Origin: Octopus vulgaris
Lineage: Eukaryota
DNA: 64,000 nt
NCBI GenBank assembly: GCA_951406725.2
Contig: OX597830.1
Location: 25,606,001-25,670,000 of the forward strand
Direction of reading: 5' to 3'
Within the stretch, counting starts at the first letter, position 1. Each line of letters begins with the position of its first letter. Below, in pieces: positions 1 to 64,000 of this stretch. Position numbers and translations under genes: made by a program. Under the pieces are notes generated by a model, which saw only the letters and a program-made list of their open reading frames with translations, did no database searches and was not told where the DNA came from.

Positions 1-178
1 ACTCTTACTTCCTGTTTCTGTTGTACCTGTATTTCAAGGGGCCGGCCTTGTCACTCTCTGTGTCACGCTGAATATCCCTGAGAACTACGTTAAGGGTGCA
101 CGTGTCTGTGGAGTGCTCAGCCACTTACACGTTAATTTCACGGGCAGGCTGTTCCGTTGATTCGGATCAACCGGAACC
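1..178 (+). mobile_element. 3' body of tRNA-derived SINE (family C), truncated by the window edge
   Basis: Same body (ccttgtcac...gagaactacgttaagggt...gtggagtgctcagccactt...gctgttccgttgat) as copies at 4707, 5594, 8020 and 33841. Confidence 0.85.
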
Positions 179-364
179 ACACATATGACAGACTAAACTC
201 CCGATATATTTTACATATTTTTACTGTTCCATTAATTTTTTGTAATCATAGCTTCTAAATAACCCGTGTGCTTTCTGCTTTTGTGGATTCCATCTTCTCA
301 AAATCAGTTCCGAGGCAATTACAATGTATCTTAATAAATTGAGGTAAACATCTAGATATAGAAA

Positions 365-530
365 CAGGCATGGCTGTGTGGTAAAACGTTTACTTCCCAA
401 CCACATGGTTCCGGGTTCAGTTCCACTGTGTGGCATCTTCGGCAAATGTCTTCTAATATAGCCACGGGCCGACCAAAGCCTTCTGAGTGGATTTGGTAGA
501 CGGAAACTGAAAGAAGCCCGTCGCATGCAT
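365..530 (+). mobile_element. 5' half of tRNA-derived SINE (family A)
   Basis: tRNA-like head with A-box (tggctgtgtgg) and B-box (ggttcagttcc), then the body to gaaagaagcccgtcg shared with full copies at 25572, 36253 and 60098. Confidence 0.85.
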
Positions 531-535
531 ACAAA

Positions 536-597
<62 letters not shown>

Positions 598-670
598 AAT
601 GTGACCGCGTGTGTACCGTTGGCAATTTTTTTTCCTCTGTCTTCCCTTCGCTGGATCTTTCCTTCTCCTA

Positions 671-707
671 TGTTTCCGACGAAGAGCTCCGCTCGAAACG
701 TTAAAAC
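671..707 (+). ncRNA. Minimal type I hammerhead-like motif of the Penelope pseudo-LTR type, with a core variant
   Basis: GTTT-CCGACGA-A-GAGC-TCC-GCTC-GAAA-CGT-TA-AAAC: stem I GTTT/AAAC, stem II GAGC/GCTC, palindromic AACGTT at stem III; core is CCGACGA rather than CTGACGA; lies in a 210-bp insert flanked by (TA)n. Confidence 0.55.
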
Positions 708-1158
708 CTCCTTCTTTCCTTCTTTCCCGAGCGTCCAATAATACTATATTTGTTCCACGTTCTCGCGTTGTTGTGTTTTTTTGTGCTTTCTTGTTTGGAT
801 TAACTATATATATATATATATATATTGTTGCTATTGTGTTAAACTGTCGTATGTCCAACTTTGACAAATGCGTTTTTTTTTCAATATTTAATTTTGCTTG
901 CAATAACCAGTTCTTTTGGTCAAGCTATTTTATCTCCAGACGCTTCAGATGCCAAGTTATGAGATTGTCGAAGTGTAGTACAACGGTTTAGCATTTGCAA
1001 AAATATTTCACTCTGTGAAAGTTTCTAGTTCGAATCACACGTGTCTCGAGATGTGCCGAAGATTTTCTATTTTGGATATATTTGGGGTACTTAGGTCTGC
1101 TCAGGACTTAGTTCTTGCTTTTTCCATGGGTTTGAGTAAGTATTTCATTTATGTCTTA

Positions 1159-1229
1159 CGTATTTATCGCTGACGAGGGGAAAATTCTTATGAATTAACC
1201 CCGAAATTGGGACCAATACGGTAATAACG
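1159..1229 (+). ncRNA. Type I hammerhead ribozyme with intact core
   Basis: Stem I TTATCG(1164-69)/CGGTAA(1219-24); CTGACGA 1170-76; stem II GGGG/CCCC with AATTC/GAATT extension; GAAA 1203-06; stem III ATTG(G)/(C)CAAT; predicted AUA cleavage after 1218. Confidence 0.85.
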
Positions 1230-1374
1230 GATTTTTTAGAAATTTCTATCGGCTTGTTTCGAGACGTATAAATTATAATGGTTATTGACAATTTTGTCTT
1301 TTTTTCGGAATATTTGGCATTAGAATTTTATTTTGTAAGTTATATATATATATATATGTAAGTGTGTGTATATG

Positions 1375-1580
1375 TTTGTGTGTCTGTGTTTGTCCCCTCA
1401 GAATCGCTTGACAACCGATGCTGGCGTGTTTACCTTCCCAGTAACCTAGCGATTCGCGTAAGAGACCGATAGAATAAGTACCATAAAGAATAAAAAAGGA
1501 TGTCAGTTCATTCGATCCAACATTCTTCAAGACAGTGCTCCAGCATGGTCGCAGTCTAATGACTGAAACAAATAAAAAGA
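1375..1580 (+). mobile_element. 3' half of SINE family A
   Basis: gtgtctgtgtttgtcccc...cgcttgacaaccgatgctgg...gagaccgatagaataagtac...gtgctccagcatggtcgcagtc...gactgaaaca. Confidence 0.8.
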
Positions 1581-1863
1581 TGAAAAAAACAGAAGCTATT
1601 ATTGTAGCTGGTATTTTGTTTGTGAGTTCTCTTTAGGTTGTCATGAAAATGTTTGTGAGACGTATTTTATTTCGAAGTTTAACCCTTGCCAAACCCTGAA
1701 GAATTCCTTTAAGCTGTGATATGAACAAAAGACGAAAGTAATTAAAATGGTAAGCCGACACCTGAACAGAATCAGCCTCAACAGCGTAAACAAAGGAATA
1801 TAATTGGAATATTTCACACCACGTGAGGCAAGAAAAAATGGTTGCGCAGTTGTTTTTACAAAA

Positions 1864-1902
<39 letters not shown>

Positions 1903-2073
1903 GTAAATAAATAAATGAATAAATGAATTAAAACAGATGATTTTTGTTTCTTATTTTCTGAATTCTGTAAAAGTGTGGTCAAAAACCGGATAAATGAGAT
2001 TTAAATGAGTGTATGTATCATTGACGTATATATTTATAATGGGCGTTCAGGCTAAATTTGATGATTTTTATGC

Positions 2074-2168
<95 letters not shown>

Positions 2169-2876
2169 CGCGAGTGTCGCGTTGCTCTCAAGCAACTCTG
2201 CCGTCCTGGGTCGACCTTAAGTGACTTCAACACAACCAAAGCATTCTATAGGGGTTTAGTGGAGGGGAGGTACGACGACGAGCTCGGGGCGAACCTGGAC
2301 GTCGACGAGGAGTACCTGACCCGCCTGTTCAGGACGACTTTCGGGCCAGGGCCCATGGACAACTTCCAGAGATCCCTGGCCTGGCAGTGCTACCGAGAAG
2401 CGCTACCCGTTCGGGATAAGCTCTACAGACACGGCTCGAGAAACACGGGGCTGACCTGCCCGAGATGCGGTCAGAGCGACGAAACCGTTCTGCACGCACT
2501 CGTTCAGTGTCCAACAATTTCCGACCTGTGGGCTTATGTCGAACAACTGCTGTCACGTGTGGGACGAGTCGGTTTATCAGCTGAGTCTATCGTCAATATT
2601 GTCACGCCTCTTTCCTTCAAACGGGAAGGAAGAGCTATTTTCATCATCCTTGTGGCTATGGCGAAAGAATGTATCTGGTGGACGCGTCTGAAAGGATTGG
2701 AGACAAACACTTTCCTCTCTGGTCAATCTCTCATCAACTTCTTCAAGTACCACTTTAAAAGGAAAGTGAGAGTAGAGAGGCAAGTTTTGTCTAGCGAATG
2801 TTTTAAAAAAAGATGGGTGAATGTAACAAGAATGGCACGTATGAATGACGAAGCCACCTTGAGCATAGTCCTATGA
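2169..2876 (+). pseudogene. Truncated ORF2 C-terminal fragment with reverse-transcriptase zinc-binding domain
   Basis: About 235 uninterrupted codons with LAWQCYREALPVRDKL and CPRC...H...CP motifs; no genuine start codon (the ORF-track N-terminus is translated microsatellite). Confidence 0.8.
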
Positions 2877-3250
2877 ACCCAGAAATCGAAAACAGAGAGT
2901 TGCTTATTTGCAAAAAAAAAAAAAAAAAAAAAGAAATATAAAATGTGACTTCATTGACTGAGGTTACCGTGGTCTTTTCCGTAGGCTTTTCTTTCCACGG
3001 GTAAACCTCACCTGTCCTCCCCTTTACACTTCATATTGACATTTCTGTGATAACGATCCCCATTGATCAATTTTTTTTCCTCTCCCCTTTTTTTAACCTC
3101 CCTTTTTTTGTCCTCTTTCTCTCCTTTTACGATCCCTTTTGATCGAAACTCCCCCTTCCCTTTTTTTTTTTTTTTAAACCTTCAAAAGAAAAGCTCTACC
3201 TTGTAATTTGTTCTATCTGTGTGCAGCCCTGTGTGGCTAATAAAGAAACA
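2169..3250 (+). mobile_element. 5'-truncated L1/Tx1-clade non-LTR retrotransposon (ORF2 C-terminus and 3' UTR) inserted in (CTAT)n
   Basis: Open frame to stop at 2876 with zf-RVT-type CCHC motif CPRCGQSDETVLHALVQCP; pyrimidine-rich 3' UTR; AATAAA at 3239-3244; (TATC)n directly abuts both ends. Confidence 0.85.
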
Positions 3251-3339
<89 letters not shown>

Positions 3340-3340
3340 G

Positions 3341-3406
<66 letters not shown>

Positions 3407-3558
3407 AATAGTTAGTGTAATCTGGAATATTAGAAATTTCCATTACCAGTGGTCTAGTGGGTAAAAGAATTTAGCCAATAGACTATATGTTATTCATATA
3501 AATACTTATATAAATAAATATTATTCATATAAATATAAATATTATATATATCTATCTG

Positions 3559-3643
<85 letters not shown>

Positions 3644-3727
3644 ATGTCTGTCTATCTGCATACCTACCTACCTACCTACCTACCTACCTACCTACCTACC
3701 TACCTACCTACCTACCTACCTACCTAC

Positions 3728-3767
<40 letters not shown>
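3251..3767. repeat. (CTAT)n and (CTAC)n microsatellite cluster
   Basis: Directly visible tetranucleotide arrays at 3251-3406, about 3550-3643 and about 3661-3767. Confidence 0.95.
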
Positions 3768-4388
3768 ATTTTCATGTATATATGTTCACGTACGTCTCTA
3801 GCGTTAAAAAACTAAGAGAGAAGAGAGACAAAAAAAAAAGGATAGAGAGACAGAGAAGGAGAGAAGGTAAGTAATTCAACCTATACACAGAATAAGGTAC
3901 CGCGTTTACAGACGATCCTTGCAAAATTTACTCTCCGTTCAAAAACCACTAGGAAAACATATCTTTTCTCCTGGCTATAGAAAGCACAATATTTTAGAAC
4001 GTCCACATATATTCTACCAGCTAACCACTTCTCACAAAATACTAACGTATATATATTCTCACCGAGGAATAAATAACTGAAGTAATGATTGAATCTGAAA
4101 TACACGATTCGTTCGTGATCTGCAAATAGGTATCTCTGTTGATGTAATTATCTCCAAACACATGCACAAATTTATCAACTGTTTGCTAAGAACTCAGTAT
4201 TAATCATTTATTTTAAGGTATAGCAATTTGGTTACGGCGTTCGCTTGGGAACGACACGATTCTAGGTTCGATACCACCGCGTGACATGTTGGGGAAAAAT
4301 GTTTTTCTTTCTACCTTGGGCCTGGAGTTATTCAATACCTTGAGGGGAGTGTCATTTGGTGGAGGTTTAGTACGCGAAAGTCTGTCAC

Positions 4389-4437
<49 letters not shown>

Positions 4438-4706
4438 ACCCCTCTCTCTCTATCTATCAGTCTGTCTGCCTGTCTACCTAGCAGTGTGTGTGTGTGTGTG
4501 TTTTGTATGTATATAAACTCATTCATATGCATATACAATAATCCTACATATTCTCTTTTCAATCAATGATTATTAAAATTTTCTTTTTGTTTCATTTCCA
4601 TTAATACTACAAAAAAAAAATGAAAAAATATATCTCCCTTATTCTATACGATTTCAGTTTACACGAGGAGCGCAACCAGGCTGGTTACCGGGTTTCTATG
4701 GCGTAT

Positions 4707-5087
4707 AGTGGAGGCGCAATGGCCCAGTGGTTAGGGCAGCGGACTCGCGGTCGTAGGATAGCGGTTTCGGTTCCAAGACCGGGCGTTGTGAGTGTTTATT
4801 GAGCGAAAACACATAAACCTCCACAAGGCTCCGGCAAGGGGTGGTGGAGAACCCTGCTGTACTCTTTCACTATAAATTTCTCTCTTTCTTCCTGTTTCTG
4901 TTGTAATTGTATTTCAAAGGGCCAACTTTGTCACACTCAGTGCCACGCTGAATCTCCCCCGAGAACTACGTTAAGAGTATACGTGGCTGTGGAGTGCTCC
5001 GCCACTTGCACGTTAATTTCACGAGTAGGCTGTTCCGTTGATCGCATCAGCCGGGACTCACGTCGTCGTAACCGACGGAGTGCCACG
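4707..5087 (+). mobile_element. Full-length tRNA-derived SINE (family C, head 1) with 9-bp target-site duplication
   Basis: Head ggcgcaatggcccagtggttagggcagcggactcgcgg; TSD ATGGCGTAT at 4698-4706 and 5088-5096. Confidence 0.9.
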
Positions 5088-5129
5088 ATGGCGTATGCGT
5101 GACCAAAATAACATTTTTTCCCTTGAAGG

Positions 5130-5570
5130 AGGTGGGGGAGGCAAGTCGATTACATCGGTCCCAGAAATTGATTACTGCTTTATTTTATCGACCACGAGGG
5201 AATGAAAGACAAAATTGATCTCAGTGGGACTTGAACTCACAACGTAATGAACTGGAAGAAATGCCGCTAAGCATTTTATCCGATGTACTAAGGGATCAGC
5301 CATCTTGCTATCTGATCTGCTAAATAAAGTGTAATACATTTTCCCTGCTATGTAAACCTTTCTACTATAGGCACAAGGGCAGCCATTTTGGGGAAGGGGA
5401 TGTGTCGATTGCATCAACTCCAATATTTCACTGGTACTTATTTCATAGACCCTGAAAGAATCAAAGGCAAAGTCGACCTCGGCGAAATTTGAACTCAGAT
5501 CGTAGCGACGGGCGAAATCCCGTTAAGCATTTCGTCAAGCGTGCTAACGTTTCTGCCAGCTCGCCGCCTC
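5130..5570 (-). mobile_element. Two SINE family B copies
   Basis: Reverse complement of the family B consensus (ggcggcgagctggcagaa...gttcaaatt...gccgaggtcgactttgcctt...gtaccag). Confidence 0.8.
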
Positions 5571-5593
5571 TTTCCCTGCTATATAATGTGTGA

Positions 5594-5915
5594 TGGCGCG
5601 TGGCCTTAGTGGTTAGGGTATTCTGCTCACGATCGTAAGGTCATGAGTTCGATTCCCAGCAACGCGCTGTGTTCTTCAGTAACACACTTTATTTCACGTT
5701 GCTCCAGTCCACTCAGCTGGCAAAACTGAGTAGTACCTGTATCTCAAAGTAGCCAGCCTTGTCACACTCTGTGTCACGCTGAATCTCCCACCAAGAACTA
5801 CGTTAACGGTACACATGTCTGCGGAGTGCTCAGCCACTTGCACGTTAATTTCACGAGAAAGCTGTTCCGTTGATCGTATCAGCTGGGACCCTCGTCGTCG
5901 TAACCAATAGAGTGC
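5594..5915 (+). mobile_element. tRNA-derived SINE (head 2, CORE-like segment, family C body)
   Basis: ggcgcgtggccttagtggttagg...gagttcgattccc, then cactttatttcacgttgctccagtccactcagctgg and the family C body. Confidence 0.85.
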
Positions 5916-6786
5916 TCTTAGTATAGTACATATAAAGAATATATATTAGTAGTACAGTATATATAAATGTAGTATTGTATATATATATAAAGCATATTAT
6001 ACTGGATCTGCTAATATAAAGTATAGTAGATTATTATATTTAACTTGAAATATAAAGCGTATTATATTTAACTTGCTATATAAAGTATATCATATTTGAA
6101 CGTGCTATGAAAAATGCTTTATGTTTAACATGTTATATAAATTGTATTATATCTAACACGTCATGTAAAATATTTTATATTTAACGTGTCATGTAAATAT
6201 ATTATATTTAGAATCACATTCAGTGAGTAGTGTTTTGTAACCTATCTACACCCTCACTTCTTTGTCAGACGATAGCTAGATTAATTTCTAGAAGTTTCGA
6301 TCAATAATTTAACATAACTTCGCTAATGGATCGCTTTCAATCTGTGTCATGTGTTTTATACTGAAGATACATAGATACATACCAAAATAACGGGGAGGAA
6401 TCTGGGAGGAAACCAGATTGTTTTTGGCAGAGTGAGTGAGTGAGGGAGTGAGTGAAGGCGTGAGGGAGAAAGAAAGAGAAAGAGTGAGAGAAAGGGGGAG
6501 AAGAAAAACGATTGAATTAAAAATAAAAGTGTATTTATGTATGTATGTATGTATGTATGTATGTATGTATGTATGTATGTATGTATGTGTGTATATATGT
6601 GTGTGCGCGCGCGTTTGTGTGTGTGTGTGTGTGCGTGTGTGTGTATGTGTGTATAAAACTGATGTTATACTCACATATTAATATGGTTAAAGAATAGAAT
6701 AGTGAACGACTAAACATTTCATTTCTCACTCACATTTCTTGCTCCGAAAATACTTAGTTTTCTTAGTCCTTTCGATGAAGATATCA

Positions 6787-7030
6787 ATGATAATGATGAT
6801 GATGGTGATGATGATGATGATGATGATGATGACGACGACGACGATGATGATGATGACGGCGACGACGACGATGACAACGACTACGGTGACAATGAAGATG
6901 ATGGTGGTGACAATGACGGCGATGATGGTGATGATGTGATGATGATGATGACGAGTACGACGACGACGATGATGATAATGATGATGAAAATGATGATGTT
7001 GATGTAGTTGTTGCCATTGTCGTTGTTGCT
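6787..7030. repeat. (GAT/GAC/GGT)n trinucleotide low-complexity tract
   Basis: Directly visible. Confidence 0.9.
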
Positions 7031-7511
7031 TGTTTCGCAGCATGCCAACACTGTTGGTCAGATAATGATCAAAGACGTTCCAGCTGTGACCGTCCCTAGG
7101 ACTACGATTAAGGACCACCTAGTGTAAGTAGGGGTACACTAGGCAGCGAATCAGCAGGGTCATTTGAGCGTTGAATTGAATGCCTCAAGGTATTTGATCC
7201 AGCTTTTTACCATTCTGAGTACAAATCCGGCCATGGCCTACACGGGTGATAGACTTAATCCATCGGCCAAAGATTAGTTACTTTTAGTGGTGTCCACTCC
7301 TATTAACAGCATCTGAACAAGATTTCCAGTTTGAGGATATGTCCCTGTCTCTTTCAACGTTCTCGACGACCCATAAAATATCACAGGTACTACCTCTCCT
7401 CTCATCTTAAAGATAAATACACTAAGGTTGTATAGTCAGCTATGTATCATACCAAATGTATATATATTGCAGAAAAGCATACTGCTATTTTTCTTTTTGT
7501 CTAAAACAAAT

Positions 7512-7735
7512 TACAAGGAGGTGCTGAAAAGTTCCCAGCATTAGGTAAAAGAAAATACAGGAGGATCAGTTAATTATGATTTTATTCAACATATCCCCAT
7601 CTCAGATTCACACACATACTGAAGCGGTCCTTCAGTTTTTCTAAGCCCTGTGAAAGAAGTAGAAAGGTTGGACCTCCAGCCTGGCCTTTCGCGATACGCT
7701 TAAAGCCAGGAACAATTCAGCACCTCTCCTTTGTA
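7512..7735. mobile_element. Mariner-type MITE
   Basis: Imperfect TIRs tacaaggaggtgctgaaaagttcc / ggaacaattcagcacctctcctttgta with TA ends; a partial second copy lies at about 29195-29345. Confidence 0.7.
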
Positions 7736-7809
7736 TGTATCGAATCAAAACGAACACCGTCGCAGAAGTGTCGCTTCTACAACCGCGTCCATTTCTCATT
7801 TATATTCTG

Positions 7810-8000
7810 CTTTTTGTTTCAGTCAGTTGACTGCGGCCATGCTGGTGCACCGCATTTAATCGAATAAATCAACCCCAGGACTTATTCTTTGCAAGCCTTA
7901 TTCTATCGGTCACTTTTGGCGAACCACTAGTTTACGGGGACATGAACACACCAACAGCGGTTGGTAGTGGATAAATACAGACACACAAACATATATATAT
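7810..8000 (-). mobile_element. SINE family A 3' portion
   Basis: tgtttcagtcagttgactgcggccatgctgg...ccccaggacttattctttg... Confidence 0.75.
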
Positions 8001-8019
8001 ATATAGAGGATGGGCTTCA

Positions 8020-8370
8020 TTGGTGGCACTCAATCGGTTGCCATGACGAAGGCTCCAGTTGATCCGGTCAACAAAACAGCCTACTCGTGAAATTAACGTG
8101 CAAGTGGCTGAGTACCCCACAGACACGTGTACCCTAAATTCTCAGGAAGATTCAGTGTGACACAGAGTGTGACAACGCTGGCCCCTTTGAAATACAAGCA
8201 GAACTGAAACAGGAAGAAAGTTGTGGCAAACAAGTACAGCAGGGTTCGCCACCACTCCCTGCTGGAGCCTAGTGGACCTTTAGGTGTTTTCCATAAACAC
8301 CCACAACGCCCGGTCTGGGAATCGAAAGCACGATCCTACGACCGCGAGTCCGCTGCCCTAACCACTGGGC
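8020..8370 (-). mobile_element. SINE family C (head 1), near full length
   Basis: Reverse complement of the 4707-5087 copy. Confidence 0.85.
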
Positions 8371-8789
8371 AATGGCCCAGTGGTTAAGGGATATTTATAA
8401 AGAAAGAGATAGATAAAGGGAAAGAGAGAGGAGTCAGTTTCCAATTTGCCTGCTTATTATATTATACAAAAATATGTTTCCTTTGCAACACAAAGTCTAT
8501 AGATGTACAGTAATTTATAGAATATATTTTCACATCACTGTTATTTGGTAATAATTTTATGACTAATACTAATAACCAGTTGTTAGAACTCTATAGACTT
8601 ATGCTTTTCATTAAAATGTCAGGAAAAGTACAGAAAGTAATATAACGTAATGAATGACAGAAGAACAGGGATTACGTAACCACATTTATTAACTTACATC
8701 TGTTACTGCTATAAGACAGATTGATCACAGACCCGCGTGCTTGTGCAACATCCAAACGCTTCCCCGGAGCCATTGCAATGAACTCAAGT

Positions 8790-8841
<52 letters not shown>

Positions 8842-8870
8842 GGTTTGGAGGTGATGTACAGGTATTATAT

Positions 8871-9408
8871 ATTAGAAAAAAATAAGGTACTCAGAAATCT
8901 GGATGGTTGTACATTTACAGATTTTTATTAATATGTCACATTTTTTGTATACATCATATATTAGCGCTCGCATCTACTCTAGTAGATACTTCAGATTTGA
9001 ATTTTTTGAGAGGATTCGTCTCTTTTTATAGTATTATTGAATGTGTATCGGTGGAGAGAGATATAGGATAGTAAAAGGAGGTGAAGAATGGGGAGAAAGT
9101 GAGAGAGAGAGTGTGTGTGTGTATGTGTGTGCGCACACACACGCACACACACACAAACACATATACAAACACACACACTCTCTCACTTTCTCCCCATTCC
9201 TCCCCCTCTTTTACTATCCTATATCTCTCTCCACCCCTACACACTCAATAATACCATAAAAGAGACGAATCCCGTAAAAAAATTCAAATCTGAAGAATCT
9301 ACTAGAGTAGATGCGAGCGCTAATATATGATGTATACAAAAAATGTGACATATTAATAAAAATCTGTAAATGTACAACCATCCAGATTTCTGAGTACTTT
9401 ATTTTTTC

Positions 9409-9413
<5 letters not shown>
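8871..9413. repeat. About 540-bp near-perfect palindrome between (TA)n tracts, with a hammerhead-like fold in each arm
   Basis: 8871-9110 is the reverse complement of about 9178-9413 with scattered mismatches; centre (GT)n-GCGC-(AC)n is also self-complementary. Confidence 0.9.
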
Positions 9414-9493
<80 letters not shown>

Positions 9494-9523
9494 ATACATA
9501 CATACATACATACATACATACAT

Positions 9524-9584
<61 letters not shown>

Positions 9585-9616
9585 CATATATACATATATA
9601 TGTATACATATATAAT

Positions 9617-9990
9617 CTTATAATGAAAATCCAGAAATCTTGTAAACACCTACCTAGGCTTTGCTGGTTGAAGTAATAATTTATTTCGACATTTATCAAG
9701 CTGAAAACACGTCCGTATTTCAAGAAATACATAGTGTCGGAATGTAAAGTAGACCACCAGACACTTAAATAATTAATATCTGGTTTATGTCTGTTTGACA
9801 TCGAATTGTTGTAATGTTGGTTACCTCCCTTGTGTTTTCTTTCTCTTTTCTTCTTCTAAACGTTATCTGCTCGGAAGACAACTGGCGAACGGTCTTGTTT
9901 TCAGCTTGATAAATGACTGACTAAATTATCATTTCACCCAGGAAACCCTATGTAGTTGTATTTATAAGATTTGTAGATTTTCATTATAAA
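9617..9990. repeat. Older inverted repeat with about 100-bp arms and about 170-bp spacer
   Basis: ttataatgaaaatc...catttatcaagctgaaaaca versus tgttttcagcttgataaatg...gattttcattataa. Confidence 0.75.
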
Positions 9991-10036
9991 ATTATTTTTA
10001 CTCTCTTAGCTTTTCTATCTGTTGAAGCTTTACTAC

Positions 10037-10082
<46 letters not shown>

Positions 10083-10403
10083 TGTATGTATGTATGTATG
10101 TATGTATGTATGTATGTATGTATGTATGCGTGTGTGTAAGTGTGAGTTTAGAGGGATATATAATCCGGGTGGATACCGTGGTAGCTCTCAGTTATGTTCT
10201 AGGTTATGGCTAACCGCATCGTTTAATATTTAACATCAATGACCATTAGGAATTCGCTGTAAATTTGTCCGATGGGTAATTCCGTGTTTGCTTCTCTGGA
10301 TGGTAATATTATCCGGTGTGTATATTTGCAATAATTATAACGATAGAAAATATGGTGTCTGGTACATCCTCAAAATTTATTTTCTTTTATTCGTATGTCA
10401 TAC

Positions 10404-10474
<71 letters not shown>

Positions 10475-10563
10475 CTATATATAGACATACATACAAACAT
10501 ACATACATATGTATGTATATATGTGTAAGATGGGCACTCAGCAAATTTATTGGGAGTTTCAAG

Positions 10564-10721
10564 TATGGATCAAAACCGTTTGATTCAAATTCCTTGGTAC
10601 TCTTCAATTTCAAGCGTGATGCTAGTCGTCTGCCATTTTGAATTGGAAATGGCTGACGACTAGCATCACGCGTGAAACTGAAGAGTACCAACGAATTTGA
10701 ATCAAACTATTTTGATCCATA
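10564..10721. repeat. 158-bp palindrome with a hammerhead-like motif in each arm
   Basis: tatggatcaaaa...ctagtcgtctgccatt pairs with aatggctgacgactag...ttttgatccata. Confidence 0.85.
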
Positions 10722-10869
10722 GATATACATATATATACATATACATATATATACATATACACACACACACGAACATACAAACGCATATATATATAAATAT
10801 ATATATACAGACACATACACACATATGATGATTGCTTCATCTTATTACATGATGGCGGTTTTACCTTTA

Positions 10870-11290
10870 TAATGAGACATTTGCTCATCATTGGATGTAA
10901 GTGACAAAAGCTTGTACAGTCCTTTTGCCACTATTTCGGTCGCCATAGAAGGTTCCAGTGACAAACATTGTAAAGTGACCAGAAATCTTTTGAAAGCAAG
11001 TTTTAAGTCAAAGAAAGCAAGTTTTAAGTCAAAGTACAGTAGGGTGGAGCTTGTAGAAAATTTGACTACTATTTCTACCCGGTCGAGCTACTTTCTTGTA
11101 ATTTTTTGTGTACAATGTATAGATTCATTCTACCTTTATCTGTTGTCATCGAATGCTGTCCTGAGACATGGGTTTGGAATCAAATTGCTACTGTATTTTA
11201 AAGATATCAATAATGTTGTCGAGAAAGATTTGGTTTTCACAAAGAACTTCATTAATTACCCAGAAGCTCCCTCAATGCCATATCAATTAT
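10870..11290 (-). pseudogene. Possible highly decayed LINE reverse-transcriptase fragment
   Basis: Minus-strand peptides YGIEG and STLLYFDLKLAF resemble the LINE RT PGxDG and RPITLLNxDxKIL motifs; many stops. Confidence 0.3.
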
Positions 11291-11516
11291 ATAATTCTGA
11301 CCAAATAACAGTGATGTGGAAATATATTCTATATATTACTGCATGTGTATTGACTTTGTGTTGCAAAATAAATGCAGTCTTGCATAATATGGTAAGCAAG
11401 CAATGTGGAAGTCTAACCCCTTCCCTTTCCCTCGCTTTCTTTCTCTCTCTCTATATATAAATATAATACATGGTATATGATATACATGCTATTACAGCAA
11501 ACTATTATATTATATT

Positions 11517-11554
<38 letters not shown>

Positions 11555-11598
11555 TATCACGCCCACAAGACTTCCATTAAAGTTGAGTTGAGTCAATA

Positions 11599-11679
<81 letters not shown>

Positions 11680-11811
11680 CACACAATAGATACATATATG
11701 TTTATACACCTACATGTATGCAATTCATATGTCTAGTAAACATCGTATGTTGTGGCGCGAAGAAGCTGCCCAATCGTATATCATAATTATTGTTGTGCGC
11801 GCGCGCGTGTA

Positions 11812-11862
<51 letters not shown>

Positions 11863-12174
11863 ACACATGCACACATATATGATTGCATATGAACTTGATA
11901 GATCTAAGAACGATATATAACACAGCTATTTACTAAAATAGGCTGACATGAAACTCATCTTTCTTAGTAATTTGTCAGTCATTTTTTAAATTTTACAGAC
12001 GAGGAAATTGAGCTCCTACCATAAGCATTTTGAATATTATTCCATATGAATAAGTATTCCATCAACCCACCCACGTAGCAGTTTGCATTTCTAATATTAG
12101 TAAACGTTATTCTTCGTTATCTCTAGAGGAATCCGTATTTACCGGTGCTTCTCATTATTTTAATACAAAAAGCA

Positions 12175-12840
12175 GAAAATGCTGCGAGCTGGCAAATTCT
12201 TTAGTGTGCCACGTACAATGTTTAGCGGCATTTCTTCCGTTTTTTTATGTTCTGAGTTCAAGTTGCGCCGAGATCGACTTTGCCTTTTATCATTGTCGGG
12301 GTCGATGAAGTAAGTATCAGTTGAAGGGTAATCGACTAGCCCTCTCCTACAAAATTTTAGGCCTTGTGACTATAATAAAAAAGGATTATTTTAATACAAA
12401 AAAAGGGGGTTTGCGAGCTGTCAGAATAGTTTTCACGCCAAAGAAAATGCGTATCGACTTTTCTTCTAGCTCTTTAAATTTTGTGTTCAAATTCTGCCGA
12501 GGTCGACTTTGCCTTTCATTCTTTCGGGATCTTTAAAATAAGTACCAGTTGAGTACTAGGGTCGATGTAATTGATTTATCCCAACACACTCAATTTTAGT
12601 CTTGTGCCTATAATAAAAATGATTATTTTAATACAATGAACGGCAGTGAGCTGGCAGAGCTATTAGTACGCCGGCACAAGGTTTAACTCATTTTTACTGG
12701 ATCTATATTCTGAGCTCAAAGTTTTCCTAAGTTGACTTTGGCTTCCATCCTTTCAAGTTCGATAAAATAAATACCAGTCGATGGAGACGACTTACCCCAT
12801 TCTCCGAAATTGCTGGCCTTGCGCTAAAATTTGAACCCAC
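12175..12840 (+). mobile_element. Three head-to-tail SINE family B copies
   Basis: gagctg heads near 12185, 12415 and 12645, each followed by a gact(t)tg(c/g)ct core, gta(c/t)cagt and a ccttg tail. Confidence 0.8.
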
Positions 12841-13379
12841 TATCAGCCGGCATGTTATGTAGTAAAACATGAAAAAGGAAACTGAAAGTTTGTAAATATT
12901 TTGTATATAATGTGAGAATTTAAATAGCGTATGATTGCCTTAATCAAATCTGTTTTACACTCTCCAAAGACCCACTGACATCTCATCCCGTAAAATTTTT
13001 ATTGAGGTTAGCCACGCTACATGTAAAATTCACAGAAATTCCTCGAAAACTTTAAAATATCAAACAACTTTCTAATTTAATTAATAGAGCTTACACTTTT
13101 ACCTGTAACTATGGCAGTCGTAATAAATGTCCACATATCTGGCGCGAAATCATTAACCTTCTGTGCTAAAGTACACCTGACAATGATACTATGCGGAAGT
13201 TATATATTGAATTAAGCGTACATGATTTAATGATCGTTTTTATCATCACAGGCGTTCTTTCATTAATTCCTAGACGGAATTCGTTGAAGCATCTTTCTTA
13301 ATAATTCCAACGAATTTTATGATAGCAATTGTCATCACGCGCGTAAGTGAAAGGTACGGCGTGTGTGGTATATACGTGG

Positions 13380-13447
<68 letters not shown>

Positions 13448-13524
13448 TAGATACACATTCATACACAAATATATATATATACACATACGTATATAGATAC
13501 ACATCCATACGCATATATATACCT

Positions 13525-13790
13525 TTTTCGTGTTTCAGTCATTTGACTGCAGCCATGCTGGAGCACCGCCTTTAGTCGAGGAAATCGCCCCCAAGACTTA
13601 TTCTTTGTAAGTCTAGTACTTATTCTATCGGTCTCTTTTGCCGAACCTCTGAGTTATATCACCATCGGTTGTCAAGTGATGTTGGGGGGACAAACACAGA
13701 CACACAAACATATACGCACATACATATATACACACATATATATGACGGGCTTCTTTCAGTTTCTGTCTACTAAATCCACGCACGAGGCTT
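13525..13790 (-). mobile_element. SINE family A, partial
   Basis: tgtttcagtcatttgactgcagccatgctggagcaccgcc...gacgggcttctttcagtttc. Confidence 0.8.
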
Positions 13791-14184
13791 TGTATGTATG
13801 TATATGTATATATACGTATATATATACATATGTATGTGTATATATGTACGTATTTACCACTCTTTTCATTACTTTCTCTTCCTTCACATCTCACGGCACA
13901 CCTAATGCATCCTTCGTCTAGCGTGGCAGAAAGAGGGAAATCAATCAATGTAAAAAAAAAAAAAGTAAAGAAAAAAAACACCCTTAAAAGGAAGCCTGTG
14001 ACACTCAACACTTGACATTATATATTAAGATATTATATATAGACTTTGAATGCAAACATATCCGTAAAGGTGTCAGCCGGGTGCGTACACGTTACTGGGT
14101 GTTAAATATTTCAGAATTGTTATGTTGGTGGCAGTCGATGGCTTGAAACTTTATACCGTCACCCCTGTTACATACAATAGCATC

Positions 14185-14200
14185 TCTCTGTCCCTCCCTC

Positions 14201-14299
<99 letters not shown>

Positions 14300-14405
14300 C
14301 TCTGTCTGTCTTTCTATCTGTCTTTCTCTCCCTTCTTCCTCGTCTCTCTTTCTCTGTGTCTGTCTGTCTCTTTCTCTCTTTCTCTCCCTTCTCTCTCTTC
14401 TCTCT

Positions 14406-14440
<35 letters not shown>

Positions 14441-14660
14441 TTCTCTTCCTCTCCTTCCTCCCCTCTCTCTTTCTCTCTGTGTCTGCCTGTCTATCTCTCC
14501 TTCTCTCTCTTACTCCCCCCTCTCTCCTCAAATCTCTTTCACCTTCATCTCTTTATAACACCTTTTCAGCCTCTCTCTCTCTCACCAATCCCCGCCATCT
14601 CCCTTTCCTGTTTTCCTTTCCTGTTCATCTCTCCTCTCCCTTTCCCTCTCTTTTCCTCTT
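14185..14660. repeat. (TTTC)n/(TC)n polypyrimidine tract
   Basis: Directly visible. Confidence 0.9.
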
Positions 14661-14921
14661 CTTAATATCACAAAAGGACCCTCCCCACCCAAACTGGAAG
14701 ACACCTTACGGCGTTGGTGATGATGGTGATGACAGTTGTGGTAGTTGTTATGGTGGTGGGTGGTGGTGATACAGAGGGGGGGGGGGGGGGGCGTTGGAGA
14801 TAGTAATTGGAATGGTTCTGTCGATGGTTGTGGTGTCGACGGTGAGTTAAGTGTTAGTCTATCGATTATGTTAAAGTATTACTTAACACACTTCAATTAC
14901 AATCTAGGTTGTTACTGCTGC

Positions 14922-14956
<35 letters not shown>

Positions 14957-15119
14957 TTGCACTTATGATGACTACGACAGCAACAGCAATGATAGTGATA
15001 ATGAATAATAGAAATAATAATAATGCAGCGGCATCATCATCATCACCATTAGCATCACCATCATCACCATCATCATCATCATCACCATCACCATCATCAC
15101 CACCACCACCACCACCACC

Positions 15120-15174
<55 letters not shown>

Positions 15175-15184
15175 GCAACAAGGG

Positions 15185-15395
15185 GCTGAATATAGAGGGG
15201 ACAAACAAGGACAGACAAGGGGATTAAGTCGATTACATCGATCCTAGTACGTAACTGGTACTTAATTTATCGACCCCGAAAGGATGAAAGGCAAAGTCGA
15301 CCTCGGCGGAATTTGAGCTCAGAACGTAAAGACAAACGAAACACCGCTAAGCATTTCGCCTGGCGTGCTAACGTTTCTGCCAGTTCGCCGCCTTT
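15185..15395 (-). mobile_element. SINE family B, near full length
   Basis: ggattaagtcgattacatcg...cgaccccgaaaggatgaaaggcaaagtcgacctcggcggaatttg...ctgccagttcgccgcc. Confidence 0.85.
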
Positions 15396-17084
15396 AATAA
15401 TAATAATATTTTTTTATTAGCCAAAAGCGCTCGAATAGATACAAAAATGCAAAACTTTCACTAGGGTTTGCAAAAACTGGAGTGCTAAAGACGAGAGTTT
15501 TCATATACGAAAAAAGAGGGGAGGGACTATGTCACACATGATATGAATGGGTACTTTAAGATTTTTAAAGTACGTACCTTTATACGGAAAAAATATAAAT
15601 TACAATAAAATGCTCAATTACTAAAATAAGATGTAATTGCCCCAGCATGATCGCAGCTTTAAAGCTGAAACAGTTTAAAGAATTTAAAGAAAAGAATGTA
15701 TGAAAGATTACCAGTTTGGATTTGGATGCTCCACAAATGTACTCAGTAATCGATTCTCAATTTCATTACGAATGCAAGGAAATTCGCCTGTAAGCCTTCT
15801 TTGGAACGTTTGATATTGAAAAAATTCCAACATCTACGTAGTTTGCTCTTTGAAGTTCGTTGTAATGTCACGGTTTTAATTTTACATATAATCTATCTTT
15901 TGCATAATGTTTATGTCATCTGAATCTAACTGCTTTCATGCGTAATTCATAATTCTGTGGAAATTTCGTAGCACTACAGATGCGTAATTTTGTTCATCAA
16001 TTATTCGTTTGATTTTTAAATGACGATGAATCTTAGTTTTTCTGTGTCATAATTCTTCGCTATTTTCATGAGAAATGGTATCATTGCTGTTTTGAAAAAA
16101 ATATCCTTTCGCACGTTTTCGTTGTTTTATATTGAAGCTTCCTTTTCGATTTTTTGAGATGTTTTCACTTTTTCCTTCCTGTTTTTTTTCTGAGATTTTT
16201 ATGGCTTCCTCTGCAACTATTATTCCTTCTTCATCACACGACGATGGATGGAGTCATACTACTGGTTAGCACCGTTTCTAATTCTGGGTGTAGAGGGATA
16301 TCTCTTGCTACCTCTAAAGTTTGGGCTGATGGGAATACTGAATTTCGTTCTTTTTTCTACTTCACTATTTTCATTCCTCTCTCCAATTTTTTTCGTTTAG
16401 TCTTTCTAGTTATTCATGAAAATTAACTTTGAGGTATTTCATAGTACAACAACTGTAACAACAACGTTGTTGTACTGCACCATTAATCTCATGTCCGTCC
16501 TTTTAGTGTCTTCTGCTGGGCATAGTTTCCGCGTAGCTTTATGATCTTCGAAGATCATCAAAATTTGTAAATTCATTTTGACATCTTCACTAAATATCGC
16601 CGTTCGTTAATACTGCTTTGACCACTCACCCGTACTGTGATACGGAAATGACGACGAGTCGCGGATCTCCATCATTTTTGATGTCTTTTTATCACCGCTT
16701 TGGCATTTCTTTGACAACGTAGGTATGTCTGACAATTTCAGCCTCTGTTTTGAGTCGTCTTCAGTGTTTAAAGTACCTTAGAATGCCATGTTTACCTTTT
16801 CAGTTGAAAGGATTTCTCTCGTGATATCCTGAAGCATTTGTTGTACTTCTTGTCGGGAGGACAGATTTGGTTCACTTCCATCGTTTCGAGAACAAACATA
16901 TATAATTTTTCTCTTTGCTCTGTTCTTGATTAGCACTTCTGAAAAAAAAATGTTGCCCAATTTTGTAAAATACTTCAAACTGCATCCTTTTGGAACTGTG
17001 ATAAATCTAAACAATCTTCTTTGCTCAGTTTATGTGAAAGAAGGACTGTCTTTTAGGGTTAGTTGACCCTAATATTTTGCTGGT

Positions 17085-17210
17085 ACTTCGAAAGAATAAA
17101 CGGCAAAGTATACCTCAGTGGAACTAGATCTCAGAACGTAAAGACGGACGAAATGCCACTAAGCATTTTTGTCCGGAGTGCTAACGACTCTACCAGCTTG
17201 TCGCTTTAAA
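17085..17210 (-). mobile_element. SINE family B fragment
   Basis: ggcaaagtatacctcagtggaactagatctcagaacgtaaagacggacgaaatgcc. Confidence 0.7.
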
Positions 17211-17349
17211 TAATAGTATTTGCTGTAGTCCATCTTTTATACTAAGACTAAACATGTACATGATAACATTTCCAATCAGTTAAGACCAGAAACCATGAAA
17301 GCCACTGCCTGGTACTGCTGCATCAGGACATTTATAATTATTATTATTA

Positions 17350-17535
17350 TGGCAGGAACGTTAGCACGCCGGGCGAAATGCTTAGCGGTATTTCGTCTGC
17401 CGCTACGTTCTGAGTTCAAATCCTCAGAGGTCGACTTTACCTTTATCCTTTCGATGTGAATAAAATAAGTACTAGTTAATTAATCGACTAGTCCCCTTCC
17501 TCAAATTTCAGGCCTTGTACCTACAGTACAAAGGA

Positions 17536-17610
<75 letters not shown>
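17350..17610 (+). mobile_element. SINE family B with (TTA)n tail
   Basis: ggcaggaacgttagcacgccgggcgaaatgcttagcgg...caggccttgtacc followed by (TTA)n. Confidence 0.8.
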
Positions 17611-17877
17611 GACAATACGAAAAGCGCGATGCAGCGCTCTTCGTATTGTCGATTTACCTTTGTGAAGAGTAAATCAATCCGTTTAAAATATTATTATTAT
17701 TATTATCGTTAAACGCTAATTATCATTTCCCATATAATCTCGATCAGCTCTTAACTTTTTTCTTTCTTTCTCTTCCTTCCTTCCTTCCTTCCTTTCTTGA
17801 TCCCTCCGGTTTTCTATTTTTCCTTTTCTATTTTTCCTTTTATCCAGTGAATTATGATCAATTCTGCATTTCTCTCT

Positions 17878-17909
17878 CTACCACGACGACGACGACGACC
17901 ACCACCACC

Positions 17910-17984
<75 letters not shown>

Positions 17985-18099
17985 GCTACTACTACCACTA
18001 CTACTTCTACTGCTAGTACTTTCACCACCAACACTACCACCATCACCACCACCAAGAAACAACCACAACTACCACAATCACCACCACCGACACCACAAA

Positions 18100-18138
<39 letters not shown>

Positions 18139-18866
18139 AAACACACATACCATCGTGCCACCTCCATACAGTTGACTACCATCACCATCACCGTGTCCAC
18201 CACTACCAGAACAACCACCACCATTACCATCAGCGCCCCTCCATCACCATCAAAGCTACCACGACCTCATTATTCACAGTGTCACCAACACCTCCAAAAC
18301 CACAACCTCATAACACATCACTATCACCACCATTCTTCTATACTCACCACCATCTCTCCATCACAACCCCCCCACTACTACCTACAACATCAACAACAAC
18401 AACAACAACAACACAACAGCGACATAATACATCACCACCATCTTCACTGCCGAACATAACCACCACCACCACCACCACCACCACCACCACCATCACCACC
18501 ACCACCATCATGTTCAATGCCGATAATACTACGTCATTACCATTTACATCACCACGATCACCGTTGTCACCTCCAACACCACCAAAAACCATCACCTCCA
18601 CCACCACAACCACCACCACCACAAGCACCACAAGCACCACCACCACCACCACCACCACCACCATAAGCACCATAAGCACTACAAGCACCACCACCACCAA
18701 AACAATGACGACCATCACCACCACCACAACAACCACTACAAGCACCACCACCACAAGCACGGCGACGACGACCCCCTCCCCACCACCACAAGCACCACCA
18801 CCACACATCACCACCACCACGACAACCACGACAACCACGACCACCACCACCACCACGACCACCAGC

Positions 18867-18897
<31 letters not shown>

Positions 18898-18983
18898 CCA
18901 CCACCACCACCATCACCACCACCACGACAACCACGACAACCACGACCACCACCACCACCACCACGACCACCAGCACCACCACC

Positions 18984-19014
<31 letters not shown>

Positions 19015-19253
19015 CCACCATCACCACCACCACGACAACCACGACAACCACGACCACCACCACCACCACCACCACGACCACCAGCACCACCAAAACCACC
19101 AGCACCACCAGCACCATCAGCACCACCAGCACCACCAGCACCACCAGCACCACCAGCACCAGCACCACCACCACCAGCACCACCACCACCATCAGCACCA
19201 CCACCACCATCAGCACCACCACCACCATCACCACTACCACCACCACCACCACC
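17878..19253. repeat. 1.4-kb (ACC/ACT/AGC)n trinucleotide low-complexity array with internal duplications
   Basis: Directly visible; source of the spurious 469-aa poly-Thr ORF. Confidence 0.9.
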
Positions 19254-19592
19254 TAGTCCACGTTTAATAATACTATCACCGCACAGCACATCGCTACAAG
19301 AATAATGACAGCAGCGCAGGTATCGCAGGTATCGCCATTCATCACCTACCCATCGTACGAAAGAATATCCAGTAAAGAAATACATACGCTTACCACACAT
19401 GCATATCACACGTGCACGATTCATGGACGCATTTGCAAGGCGAACACACATGCACAAATATATATAGGTACATGCATGCGTATATAAAATATACACGCAG
19501 TTACATACACATACAACAACACGCACACATATACACGCACATACATACACATACATACATATACATACATATTGATGCATATATATATATAT

Positions 19593-19684
<92 letters not shown>

Positions 19685-19739
19685 CACATAGCCGTACACA
19701 GCCGCACACTGTTACACACAAACACGCAGGTACATGAGT

Positions 19740-19775
<36 letters not shown>

Positions 19776-20577
19776 ATACGTGTATAACAAAAACCCTGAA
19801 AGCACACAATCCGAACCTCTCAAATACAAGCGCGTTTACATACGCCAATAATGCAGAAATCGCACAAATAGCCGTACATAGGAGCACGTAGTCGCGCATA
19901 ACTGCACATAGGCACACATAGTCGCACACAGCCGCCAACAAACACACAAGCACATAAGTACATACACACACAAACGCACACACACACACACACATACGTG
20001 CATAACAAAGACACCGAAAGCACACAATCCAAACCTCTCAAATACAAGCGCGTACATACACCAATAATGCAGAAAGCGCACACACAGGCGCACATAGTCG
20101 CACATAACCGCACACAGCCGCACACAGAGCCGCACACAAAATACACAGGTACATACGCATACACGTCTCATGTGCCGCCGCCCCTACTCCACCCTGCTCC
20201 ACCTATCACAATTGCTCTGACGACATTGCACCCCTCCTCCCTCCATCCTGTCGCATTAACCCAACCCTGGCTAATGTGACGTAATTACACCGACCTTTAC
20301 ACCAAATCATAGCTATGGCCTCACAGACTCACCTTTTTCAATCTACCAATCACTTATTAATCAAACTACTTTATTGATCTCAGCTGGAGAATATTGATTT
20401 CATTCCTCGCTCTTTCTCACTCTTTTACTTGTTCGCTCTTATTCTTTGTCTCTCTTTTTATTTGTCTCTTTAAAACATGTTGTTCTCATATCCTACATCT
20501 CTCTATCTCTCTTTCTCTCTCTTTGTATCTCTTCGCTTCTTTATCTCTGTATATCCTTGTTCTGCCATTTGTAAAAC

Positions 20578-20657
<80 letters not shown>

Positions 20658-21673
20658 CACTCTCATTGTTTGACAATTATACTCTCTCTATCATCATTTC
20701 GCCCCCCCCCCTCACCTTTTGCTTCTTTCTATTTCTCATTCATACAATAACAGTAAACCACAGTTGTTCATTGTTTACTGAACTAGCTACACCGGCTTCT
20801 CGTGATACGTAACCCACATCCAGTCTAACTTGTTAAATATCATGACATATAATAACGAACGTTCAGATGCATGTGCGTTCCAAAGTGTAGGTTACAGCTT
20901 TACTCTGATCTAGCTGGAATTTTGCACGAGGGCAGTGGGTCATAACTACAGTGTGTGCCGTCCAAAGAACTCCTTCAGTTTGCTGCCATAACCCCTGTCC
21001 CCTATCCATGCTTATACAGCAGATCAAAGAGTGCTGTTCCTTGCTTCGCTAGTTACGCAATTGCATCAAGGTAGATCTATTCAAGCAAACGTTGGTAGGC
21101 TAATATTTCTGAGCTTTTCTGTATGCCTAGAAAATGGCGAAGGATATAATATATCCACAAGCACTGCAGTTAATACAGGAAAAAATTGCTGGTTAGGAAA
21201 TTAACTGACTAAAGATATTTATGTTAATTAGTACAGTATTATTTAAAAGTATGTATTTCCTGAAAATATTAAAAAAAAAGGTGAATGAAAAAAATTAAGG
21301 TTCCATACTTGTTAGTTTATTTTTGGCGCATTTTTACGAACGTCAAATTGATCCACCCTCTGGGTGCAAGGCATGCAACAAATCTGGGCCAATGACTTCT
21401 AGGCAAACTGAAGATTAACCAAAATTCAATCAATTGCTGTGACTGTTTATGTTACATAATAAACGCGAGCATGGCCGAGTACTGCAAATTGTATGTATAT
21501 ACATCTATCCATTACACACTCACACACATACACGAACGCACGCACGCACGCACACACACACTTTTATATATGTATGTATGCATGTGTGTGTATGTATGCA
21601 TGCTTGTATGTATGTATGTATGTATGTATGTATGTATCTATCTATCTATCTATCTATCTATCTACATACTATA

Positions 21674-21727
<54 letters not shown>

Positions 21728-21781
21728 TAAACACACACATACACAGACGCGCGCACACACGCACACACACATATATATAAA

Positions 21782-21997
21782 ATAATCCCTCGCCATATCG
21801 CGGTTCGCCTATCGCGCTTTATTATTTAAGCTTACGTCGATTCTTCCGTGGTGTTGTCTTACATTTATAATAAACTAAATATATACAAATTATAAAATAA
21901 TAAAAAAAAAATACAGTACTGCTTCTACTTAACGGATTTTCACCTATCGCGGGTGTTTTGGGAACGTAGACCCCGCGAAAGTCGAGGGATTTCTGTA
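21782..21997. mobile_element. Tigger/pogo-type MITE
   Basis: TIR-like ends aatccctcgccatatcgcgg / ccgcgaaagtcgagggatttctgta in a TA context. Confidence 0.65.
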
Positions 21998-22004
21998 TAT
22001 ATAT

Positions 22005-22097
22005 ACTCTTTTACTTGTTTCAGTCATTTGACTGCGGCCATGCTGGAGCACCGCCTTTAGTCCAGAAAATCGACCCGGGACTTATTCTTTGTAAGCC
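22005..22097 (-). mobile_element. SINE family A 3' end
   Basis: cttttacttgtttcagtcatttgactgcggccatgctggagcaccgcctttagtc. Confidence 0.8.
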
Positions 22098-22121
22098 CAT
22101 ATACCCCTGGACTTATATCTC

Positions 22122-22167
<46 letters not shown>

Positions 22168-22366
22168 GGAGACCAAAGTGTACGCACGCCGCTATATGTA
22201 TATAAAAAAGAATACCAGCCGAAACTGCAAAGATTATCTGGAACTCGGCTGAGGAAAGAAAACTCCGAATGACCCGTCCTTGTGTTTTCTTGTCCCTTTT
22301 TCCCTTTTGTATCATCTAACTGTCTGGATATTTTGTTGTCGCCTGCTGCGTTCTTATCCTACCTTT

Positions 22367-22446
<80 letters not shown>

Positions 22447-22479
22447 AATGTATGCATGTATATCGAGTTAAATTTGACA

Positions 22480-23260
22480 GTTTAGATATCCCATCAAAAT
22501 ATAAATGTATTTTAAAGAATAAAAAAATATATCAACTAGATTATAGCTGGAAGATAACAATTTACTCAGAGCAGCCGCCTTCAGCTTCCGCAACAGCCTC
22601 CTGACGTCTTCGGAACCTGGCGAATGCTTTCCTCATTGTTTCCCTGGAAAAAATCTTCAAGCACGTCCTTGATCTTGGACACCAGTTCAGCCAGCCTTGA
22701 TGTTGCAAGCAGAGCGGCTGGTTTCTTTCTCGATCGCACCCCATACAGAGTAATCCATGAGATTACAACCAGGAGTGTTGAGAGACCAGAAATTGGGGCT
22801 GATAAAGCCATAGAAATTCTCCAACAACCACTTCTGGTTCTTTCTGGAGGTATGGCAAGGAGCCAAATCCTACTGCCACACATATGGCCTTCCAATAGCA
22901 ACTCATTTCAGTCAGGGATTGACTACAGTCTCCAGGATCTTCACATAGTCGTCTGAATTGAGCCTAAGGTTCTGTTCAAAGATGTGGAGATTAATTCCAG
23001 CATGCAGGCAGTTAGAAAGCTTGCTGTGTCCCTTTTTGTTGACCACAGCTTCGTAGTCTCCCTTACAGCTGTCCATGTCATGTCTTATACCCTTTACAGT
23101 GTTCATAGAGCACTGAGCGGCAGTCATGATGTCGGCATTTTGATACCCAACATGAATCAGCATTCCAGCCCACCATTTAGCTCTTTTTCTCAACTATCAC
23201 TTTAATCTCTATGCTCTCCAACGCCGCTGACATAAAAAAAGTCGTCAAACAGCCTGAACA
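22480..23260 (-). mobile_element. Decayed, internally deleted Tc1/mariner-superfamily transposon, DD37D (maT-type)
   Basis: Minus frame YVWQ*DLAPCHTSRKNQKWLLENFYGFISPNFWSLNTPGCNLMDY has 37 residues between the 2nd and 3rd catalytic D; HTH-like remnant at about 23050-23190. Confidence 0.8.
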
Positions 23261-23263
23261 TCC

Positions 23264-23342
<79 letters not shown>

Positions 23343-23373
23343 GTCTATTAATCTATATCTATCTATCTATCTC

Positions 23374-23460
<87 letters not shown>

Positions 23461-23540
23461 GCCTGTCTGTCTGCCTGCCTGTCTGTCTGTCTGTCTATTT
23501 ATCTATCTATCTATCTTTCTGTCTATCTATCTGTCTATCA

Positions 23541-23604
<64 letters not shown>
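23264..23604. repeat. (CTAT)n/(CTGT)n microsatellite
   Basis: Directly visible. Confidence 0.95.
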
Positions 23605-23959
23605 GTGTATGCGTGCATGTGCGTGTATGTGAGTGTATGCATGCGTGTGCGAGCATGTACGTGTTTGTGCGTGTATGTGTGTCTACAAGCGTACGAGCGC
23701 GAACATTTGATCTCATAAGACTACACATATATACACAAGGAAAGTGTTATATGTAAGTACAGCTAATACAAAGAGATAATTGAAAGTAAAATGTGACCGG
23801 ATATGAAATACAAACGTGTGCGCGCGCACACCCCCACATACACACTAAACCATAAAATATATTCATCTCCGCATCGCGAAATTGTGTTTCTGTCAGTCAA
23901 ATTCTCATAAAAGACCGTTCAGCGCACATGTAATGAGAATCTAAATATGTGACACTATT

Positions 23960-24890
23960 GAAATATAATGTCACGTTGAAAAGCATGACGTATAGAAACA
24001 AATGAAATATCAAGACTAAACAACCTGCCACTATCCCCACATACATCCAGAAGATGGGGCCGAGATGGATGTGAAAGGTTAAGGAACTTAGGAAGTTATT
24101 GCTGTAGATAAACATATAAGCTTATAAAGAAATAAGTAAAATTTTAGAAATATAATGTCACGTTGAAAAGCATGACGTACAGAAACAAATGAAATATCAA
24201 GACTATACAACCTGCCACTATCCCCACTTACATCCAGAAGATGGGGCCGAGATGGATGTGAAAGTTAAGGAACTCAGGAAGTTATTGCTGTAGATAAACA
24301 TATAAGCTTATAAAGAAATAAGTAAAATTTTAGAAATATAATGTCACGCAGAAAAGCCTGACGTACAGAAACAAATAAAATATCAAGACTATACAACCTG
24401 CCACTATCCCCACTTACATCCAGAAGATGAGGCCGAGATGGATGTGAGAAGTTAAGGAACTTAGAAAGTTATTGCTGTAGATAAACATATAAGCTTATAA
24501 AGAAATAAGTAAAATTTTAGAAATATAATGTCACGCAGAAAAGCCTGACGTACAGAAACAAATGAAATATCAAGACTATACAACCTGCCACTATCCCCAC
24601 TTACATCCAGAAGATGGGGCCGAGATGGATGTGAGAAGTTAAGGAACTTAGGAAGCTATTGCTGTAGATAAACATATAAGCTTATAAAGAAATAAGTAAA
24701 ATTTTAGAAATATAATGTCACGCAGAAAAGCCTGACGTACAGAAACAAATGAAATATCAAGACTATACAACCTGCCACTATCCCCACTTACATCCAGAAG
24801 ATGAGGCCGAGATGGATGTGAGAAGTTAAGGAACTTAGGAAGTTATTGCTGTAGATAAACATATAAGCTTATAAAAGAAATAAGTAAAAA
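23960..24890. repeat. Tandem array of five 186-187-bp units
   Basis: Unit starts (gaaatataatgtcacg) at 23960, 24147, 24333, 24520 and 24707; copies are nearly identical. Confidence 0.95.
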
Positions 24891-25389
24891 TGTTTATGAC
24901 GGCACGAACCACGATCAAATCTTCAACGAGTTAAGACGAGATCTCTTAACGACAATAGAAGCTTCATATAATCAAGGTATCTTTGGCCTAAAGAGTAGCT
25001 TGCAGTCTGTCCTTTGGATAATTTACTAATTCCGAGAATACTTTCCAGCTATGAAGCATACGTAGCTTAGATTTTATCTATTTCATTACCTAATTTTTTA
25101 ATGTTTTTTCGCATATTAAACAACCCCTGTTGCTAACCGTGAACTATAAAATTAACTTTCTTCAGCTTATCGCACTTCGATACGGGGAAAACGCATAACC
25201 TTCTGCGCCAATAAACCACTATTGTTCCTAAAAAACTTTTTTTATATCTTCTACGGATTTCTTGAAGCTTACTAACTTCTTACGCCTTGATCCCTAGATC
25301 TTACCTTTATACACGCACACACGCGCGCACACACACACGCGCGCACACACACACGCGCGCACACACACACGCGCACACACACACGCGCG

Positions 25390-25423
<34 letters not shown>

Positions 25424-25471
25424 AGTGAGTATGTGTGTATGTGTGTGAGTATGTATACATATATGTATGTA

Positions 25472-25547
<76 letters not shown>

Positions 25548-25571
25548 CATATTTCGTAGGAGTTATATATA

Positions 25572-25679
25572 GGCGCAGGAGTGGCAGTGTGGTAAGTAGC
25601 TTGCTTACCAACCACATGGTTCCGGGTTCAGTCCTTGTGAGTGGATTTGGTAGACGGAAACTGAAAGAAGCCTGTCGTA

Positions 25680-25722
<43 letters not shown>

Positions 25723-25917
25723 ATATGTTTGTGTGTCTGTGTTTGTCCCCCCACCATCGCTTGACAACCGATGCTGGTGTGTTTACGTCCCCGGCAAAAA
25801 GAGACCGATAGAATAAGTACTAGCCTTCCAAAGAATATGTCCTGGGGGGCGATTTGCTCGACTAGAGGTGGTGCTCCAGCATGGCCGCAGTCAAATTACT
25901 GAAACAAGTAAAAGAGT
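25572..25917 (+). mobile_element. SINE family A, both ends present, with small internal deletions and an internal (TA)n
   Basis: ggcgcaggagtggcagtgtggtaag...ggttcagtcc...(TA)n...gtgctccagcatggccgcagtc...gaaacaagtaaaag. Confidence 0.9.
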
Positions 25918-25924
25918 AAAAAAG

Positions 25925-26318
25925 AATAAGTATAAAGAAATTGGCAAAATGTGGAACCTCATGACTAAAAAAATGCCTGTTGTCATAGGTACCCTAGGAA
26001 TGATAGCCAAAGGGGCCGATTCTTACCTAGCTCAGATACCAGGAAACCCCAAAATGTCAGAAATTCCAAAAAATAGTGCTCATGGGAACTGTCCATATCC
26101 TACGTGAGACACTGTCTATGTAATCTCAAATTTTAGAACAAACACATACTTTTCTTATATTTTCTTAAAGATTCTCTAGAATAATACAATGTGCAAAACC
26201 AAATAGATGACACCCCAGGCATAACACCAACTTGAACTTCTAACTTGTTGTCTCTTGAAGTCTCTGGGTGAGACTTGGAGCCAGCTTGTATAAATACAAA
26301 GCAAAAGTCTAACACAGG

Positions 26319-26388
<70 letters not shown>

Positions 26389-26402
26389 TAATAATAATAA
26401 TA
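25925..26402 (+). mobile_element. 3' end of an R4/Dong-clade (RLE) non-LTR retrotransposon ending in (TAA)n
   Basis: KEIGKMWNLMTKKMPVVIGTLGMI...EI(fs)QKIVLMGTVHILRETLSM* resembles the RLE C-terminus; 3' UTR runs into (AAT)n at about 26319. Confidence 0.8.
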
Positions 26403-26545
26403 ATTGATAGAAAAATCCGCAAGCTACTGACTTGTAATAAGATGCACCATCCAAAGGCAGACATGGATCATCTTTACCTTTCCAGCGCTCAGGGAGATCG
26501 AGGTTTGATCCAGCTTGAACTTACGTACAAAACCAATATTGTATA
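26403..26545 (+). mobile_element. Second R4/Dong-clade fragment (post-RT region)
   Basis: DRKIRKLLTCNKMHHPKADMDHLYLSSAQGDRGLIQLE resembles the DRKTRKLLT..HHPKAD.DRLY..R..GGRGL motif. Confidence 0.75.
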
Positions 26546-26724
26546 TCAAACCCAAACTGTTTATATTTAAATTGTTTATCCGCATAATTACTTCTTTATC
26601 AGCTCACCTTGATACCTCTTATAGCAATTCTTTACCTCCGCGGATTTGGTCCCTCTTAAAGTTCGAATCATCTGAGCGCTACCGAGTTTTTTCTATACCG
26701 AGAATCTCTGGATCACATCTGTTA

Positions 26725-26772
<48 letters not shown>

Positions 26773-26999
26773 TATACACACACACAAAATATGGGGGTTT
26801 AGTTCACAAGTGATCTAAACGACTTGGTACGCTAGGTAAGTGCTGTAAGGAATTACCAGGACTCCAAGGTTATAGACGAGAATGTAGTTATGGAGCCATT
26901 GTAGATTTCTGGTATAGCGGATAATATGGTGAGATGGGTAAATTGTCGGATTTTATATTTTTAAATTCGGGCAGGCACATTGTTTTTGATTTTGTCGAC

Positions 27000-27803
27000 T
27001 ACACACATAGTAGGGTCAGTTTGGCACCGTTTGTGAGAAAAGCAACACCATGATGCAATTCACTCTGTTAAAAATTTGGAAACGACATGCTGTACTGATT
27101 GGCATTCGCGCCGGAAGCTCCAATACGAACAGATTATGAAGATACAGAACAACCGTTGGCTTTCTGTGGCCCTAAAACACGTACTGAGAGTGATAAAAAT
27201 CAAACATCCAGTCAACATCATGATGTTTGGTGTGATCACTAGTGATGGCGACGTTATGCCTCCATTTATCTTCCCACACGGCCTCTCACTCAACACAGCG
27301 GCCTACATCAAGTGCCAGAAGGAGGTAGTGCTACCTGGGTCAAGAGGCTGGCTGCTGGAAGAACCTATGTTTGGTAACAGTACTCTGCACCATGCCACAC
27401 AAGCAGGAGAACCCAGTCATGGCTGTCAGACAATTTCTGCGACCACATCACCCCTAACATCTTACCATCTAACTTCCCGGTCTGCAATCCACTTTATTAT
27501 GCGTGGGGCACAGTTGAGCCAGTGACCAACAAAACTCATTGTAACACCAAAGATGAACTGAAGGCAAAGATTATGGCAGCATGCACCAACTTAAACAAGG
27601 AGACCGTCCAGAAGAGTTGCAAGAGATTCCGGAGTCATCTGGAGGTCATAGTTGAAGCGAACGGCGATTTTATTGAATAAATTTACTCTTCAATATTTCA
27701 AGGTATTTTTATGTAATTTTGGTACATATATGTTAAAATGAGATGTCAGTGTTATTTTGATTCTTGCGTAATTTAGACGACAGTTTATTCACCGCACACT
27801 GTA
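27000..27803 (+). mobile_element. Internally deleted DD37D (maT-type) transposon with right terminus
   Basis: HPVNIMMFGVITSDGDVMPPFIF, then QYSAPCHTSRRTQSWL...CNPLYY (37-residue spacing, both D mutated to Y) and C-terminal VEANGDFIE*; ends gtttattcaccgcacactg-TA. Confidence 0.8.
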
Positions 27804-27805
27804 TA

Positions 27806-27861
<56 letters not shown>

Positions 27862-27865
27862 ATAC

Positions 27866-27948
<83 letters not shown>

Positions 27949-27982
27949 CATACATACATACATACATACATACATACATACA

Positions 27983-28017
<35 letters not shown>

Positions 28018-28293
28018 TCTCTGTATTTGGATTTTATTCGCATACACGGCAGCCCCAGTTGCTAACCGTGAACTATAAAATAACTCTTTTCAGCTAAAGG
28101 AGCTTCGATACGGGAAAAATTTATAACCTTCTACACAAATTAACGACTATTGTTCCTGAAATTTGTTTTTTTAATACCTTCTACGGATTGTTCGAAGCTT
28201 ACTAACTTCGTACACCGTGATCCTTCGTTCTTAACTATTTACATATTACTACACACACACATACATGTATGTGTATGTATGTATGTATGTATG

Positions 28294-28324
<31 letters not shown>

Positions 28325-28765
28325 TTTTCTAACATTATCAAAACTGCATCTCAAAAACTAGGCTTTCTTTTTCATGTTTAGATGACTCAAATCTTGTCAG
28401 TTGCTGATCTTTTATAAAGTTGTCAACTGACCCACTTTATTACAAGTAAAGAAAATAAATAAATAAACAACCAGTCAAACTATCAATAATATGAATACAA
28501 AAAATTAAGTTAGATGTAATCAACTCAACATTGCGCGTGAAAAAATGACTCAGTTAATTAAAATTTCTTGATTAGTGGGGCAATAATTAAGAATTATAAG
28601 AAAGGAAGGGCAGAAAGAAAACACGAAAAGTTGATTGTTAGCAACTTTCAAAGTAAAAAGGTGATATCTTGAAGAAACTAAGATTTTAATCTTTTGGAGA
28701 TAATTTACATGCCTAGGGAAAGGAAAAGCCAATATAGTGTTTTTTTTATTTGTTGGTAAAAGATA

Positions 28766-28807
28766 ACTATAGACATGTTTCAGCTTGTCAGACATCATCA
28801 GCTTAGT
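28766..28807 (-). ncRNA. Degenerate minimal hammerhead-like motif
   Basis: Minus strand ACTAAG-CTGATGA-tgtctgacaagct-GAAA-CATG-TC-TATAGT; palindromic ACATGT stem III; weak stem II. Confidence 0.4.
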
Positions 28808-29437
28808 AAAATCTAATCAAATCTTCCGATTCTATGACAAACAGTTTTGCATATAATGAAAATGTTATGAATAATTTTTGGCGAAAATAATTAGCTTAAT
28901 TGAAAAAAAAAACAAAAACATCGCAACAAAGGCTGATAATGAAATAAGCCGTTAGCATAAATTTGGTTGATTATGTAAAAGATTAATGTACCAAATATAT
29001 TGTTGTTGTTTAACCTTGAGTTGGACCTGAATGAACGGGTGCTCCAGCTTGTAATGATCTCGTCAGTTTTTTTTTCAAGATATGGCAATTATTTAACTAC
29101 TTCTTTACTCAAGATATCACACATTAGTTTTAAAAACAGAACACCGTGATTTGAAGATCTGGCTGCAATGCTAGGAAAACGACTGGAGTTTATATACGAG
29201 ATGGGGCTGTAAAGTTCCTGACTTTGGGTAAAATAAAATACAGGGGTATCAGTTAATTATGATTTTATTGAACACATTTCCCTCTCAGATTCGCAAACTT
29301 AGTATAGTGGATCCTTCATTTTTTTCTAAGCCCTGTAAAAGAATAAGATTAAATCATGTTAATGATTATATGGCTAGCATGAAATAAAACCTTGTAGGTA
29401 ATTTATATACTAAATTAATAATTATATATATATAATT

Positions 29438-29668
29438 ATATTAAAGGGATCAGGAAAGAACCTTCTCCAACATGCTGAAAGTAGACGCCAAAGGCGATAT
29501 AAAACCACTGTATAACTCCTACGAAACATGGGTTGTAAGAGAGAAAATGAAAATTCTAAATTAAACCTCACAGTAAATTGTGTTTTGTAGGTGTTACACT
29601 GCTTTTTAGCGCCTTTGGCGTCTACATTCAGCATGTCGGCAAAGGTTCTTTCCTGATCTCTCTAATAT
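29438..29668. repeat. Inverted repeat with about 90-bp arms flanked by (TA)n
   Basis: gatcaggaaagaacctt...gtagacgccaaaggcg versus cgcctttggcgtctac...aaggttctttcctgatc. Confidence 0.8.
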
Positions 29669-30704
29669 ATATATATATATATATAATTATTCATTTAATA
29701 TATATATATATTCATTTATATGCACGTGCGTGTATGCTTGTATATATGTATACGGAAACATACACGCATATACAGACGGACCGACAGAGACACACTTTAC
29801 GCACAAACATTTCAACACAGCTTCATCTGTTACAGCGCATGGATTTTCCAATGAGTAAGCCTACATAGATGACCAACCTGCTAGAAATAATAAGTAAATT
29901 TCACTCAATTCATACTCTGTCTTTAAAAAAAAAAGACTGAAAAAAAAAAGACAAAACTAAAAACAAACTGATGGATATATTGCGTAGCATAACCGAATCT
30001 CTGGAAATAAGTTAGAATGTCATTGGTTAGTAATATTAAACCTTACCATGTTACTTATTAACCTTTACTGCATCTATAAATTAATTTGATTAGATATATG
30101 AAGTAGTTATAATGTCATGCTTTGTTCAACTTCTCTGTGGGTAATAAAACAAGATTTGATTACGCAGCCATTTCAAATATCATTATAATTTCATCAGCAG
30201 GCGTTTATCCTATTTAAACTAACTCTTTGAAATAATATTTGGATATAATTAAGCTTAGTTGGTAGACTTGAATATTTGAAACGCTTTTGGCTGTTAGTTA
30301 TTTTTATGTAAAAAAAACCGATGTGCTAGCAGTGTTTATTTTCAAACTAAATTTTACTACGCGGTATACTCAAAAGTTTGAATGGCCACTGCATTTATAT
30401 ATCATAATCGATAATTTACGTTGTTGATTAACCAGACCTAGATCGAACAAATATTAAATTCGTTCCAGACTTGGTTACCTCATAATTTTTTCAGAAACGA
30501 TGTAATTCAGAATACATTATCCAATGTGCACTTTTTAAGATGTCTGCGAGTGATTTGAGCAAATTTTGGATGCATTTGCTAATTAATCGATCGACTATAA
30601 CAAGATGAGCGAACAGTCACAACTACTACGCCTTTGGTTATAAGTTTGGGCTGATCTGAGGTTAAACAACAGCGACAACAGCAATAATAATAGTTTCAAA
30701 TTTT

Positions 30705-30906
30705 TGCACAAGGCCAGCAATTTTAGGGGTGGCGGTTAATTGATAGCATCGTCCCTTATAAGTGAATGGTACTTATTTTATCGACCACGAAAGATGAAAG
30801 GCAAAGTTGACATCGGAGGGATTTGAACTCAGTATGCTAAGGGCTGGAAAAAATACCGCAAAACATTCTTTCTGACACTTCAACGATTCTGTCAGCTTGC
30901 CGCCTT
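30705..30906 (-). mobile_element. SINE family B
   Basis: gcacaaggccagc...gatgaaaggcaaagttgac...ctgtcagcttgccgcc. Confidence 0.75.
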
Positions 30907-30907
30907 A

Positions 30908-31314
30908 AGAAGAAGAAGAAGAAGAAGAAGAAGAGGGAGGAGACGAACAAAAAGAAGAAGAAGGGGAAAAAGAAGAGGAGGAAGAGAAGAAGTGGAAGAA
31001 AAGAAGGGGAAGAAGTGCTGGGAGAGAAGAAGAAAAAGAAGAATAAGAAGGGGAAGAAGAGGAAGAAGAAGATGAGGAAGAGGGAGGAGACGAACAAAAA
31101 GAAGAAGAAGGGGAAAAAGAAGAGGAGGAAGAGAAGAAGTGGAAGAAAAGAAGGGGAAGAAGTACTGGGAGAGAAGAAGAAAAAGAAGAAGAAGAAGAAG
31201 AAAGAAGAAGCAGAAAAAGAAGAAGCAGAAGAAGAAGAAGAAAAAGAAGGGGAAGAAGAATAGGAGGGAGAAGATGAGGAAGAGGAAGAAGTAGGGGAAG
31301 AAGAAGGAGAAGAA

Positions 31315-31385
<71 letters not shown>

Positions 31386-31445
31386 AGAAGAAGAAGAAGA
31401 AGAGGAAGAGAAGAAGCACAAAAACACGAACAACAACAACAACAA
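30908..31445. repeat. (GAA)n purine tract with an internal duplication of about 148 bp
   Basis: gagggaggagacgaacaaaaag appears near 30932 and 31080. Confidence 0.9.
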
Positions 31446-31969
31446 TAATCTTCCTACTATAGGCATAAGGCCAGACATTTTTGGGGAGGGGCTAGTCGAT
31501 TACATCTACTCCAGAGGTCTTTCTCCAGGTGGCTGCTAGACATGCTTGAAACAACAGTTAAATATTCCTCAACATCGTACTGTCTTAAAGCAGGAAGAAC
31601 ACACGGAATAACGATAAGAAAGATAGGATGTTAATGAGCAGAATATCTTTTGATAAGTCAGAGCTGATCTAGAATTAAAGAAAAGCAACCACAACATTAA
31701 GAAACGAATCTCATTGGAAAATGAGAAACATCATAGAACTTATCTAAATCAATTTCTTTATCAGAAGATCCAGCAATAACATTAGTTAATTAAGGATTTA
31801 AGTATATGTCTAAATATATGCGATCAATTCTAGTTAAGATTATATATTTCCTGACTATTAATCTATATAATACTAGCCAATCTGAAGCAGTACTCGATTT
31901 TATGATACAAACTTCGTATTTTTTTAAAGAGATCTATAAATATTCTATTGAAAATTTATGTTAGATTAT

Positions 31970-32345
31970 GGCGGCGAGCTGGCAGAATCGTTAGCACACC
32001 GGGCGAAATGCGTAGCCGTATTTTGTCTGCCGTTACGTTCTGAGTTCAAATTCCGCCGAGGTCGACTTTGCTTTTCAGCCTTTCGGGGTCGATTAAATAA
32101 CTACCAGTTACGTACTGGGATCGATGTAATCGACTTAATCCGTTTGTCTGTCCTTGTTTGTCCCTTCTGTGTTTAGCCCTTTGTGGGTAGTAAAGAAATA
32201 GGTATTTCGTCTGCCGCTACGTTCTGTGTTCAAATTTCGCCGAGGTCGACTTTGCCTTTCATCCTTTTGGGATGTAATCGACTAGACCCTCCCCCAAACT
32301 TTCAGGCCTTGTGCCTATAGTAGAAAGGATTATTATTATTATTAT
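31970..32345 (+). mobile_element. SINE family B, dimeric or internally duplicated copy
   Basis: Full head at 31970; the ggtatttcgtctgccgctacgttctg...gccgaggtcgactttgcc module restarts near 32200. Confidence 0.85.
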
Positions 32346-32469
32346 AGACGTCGCATAGTATACAGTATCGTGAGGTTGCTGACTGAAGATATTGTGTCTA
32401 CCGGGGTTTGTACTGTTCGTCAAGTCACAAAAAGGACCCCAGACAGACAGTACCTTACGCAATATGTTT

Positions 32470-33365
32470 ATTATTATTATGTGGAAGATAACGACTTTTA
32501 ACTTGTCGCTCCAAGATGCACCACAGATGCTCAATAATATTAAAATCTGGAGATTGAGCGGGGCACTCCATGTGTTGTAATTCACAACGATGCTCTTCAT
32601 ATCAATTCTTAACCACACGAGAGATGTGTATTGGAGCATTGTCATCTTGGAAGCTGCACTCACCACCAGGGAATAATGCCTGGACCATGGGAAGGACTTG
32701 ATTTCCCCAAACATTCAGGTAATCATTGCTGTTGATCCTACCATGCAGGGCAACGACTGGACCAAGAGAATTTCAAGAAATGACTGCTTAATCATCCGTC
32801 ACAGACTCTCCTCAGTGCTCTCTGTAGGAAGACGGCAGTTAGGATTAAAAGCTTCTCGTGGTTGCCTCCATACATAAACTCGCCCTGCAATGGGGAAAGA
32901 GAAAAAACTGGACTCGTAGGAGAATATGACTTTCTTCCATTGGTTAGTCGACCAACCCTTGTGATCTCTACCCCAGTTCAGCCTTTTCTGAATGTTTTGA
33001 CGAGAAAGCAGAAGTTTCCTAATGGCAGCTTTTCCACGATATCCAACTTTATTGAGCTAACAGCGAACAGTTTTGATCGAAACTGGGCTAGTTGATTCAA
33101 CTCTGCAGTCACTTTCGGGGCAGTTGTTCGGTGATTTTTCATTACAATGCGATTCAAACTCTCGTCGGTCTCTTTCAGTGAGATTCGAAGTCCTGTCGGA
33201 ATTACTCCTCCTGCTGGAGGTTTTGCTCTGCTTCTCAAATTCAGTCATGATCCTTGATACGGTAGCTCTCGAAAAACCAAGGGGTTCAGCTGTTCTGGTG
33301 ACGGACGCTCCTGTCATTTGAGCTCCAACAATTTGTACTTTTTCGAACTCAGTGAGGCTTTGAAC
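32470..33365 (-). mobile_element. Decayed Tc1-like (DD34E) transposase
   Basis: N-terminal SLTEFEKVQIVGAQMTGASVTRTAEPLGFSRATVSRI (paired-like HTH); FQDDNAPIH and SPDFNIIEHLW motifs across frameshifts. Confidence 0.85.
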
Positions 33366-33394
33366 AAGTCACTATACTTTACATTGCTCCACTT

Positions 33395-33558
33395 CATTCA
33401 GTTGGCAAAAATGAGTTGTACCTTAATTCAAAGGGCCAGCTTTATATTCTGTGTCAAGTTGAATCTCCTCGAGAACTAGGTGAAGGATACGCGTGTCTGT
33501 AGAGTGTTCAGCCGCTTGCATCTTGAAACCCTCCCCGTCGTAACCGACGGAGTGCCTG
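33395..33558 (+). mobile_element. Partial SINE (CORE-like segment and family C body)
   Basis: cagttggcaaaaatgagttgtacc...gagaactagg...gtcgtaaccgacggagtgcc. Confidence 0.7.
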
Positions 33559-33840
33559 TGGTTTTTAAATTGTTTATCTCCTTGTTAGTCTTCATGAAGC
33601 AAATTTATGATCCGAAGGCTTTCATCAGTGACCATCACACCCCCTATTTCCAAACGCTGTATCTACATTTACTCTTTTTAAGACTGTAGGGTGTAAACTC
33701 TTTTAAGGACTGTAGGGAGATTTAGTTGCTTTTATTTAGCCGGTCAAATAACTCCTTCAAGCAGGGACGGGGAAAATCAAAATTTAGTCCAATAGGTTCA
33801 TTGCACATGAATTGAACAAGTGAGGCATATCATAAGTGAA

Positions 33841-34162
33841 GGCGCGTGGCTTAGTGGTTAGGGTATACGGCTCATAATAGCAAGACCGTGAGTTCAATTC
33901 CCGGCCACGCGTGGTGTCCTTGAGCAAGACACTTTATCTCATGTTACTCCAGTTCACTCAGCTGACAAAATTGAGTAGTACCTGTATTTCAAAGGGCCAG
34001 CCTTGTCATATTCTGTGTCACGCTGGATCTCCTCGAGATCTACGTTAAGGGTGTACGTATCTGTGGAGTGCTCAGCCACATGCACGTTAATTTCACGAGC
34101 AAGCTGTTCCGTTGACCGGATCGACTAGAATCTTAGTTATCGTCATCAACGGAGTGCCACAA
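33841..34162 (+). mobile_element. Full-length SINE (head 2, CORE-like segment, family C body)
   Basis: ggcgcgtggcttagtggttagg...gagttcaattccc...gtgtccttgagcaagacacttt...ggagtgccacaaaa. Confidence 0.88.
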
Positions 34163-34954
34163 AATCATAGGTATGCACGTGTTCGCACGTAGAGATGTTA
34201 ATCGAAATATAATAATGTCTGCATTAATTAACAGGATAATTATAGTTGCAGAAATGAGAAGCTTTCAATTTATATGCTAATCAGATAGAAACTAAAATAT
34301 CTTGCGGTTTCGAATCACAACCATTCCTCTTCCGCAAGTCAATATTCACCCTCGAATCCTGCTATACGTCAGTCAACCAATAAGCACATTAGAGTGTCAT
34401 AGTTTTGCCGCACATTTAACTATAACTGTTGTTCTCTCCAAATTTATCCAAAATATGGTGGCGGTGGCGGCGGCGGCGGCGGTGGTGATTGGAGGTTTAT
34501 TTAGCAGTGTGCATTATTTATACATAGATTACTTGCACGTGCCGCACACGTGCCGAAACTGCATGTCAAATACATGCAACAAGTTAATATATGTGCATAT
34601 ATCTAGCCAAAAATATAAACTGCGTTGTTCGAATTACAACTGCAAGAATGCATTAAAAATATTTTTGTTTTGGACGATTGAAAGCAGCTGATATTAAAAT
34701 GTGTTATTTTCGTTTCAGTTTTAAACAGTTTTCATTTGCCTTTACAGTTTTTTTATTAAAAATTACCATATAGCGTTTTAGGGAATACCTTCATTGCCTC
34801 GGTTAAATTTGGACGTAGGCAAATATTTGGATGTCAGTCGAAGGCGTTTCTTATCCATGATTGGGAGACTTCATTGTTAGTTGGTATCTGTGTTCGTCGA
34901 TGCTGATTAGAGCGGGGAATAGATCAGGCAGGTATCAATAAAATGGCGGGGATC

Positions 34955-34955
34955 A

Positions 34956-34997
<42 letters not shown>

Positions 34998-35235
34998 AAA
35001 AACACATTCATGAATGTTTTCCTCATATGTACACATACATACATACATACATACAAACATACATGCATACATGCATACATACATACATACATACATACAT
35101 ACATACATACATACATACCTACATACACACATGCATACATACATACATACATACATACATACATACATACATACATACATACATACATGCATGCATACAT
35201 ACATACATGCATGCATGCATGCATACATTCATAAT

Positions 35236-35266
<31 letters not shown>

Positions 35267-35313
35267 GGATATATATGCATGGAGATATGTATGTATGTAT
35301 CTATTTATCTACC

Positions 35314-35348
<35 letters not shown>

Positions 35349-35580
35349 TATATATTATATATGATATATATGATATATGATACCTTATATATGTATACAT
35401 ATATATATATACACATATATATACACACATATATTTATTCATATATATATACATATATATATACATATATATACATATATATATATTTATATATACACAC
35501 ACATACATATGTCTATATATATGTAGACACACTCATACATATGTATATACATATATATGTGTGTGTGTGTGTGTACATAC
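34955..35580. repeat. (CA)n/(TACA)n/(TA)n compound microsatellite
   Basis: Directly visible; similar tracts at 27800-28015, 38330-38740, 45980-46520 and 57285-57475. Confidence 0.95.
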
Positions 35581-36252
35581 AGTTACACGTTATATTTTAG
35601 AAAATTTTTCTTGTTCTCAAGAACGACACAATACAACTGTAATCCTGACCAATTGTTTGGTATAACTAATTTACCAGACCGAGATGTTCCGAGCAGCTGG
35701 AAGTAATAACGGCAAGGTTGTAGAATAATTATCCTGGAACCCCGGAGCCGTGTTAGTCAGTGGAACTGAGGGGTAGGTGGTCGGTATGGAGGTGAGTCAA
35801 GGCTTTAGCGAAGAGATGAAAAATGTGTGACCGGGATAGAAAGAATATGAGATGAGACGAATTTTAAGAAACTCAGCATCTAAACCAGCCACAGCAGGAT
35901 TATGTTAACAGTAAAAGAACTTTTGAATTGCCTTGTATATTAGAAACACGAATACTAGACAGAAAAACAAAGAAAACAGATCCTGGGGCCAATATGATAC
36001 TGATTAATTATCTTGATGAGAAGAAAATAAGTAAAAATTTAGATATAAGCATAAATATCAGAATGAGTATGGCTGTGTGGTTAAGAAGCTTGTTCTCTAA
36101 CCGCAAGGTTTTGGGTTCAGTTCCCTGATTGGGCAAGAGTTTTTTTTTTATGGTCATCGATATGCCTTGTGAGTGAATTTGCTTGAGGGAAACTGAAACT
36201 GCGTGGAATATACATACATACATATACACACGCATACAAACATATATATATA

Positions 36253-36415
36253 GGCGCAGGAATGGCTGTGTGGAAAGTAACTTGCTTTACCAACCACATG
36301 GTTCCGGGTTCAGTCCCACTACGTGACACCTTGGGCAACTGTCTTCTTCTATAGTTTCGGGCCGACCAAAGCCTTGTGAGTGGATTTGGTAGACGGAAAC
36401 TGAAAGAAGCCCGTC

Positions 36416-36474
<59 letters not shown>

Positions 36475-36486
36475 CATATACACACA

Positions 36487-36581
<95 letters not shown>

Positions 36582-36790
36582 ATGTATATAAGTGTGTGTC
36601 TGTGTTTGTCCCCCCACCATCGCTTGGCAACCGATTTTGGCGTTTCTACAGCCCAATAACAAGGCGATTCGGCAAAAGAGACCGATAGAATAAGTACTAG
36701 GCTTATAAAGAACGTCCTGGTGTTGACTTTTTTCGACTAAATGCGGTGCTCCAGCATGGCAGCAGTCAAATGACTGAAACAAATAAAATA
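36253..36790 (+). mobile_element. Full-length SINE family A with expanded internal microsatellite; a decayed 5' half precedes it at about 36065-36210
   Basis: tRNA head at 36253; body to cccgtc near 36416; about 180 bp of (TA)/(CA)/(TC); 3' half to gactgaaacaaataaaa. Confidence 0.9.
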
Positions 36791-37014
36791 ATATATATGT
36801 ATATATATATATATACACAAATATGTATGTCTGTATGTATGTGCGTATCTTTGTGTATATATGTATGCATGTATATGTGTATCTGTGTGCATGTATGTAT
36901 GTATGTATCTATGCATATACGTGTGTGTATAAATGTATGTATACAGATGGATACATAATGTATAATATGCATATATTAATACGTACATATACACACAAAC
37001 ACACATATATTCTT

Positions 37015-37435
37015 TGATTCGGTTCAGTCATTTGACTGCGGCCATGCTGTTGCACCGCCTTTAGTCGAACAAATCGATCCCAGGACTTATTCTTTGTAAG
37101 ACTAGTACTTATTCTATCGGACTCTTTTGCCGCACCCCTCAGTTACGGGTCGTAAACACACCAACATCGGTTGTCAAGCGATGGTGGGAGGACAAACACA
37201 GTCAAAAAGCATACAGACATATACACACATATACACACATGCACACACATACACACACACACATATATATAGGCGAGGAATGGCTGTGTGGAAAGTTTCC
37301 GTCTACAACCACATGGTTTGGGTTCAGTCCCACTACGTGACACCTTGGTGCAACTGTCTTCTTCTATAGTGGGCCGACCAAACCCGGAGTGGATTGCTGG
37401 TAAGCAAACTACTTACCGAGCCACGTCTGCGCGTA
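37015..37435. mobile_element. Cluster of SINE family A pieces in both orientations
   Basis: Minus 3' half at 37015-37215, plus 5' half at 37272-37392, minus head at about 37397-37435. Confidence 0.75.
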
Positions 37436-38333
37436 TATAAATATATATATACACATACATATATACTTATATACATACATTCATACATACATTCATACAT
37501 ACATACGTTCATAGATACATGCATACATGCCTTGTGGGTAATAATAAAACAACATGCATACATACATACATTCATGCAGGCGCATACATACGTTCATTCA
37601 TACACACATACATACATACATACACACACATATACATACATACATACATACATACATACATACATACATACATTTCTATCATCGCAGCAAATTTTGGTGG
37701 GAGGTTAGGTGTGTAATCGATCAACTCGACCCCAATACTTGTCTGATACGCCATGTTATCGACGTCAATCGAAAGACGAGGTGAACTCAACCTTTTCAAG
37801 ATTTGAACCCGGAACATGAAGAGCCGCAATCAAACGACACGGCAAAGCATTTTATTTTGTTTTATTTACGAACGTCACAGCTCTACTTCCTCGTGAAATC
37901 GATAGAACTCTAATCACACATCGACTGATACCTTTGATTACGTATAGAGAATCGATTACCTGCATCATCACATCTGCGCTCTCGTCCTTGCCACACACAC
38001 ACAAACACACACACACAAACACACACACACACGTGCTCGCGCGACAGAGACATGAAAGAAAGACGTCAGGTATGACGTTGTAATAGCGTTACTAGAAACA
38101 AGGTAGAGTGGAATGATGCTGTTTTTGCTATGTAAATGGAAGGCTATGAAGCATAAAATATATCTGTTTTCCAGGATTGTTACGTCATGCCGTGATAGCC
38201 ACGCATTTCTTAGATGTGTTTACAACGGAGATGTTGTGCAACATAGTTTGAATTAGCAAAATGCAAATTCACAGATTATTGCAGTTCACTGACACACTTC
38301 TAGTTATCTTCATAAACACTCTTATGTGTGTGC

Positions 38334-38380
<47 letters not shown>

Positions 38381-38383
38381 CAT

Positions 38384-38507
<124 letters not shown>

Positions 38508-38572
38508 TATATACATATATATATACATATATATATATACATACATGCATAAATATATAGATATAGCTATAT

Positions 38573-38622
<50 letters not shown>

Positions 38623-38673
38623 GTATATACCCATACATATATATATACACGTGAATCTGTCTATCTATCTATA

Positions 38674-38725
<52 letters not shown>

Positions 38726-38936
38726 AATCAATCTATCTATCTATGGTTCGCATAGCGGCCTGCCCCCACCTGAAGGAGAACTGGCTCCAAAACGATTGTT
38801 GTGCGAACGATAAAGTAATGCAATATGCACGTGCGTATGTGTGTGTGCATACATTCATATGTAATATATATATACTTATGCATACATATATATACACACA
38901 TGCATACATACATACATACATACATACATACATACA

Positions 38937-38972
<36 letters not shown>

Positions 38973-38997
38973 TATATATGCATGCATGTGTATATAT

Positions 38998-39196
38998 ATT
39001 GGGTTGTCCGAAAAGTTCGTGCCGATTTATAGTAGCTTACCTTCCGACTTATTTTAGAACATGGTTGAGTCCATAAAATAGAGCACAGTTGAACCTATCT
39101 TTTCGTGGAAGAAGGTTTATGTTCCTATAACCTGTGTTAATTCTGTAACCCTTTAAAATGGAAGATAAGAAAGTTTATATTAGGCACTTGATGCTA
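38998..39196 (+). mobile_element. 5' end of a mariner element (TIR and transposase N-terminus)
   Basis: TA-ttgggttgtccgaaaagttcgtgccgattt TIR-like end; MEDKKVYIRHLML resembles mariner transposase starts; truncated at (TA)n. Confidence 0.65.
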
Positions 39197-39228
<32 letters not shown>

Positions 39229-39231
<3 letters not shown>

Positions 39232-39668
39232 AGCAGTATAGCCAGGCTTTGCTCGGGTTTGTTATTTTAGTTGCGCTTAAAACGGCAGACTTTGATGTCG
39301 CGTTAACAAAGTTCTGACATAGTTTCAATCTTTTTTGAAAAGTAAAAATTTTGGATTATGTAGCTTGTTATTCTCTTTAAGTGAACATTTCTCTGGTTGA
39401 AATACACCGAAAATGGCGACACAGCAGTAAAAAAATCGCAAAAAATAGGGATTTTCATTGAAAAAAAGTACCTTTTTGATGTAAATAAGTTTTGATTTAA
39501 CATGGTCCGATTAAAATTCTTTTTCTACGGAATGAAGAGCAAGTATTCTATCATACTCTCAATTTTGGTCAACTTGTGCCGCAGGGTCTCGGAGGAGATA
39601 GTGTTAGCTGAAGTCTACCAAACCTGCCACACACACACAGACAACTTCAGCTTTATATATATATATAT
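39229..39668 (-). mobile_element. Non-autonomous Helitron-type element
   Basis: Minus 3' end cccgagcaaagcctggctatactgcttg-t (hairpin plus a CTAG-like terminus); other end (TA)-aaagctgaagttgtctgtgtg. Confidence 0.5.
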
Positions 39669-39887
39669 ACCGCACAGAAGAAATCTTTTTAAACCTGCTA
39701 AAATAATATTCGAAGTATTTTAAACGATCAGGAATATAATTTCGGAGTGTTCATGGTGTCATAGGGAGGACTGATGAAAGACTTCGTAATTAAAACGTAG
39801 AAGAAAACTTTCGAAATATAAAATGGAAGTATACAAAAATCTGCTGTTATGTATATTTTATGGATTATTATTGTTAATATTTTAATG

Positions 39888-40095
39888 TAGCGAACTGGCA
39901 GAAACGTTAGCACGCCAGGCGAAATGCTTAGGACTATTTCGTCTGTTTTTACGTTATGAGTTCAAATTCCGCCTAGGTCTACTTTGCCTTTCATTCTTTC
40001 GGGCTCGATAAATTGAGTACCAGTTGCATACTGGAGTCCATCTAATCAACTGGCCACCTCTCCCAAAATTTCGGGCCTTGTGTCTAAAGTAGAAA
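39888..40095 (+). mobile_element. SINE family B
   Basis: gcgaactggcagaaacgttagcacgccaggcgaaatgc...gagtaccag...gggccttgtg. Confidence 0.8.
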
Positions 40096-40118
40096 AGAAT
40101 ATTGTTAATATTTTAAAT

Positions 40119-40149
<31 letters not shown>

Positions 40150-40151
40150 AT

Positions 40152-40355
40152 CACACTGACCGACCAGGCTGTGAGATGTTGCTACACATCGCTGGTCACA
40201 ATGCGAAACGCATTGTTTTAGACTTCAAATGACGCCACCCCGTTGGCTAATCGAGGAGGCCAACAGAAGAAAGAGTGAGAGAAAGTTGTGGCGAGAGAGT
40301 ACAGCGGGGATCGCTACCACCCCCTGCCGAAGCCTCTTAGAGTTATAGGTGTTTT
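40152..40355 (-). mobile_element. SINE fragment sharing the family C head-1 post-tRNA segment but with a different 3' tail
   Basis: gaaagttgtggcgagagagtacagcggg...taggtgtttt matches about 8215-8290; the rest differs. Confidence 0.6.
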
Positions 40356-43025
40356 GGTATTGGCAACATTAATGACAATGGTCAGAGACTACTTGAATTT
40401 GCACATACCATAACCTGTGCATCACTAACACATTCTTCGCCAACAAGACATCCCACAAAGCATCTTGGAGACATCCAAGATCTCACCTCTGGCATCAGCT
40501 GGATCTCATCGTTACACAAAGATCCTTTCTGAATTCTGTTCAACTGACCCGTAGTTACCACTGCGTGGATTGTGACACAGATCATTCACTAATAAGAAGC
40601 AGGATGAGGATTCTGCCTAAAAAAGTCCATCACTCCAAGAAAATGGGCCGACCACGCATTAACACTGCCAGAACCTCGGACCCTACACTGCGACAATGTT
40701 TTGCTATTTCTATCAAAGTTGCCCTCAGTAGCTGTCCAACCTCCTCTGCTGGAAGTAGGTGGAATTATATCCGGGAAGCTTTGTATACCACATCAAGAGA
40801 TACTTTCGGCATGAGAGAAGGGCAAAACCCAGATTGGTTCAATGCTGGGCTCTCAGAGCTGGAAACAGTTATCGAAACAAAGCGTGCAGCTGTGATGCAA
40901 TACAAGAGTGATTCTTCTACAAAGTCACTCGAAGAACTCAAAAAGGCAAGAAATAAAACCCAACTGACTGCCAGACGCTGTGCAAATCGGTATTGGCAGG
41001 AAATCTGTCAGAGTATCCAGTCAGCTGCTGACAATGGCGACACCCGTGGGATGTATGCCGATTTGAAGAAGGCCCTTGGTCCATCCACAACCAAGTCAGC
41101 CCCTCTGAAATCAACTACTGGAGATCTCATCAAGGACCAAAGCAAGCAAATGGATAGATGGATGGAGTACTACCAGGATCTGTACTCACGGGGGACCACG
41201 GTAGCTGAGGCTGCAATCGAGGGTGTCAAGATCTTGCCAGTCATGTGTGAACTTGACAGTCTGCCATCTATAGCAGAGCTCACCAAGGCTATTGACTCCC
41301 TAACGAGTAACAAGACTTCTGGAAAAGACGACATCCCCTTAGAGATCAAAACCGGCAAAAATACCATCCTGTTTCGGCACCTTCATGAGCTTCTGTGTCA
41401 GTGCTGGGAAGAGGGTACAGTCCCTCAGGATATGCGGGATGCATTACGCTTTACAAAAACAAAGGTGACCGTGGTGATTGTAACAATTACCGTGGAATAT
41501 CTCTTCTAAGCACTGTTGGAAAGGCCTTTGCTCACATTATCCTGTCCAGGCTACAACTGCTTGCTTCTCGAATTTATCCAGAATCGCAGTGTGGCTTTAG
41601 AAGAAGCAGATCAACTATTGACATAATATTCTCCATACGCCAACTTCAGAAGTCCAGAGAGCAGAAAATGCCATTATATATGGCCTTCATTGATCGGACA
41701 AAGGCTTTTGATTTGGTAAGTAGAAAAGGCCTCTTCATCCTGCTTCAAAAAATCGGATGTCCACCAAAGCTGCTGAGGATCATCAAATCTTTCCATGATG
41801 ATATGCAAGGCACCATACAGCACAATGGTTCAACATCAGCCGTCTTCCAAATAAAAAACGGGGTGAAGCAAGGTTGTGTCCTTGCTCCTACATTATTTGG
41901 CATCTTCTTCGCTGCTGCTGTCACATGCCTTTGAGACATCAGATGATGGAGTGTTTCTGCACAGTAGAAGTGATGGAAAACTGTTCAATCTCTCTCTCGC
42001 GTCTGCGTGCCAAGACCGAAATCAGAAGCGTCCTGATGAAGGAGATGCTATTTGCTGACGATGCCGCTCTGGTATCACACACAGAAGGAGCCCTACAAAA
42101 GCTCATCAACTGTTTTGAGCAAGCATATGGCAACTTTGGCTTAGTTATCAGCCTCAAGAAGACCAACATCATGGGTCAGGCTACATCGGACATCCCAAAC
42201 ATACATATTGGAGACCACAGACTACAGGAGGTGGAGGAGTTTACCTATCTTGGCTCTACCGTCACCTACAACCTATCCCTTGATGCTGAGCTCAATATAC
42301 GCATTGGCAAGGCAGCTGCTGTGATGGCCCAACTCTCCAAACGGGCATGGGACAACAGTAAGCTGACCAAGACCACAAAAATGAAGATTTACCAGGCATG
42401 TGTACTTAGCACTATACTGTATGGAAGTGAGACTTAGACACCATACACACGCCAAAATCCTTCACATCAAATGGCAGAATCATGTCCCCAACAAAGATGT
42501 CCTCAAGCAAGCAGGAATACCAAGCATGTTTGCACTCCTCACACAAAGACGTATGAGATGGCTTGGACATGTTAGCCGTATGGAAGATGGCAGAATCCCC
42601 AAGGACATACTCAACGGAGAGCTTGCTAGGGGCACTAGGTCTGTGAGAAGACCGTTCTTACGATACAAGGATGTTTGCAAAAGAGACATGAATGCCTGCA
42701 ACATCAATATTACCAACTTGGAAGCAGTTGCCAGCAACCGTGGAGATTGGCGACGTACCGTAAAAGAGGTAACACAAAGGAGTGACATAGAGAAAGAGGA
42801 GAAATGGAAAGACAAGAAAAGACGTCAACAAAAAACTATGACATTACAACCAGCAAGGCAAAGTCTTCGCTACATTTGCGACACCTGCCAGAAGGAGTGT
42901 TTGTCCAGGATAGGACTATACAGCCACAGCAGGAGATGTATTAGGACATGAAATGTAAAAGCCGGACTAGATTATTTTATGCGCATCTCCATTGTCTCCC
43001 AAGACAAAAAGGATGCCAACAACAA
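40356..43025 (+). mobile_element. RTE-clade LINE, 5'-truncated within the AP endonuclease and frameshifted
   Basis: IGNINDNGQRLLEF and DCDTDHSL (endonuclease); NYRGISLLS, PESQCGFR, AFIDRTKAFD, GVKQGCVLAP, MLFADD (RT); RRMRWLGHVSRMEDGRIPK; C-terminal CDTCQKECLSRIGLYSHSRRC; 3' end ccattgtctcccaagacaaaaaggatgcc(aac)n. Confidence 0.95.
40565..42951 (+). pseudogene. RTE endonuclease/reverse-transcriptase ORF broken by several frameshifts and stops
   Basis: Overlapping ORF-track pieces 40565-41509, 41395-41934, 41874-42437 and 42400-42951 carry consecutive RT motifs. Confidence 0.9.
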
Positions 43026-43029
43026 TATA

Positions 43030-43319
43030 TATGGATTTCGTAGACAGGAACTGAAGCAAATCAATCGTATATATATGTATGTATATATGTAAGTGTATGT
43101 GTGTGTCTTTGTCTCTGTGTTTCGCCCTCATCACTGCTTCACAACTGCTGTTCATTTATTTACATCCACATAACTTACTGGTTTCACAAGAACAAACTAA
43201 TAGAATAAGTACTAGGCTTATTAGCATAAAAAAGCACTAGGCTGTGTCTCATATTTTAGTTTGCCCACTCAGTTGTATCTATCAATTTATATTTGTATGT
43301 TTGTGTGTGTGTATGTGTG

Positions 43320-43388
<69 letters not shown>

Positions 43389-43436
43389 TTAATGGCGGTG
43401 CCCCAGCATGGCCACAGCTCATTAGCTGAAACTGGA
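43030..43436 (+). mobile_element. Decayed SINE family A pieces
   Basis: ggatttcgtagacaggaactgaag...tagaataagtactaggc...gcggtgccccagcatggccacag. Confidence 0.65.
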
Positions 43437-43439
43437 AAA

Positions 43440-44707
43440 TCAAATATATAACACCCTAATGGGAGCCTTAACTCCCAAATTTTAGTCATTTCTTTTATGA
43501 TCCAAAACTAGGTCAAAAGTACTGAATGGATCTTTATGAAATTTGGAAATTATATTCTATACATAAGGGCCATAACCCCCATGAAGTAATATTTATAAAA
43601 ATTTCATCTTCTTACAAAGTTAGAAAGACCCCTCCATGGGGACTTAACACTCACAATTTTGTCATTTTATCAGAGCAAAAACGAATACAGTTGTGCTCTT
43701 AGAAGCTGTAGGGTTACCCAAGCATAAAAGTTGGGCATTATTTCTAATTCAATGGTACAACAGTGTAACACTTTGTTTTGACATACATTGTGATTTCTGC
43801 AATGTGGTGCATAAATTGTCAAGTAAATGAGAGGCATATTTGCCTCCACTTATTCAGTTGCAAAGTGTTGAGTAAAGTTATTTGATTGCAGACCTCCTTT
43901 CAGTCTTTTTATTATCACTCGGTCACACATAGTCCCCAGATGGTAACATTGATTTCAAGGCCTTCCCAGATGGGTGACTGGTTAGTCAAAGACATTTATA
44001 GATTTTAAATTTATTCTGTCCAGTTACGTATCAGTATAGTGGTCATTTGCAAACTCCAGAGGTGACACTTTAATTTCTCCTTAGCCCTCACGTCACACAG
44101 TTGTTAATGTTGATATCAGTTTGGTCACGCCCTTCCAATTGCTATAGATTCGTAATGCATCTTACGGTTGTACCTGTTACCTGGATGGTGAGGAATCCTA
44201 CAATGGGAGTGGTAACGACTAGGGTAGGGTAACTGACTGCTTATTGTGATCATTCGTCTTTTGGTTTCCTGTAGCTTTGCTCTCTTTTACAAACCCAGTG
44301 AACATATATTTCCTATTTCAAAGAAATTCAAACAATAGATATAAGACCCAAGTTAAAAAGATTTTCAACAATTCAACTTCTCTGGTTGACATTAAGATGC
44401 CCACCCCCAACAGGGGCCTTAACTCTCATATTTTAGAGCTCCATGACCTTCATTTTTCAGGAGCAAAATCTTTTTAACAGGTTCAATAAGACTGGAATTT
44501 TGGAATATGCGTATAAAAATCAGTAGTATGGGATACATATGGCACCATTACAATTTTTTTAGGGTGTGTAAAAGAGGGAAATAACTCTCATCTGCAATTT
44601 TGATGAAATTCGAAACATATATATTCCAGTTCATTACAGAAAATATAACAGAAAAGTCTAATTCTTCAATTGAATGTAACCGGGCAACGCCGGCTATCTC
44701 TGCTAGT
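43440..44707 (+). mobile_element. Probable non-autonomous Helitron
   Basis: 3' terminus ccgggcaacgccgg hairpin, then tatctctgCTAG|T; possible A|TC 5' start near 43440; internal repeated gg(a/g)ccttaac motifs; 5' boundary uncertain. Confidence 0.55.
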
Positions 44708-44859
44708 ATTCTATAGAATTTTTATTGAATAAACTTAATATCGTCGGCAACCCTTTGGCTCTAAATCTTCGTGAAAGACTTATGCATAGATATAATAAGA
44801 GAAGAAATGCCGAAACCTTGACTCTCTTGAGGTATTAACATAATCCAAGGAAATTTAAA

Positions 44860-45488
44860 GGTGAGTCAATTTCTGGACCTTTTCTATTTTTTAACGAAAC
44901 AATATTTATGGAAGTATGCTGAACAAACATATAGGAGATTATTTCCTGAATATGATGCTGAGAACACAACAGAATTATACAAAGAAAATGAAATAGGAGG
45001 GAACCTAAAAACAAGTGTTACTGTTGTCCCATCTACTTATGAAGGTAATCGACTCATTCGTGAATACACAAGCGCAATGAAGAAAATGAATGAAGAGCCC
45101 AAGATGGTAACAGATGGATTTGAAATCTCTAAAGAATTCGGGTACTATTTAAGAAGAGTGATCCCGGTGCGCGGCACTCGCGTACTCGCGCATCCGCGCT
45201 AGCTAGTCGTGACTAGTCGATCCTACAACGACTACCTAGCAAAGTAAATAAAACAGAAAATAAATAATTTTTTTACACAAAGTAAATAATTTTTTTAAAA
45301 CAAAGTAAATAAAGCACAAAAACGTAAAGTAAGGATCGACTAGTCACGATTAGCTAGCGCGGATGCGCAAGTGCGCGCACCGGACCACTCTTTTTAAGTA
45401 GTACCCGTGAAAACAGGTTTTTAACTGGTTTTGAGAATTACTTATACTTGAACTCGGTTTTGGGAATTATCGGTTTTTTGCGAGCCCT

Positions 45489-45489
<1 letters not shown>
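44860..45489 (+). mobile_element. Right end of a hAT-like DNA transposon with a GC-rich subterminal palindrome
   Basis: Terminus cggttttttgcgagcccta (TAGGG-type TIR) with repeated ggtttt motifs; inverted arms 45140-45223 and 45333-45407; unassigned ORF remnant upstream. Confidence 0.45.
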
Positions 45490-45523
<34 letters not shown>

Positions 45524-45993
45524 TTATATGGGGGCAATAAAGCTTTTAAGTGATTAGGATCACTATGGGTCTTAATACGGCCCTGTAAGAACATCAGTAT
45601 TCCTGGTTTCATATATATACAATAACCTGACCTACCTTTATCATTGAAAATATTTTTAGCCGTCGCTTTGACAGCATAGTAATTCCTTCAACAAATACTG
45701 CCGAAATGAAGAATTTGTGCACGAATACACGTACTTGAAACTCTGAGAAAGAAACGGAAGGAATCATTAATTGGTTCTTGGTATGTATATAACATTAGAC
45801 ATAATAGTGTAAAATATAACAGATTGCGTCTGGTTTACTAATTCTGTCATATAACAGGCAATAAATTAGGGAGTACGGAGCTGCCACATCAACCTTCACG
45901 ATCAATATTGGAACAACGTTTAAACAACTACGAAGATCAGTTGCAAAAGTTTGAGAAAACAAATGGATATGCAAACACATACATACATGCATG

Positions 45994-46072
<79 letters not shown>

Positions 46073-46209
46073 GTACGTATATTTGTGTGTGTGTGTATGT
46101 AAATGGACATATGTGTATATATACACACACGCACATATATATATATCTATGTATACATTTATATCTATCTGTCAGCCTGTCTGTCTATCTATCTATCTAT
46201 ATAAAGATT

Positions 46210-46265
<56 letters not shown>

Positions 46266-46425
46266 CATATAAAGATGTACATGTGTGCATATACATACAT
46301 ATTACATACATACATATATGAATACATATATGCATACATACCTCCATATATACACGCACACGTACATACATACATACATACATACATACATACATACATA
46401 CATACATAAATACAAAGATACATAG

Positions 46426-46484
<59 letters not shown>

Positions 46485-46623
46485 TTATATATATATATAC
46501 ATATATACAAATATACATGTAATGAACAGATTGACTCAGAATTGTATGACTCAGCAGTTAATACAAATATTTAAACAAAATGACATGTCGAGTGTTCTTT
46601 TATACGTTTCTCAACAATCTATG

Positions 46624-46660
<37 letters not shown>

Positions 46661-46944
46661 TATGTACGGTAGGACAAGGAAAAGTACTCAATACAGGATG
46701 TAGAGTAGAGCAGAGCGTATTAATCTTCTGTTGCTTAAACAATGGCACGTAGAGATAACACTTCTGTAGCTAGGTAGTGAATCAAAAGCCTCCTTCCCGT
46801 ATGTACACACACACACACACATGCACACACACAGACAAACGCACATACCTACATCCACATATATATATATATGAATATATAAGTAATATATATATACATC
46901 TACAAAACATGCATGCACACATACCTACATAAACGTATATACAT

Positions 46945-47950
46945 ATACACACACAAGTTAGAAGTAAATAGACAACCCATAAAACATTGTTTTCTGTTTA
47001 TTCTAACTTGTAAAGGCTTATATTTCTTATTAAGTGACATTTTTATGTTTCAGATTCTATATGTGACTGTTTAATCATGCCATGTACAAAAGAAGCCTTG
47101 GAACTGTCTGAATTTCAAAAAGGCCATATCGTGGGTCATTCTGAAGGTGGATATAGTCAGCGTAAAATCGCAGAAAACCTTGGGGTCCCGCTTTCTACAG
47201 TTAATAGAGTGATTGTGCAATTCACCAAGGAGGAGAAGGAGTTGACATCACCTTGTCCAGATCAACCAGGGCCATCTGACTGGACCATTCTCTTTGCTAA
47301 GAGAAGTGTGGAGGATAATTCTCGTTGCAAGACCTTTGACAATGCAGAGCAAGTTGATGTCAGTCCCAGAACAGTTGTCAGGTATCTCCACAAACTTGGT
47401 TAGTATGGCAGAGCTGAAAGAAGGAAGCCAATATGAAGAGGAGAAAAGATTGGGCCAGTGAGATGGTGGAGAGGCCATTAGCATTTTGGGACACTGTCAA
47501 ATTATCTGATGAGTCCAGATTTGCTGTATTTCCTAACAGTGGTCGAGTGTAGGTCTGGAGACTCTGTGATCAAGAATTTGATGTGAAAAGATTGCAGCCA
47601 ACAATGAAACACGGCAGCTATTCTGTGATGGTCTGGCGAACAATTTGGAGCAATGGTTGATCAGAGCTAGTGGAGTGTGAAGGAAAGATAAACTCAAGTA
47701 AATATGTGTGTATATAGCAGAAAGGACTCCTTCCAAACTTCTCCAGTGGTGAAATGATTAAAGTAGACTCCCTATTTATGGAAGATGGGATTCCTTTTCA
47801 CACGGTTAAAATGACCCAAGATTTGTTGGAAAAGAATGGCATTAGAAAGCTTCCATAGCTAATCCAGTCACTAGGTTTGAACCGTAAAGAAAACCTCTGG
47901 GGCATAATGGGCAGGACATTTCATAAACAGAATTAAAAATATCAGTGAAC
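46945..47950 (+). mobile_element. Decayed Tc1-like (DD34E) transposon
   Basis: [38 protein letters not shown] (HTH); [30 protein letters not shown] and LNRKENLW catalytic-domain remnants. Confidence 0.88.
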
Positions 47951-48027
47951 AAGCAAATGCTGGTATACCTGGTACCGGTTTCGAAATTTAGCGCCAAATA
48001 GGCGCCACACACACACACACACACATA

Positions 48028-48074
<47 letters not shown>

Positions 48075-48232
48075 ATATATATACATACTAGTTGTTGGAC
48101 CCTGCGTTGCTCGTGTTTTCTGTGTTGAAGTTAAGCCCACCTCTGATAAAAAATGCAAAAGCTGCAACAAAAAGTTTTGGGTTTCGTTGTTTACGTATTT
48201 CATGTTGTTTGCACCGTTGGTGACGTCCTGTA

Positions 48233-48288
<56 letters not shown>

Positions 48289-48455
48289 TAGTTATCGCCA
48301 TACTAATATGGCAGTCCATAAATATAAGACTAAAGCTGTCGCTGATTAGCTCCAAGAGGCCATCGCCTCTAGCTAGCTATATGACACACGAACCTGCGTC
48401 CATTACAACCTTCGAACAGGGGAGGTCAGCCGCTTCACCTTGCTGATCAGACATC

Positions 48456-49800
48456 TGCAGACATGTTTCAGGGTTGTTGCCCTTTATCAACACACACAAA
48501 AATACACACACATGAAACCTTATAGACGGCCGTATGCTGTTACGACACAACTAACACGGTCAGCAGCGGTGCCGACGATGGCAATAACAACAACAATTAC
48601 CCCGATGGCAACACTGTGGACGAACACATATTAGTATGGCGATAACACGTATGCGTGTGTGTATGTGCGTGAGTCATAGTTTTTAGCAGTAGTGTGGCCT
48701 TCCCCTCAGCCCCAACATCTCACCCCATTGTGCTGCTGCTGTCTTAAGACCCGTATGTGTGTTCGTCCACAGTGTTGCCATCGGGGTAATTGTTGTTGTT
48801 ATTGCCATCGTTGGCACCGCTGCTGACCGTGTTAGTTGTGTCGTAACAGCATACGGCCGTCTATAAGGTTTCATGTGTGTGTGTATGGGTTCGCTTCGTA
48901 TGAATCCATGCCCTTTATATAGTTTTATTCATTTTATCTATCTCTGTCTTACATTTATCACAGGTATGTGGCTGATATATTTATATATTCGTTTATTTAT
49001 CTATATATTTATTTACTTATTTATTTATCTATTCTTTTAATGCATCTATCTCCATTTCTCATATATATCGCAGGTAGGTGCATATGTCTATTGTGCGTGT
49101 ATTATCTGTATGTATCTGTGTATTATTTACGGCTTTTTCTTCCTTCTTTCCTCTCTCTTCACATCCCTATTTTCTTAAGTCATGTGGTGTGGTGGTGGGT
49201 GCTACTGCTCCATTCATGTTTTCAATTGATGCTCGGTCTGTCTACTGTGATGTGTGTAGCTTCTGTAATCTGTCTAAGTGTCGTGTCAGTTCTGTGTCGA
49301 TAGTACTTTAACCGCTATGCTATTAATCGAGCCTCCATGTTCTGCCTGAGCATATTGGTAGAGCATGACCAGCTTTTCCCTTCTTTGAACTCTCGCCAAT
49401 ATTCATTTATACGCTCTTCTATGTTGCGTGCAGTCTCTCCTAGATAGGTACCTTTTTGCCGGGTCTTAGGACAGCAGCAGCACAATGTGGTGAGATGTTG
49501 GGGGCGAGAGGTTGGAGCTGAGAGTAAGGCCACACTGCTACTAAAAACTATGACACACACACGCACGCACACACACACACACCACACACACAAACAAGGA
49601 CATAAAGATACACGTCTTAGAAGAACAGATTGGAGAGGAGCATGAACACACACAGGAACGAAAAGTGTCACTGAAGAGGTCACAGATGTGTGACGAAAGA
49701 TTTCCAAACAATCGACAGGCATCAAAATAATAAATATAATAAAAATAACAGTAATAAACGAGTGAAGAAAAATATAGTGCGTGTGTTTATTTGGCAAAAA
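48456..49800 (-). mobile_element. Penelope-like element remnant: GIY-YIG fragment, inverted repeat and decayed hammerheads
   Basis: Minus-strand TYLGETARNIEERINEY near 49395-49450 resembles GIY-YIG Y(I/V)GET.R.L..R..EH; inverted arms 48504-48630 and 48754-48885; hammerhead-like motifs at 48456-48494 (-) and 49671-49704 (+). Confidence 0.6.
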
Positions 49801-50191
49801 TAATAATAAATAAAATGATCATCCCGAAGTACAACAATATATATATATATTATATAATGCGCGCGCATACACAAAGACACACAGACACACATGAATATAT
49901 ATTTATATAGTTATTAATAAGTGATTATGAATCGGGACAACATATTTTAGAAGTTCTCTGTTAATACACCAGGCTAATAATATTTTTAGATTGGAAAAAA
50001 TCTGTGCGTATTCTTGTGGCAGGATCCAAGGTTATAGTTCCTGGCTATACTAAACTGTAAATCCATGGTTGCATTCTCAGTTGTACTTATCCTTTTCACA
50101 GACCAATATAAAAAGTATAAACAATGAGCATTATATATTGCTTCATTGCAAAGAAGTTTGCAATGACCAAAATTAATGGCTTGTCTCATAC

Positions 50192-50276
<85 letters not shown>

Positions 50277-50448
50277 CAACTTATAAATATCCTATATTAG
50301 TAGTAGATTTATTACTATTCGCTATAGGGACTGGTAACCACTATAAGGTGGTTATATTTGGATATATCTGGGGTACTTATATGTACTCATGAGTTTTACT
50401 TCGGCTTCTTTTCCATGGGCGCATGTAAGTATTTCATTTATTTCTTAT

Positions 50449-50517
50449 CGTATTTTCTACTGAAGAGGAAAAAATCTATGAGATTAATTCCGAAATTGAT
50501 TCAATATAGAAATTACG
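50449..50517 (+). ncRNA. Type I hammerhead ribozyme with intact core, homologous to 1159-1229
   Basis: Stem I TTTCTA(50454-59)/TAGAAA(50507-12) plus CGTA/TACG; CTGAAGA 50460-66; stem II GGAA/TTCC with AATCT/AGATT extension; GAAA 50492-95; stem III ATTG/CAAT; predicted AUA cleavage after 50506. Confidence 0.85.
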
Positions 50518-50756
50518 AACTTTAAAAAAAAATTCTGTTGACTGGCTTTCCTCGATTTCTGCACAACGTATTTCTGTAGTGGGTATATAATAATATATGG
50601 AAATTGACGATTTAAAAGTCTGTTATCAGCATATTGGCATGGAAATAATTTTCTTTTGCCCTTGTTTATAAGTTGTTTATAATTTTAACCTTTAAAGGTA
50701 TTTTGATATGCTGCCACTTTTTGATGAAGTTTTTTTTTCTGTCAATAAAACTTCAT

Positions 50757-50813
<57 letters not shown>

Positions 50814-50828
50814 GTGTGTGTGTGTATT

Positions 50829-51162
50829 AGTTTCAAGGTTCATCCAAGGTTGGGACCACGGGTAATACGTCCCCTGCCCAATTCAGGATCGCAGCATATA
50901 AGGTACACTGCAACATAATTTCTTTTCCTCAACAGGCCCTGCCTTGTTTAACATTGTCCCGAAAGAGATCAAAGAGGAAAAGGATCCCATCAACTTTAAA
51001 CAGAGTCTGGACAGATTTCTTCAAGGAATTCCGGATAAGCCACCCATACCTGGATACAACTCACTCAACAAGAACCCACTACTTGAATGGACCATAAACA
51101 AAAACTTGACTTAAACATGGCCCGGACCAATCTTTGGTCGAAACATATCTAAGTTTATCTAT

Positions 51163-51167
<5 letters not shown>
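50829..51167 (+). mobile_element. 3' end of a CR1/L2-group LINE
   Basis: FKVHPRLG...(fs)FFSSTGPALFNIVPKEIKEEKDPINFKQSLDRFLQGIPDKPPIPGY...*; 3' stem-loop gaccaa-tct-ttggtc and a short tandem tail. Confidence 0.75.
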
Positions 51168-51228
<61 letters not shown>

Positions 51229-51388
51229 GCTCGAAATGAGGAGTAGATAGACAGCCGACTACTGATGAAGAGTCGTTCTTTATGTTAATTTTCCTATTTC
51301 CATTTGTTTCTCTCGTTGTTTGCGCATTGAAATCGTTTGTTTTCGTATTTCATATTGTTTACTGTTAGTGACGTCCTGTACCCATATA

Positions 51389-51456
<68 letters not shown>

Positions 51457-51631
51457 TAACATGTCCCTGTTACCAAAGACTGTATATATATATATGTAAT
51501 GTAGCAATTTGCAACAACCAATAATTAACGCAACCAAACTTCCACATGTTACTTTTGACAATCTTTTTCCAAATAGTGAAACCGGTAAAGTAAATAAACA
51601 TCTTTTAAATTGCATTTTCAAACCTTCTTTC

Positions 51632-51713
<82 letters not shown>

Positions 51714-52446
51714 GACGGATATAATCCCCAGGCAGATATCGAATTTCTCTATGCAAAATACCAAGGCTCGTTCGTTCCCTCAGATGGTGCGTTTTATGGT
51801 AAATTTCCTTTGACTCCCATCCGATGTTATAGTTTTTATCTTGGCTATTTAGCGTGTAAATTATTGATAATAAGGAGAATAAAGAATTTGGACATTCAAA
51901 CTTTGTTTATTTACAGTTGGTTTCTTCATAATAATTGTCCGACACGTGTTTCGATCGCATATTGTTGCATATTTATGAGCAGCGATTTATGCATTATTAG
52001 TATGATCTCTCTAGGGTGTATAAATATGATATTGTTCGAAGAGGAATTTTACTTCGTTATTAGTTTGAATTAAGCTTGGTAGTAGTAGTAGTAGTAAACT
52101 ATGGCGTTTATCGATGAACTGTTTTCAACAACCCAAGCTGTTTTCTACAACTTCTACCAAGCTAATAATGCATAAATCGCTGCATATAAATATGCAACAA
52201 TATGCACAGCTTGGCAACCGGCCTTGGTGTGCTTACGTCTCTGTAAGTTAGTCGATCGACAAGAGAGATCAGTATAATAAGTACTAGAGTAAAATAAGAT
52301 TAAAAAAAAAGCATGGCTGTAACAAATAAAAGATAAAGGATCTCACATTGTTTCGGTCATTTGACTGCGGCTATTCTAGGGACCAACTTAAAACTGAACA
52401 TTGTGTAAATATGCGTGTGCGTGTGTGCGTGTGTACGTGCGCGCGT

Positions 52447-52507
<61 letters not shown>

Positions 52508-52525
52508 CATATATATATATACATA

Positions 52526-52871
52526 TGGTGGTGACCCCCTTCGGTCAGACACTGACCATGGGTCTGCACCTAGAGAGCCACCCTCCGAGGTACAATTCTG
52601 GGAAAGGTTGTTTTTTTTTTATGGAAGACCAGCAGTCGCCCATGCATACCGGCCTCCCCTCTCCACGTCACCGATGTTGTCCAAGGGAAAGGCAAGGGCC
52701 GATACAGCTTGGCACCTGTGACGTTGCAACTCACTTCCACAGCTGAGTGAACTGGAGCAACGTGAAATAAAGTGTCTTGCTCAAGAACACAACACGCAGC
52801 CCGGTCCGGGATTCGAGCTCACAACCTCACGATCGTAAGCTCGACGCTCTAACCACTGAGCCACGCGCCTT
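52526..52871 (-). mobile_element. Full-length SINE: head 2-like, CORE-like segment and RTE-type 3' tail
   Basis: Minus strand ggcgcgtggctcagtggttagagcg...gtgttcttgagcaagacactttatttcacgttgctccag...ccatggtcagtgtctgaccgaagggggtcaccacc. Confidence 0.85.
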
Positions 52872-52901
52872 TATATACATATATACATATGGGGTCTTTA
52901 T

Positions 52902-52965
<64 letters not shown>

Positions 52966-52998
52966 GTACACATGTATATATATATACATATGTACACA

Positions 52999-53029
<31 letters not shown>

Positions 53030-53048
53030 GTGCATATGTATGTATGTA

Positions 53049-53141
<93 letters not shown>

Positions 53142-53150
53142 GACTTTGTA

Positions 53151-53312
53151 GGCGCGGGTGTGGCTTTGCGGTAAGATGCTTGCTTCCCAACCGCATGGTT
53201 CACGATTCAGTCCCACTGCGTGGCACCTTGGGTAGGTGTTTTCTACAACGATGAGTGGATTTGGTAGGCGGAAACTGAAAGAATCTCATCGTATATATAT
53301 ATACATATATAC

Positions 53313-53367
<55 letters not shown>

Positions 53368-53938
53368 CATGTATTAATGTATGCGTTTGTGTCTGTGTTT
53401 GTCGCCCCATCACTGCTTGACAACCGGTGCTGGTGTGTTTACGTCCCCGTAAGTTAGCAGTTCAGCAAAAGGAATTGATAGAATAAGTACTAGGCTTCAA
53501 AAAAAATCTTGGGATCGATTTTTGTGACCAAAATCCTTCAAGGAGGTGCCCCAGCATGGCTGTAGTCAAACGACTTAAATAAATAAAAGAATAAACGAAT
53601 ACATACATAATACATACATACATACACATACATACATACATACATACATACATACATACATACATACATACATACACACATACACACATTCACATACACA
53701 CATACACACACACACACACACACACATATATAACCGACGCTGGTGTATTTACGTCCCCGTAACTTTGTGGTTCGGCAAAAGAGACCGATAGAATAAGTAT
53801 TAGGCTTACAAAGAATAAGTCCTGGGGGCGATTTGCTCGACTAAAGGCGGTGCTCCAGCAAGGCCACAGTCAAATGACTGAAACAAATAAAAGAGTGAAA
53901 GAGTAAAGAGTATATACATACATACATACATACATACA

Positions 53939-53974
<36 letters not shown>

Positions 53975-54290
53975 TACATACATACATACATACATACATA
54001 CATACATACATACATACATACATACATACATACATACACATACATACATACATACATACATACATACATACACACATACACACACTCACACACACACATA
54101 TATATAACCGACGCTGGTGTGTTTACGTCCCCGTAACCTTGTGGTTCGGCAAAAGAGACCGATAGAATAAGTATTAGGCTTACAAAGAATAAGTCCTGGG
54201 GGCGATTTGCTCGACTAAAGGCGGTGCTCCAGCAAGGCCACAGTCAAATGACTGAAACAAATAAAACAGTAAAATAGTAAAGAGTATATA
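53151..54290 (+). mobile_element. SINE family A copy followed by a tandem duplication (period about 375 bp) of a SINE 3' half plus (TACA)n
   Basis: Head at 53151; near-identical aaccgacgctggtg...gactgaaacaaataaaa blocks near 53732 and 54106. Confidence 0.85.
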
Positions 54291-54316
54291 CATACATACA
54301 TACATACATACATACA

Positions 54317-54352
<36 letters not shown>

Positions 54353-55217
54353 TACAATGGGCTTCTATCAGTTTACTTTAAACAAATTCACTCAGAAGGG
54401 TTTGGTCACTCCGGGTCTATTGTAGAAGACCCTTGTCTGAAGTGCCACGTAATTGGAAAATGCAATGTTGGAGAAATTAAAGTCAGGAATTGGTATTAGT
54501 TTCTTAGAATAGACCACCACTAGCACCACCGCTGATACCATCGTCACCATTTCCACAACGACCACTTAGTATTACTTAAAGTAACTGAATATGATATTGG
54601 GGGAGGGGAGGAGGAAGAAGGGGAACGGGAAGAGTAAGAGGAAAAAACCTGTAGCCAACCAGCCAGCCAGCCAGCCAGCAAGCTAGGCACCCACCCTGTC
54701 AGACAGTCAGGCAAACAGACCGACAGTCTAACAGTGAAATACTAAGGCCGTCAGTCAGGCAGGCAGTCAGGCAGTAATGCAACATTGAATGTTGATGTAG
54801 CTCTGCAGCCGATTCGCTGATTGCTTCTTTGAAGAATCTCAACTCTGGCAGTAGAAGAAGAGGCGAGCGAGAGAGCGAGCGAGAGAGAGAGCGAGCGAGC
54901 GAGAGAGAAATGAGAGAGAGAGAGAGAGAAAGTAAGCGAACGCTACAGTTGTAGTAACGAAAAGATTTTTCGGATATCTATTCCGAAAAAATATATATCA
55001 TAGATATCGCAAGAGTTACTCTCAGAAGATATGTTATGAATATACATAGACGCATATATACATGTACATATTCTTTTTCTACATAGGATGATGTTTGGAA
55101 TAGGCGTATATGCATTGAATCTTTTATCACACTTTCGTCTTCATACCTTTACCTCTAACTAAAATATCATATATATAATATAATATAATATAATATAATA
55201 TAATATAATATAATATA

Positions 55218-55254
<37 letters not shown>

Positions 55255-55670
55255 TTCAATATAATGTAAAAGCATAATATAGGAAATGTCATATATGATG
55301 TTAAATGAAATAGACGGAAAACAAAACCAGAAAAATAATTTGGCAATATACTTGAAAACTTCCCTAGGATTTGGCTCAATAATGGCTGATGGAGATTGAC
55401 TTTTTAACTTTGATGCCAAAACGGCTAACACCACGACGGCAGCAGCAGCAACAACAGCAACAGCATCAACAACAAAACAACAATAATTACTAATATTGCC
55501 TCAATATTAGTAGTAATTTTTTAATAGTGCTGAAGTCATGAAATATCCTCAATTAAGGGGGGATACACATAGAGAAGTAAGTAATTCCTGAACACACACA
55601 CACTCACACACTCTCACACACACACATACATACACGCATATATCTCTCTCATATCTGCCTCTGAGCGTGC

Positions 55671-55709
<39 letters not shown>

Positions 55710-56900
55710 GCACACACGCACATGCACATAAATATATATACAGAGCCATCAGTCAGAAGTTAATGAATGCTTGTATATAAAATACATTGACTTTATTCAC
55801 CTGCATTATAACTGATAGTCTATAGAAAAGGGTTTGTATTGCTTTTCCGGAAGGAGAGAAAGAACTAAACAAGAACAGCAGCAGCAGCAGCAGCAGCATA
55901 TCAGCATCAGCATCAGCAGTAACCGCAACAACAATAACAACAACGATAATAATCTGAAGATGTAAAGCTAAGGAAATAAACAGCGTCGTCTGTAGAGATT
56001 CTATAAGATACTATTATATTGAATCAAATACTATGATGTAAAAATTGTTATGGTGTTTTGTTAAAAGAATATTCTATCTGAAAGGGAAGATGTAAAAACG
56101 AACATTATCATATGAATAAAAACAAAAAAAACAAAAAGATATAGATATATATATATACATGTCATGTATGAAAGAAAAGAATATATGAACTTTAAATATG
56201 AAAAACGAGAATATCACAGATATATACAATAAATCTATATTTCCAGGATTACAGAGAGGAAGCAGGAGAAGAAAAATATCAATGAAATTAATATTTTTTT
56301 CAACCTTAAAACAACAAAGATAATTTGTAAATGAAGTATCGGTAGCCTGAAGATATTTGAAGGATTTACAGAACAAGAAATTATAAATTAGAAGAAAAAA
56401 GCTGAACAAAAACATAGAAAATAAAATAAAGAAAGAAAAAGCAAGTATTTATTATAAATTATCAAAAAAGGGGAAAACTAACAATCAAAAGTTTTCAATG
56501 AAAGAAAACTCGCTAAAATAAAAGTGGAATAGAATTTTCTCGATAATATTATAGAAAGGAACTTCTATCGTCCGTAATTAGTAATTTGGTTTGAAGTTTC
56601 ATGAAGGGAAGATTGCTGTTTTATGGCTTAATTAATTTACCTGCAGTTAAATTTACCTTTCATTCAATTGTGGAGAATTGATTCAGACATTTCCAAAAGG
56701 ACGGAATTTTAACTTCATCAAGAAAGACTGCCAATTAAATTGGCTTTTGGACTAAAATATACCCCGATCGGATAGACGGGCAGAGAGATAGACAGGAGTT
56801 TGGATGTAAAGGGGTGCTTGTGTTCGCTCCAGCTCTTTCTATCTATCCATTATCCACACATCAATCAATCCACTTTTCACTCTATCTATCTATTTTTCAC

Positions 56901-56996
<96 letters not shown>

Positions 56997-57057
56997 CCTA
57001 TCTACTTATCTATCTATTCGTTCATCCTCACTACCTGTCTATCCAACTATCTAAAAG

Positions 57058-57130
57058 ACCAAAATGCCTCTAAAGAAGAAATTACCCATGGAGAATTCGG
57101 GAAAATTATCAACCACAGCACATATCAATG
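57058..57130 (+). CDS. Candidate short exon of an unknown host gene
   Basis: Non-repetitive segment ending at a consensus donor G|GTAAGT (57131); either a first coding exon from ATG 57064 (MPLKKKLPMENSGKLSTTAHIN) or an internal exon after the AG at 57056-57; no recognisable homology. Confidence 0.25.
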
Positions 57131-57281
57131 GTAAGTTTCTTCAAACTCTTTTCCCACTGTACTTCATTATACCATATCATAATTATTACTATGTTATATC
57201 TTATTTATACTGCACCATACCAATCACAGTACTTTACTATACAATACACTCCTCATTACTGACACTATATACTAATAATGA

Positions 57282-57333
<52 letters not shown>

Positions 57334-57412
57334 TATATATTATATATATCATATATATATATAATATACATATATATATTATATATTATATATATATATG
57401 CATGTATGTATA

Positions 57413-57478
<66 letters not shown>

Positions 57479-58124
57479 ACTAATGCTGTATCTTTTATTG
57501 CCGCTGTGGTCATTGTTGTCATTGGTGGCTGTATTGAAGATCTTATGAGCGGCTGAAAGGAGGGCTTCCTTAGGGGAACAGACCTCGATGATAGTCATGC
57601 CTGCAGTTCCAGTGCAACAGTTATAATGGTGGTGGTGGTGGTGGGGGGGTTCATCTACTCGAGGACTTCGATGCAAACTTTGACATTGTACAGGTTTAGT
57701 AGACATAGTACATTGTGATGAGATGCGATTGTGGCAACCTGACCCACGACACACGGTTCATTCTGTCGTTGTCGTTGATGTTGTTGTTGTCGTTGTTGCT
57801 GCTGTTGTTGTTGTTGCCCTTGTTGTTTACAGGTGAGTTCTGAGTAAATACACCCATTGATCACAGACACGCCAACCATGGCCATTACATCTTCCATTCA
57901 GTCAGTGCATCTAATGTGTGCCGTCCTTCTTTCAGCCTATGACTCTAGTGTGTCGATTTGGCTGTTATTTCTAGTAGATGGAGAGGACGGGGCGCATAAA
58001 GTTACCTTCGATAGGTTCAGCAGAGGTGGGCATGCTGGACTCGGGTCTGTAACTGTTGCTGTGTTTAGACTTGGCATTGGTGTTGCGTGAAATGGTATTG
58101 TTGTTTCTGGTGTTGCGACGGTTG

Positions 58125-58660
58125 TTGTTTGGCTCCACACGAGTTCTAAATGAGAAAACCTGTGATCAGAGACGTTCCAACCGTGACAATCACCTCTTTT
58201 TTCTCCAGGCGCTCGGTCGCATTATCTCACAATATCTTTCTCTTCAGTTTGGTTGGGGCAGGGAAGGGTGCACAATTAGATAAGCGATTTGGTTGCTATT
58301 TTTAGCACATCGACTGACTCCCAAAAGGTTCTCTTTCTGATCGTTTCATGATGTTGATGTTGCTGTTATCGTTGTCGCTGGAATCAGTTGTTATTGTTGT
58401 TGTTTGGATCCACGTCAGTTCTAAATGAGAAAATCCATGATCAGAGGCGTTCCAACCGTGACAATCTCCTCTATTTTCTTCGGGCGGTCGGTCACATTAT
58501 CCCAAAATATCTCCCCCTTTATACTTGTTGAGGAAGGGAATGGTGCTCAATTTGATAAGCGATTTGGTTGCTATTTTTAGCACATCGACTGACTTCCTAG
58601 AGGTTCTCTCTGTGGCCGTTTGTGGATAATATTGATGTTGCCGTTATCGTTGTCTCTGTA
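58125..58660. repeat. Old tandem duplication of about 275 bp
   Basis: gttctaaatgagaaaa...gatcaga..cgttccaaccgtgacaatc...gataagcgatttggttgctatttttagcacatcgactgac occurs near 58143 and 58418. Confidence 0.85.
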
Positions 58661-58834
58661 ATTAATGTTGCTGTTGTTGTTATTGTTGTTGATTCTGCTG
58701 TTATTATTGATATTGTTAATATCGATGCTACTTTTGTTGTTGTTGTTGCTGTTGTTGCATTTTTATTGCTGTTTTTGGTTTAGTATTTAACAGTGATATT
58801 AAAATTGCTTCTTTTTAAAAAAAAATTGCTTTTA

Positions 58835-59532
58835 AGGCGGCGAACTGGCTGAATCGTTAGCATGCCAGCAAAACGCTTAACGACATTACATATACGTCTT
58901 CACGTTCTGGGTTCAAATGCGGCTGGGTTCGACTTTGCCTTTCGTCCTTTCGGAGTCGATAAAAATAAGCATTAGTTAAACACTGGGGTAGATACAATCA
59001 ACTTTCCCCCGGCTCCGAAATTACTGGCCTTGTACCAAAATTCGAAACCATTATTAAAGATCCGTTTAAGGCAGCGAGCTGGCAAAACCGGTGGAACGCC
59101 GGACAAAATGCTTATCAGCATTTCGTCCGTCCTTACGCTCTGAGTTCAAATTCCACTGAAGTCGACTTTGCCTTTCACCCTCTCGGGGTCGATGAATTAA
59201 GTACCGGTGGGCCGATGTAATCGACTAGTCCCTTGTCCCAAAAGAATTCAGGCCTTGTGCCGATAGAAGAAAGGTTTATTAATTTTTTTTCTTTTGTTGT
59301 TACTGTTGTTGACATCAAAGTGGCGAGCTGGCAGAATCGTTAGCACGCTGGACGAAATGCCGCTAAGCATTTCGTCCATCTTTACGTTCTGAGTTCAAAT
59401 TCCGCTGAGGTCGACTTTACCTTTCATCCTTTCGGGATCGATAAAATAAGTACCAATTACGTACTGGGGTCGATATAATCGACTTAATCCCTTCCCCCAA
59501 AATTTGAGGCCTTGTGCTTCCAGTAGAAAGGA

Positions 59533-59627
<95 letters not shown>

Positions 59628-59890
59628 GCTGTTGTTTTTGTTATAGTTGATGATGATAATATTAGAGTTCCTTTCAGGGAAGCAAGCTGGCAGAATCGCT
59701 AGCACGCCGGACGAAGCGCTTAGCGGCATTTCGTTCGTCTTTACGTTCTGAGTTCAAATTCCGCCGAGGTCGACTTTACCTTTCATCCTTTCGGAGTGGG
59801 GTCGATAAAATAAGTACCAGTTTTGTACTGAGATCGATCTAATCGACTTACCCCTTTCATCGAAATTTCAGGCCTTGTGCTTCCAGTAGA
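58835..59890 (+). mobile_element. Four head-to-tail SINE family B copies
   Basis: Heads near 58835, 59068, 59320 and 59680, each with the gacttt(g/a)cctttc core and a ggccttgt tail; (TTA)n at 59535-59627. Confidence 0.88.
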
Positions 59891-60022
59891 AAATATTACT
59901 AGAGTTCCTTTTGTCGTCGTCGTTGTTATTGTTGTTGTTGTAAGTACTATTATCGTTGTAGGTAGCGCTGTTGTTGTTATAATTTCCAATATCATTATTG
60001 TTTCTGTTAGAAGCCCATTGTA

Positions 60023-60058
<36 letters not shown>

Positions 60059-60097
60059 TGTATGTATGTATGTATGTATGTATGTATGTATATACTC

Positions 60098-60486
60098 TTC
60101 ACTCTTTTACTTGTTTCAGTCATTTGACTGCGGCCATGCTGGAGCACCGCCTTTAGTCGAGCAAATCGCCCCCAGGACTTATTCTTTGTAAGCCTAGTAC
60201 TTATTCTATCGGTCTTTTATGCCGAACCGCAAAGTTACGAGGACGTAAACACACCAGCATCAGTTGTCAAGCGATGTTCGATGTTGGTTGTGGTACACAC
60301 ACACACACACATATACATATATACGACGGGCTTCTTTCAGTTTCCGTCTACCAAATCCACTCACAAGGCTTTGGTCGGCCCGAGGCTATAGTAGAAGAAA
60401 CTTGCCCAAAGTGCCACGCAGTGGGACTGAACCCGGAACCATGTAGTTGGTAAGCAAGCTACTTACCACACAGCCACTCCTGCGCT
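60098..60486 (-). mobile_element. Full-length SINE family A
   Basis: Complete reverse complement from the head (gcgcaggagtggctgtgtggtaag) to gactgaaacaagtaaaag. Confidence 0.9.
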
Positions 60487-60642
60487 TATATTGTTAATTA
60501 TGTTATAACTATTGCTACCATAAGCGGCATTGTTGTTGTTTTTGTTGCTCTAACAATATTCGTTATTGCAGTAGTAGTATTAGTTGTTGTTGCCGTTGTG
60601 TTGTTGTTGTTGTTGTTGTTGTTGTTATGGTGGTGGTGGTGG

Positions 60643-61116
60643 TGGTTGTGTTGCTTTATTTGGGTCCCCGTGGTTGTGTTGCTTTATTTGGGTCCCCGTG
60701 GTTGTGTTGCTTTATTTGGGTCCCCGTGGTTGTGTTGCTTTATTTGGGTCCCCGTGGTTGTGTTGCTTTATTTGGGTCCCCGTGGTTGTGTTGCTTTATT
60801 TGGGTTCCTGTGGTTGTGTTGCTTTATTTGGGTCCCCGTGGTTGTGTTGCTTTATTTGGGTTCCTGTGGTTGTGTTGCTTTATTTGGGTCCCCGTGGTTG
60901 TGTTGCTTTATTTGGGTCCCCGTGGTTGTGTTGCTTTATTTGGATTCCTGTGGTTGTGTTGCTTTATTTGGGTCCCCGTGGTTGTGTTGCTTTATTTGGG
61001 TCCCCGTGGTTGTGTTGCTTTATTTGGGTTCCCGTGGTTGTGTTGTTTTATTTGGGTCCCCGTGGTTGTGTTGCTTTATTTGTTTTCCCGTGGTTGTGTT
61101 GCTTTATTTGGGTCCC
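60643..61116. repeat. 28-bp minisatellite, about 17 copies
   Basis: Unit ggttgtgttgctttatttgggtccccgt with few variants. Confidence 0.95.
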
Positions 61117-61419
61117 TAGCAGAGACATTACAACTCTGAACTAAAATAAGTCATTCTGTGCAGTCATCTAAAAAACCATTCTGTTTACACGTCGCGAGTT
61201 CGCCTTCCGCTTTGAATAACACCGGTACATATATTACTGGCACGCATTATGTAATTTTGGATCCTACAAAAGTCCACAAAATACAGACCTGTCATACCAT
61301 TGTTTATTCGATCAACTACGCCTCACTCCCTTAAAAAATAAGGGCCTAACAAAATAAAAGAAATAAATGAAAAATAAAATATAGATAAAAAAAGGGGGAC
61401 GAAAATTGAGAAGTAGAGC

Positions 61420-62480
61420 TTGGTAGTGTGTCAAAATAGACTTTCGGAGTTGGTTATCTCATTGTTCTGGGGTTCAAATACACACTAAGTCGATAATTTG
61501 CTTTTTTATCATCCCCGGAGTTGATTAAGACAGAGAAATCAATAGAAGAAAGAAATCGATTAATCGATTATATTTCCTCTTTCGTCTCATCAAGGTTAGG
61601 TTTGTTATTAGTGACATTTTTATAAGAGCGTACATTAGCAGAATCGGTAGATTGTCATACGAAATGCTTTGTGGCATTTAATTACGTCTCTTAATGTTGC
61701 GTGTTTAAATTTCGCTTAAGTCAACATTTCTTTTCATTATTCTGGGTTCAAATAAAGTAAAAGTCACACTTGAAGGTTGATATAATCAACTATACTGCAC
61801 TCCACTCTTAAATACTGAAATCATTCCGCCGATATCGGTAAATTCACTGAGTTGTTAAATCGTTGGATAGACAGTTACGCGATATTTTTTCCAGATCACT
61901 ACCCTCTGAGTTCAAATTCTTCAGAGGCCAGCTTTGACTTTTACAATTTCGGGACCTGTAATAACGCATCGATCCAGGTTGGCGGATTGGTGAAACCGTA
62001 AGAACATTGGCTTCGTAACCTTGTGGTATTAGGTCCCTCTCTCGGCGCTCTGGGCTCAAATTCCGCTGAGGCCATCTTTACACTTTCTCCTTTTGTGGTC
62101 ATTAAAAAGAACCAGTCCGAGGCGGTGAATTGGTGGAACTGTTACAGAGTCAAGCGAGATGCCTTTTGATATTTGTTTCTACTCTCGATGCTTTGAGTTC
62201 AAATTTCACCGAGGTCAAATTTGTTTTTCATCCTTCCGAGTCCGATAAAACTACATCAGTCCAGGCTAATAGATTGGTGGAAAAGTAAGAACATTGGATT
62301 AGAAGTATTAGAAGTGGTATCTGTTTTCACCCTCAACAAATTCCGCGAGGGTTAACTTTGTCTTTCATATTTTCGAGGTCATGGGCTTTCATCTTTTTGG
62401 CTAATCCATTTTGGAACCAGTGGATTGACAGAACTGTTAAAGGGTCGGGTGAAATACCCTGTGGCATCTGTTATGGCTGT
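61420..62480 (+). mobile_element. Array of old, diverged SINE family B-like 5' modules
   Basis: Recurrent g(t/c)tcaaat...gag.tca.ctt modules near 61470, 61705, 61910, 62055, 62195 and 62340. Confidence 0.6.
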
Positions 62481-62589
62481 TTACATCCCCACAGCAACGT
62501 ATGCAACAACACTAGTGCCAAGCTGGATCAGCCCATGTTGGCACCTTTCCTTCAGAAAAACATCCTTTCAATTTTAAGCAAAGGACCTA

Positions 62590-62766
62590 AAATTTTGCGG
62601 GAGTAGGGTCAGACGAATACTCAACTGGTACTTATTTCATCGATCTCGAAAGGATGAAAGCAAAGTCGACCTCGGTGGCATTTGAACTCAGAGCGTAAAG
62701 ACGGACGAAATACTGCTAAGCATTTTGTCCGGCCGGCGTGGTAACGATTCTGCCAGCTTGCCGACT
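62590..62766 (-). mobile_element. SINE family B
   Basis: ctggtacttatttcatcgatctcgaaaggatgaaagcaaagtcgacctcgg...ctgccagcttgcc. Confidence 0.8.
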
Positions 62767-62894
62767 TTTTTGTTTGCATAAACATCGGTGGCGCAGAGAG
62801 AAGAAACTTTCATCTATGAGTAATTTCCAGTCCTCTTCAAAATATCCGCCCCAGGTCTGCATATATATATACATATACATATGCATACACACAC

Positions 62895-62930
<36 letters not shown>

Positions 62931-63459
62931 ACAGACTCTCTCTCACACACATACACACATATCTATGTGGAGATGAATGGTCACCGTGGTCTAACGAAGG
63001 CCTCCGAATCTGATTATAACAGATTAATGTTATTGTTTAGCCTCAGGTCAGCCGTTCCACCCATCTTCAGGCATAGTGTATCTAAGATTACATTCCCAAA
63101 TATAACCCTCCAGTTTTATTAAGACACAAATATGGTTCAAGAGAGATATATTATCTCTTGTTGAGTCCCATCTCAGATTTGAGTCACGAACCTATGACGA
63201 AAGACGTTCCAGCGTGACCGTCTCGATATTTTTCAGATATTGTCTCAAAGACGTTATAGTTGTTGTTGTTGTTTTATAATCTCGAGTATTCATCGGTGGC
63301 CATCCTGCCTTTTTAAGGAAAAGCAGAATTATATTATCCAATGCCTACTTCCTTATTTATGTTAATGGAGGTGTCTGCAACTTCCTGGAGTAACTCAGAT
63401 CTCGAGGCCGGACTTTAACCTGATTTCGAGAGGTTATGAATCACAGATGCTACACTACT

Positions 63460-63655
63460 ACCCATGGACAGGATGCCAGTCTATTACAGGATTAACTTCC
63501 CTGCTATTGCTAGACCTCATTTACAGCTAAATGGTTTAGAGCAACGTGAAGTGAAGGGTTTTTCTCAAAAAACTTAATGCACCGTCCGAGCCAGGAATCG
63601 AAACCACGACTTTATTGTCGCGAATGTAACATCCTAACCATTAGGCCATGCGTCT
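63460..63655 (-). mobile_element. Decayed tRNA-headed SINE
   Basis: gagcaacgtgaagtgaagggtttttctcaa...ggaatcgaaacc...cctaaccattaggccatgcg is the reverse complement of a tRNA-like head plus CORE-like segment. Confidence 0.65.
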
Positions 63656-64000
63656 AGAATACAATGTAAAAAACTGAAGCCTTCTCCTGACACGCAAAAT
63701 AAAATAAATATGTAAATATTTATGGTGCTTGCCATTATTGAAAATAAAGGTTGCCATGATCCAACGAGGGTACTATTATGTGTCCACACTACATGCTAGA
63801 AATAGCAGTCAAATTCTTTATCTTTAGAAAAAAGGGAAGAACACCATCTAATAATGTAGACTTGGTTAGTTACAGTTACATTGTATAAAATTAGACGAAA
63901 AGGTCATGGCTGGAACATCTTTCATCATAGACCTATTAGATCTGGTTTTACCTGGAGGTAAACAGCAACAACGACATAAGTGGTGACTGAGCAAAGCCCT

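What the first reader, a model, noticed from the sequence alone, without database searches (positions are those of the whole stretch)
50355..50650. Second intact type I hammerhead copy with compensatory helices
Seen: CGTA-t-TTTCTA-CTGAAGA-GGAA-aa-AATCT-atg-AGATT-aa-TTCC-GAAA-TTG-att-CAA-TA-TAGAAA-t-TACG. All helices are Watson-Crick and the core is perfect, although the flanks are visibly diverged from the copy at 1.1 kb. Inference: probably still self-cleaving if transcribed; inside an intron or UTR it could cut a host plus-strand transcript.
Basis: partly seen in the sequence, partly recalled or inferred. Interest (0 to 1): 0.75.

Follow-up and report, generated by a model that had tools for sequence, protein, structure and literature searches.

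The report
Solo retrozyme copy, Penelope-type insertion
This is a real hammerhead-ribozyme sequence, but it is one ageing copy of a protein-free repeat scattered through this animal genome and likely pasted into TA runs by Penelope-like jumping genes, so it is probably an ordinary genomic passenger rather than a regulator of a host gene.

Summary
The motif is real: a canonical type I hammerhead, core 50460-50505, predicted cut after 50506; 2 hits in the window, 0 in 30 shuffles. It is not a special copy. It lies in a single-ribozyme monomer (50289-50763) of a dispersed ~512-nt non-coding repeat (family B; 1,864 first-look candidates). The copy at 1.1 kb belongs to a sister family (A). An architecture pattern has 1,085 exact genome matches against 21 for the control. 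Compensatory changes lie between families. Among 30 family-B copies 18 keep the core, and the core mutates at the background rate, so intactness needs no selection here. Insertions end on (TA)n at two fixed sites, with inverted arms using opposite sites in 21 of 22 scorable loci, as expected of Penelope-like elements. Young Neptune-type elements share the target, and one is fused to a family-B fragment. Helix III is marginal in a monomer. No host exon was found; transcription and cleavage are untested. The scan reported this kind of element before on other DNA of this genome. Verdict: new member of the non-LTR retrozymes.

The parts
50188..50276 (.). (TA)n run, left side of the insertion target
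50277..50288 (-). Very short inverted arm starting at fixed end 'site 2' (unit position about 416)
   Evidence: classified as site 2; same arm start in L009, L010, L012, L014, L018, L025
50289..50763 (+). Main arm: one family-B monomer spanning unit positions 496 round to 504 (slightly more than one unit), ending near fixed end 'site 1'; 9-nt terminal redundancy
   Evidence: L001 1450-1924; ends
50347..50352 (+). Junction where about 45 nt present in sibling copies are missing
   Evidence: contigs bridge it with extra letters, table 5
50454..50459 (+). Hammerhead helix I, 5' strand
   Evidence: (pair probability 0.89-0.97)
50460..50466 (+). Catalytic core C3-A9; G5 = 50462
50467..50491 (+). 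Helix II: 4 bp, AA/AA internal loop, 5 bp, 3-nt loop
   Evidence: AA/AA architecture genome-wide
50492..50506 (+). GAAA box, short palindromic helix III, U16.1, A17; predicted cleavage after 50506
50507..50517 (+). Helix I 3' strand, unpaired U1.7 (50513), rare T50514, outer pairs
50760..50813 (.). (TA)n run, right side of the insertion target (first bases shared with the arm end)
1008..1342 (+). The other window copy: 5'-truncated family-A monomer ending at site 2 on (TA)n; core at 1170, A17 = 1218

Best explanation
This is a solo, 5'-inverted copy of a ~512-nt non-coding hammerhead repeat (a non-LTR retrozyme family) sitting in a TA run, likely inserted by a Neptune-type Penelope-like retrotransposon and probably decaying without selection since. 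Shown: motif, family, unit length, partial tandems, two fixed ends on (TA)n, opposite ends on the two arms, background mutation rate in the core. Inferred: source copies in tandem are transcribed; the ribozyme (perhaps as a dimer, since helix III is palindromic and weak) cuts out unit-length RNA, which a host ligase would circularise; the Penelope GIY-YIG nicks (TA)n and its RT primes from both strands at two fixed sites on a circular or tandem template. This copy's long arm covers more than one unit and crosses the cut site intact, which needs such a template. With one ribozyme it cannot release a unit by double cleavage. If a plus-strand transcript runs through it, it might cut once, weakly (my odds: about 0.6 at 10 mM Mg2+, about 0.35 at 1 mM as a monomer).
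For: Family: 51 matches from 40 scored of 1,864 candidates on many contigs; unit 498-513 nt from end-to-end spacing in 5 loci; GC 0.30; circular fold z -4.7 for a sibling unit and -6.5 for this copy against 25 shuffles each. Ends: right end at site 1 or 2 on a simple repeat in 23 of 29 B and 27 of 30 A loci; both outer ends scorable in 22 of 59 loci, 21 with different sites, two-sided binomial p 1e-5 at 50:50. PLE insertions are described with partial tandems, an inverted 5' copy, a tail at one end only and TA bias (PMC8557442 passages). Partner present: 148 GIY-YIG matches; 781-aa ORF with RVT_1 and C-terminal GIY-YIG, open in 8 of 8 fetched copies, ending on (TA)n at two sites about 40 nt apart. 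One second-family PLE is fused at its 5' truncation point to about 45 nt of family B. No selection on the core: 18 of 30 intact, 62% expected at the core's own 3.6% rate; singletons 6 against 7.0 expected from base-matched flanks.
Against: No nucleotide homology between the unit and the pLTRs of the PLE families sampled, unlike the Xenopus case. Stem positions in family B show fewer rare changes than flanks (1.1% vs 2.7%, p 0.0009; base-matched singletons 9 vs 16.9, p 0.028), which may mean many selected source copies or some selection on structure; family A shows none (p 0.35). The copies sampled were the best matches to the window copy, so intactness is overestimated. The fusion is 1 case in about 61 distinct GIY-YIG loci and could be a deletion between neighbours; PLEs and retrozymes do sit side by side in one TA run (L021, L072). 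Folding models do not score the core's non-canonical contacts, so the weak helix III is not proof of inactivity. Circles and expression are not shown.
Confidence: 0.8

Rival explanations
1. The unit is the pseudo-LTR or 3' end of an autonomous Penelope-like family not yet sampled, and this is a 5'-truncated insertion of it.
For: Same target, inverted arms and two-ended structure as PLEs; Xenopus retrozymes resemble pLTRs.
Against: Upstream of the unit lies the unit's own 3' end (head-to-tail), not coding DNA. tblastn with a PLE ORF hit 4 of 90 repeat loci (82 distinct places), none fused to an arm. PLEs here carry minimal-type hammerheads, this one is canonical.
Confidence: 0.1
2. This copy has been kept by the host as a cis-acting cutter of an intron or UTR on the plus strand.
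For: Core and all helices intact; stems slightly under-mutated in the family; the rare T50514 strengthens outer helix I.
Against: Half of the siblings (15 of 30) are equally intact in core and stems. At least 57% of the window is repeat; the only Pfam matches over cut-off among 101 frames were transposon domains; one exon-like frame is multicopy (86 matches).
Confidence: 0.05
3. The repeat spreads as DNA (satellite-like expansion or rearrangement in TA runs) and the hammerhead is a relic.
For: Tandem junctions are present in genomic DNA; the core decays at background rate in inserted copies.
Against: Dispersed on most chromosomes-scale contigs, 5'-truncated, with fixed 3' ends and inverted arms; two-sided changes keep helices I and II across families, which implies selection on the RNA fold in source copies.
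Confidence: 0.05

Closest known systems
Metazoan non-LTR retrozymes (Cervera and de la Pena 2020, PMC7229834; passages and section 14 seen)
   Same: Canonical type I hammerhead in a low-GC, protein-free repeat unit with predicted self-paired fold; PLEs in the same genome; PLE mobilisation proposed.
   Different: Unit 512 nt against 150-450 nt; mostly monomers and partial tandems with inverted arms in (TA)n; helix II extended beyond an AA/AA loop; circles and cleavage shown there, untested here.
Vertebrate retrozymes as non-autonomous PLE derivatives (Li, Clavereau, Pollet 2026, 10.64898/2026.07.22.740005; parts 1-3 of 5 seen, supplements not seen)
   Same: Monomers dispersed over chromosomes as offspring of tandem sources; unit within their 51-972 bp range; co-occurrence with Neptune PLEs.
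   Different: There 24 of 57 families resemble known repeats, mostly pLTRs; here no pLTR homology was found. This copy fails their 'active' rule of two consecutive ribozyme units.
Penelope-like elements, Neptune type (PMC8557442 passages; PMC4209133 parts 1-2 of 4)
   Same: Partial tandems, inverted 5' copy, tail at one end only, TA-run targeting, type I hammerhead.
   Different: No ORF; tail 93-96 nt rather than 30-40 nt; canonical rather than minimal hammerhead.
Canonical dimer-dependent type I hammerheads of axolotl and newt (PMC7229834, PMC4209133 passages)
   Same: Helix I 6 bp, helix II 4 bp, short palindromic helix III; modelled double-hammerhead (-34.9 kcal/mol) beats two misfolded monomers (-31.4).
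   Different: Helix III here has 4 pairs counting A15.1-U16.1, more than their 1-2; the model's best dimer (-39.7) is a different, inactive fold.

Membership tests
Canonical type I hammerhead ribozyme | Conserved core CUGANGA / GAAA / UH with G10.1-C11.1 | tested here: met
Canonical type I hammerhead ribozyme | Helix I about 6 bp, helix II about 4 bp, short helix III, supported by covariation | tested here: met
   26 sequences, 95.3% of cells paired, 7 of 19 pairs with two-sided change (none in helix III), slid controls 31-47%; the pair count itself does not exceed shuffles (65 of 500), and core columns were fixed by the search pattern
Canonical type I hammerhead ribozyme | Loop 1-loop 2 contact (unpaired U1.7 with a loop-2 A) | tested here: inconclusive
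   U1.7 opposite U and the AA before helix IIa 3' strand are in all 26 aligned rows; the contact itself is taken from PMC11875169 passages, where loop 2 is terminal, not internal
Canonical type I hammerhead ribozyme | Match to an Rfam hammerhead model | tested here: not met
   0 matches at gathering score; E-value mode not run
Canonical type I hammerhead ribozyme | Site-specific self-cleavage | not testable with these tools
   needs in vitro assay
Non-LTR retrozyme | Short low-GC non-coding unit, one type I hammerhead per unit, head-to-tail copies | tested here: met
   GC 0.30, unit 512 nt, partial tandems in family B, a three-unit tandem in a related family; no ORF of 100 aa inside the arm apart from frames overlapping the TA run
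Non-LTR retrozyme | [quoted passage not shown] | tested here: not met
   this locus has one ribozyme; it is a monomer offspring
Non-LTR retrozyme | Expressed as linear and circular unit-length RNA | tested here: inconclusive
   no holder on record as RNA; contigs only
Non-LTR retrozyme | Target-site duplication longer than 4 bp when present | tested here: inconclusive
   cannot be read inside (TA)n
Autonomous Penelope-like element (pLTR of) | RT plus GIY-YIG ORF joined to the repeat | tested here: not met
   0 of 90 repeat loci
Autonomous Penelope-like element (pLTR of) | Sequence homology to a pLTR; minimal-type hammerhead | tested here: not met
   only the PLE families fetched were compared
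Host-domesticated intronic hammerhead (amniote type; defining features recalled) | Single or few copies, conserved locus inside a host gene | tested here: not met
   many copies; no host exon found; cross-species synteny not tested

The most novel reading that the evidence does not exclude
This genome records the retrozyme mobilisation step directly: a Neptune-type Penelope RT primes from both strands of a nicked TA run at two fixed sites on one circular retrozyme RNA, and at G000:C4:100776821-100777331 it was caught switching from its own RNA onto family-B RNA at the hammerhead core. That would turn the proposed PLE-retrozyme partnership into a testable mechanism with named priming sites and partner.
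Probability: 0.4. Interest if true: 0.55.

Novelty: new member of a known kind. Interest (0 to 1): 0.27.

Why it matters
The single copy matters little: it is one of about a thousand core-intact hammerheads of this build in the genome. The family matters somewhat more. How animal retrozymes get back into DNA is still proposed rather than shown in the papers read here, and these insertions give fixed priming sites, an opposite-arm rule, a resident young Neptune-type partner and one fused junction, all testable in a reporter assay. The families also give a natural series for asking whether an internal AA/AA loop in helix II can supply the tertiary contact and whether cleavage needs a dimer. I found no paper on these cephalopod-type families in searches for hammerhead+Penelope+octopus and octopus+retrozyme (listings and abstract starts only, plus passages of PMC8557442), nor on twin priming in PLEs; the library lacks most subscription journals.

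Tried and rejected
Rfam at gathering thresholds: no match. RNA evidence: no RNA holder listed; four contig runs laid on the element show family sequence and head-to-tail joints, but kinds are guessed or unknown and such joints exist in genomic DNA, so no evidence either way on expression or circles. One related-family contig stops at 50505 next to the cut site, but contig ends cannot show RNA ends. Read coverage of the wider locus was not obtained. Host exon search: 92 of 95 unmasked frames plus 9 frames gave only transposon domains over cut-off; frames under 50 aa and repeat-masked frames were not scanned. The exon-like frame at 44864-45196 is multicopy. Further PLE-retrozyme fusions: none in 90 loci. 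First end classification was discarded because a loose motif matched distant sites; one search replaced it, and L006 was left out there as the same locus as L004. Pol III promoter: family A has a B-box-like motif (consensus recalled), but runs of 4-6 T precede the ribozyme, so Pol III read-through was rejected. 5' splice-donor-like motif upstream of helix I: not kept in all related families. Earlier findings by sequence and near this place: none. Literature search on template switching gave nothing relevant in the listing.

Full report
Observation. A general type I descriptor (helix I at least 4 bp, CUGANGA, helix II, GAAA, helix III, UH) finds two sites on both strands of the window, core starts 1170 and 50460, with H17 at 1218 and 50506, and none in 30 of 30 shuffles made in 200-nt blocks. 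Rfam has no match at gathering thresholds. The build fits the canonical metazoan type I hammerhead described in PMC4209133 (parts 1-2 of 4 read): helix I 6 bp, helix II 4 bp, short palindromic helix III. Helix II is extended by an AA/AA loop and 5 more pairs.

It is a repeat. The window lies in a 2.8-Gb genome of 227 contigs; earlier notes call it a cephalopod, which I did not verify. A 321-nt query gave 1,864 first-look candidates, 40 scored, best siblings 89-94% identical: family B. The 1.1-kb copy gave 5,109 candidates, 40 scored, best 95-97%: family A. Candidates are not copy numbers. A pattern for core plus AA/AA loop has 555 + 530 exact matches against 11 + 10 for the reversed control; by my count about 15 of the first 100 listed are family B. 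Head-to-tail spacing gives units of 498-513 nt for B (5 loci) and 465-469 nt for A (2 loci). The first 30 pattern loci hold A, B, further related families at about 79-90% identity, and 2 loci without a match to either unit.

Compensation is between families. On 26 aligned hammerheads (2 window copies and 24 of the 30 pattern loci; L133, L145, L147, L150, L151, L154 left out as truncated, fused or unrelated) 95.3% of cells pair, 7 of 19 pairs change on both sides (5 in helix I, 2 in helix II, none in helix III), covariation 0.305 against 0.170 shuffled and at most 0.111 slid; the count of pairs does not beat shuffles (65 of 500), and relatedness inflates the other measures. This points to selection on the fold in source copies. 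It does not point to selection on this copy. Among 30 family-B loci, 18 keep all 13 core positions and 15 keep core and stems; in family A, 24 and 16 of 30. Core singletons in B are 6 against 7.0 expected from base-matched flanks. Stems are somewhat under-mutated (9 against 16.9, p 0.028), a result against pure neutrality that family A does not repeat (p 0.35). The window copy is 4.6% from the family majority, lacks about 45 nt and owes its long outer helix to T50514, where 28 of 30 copies and nearly all laid contigs have A.

Would it cut? In the folding model helices I, IIa and IIb have probability 0.89-0.99 in four contexts up to 900 nt, but helix III has 0.00-0.01 because core bases 50461-64 pair with 50500-03. 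The active monomer scores -12.3, the same without helix III -12.1, the competing fold -15.7 kcal/mol; a double-hammerhead dimer scores -34.9, better than two competing monomers but worse than the model's best dimer at -39.7. Such models ignore core contacts. An unpaired U1.7 and loop-2 adenines are kept in all 26 rows, matching a rate-enhancing contact described in PMC11875169 (passages). The AUA triplet obeys the NUH rule (recalled). Invertebrate retrozymes mostly cleave well while axolotl ones need dimers (PMC7229834), and 8 of 9 predicted Xenopus dimers did not cleave. Activity is plausible, not safe to assume.

Insertion anatomy. The element sits between TA runs. Its main arm, 50289-50763, covers unit positions 496 round to 504, more than one unit, and a 12-nt inverted arm lies to its left. 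Both families end on simple repeats at two fixed sites, 96 nt apart in B and 93 nt in A. The right end is at one of them in 23 of 29 B and 27 of 30 A loci. Where both outer ends could be scored (22 of 59 loci) the arms use different sites in 21. Earlier notes of this scan describe the same two-site pattern in other families here; they shaped this test and are not independent support. PMC8557442 (passages) describes partial tandems, inverted 5' copies, a 30-40-bp tail at one end and TA bias for PLEs.

Partner. PF01541 has 148 matches among 150 scored. [quoted passage not shown] No pLTR homology with units A or B was found. In one of about 61 distinct GIY-YIG loci (L088 = L106) about 45 nt of family B, ending at the start of the core and carrying the same minor variant as the window copy, is joined to the truncation point of a second PLE family with a short microhomology, all between two TA runs; the other copies with upstream sequence continue as PLE there. 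Template switching explains it; so does a deletion between neighbours, since separate PLE and retrozyme insertions share TA runs in L021 and L072. No second fusion was seen in 90 repeat loci.

Host transcript. At least 57% of the window is repeat. Of 101 frames scanned, only transposon domains passed a Pfam cut-off. No run is on record as RNA, and flank coverage was not obtained. A long intron or non-coding transcript is not excluded.

Verdict. A real canonical hammerhead in a monomer of a non-LTR retrozyme family, working like those of coral and mussel, with Penelope-type insertion scars. Family-level membership is met on sequence features; the active-copy rule is not met at this locus; expression, circles and cleavage are untested. 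Supplements of the 2026 preprint and of the other papers were not seen and may list related families. Interest 0.27.

Noticed in passing
L088 / L106 (G000:C4:100776821-100777331, minus strand): About 45 nt of family B fused to a 5'-truncated Neptune-type PLE at a short microhomology, between two TA runs: template switch or deletion between neighbours.
   Followed up: partly
L095:2342-4684 and L094-L101: Young PLE family with an open 781-aa RT/GIY-YIG ORF, an upstream ORF of 308-479 aa in 6 of 8 copies, and a minimal-type hammerhead with the U3-A8 core variant in its pLTR (variant described in PMC4209133).
   Followed up: partly
L106-L130, about 200-250 nt after the GIY-YIG stop: Second PLE family carries a hammerhead-like motif with an extra U in the first core box in most copies; activity unknown.
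   Followed up: no
window 49671-49706 and 676-702: Two minimal-type hammerhead-like motifs (extra base before helix II; one with a C at position 4), probably pLTR remnants; similar motifs occur in L089 and L115.
   Followed up: no
window 49318-49480, minus strand: Decayed GIY-YIG-like fragment (Pfam E 0.16), not matched by the 781-aa PLE in tblastn.
   Followed up: partly
window 44864-45196: Open frame without Pfam match but with 86 genomic relatives, some in frames up to 461 aa, beside an inverted repeat at about 45170-45375: an unclassified mobile element.
   Followed up: partly
window 50426-50432 and 1136-1142: Splice-donor-like motif about 25 nt upstream of helix I in families A and B, lost in some related families.
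   Followed up: no
L147 and L150: Hammerheads of the same AA/AA build in repeats with no match to units A or B; L150 shows a 493-nt tandem period.
   Followed up: no
window 40397-42951; 2040-2876; 32802-33368 and 47038-47403: Fragments of a LINE (RVT_1), a zf-RVT element and Tc1/mariner-like transposases.
   Followed up: no
L078: A GIY-YIG match that looks like a host exon (SLX1-like, name recalled) rather than a PLE.
   Followed up: no
window 23960-24889: 187-bp tandem repeat, 5 copies, 97% identical.
   Followed up: no
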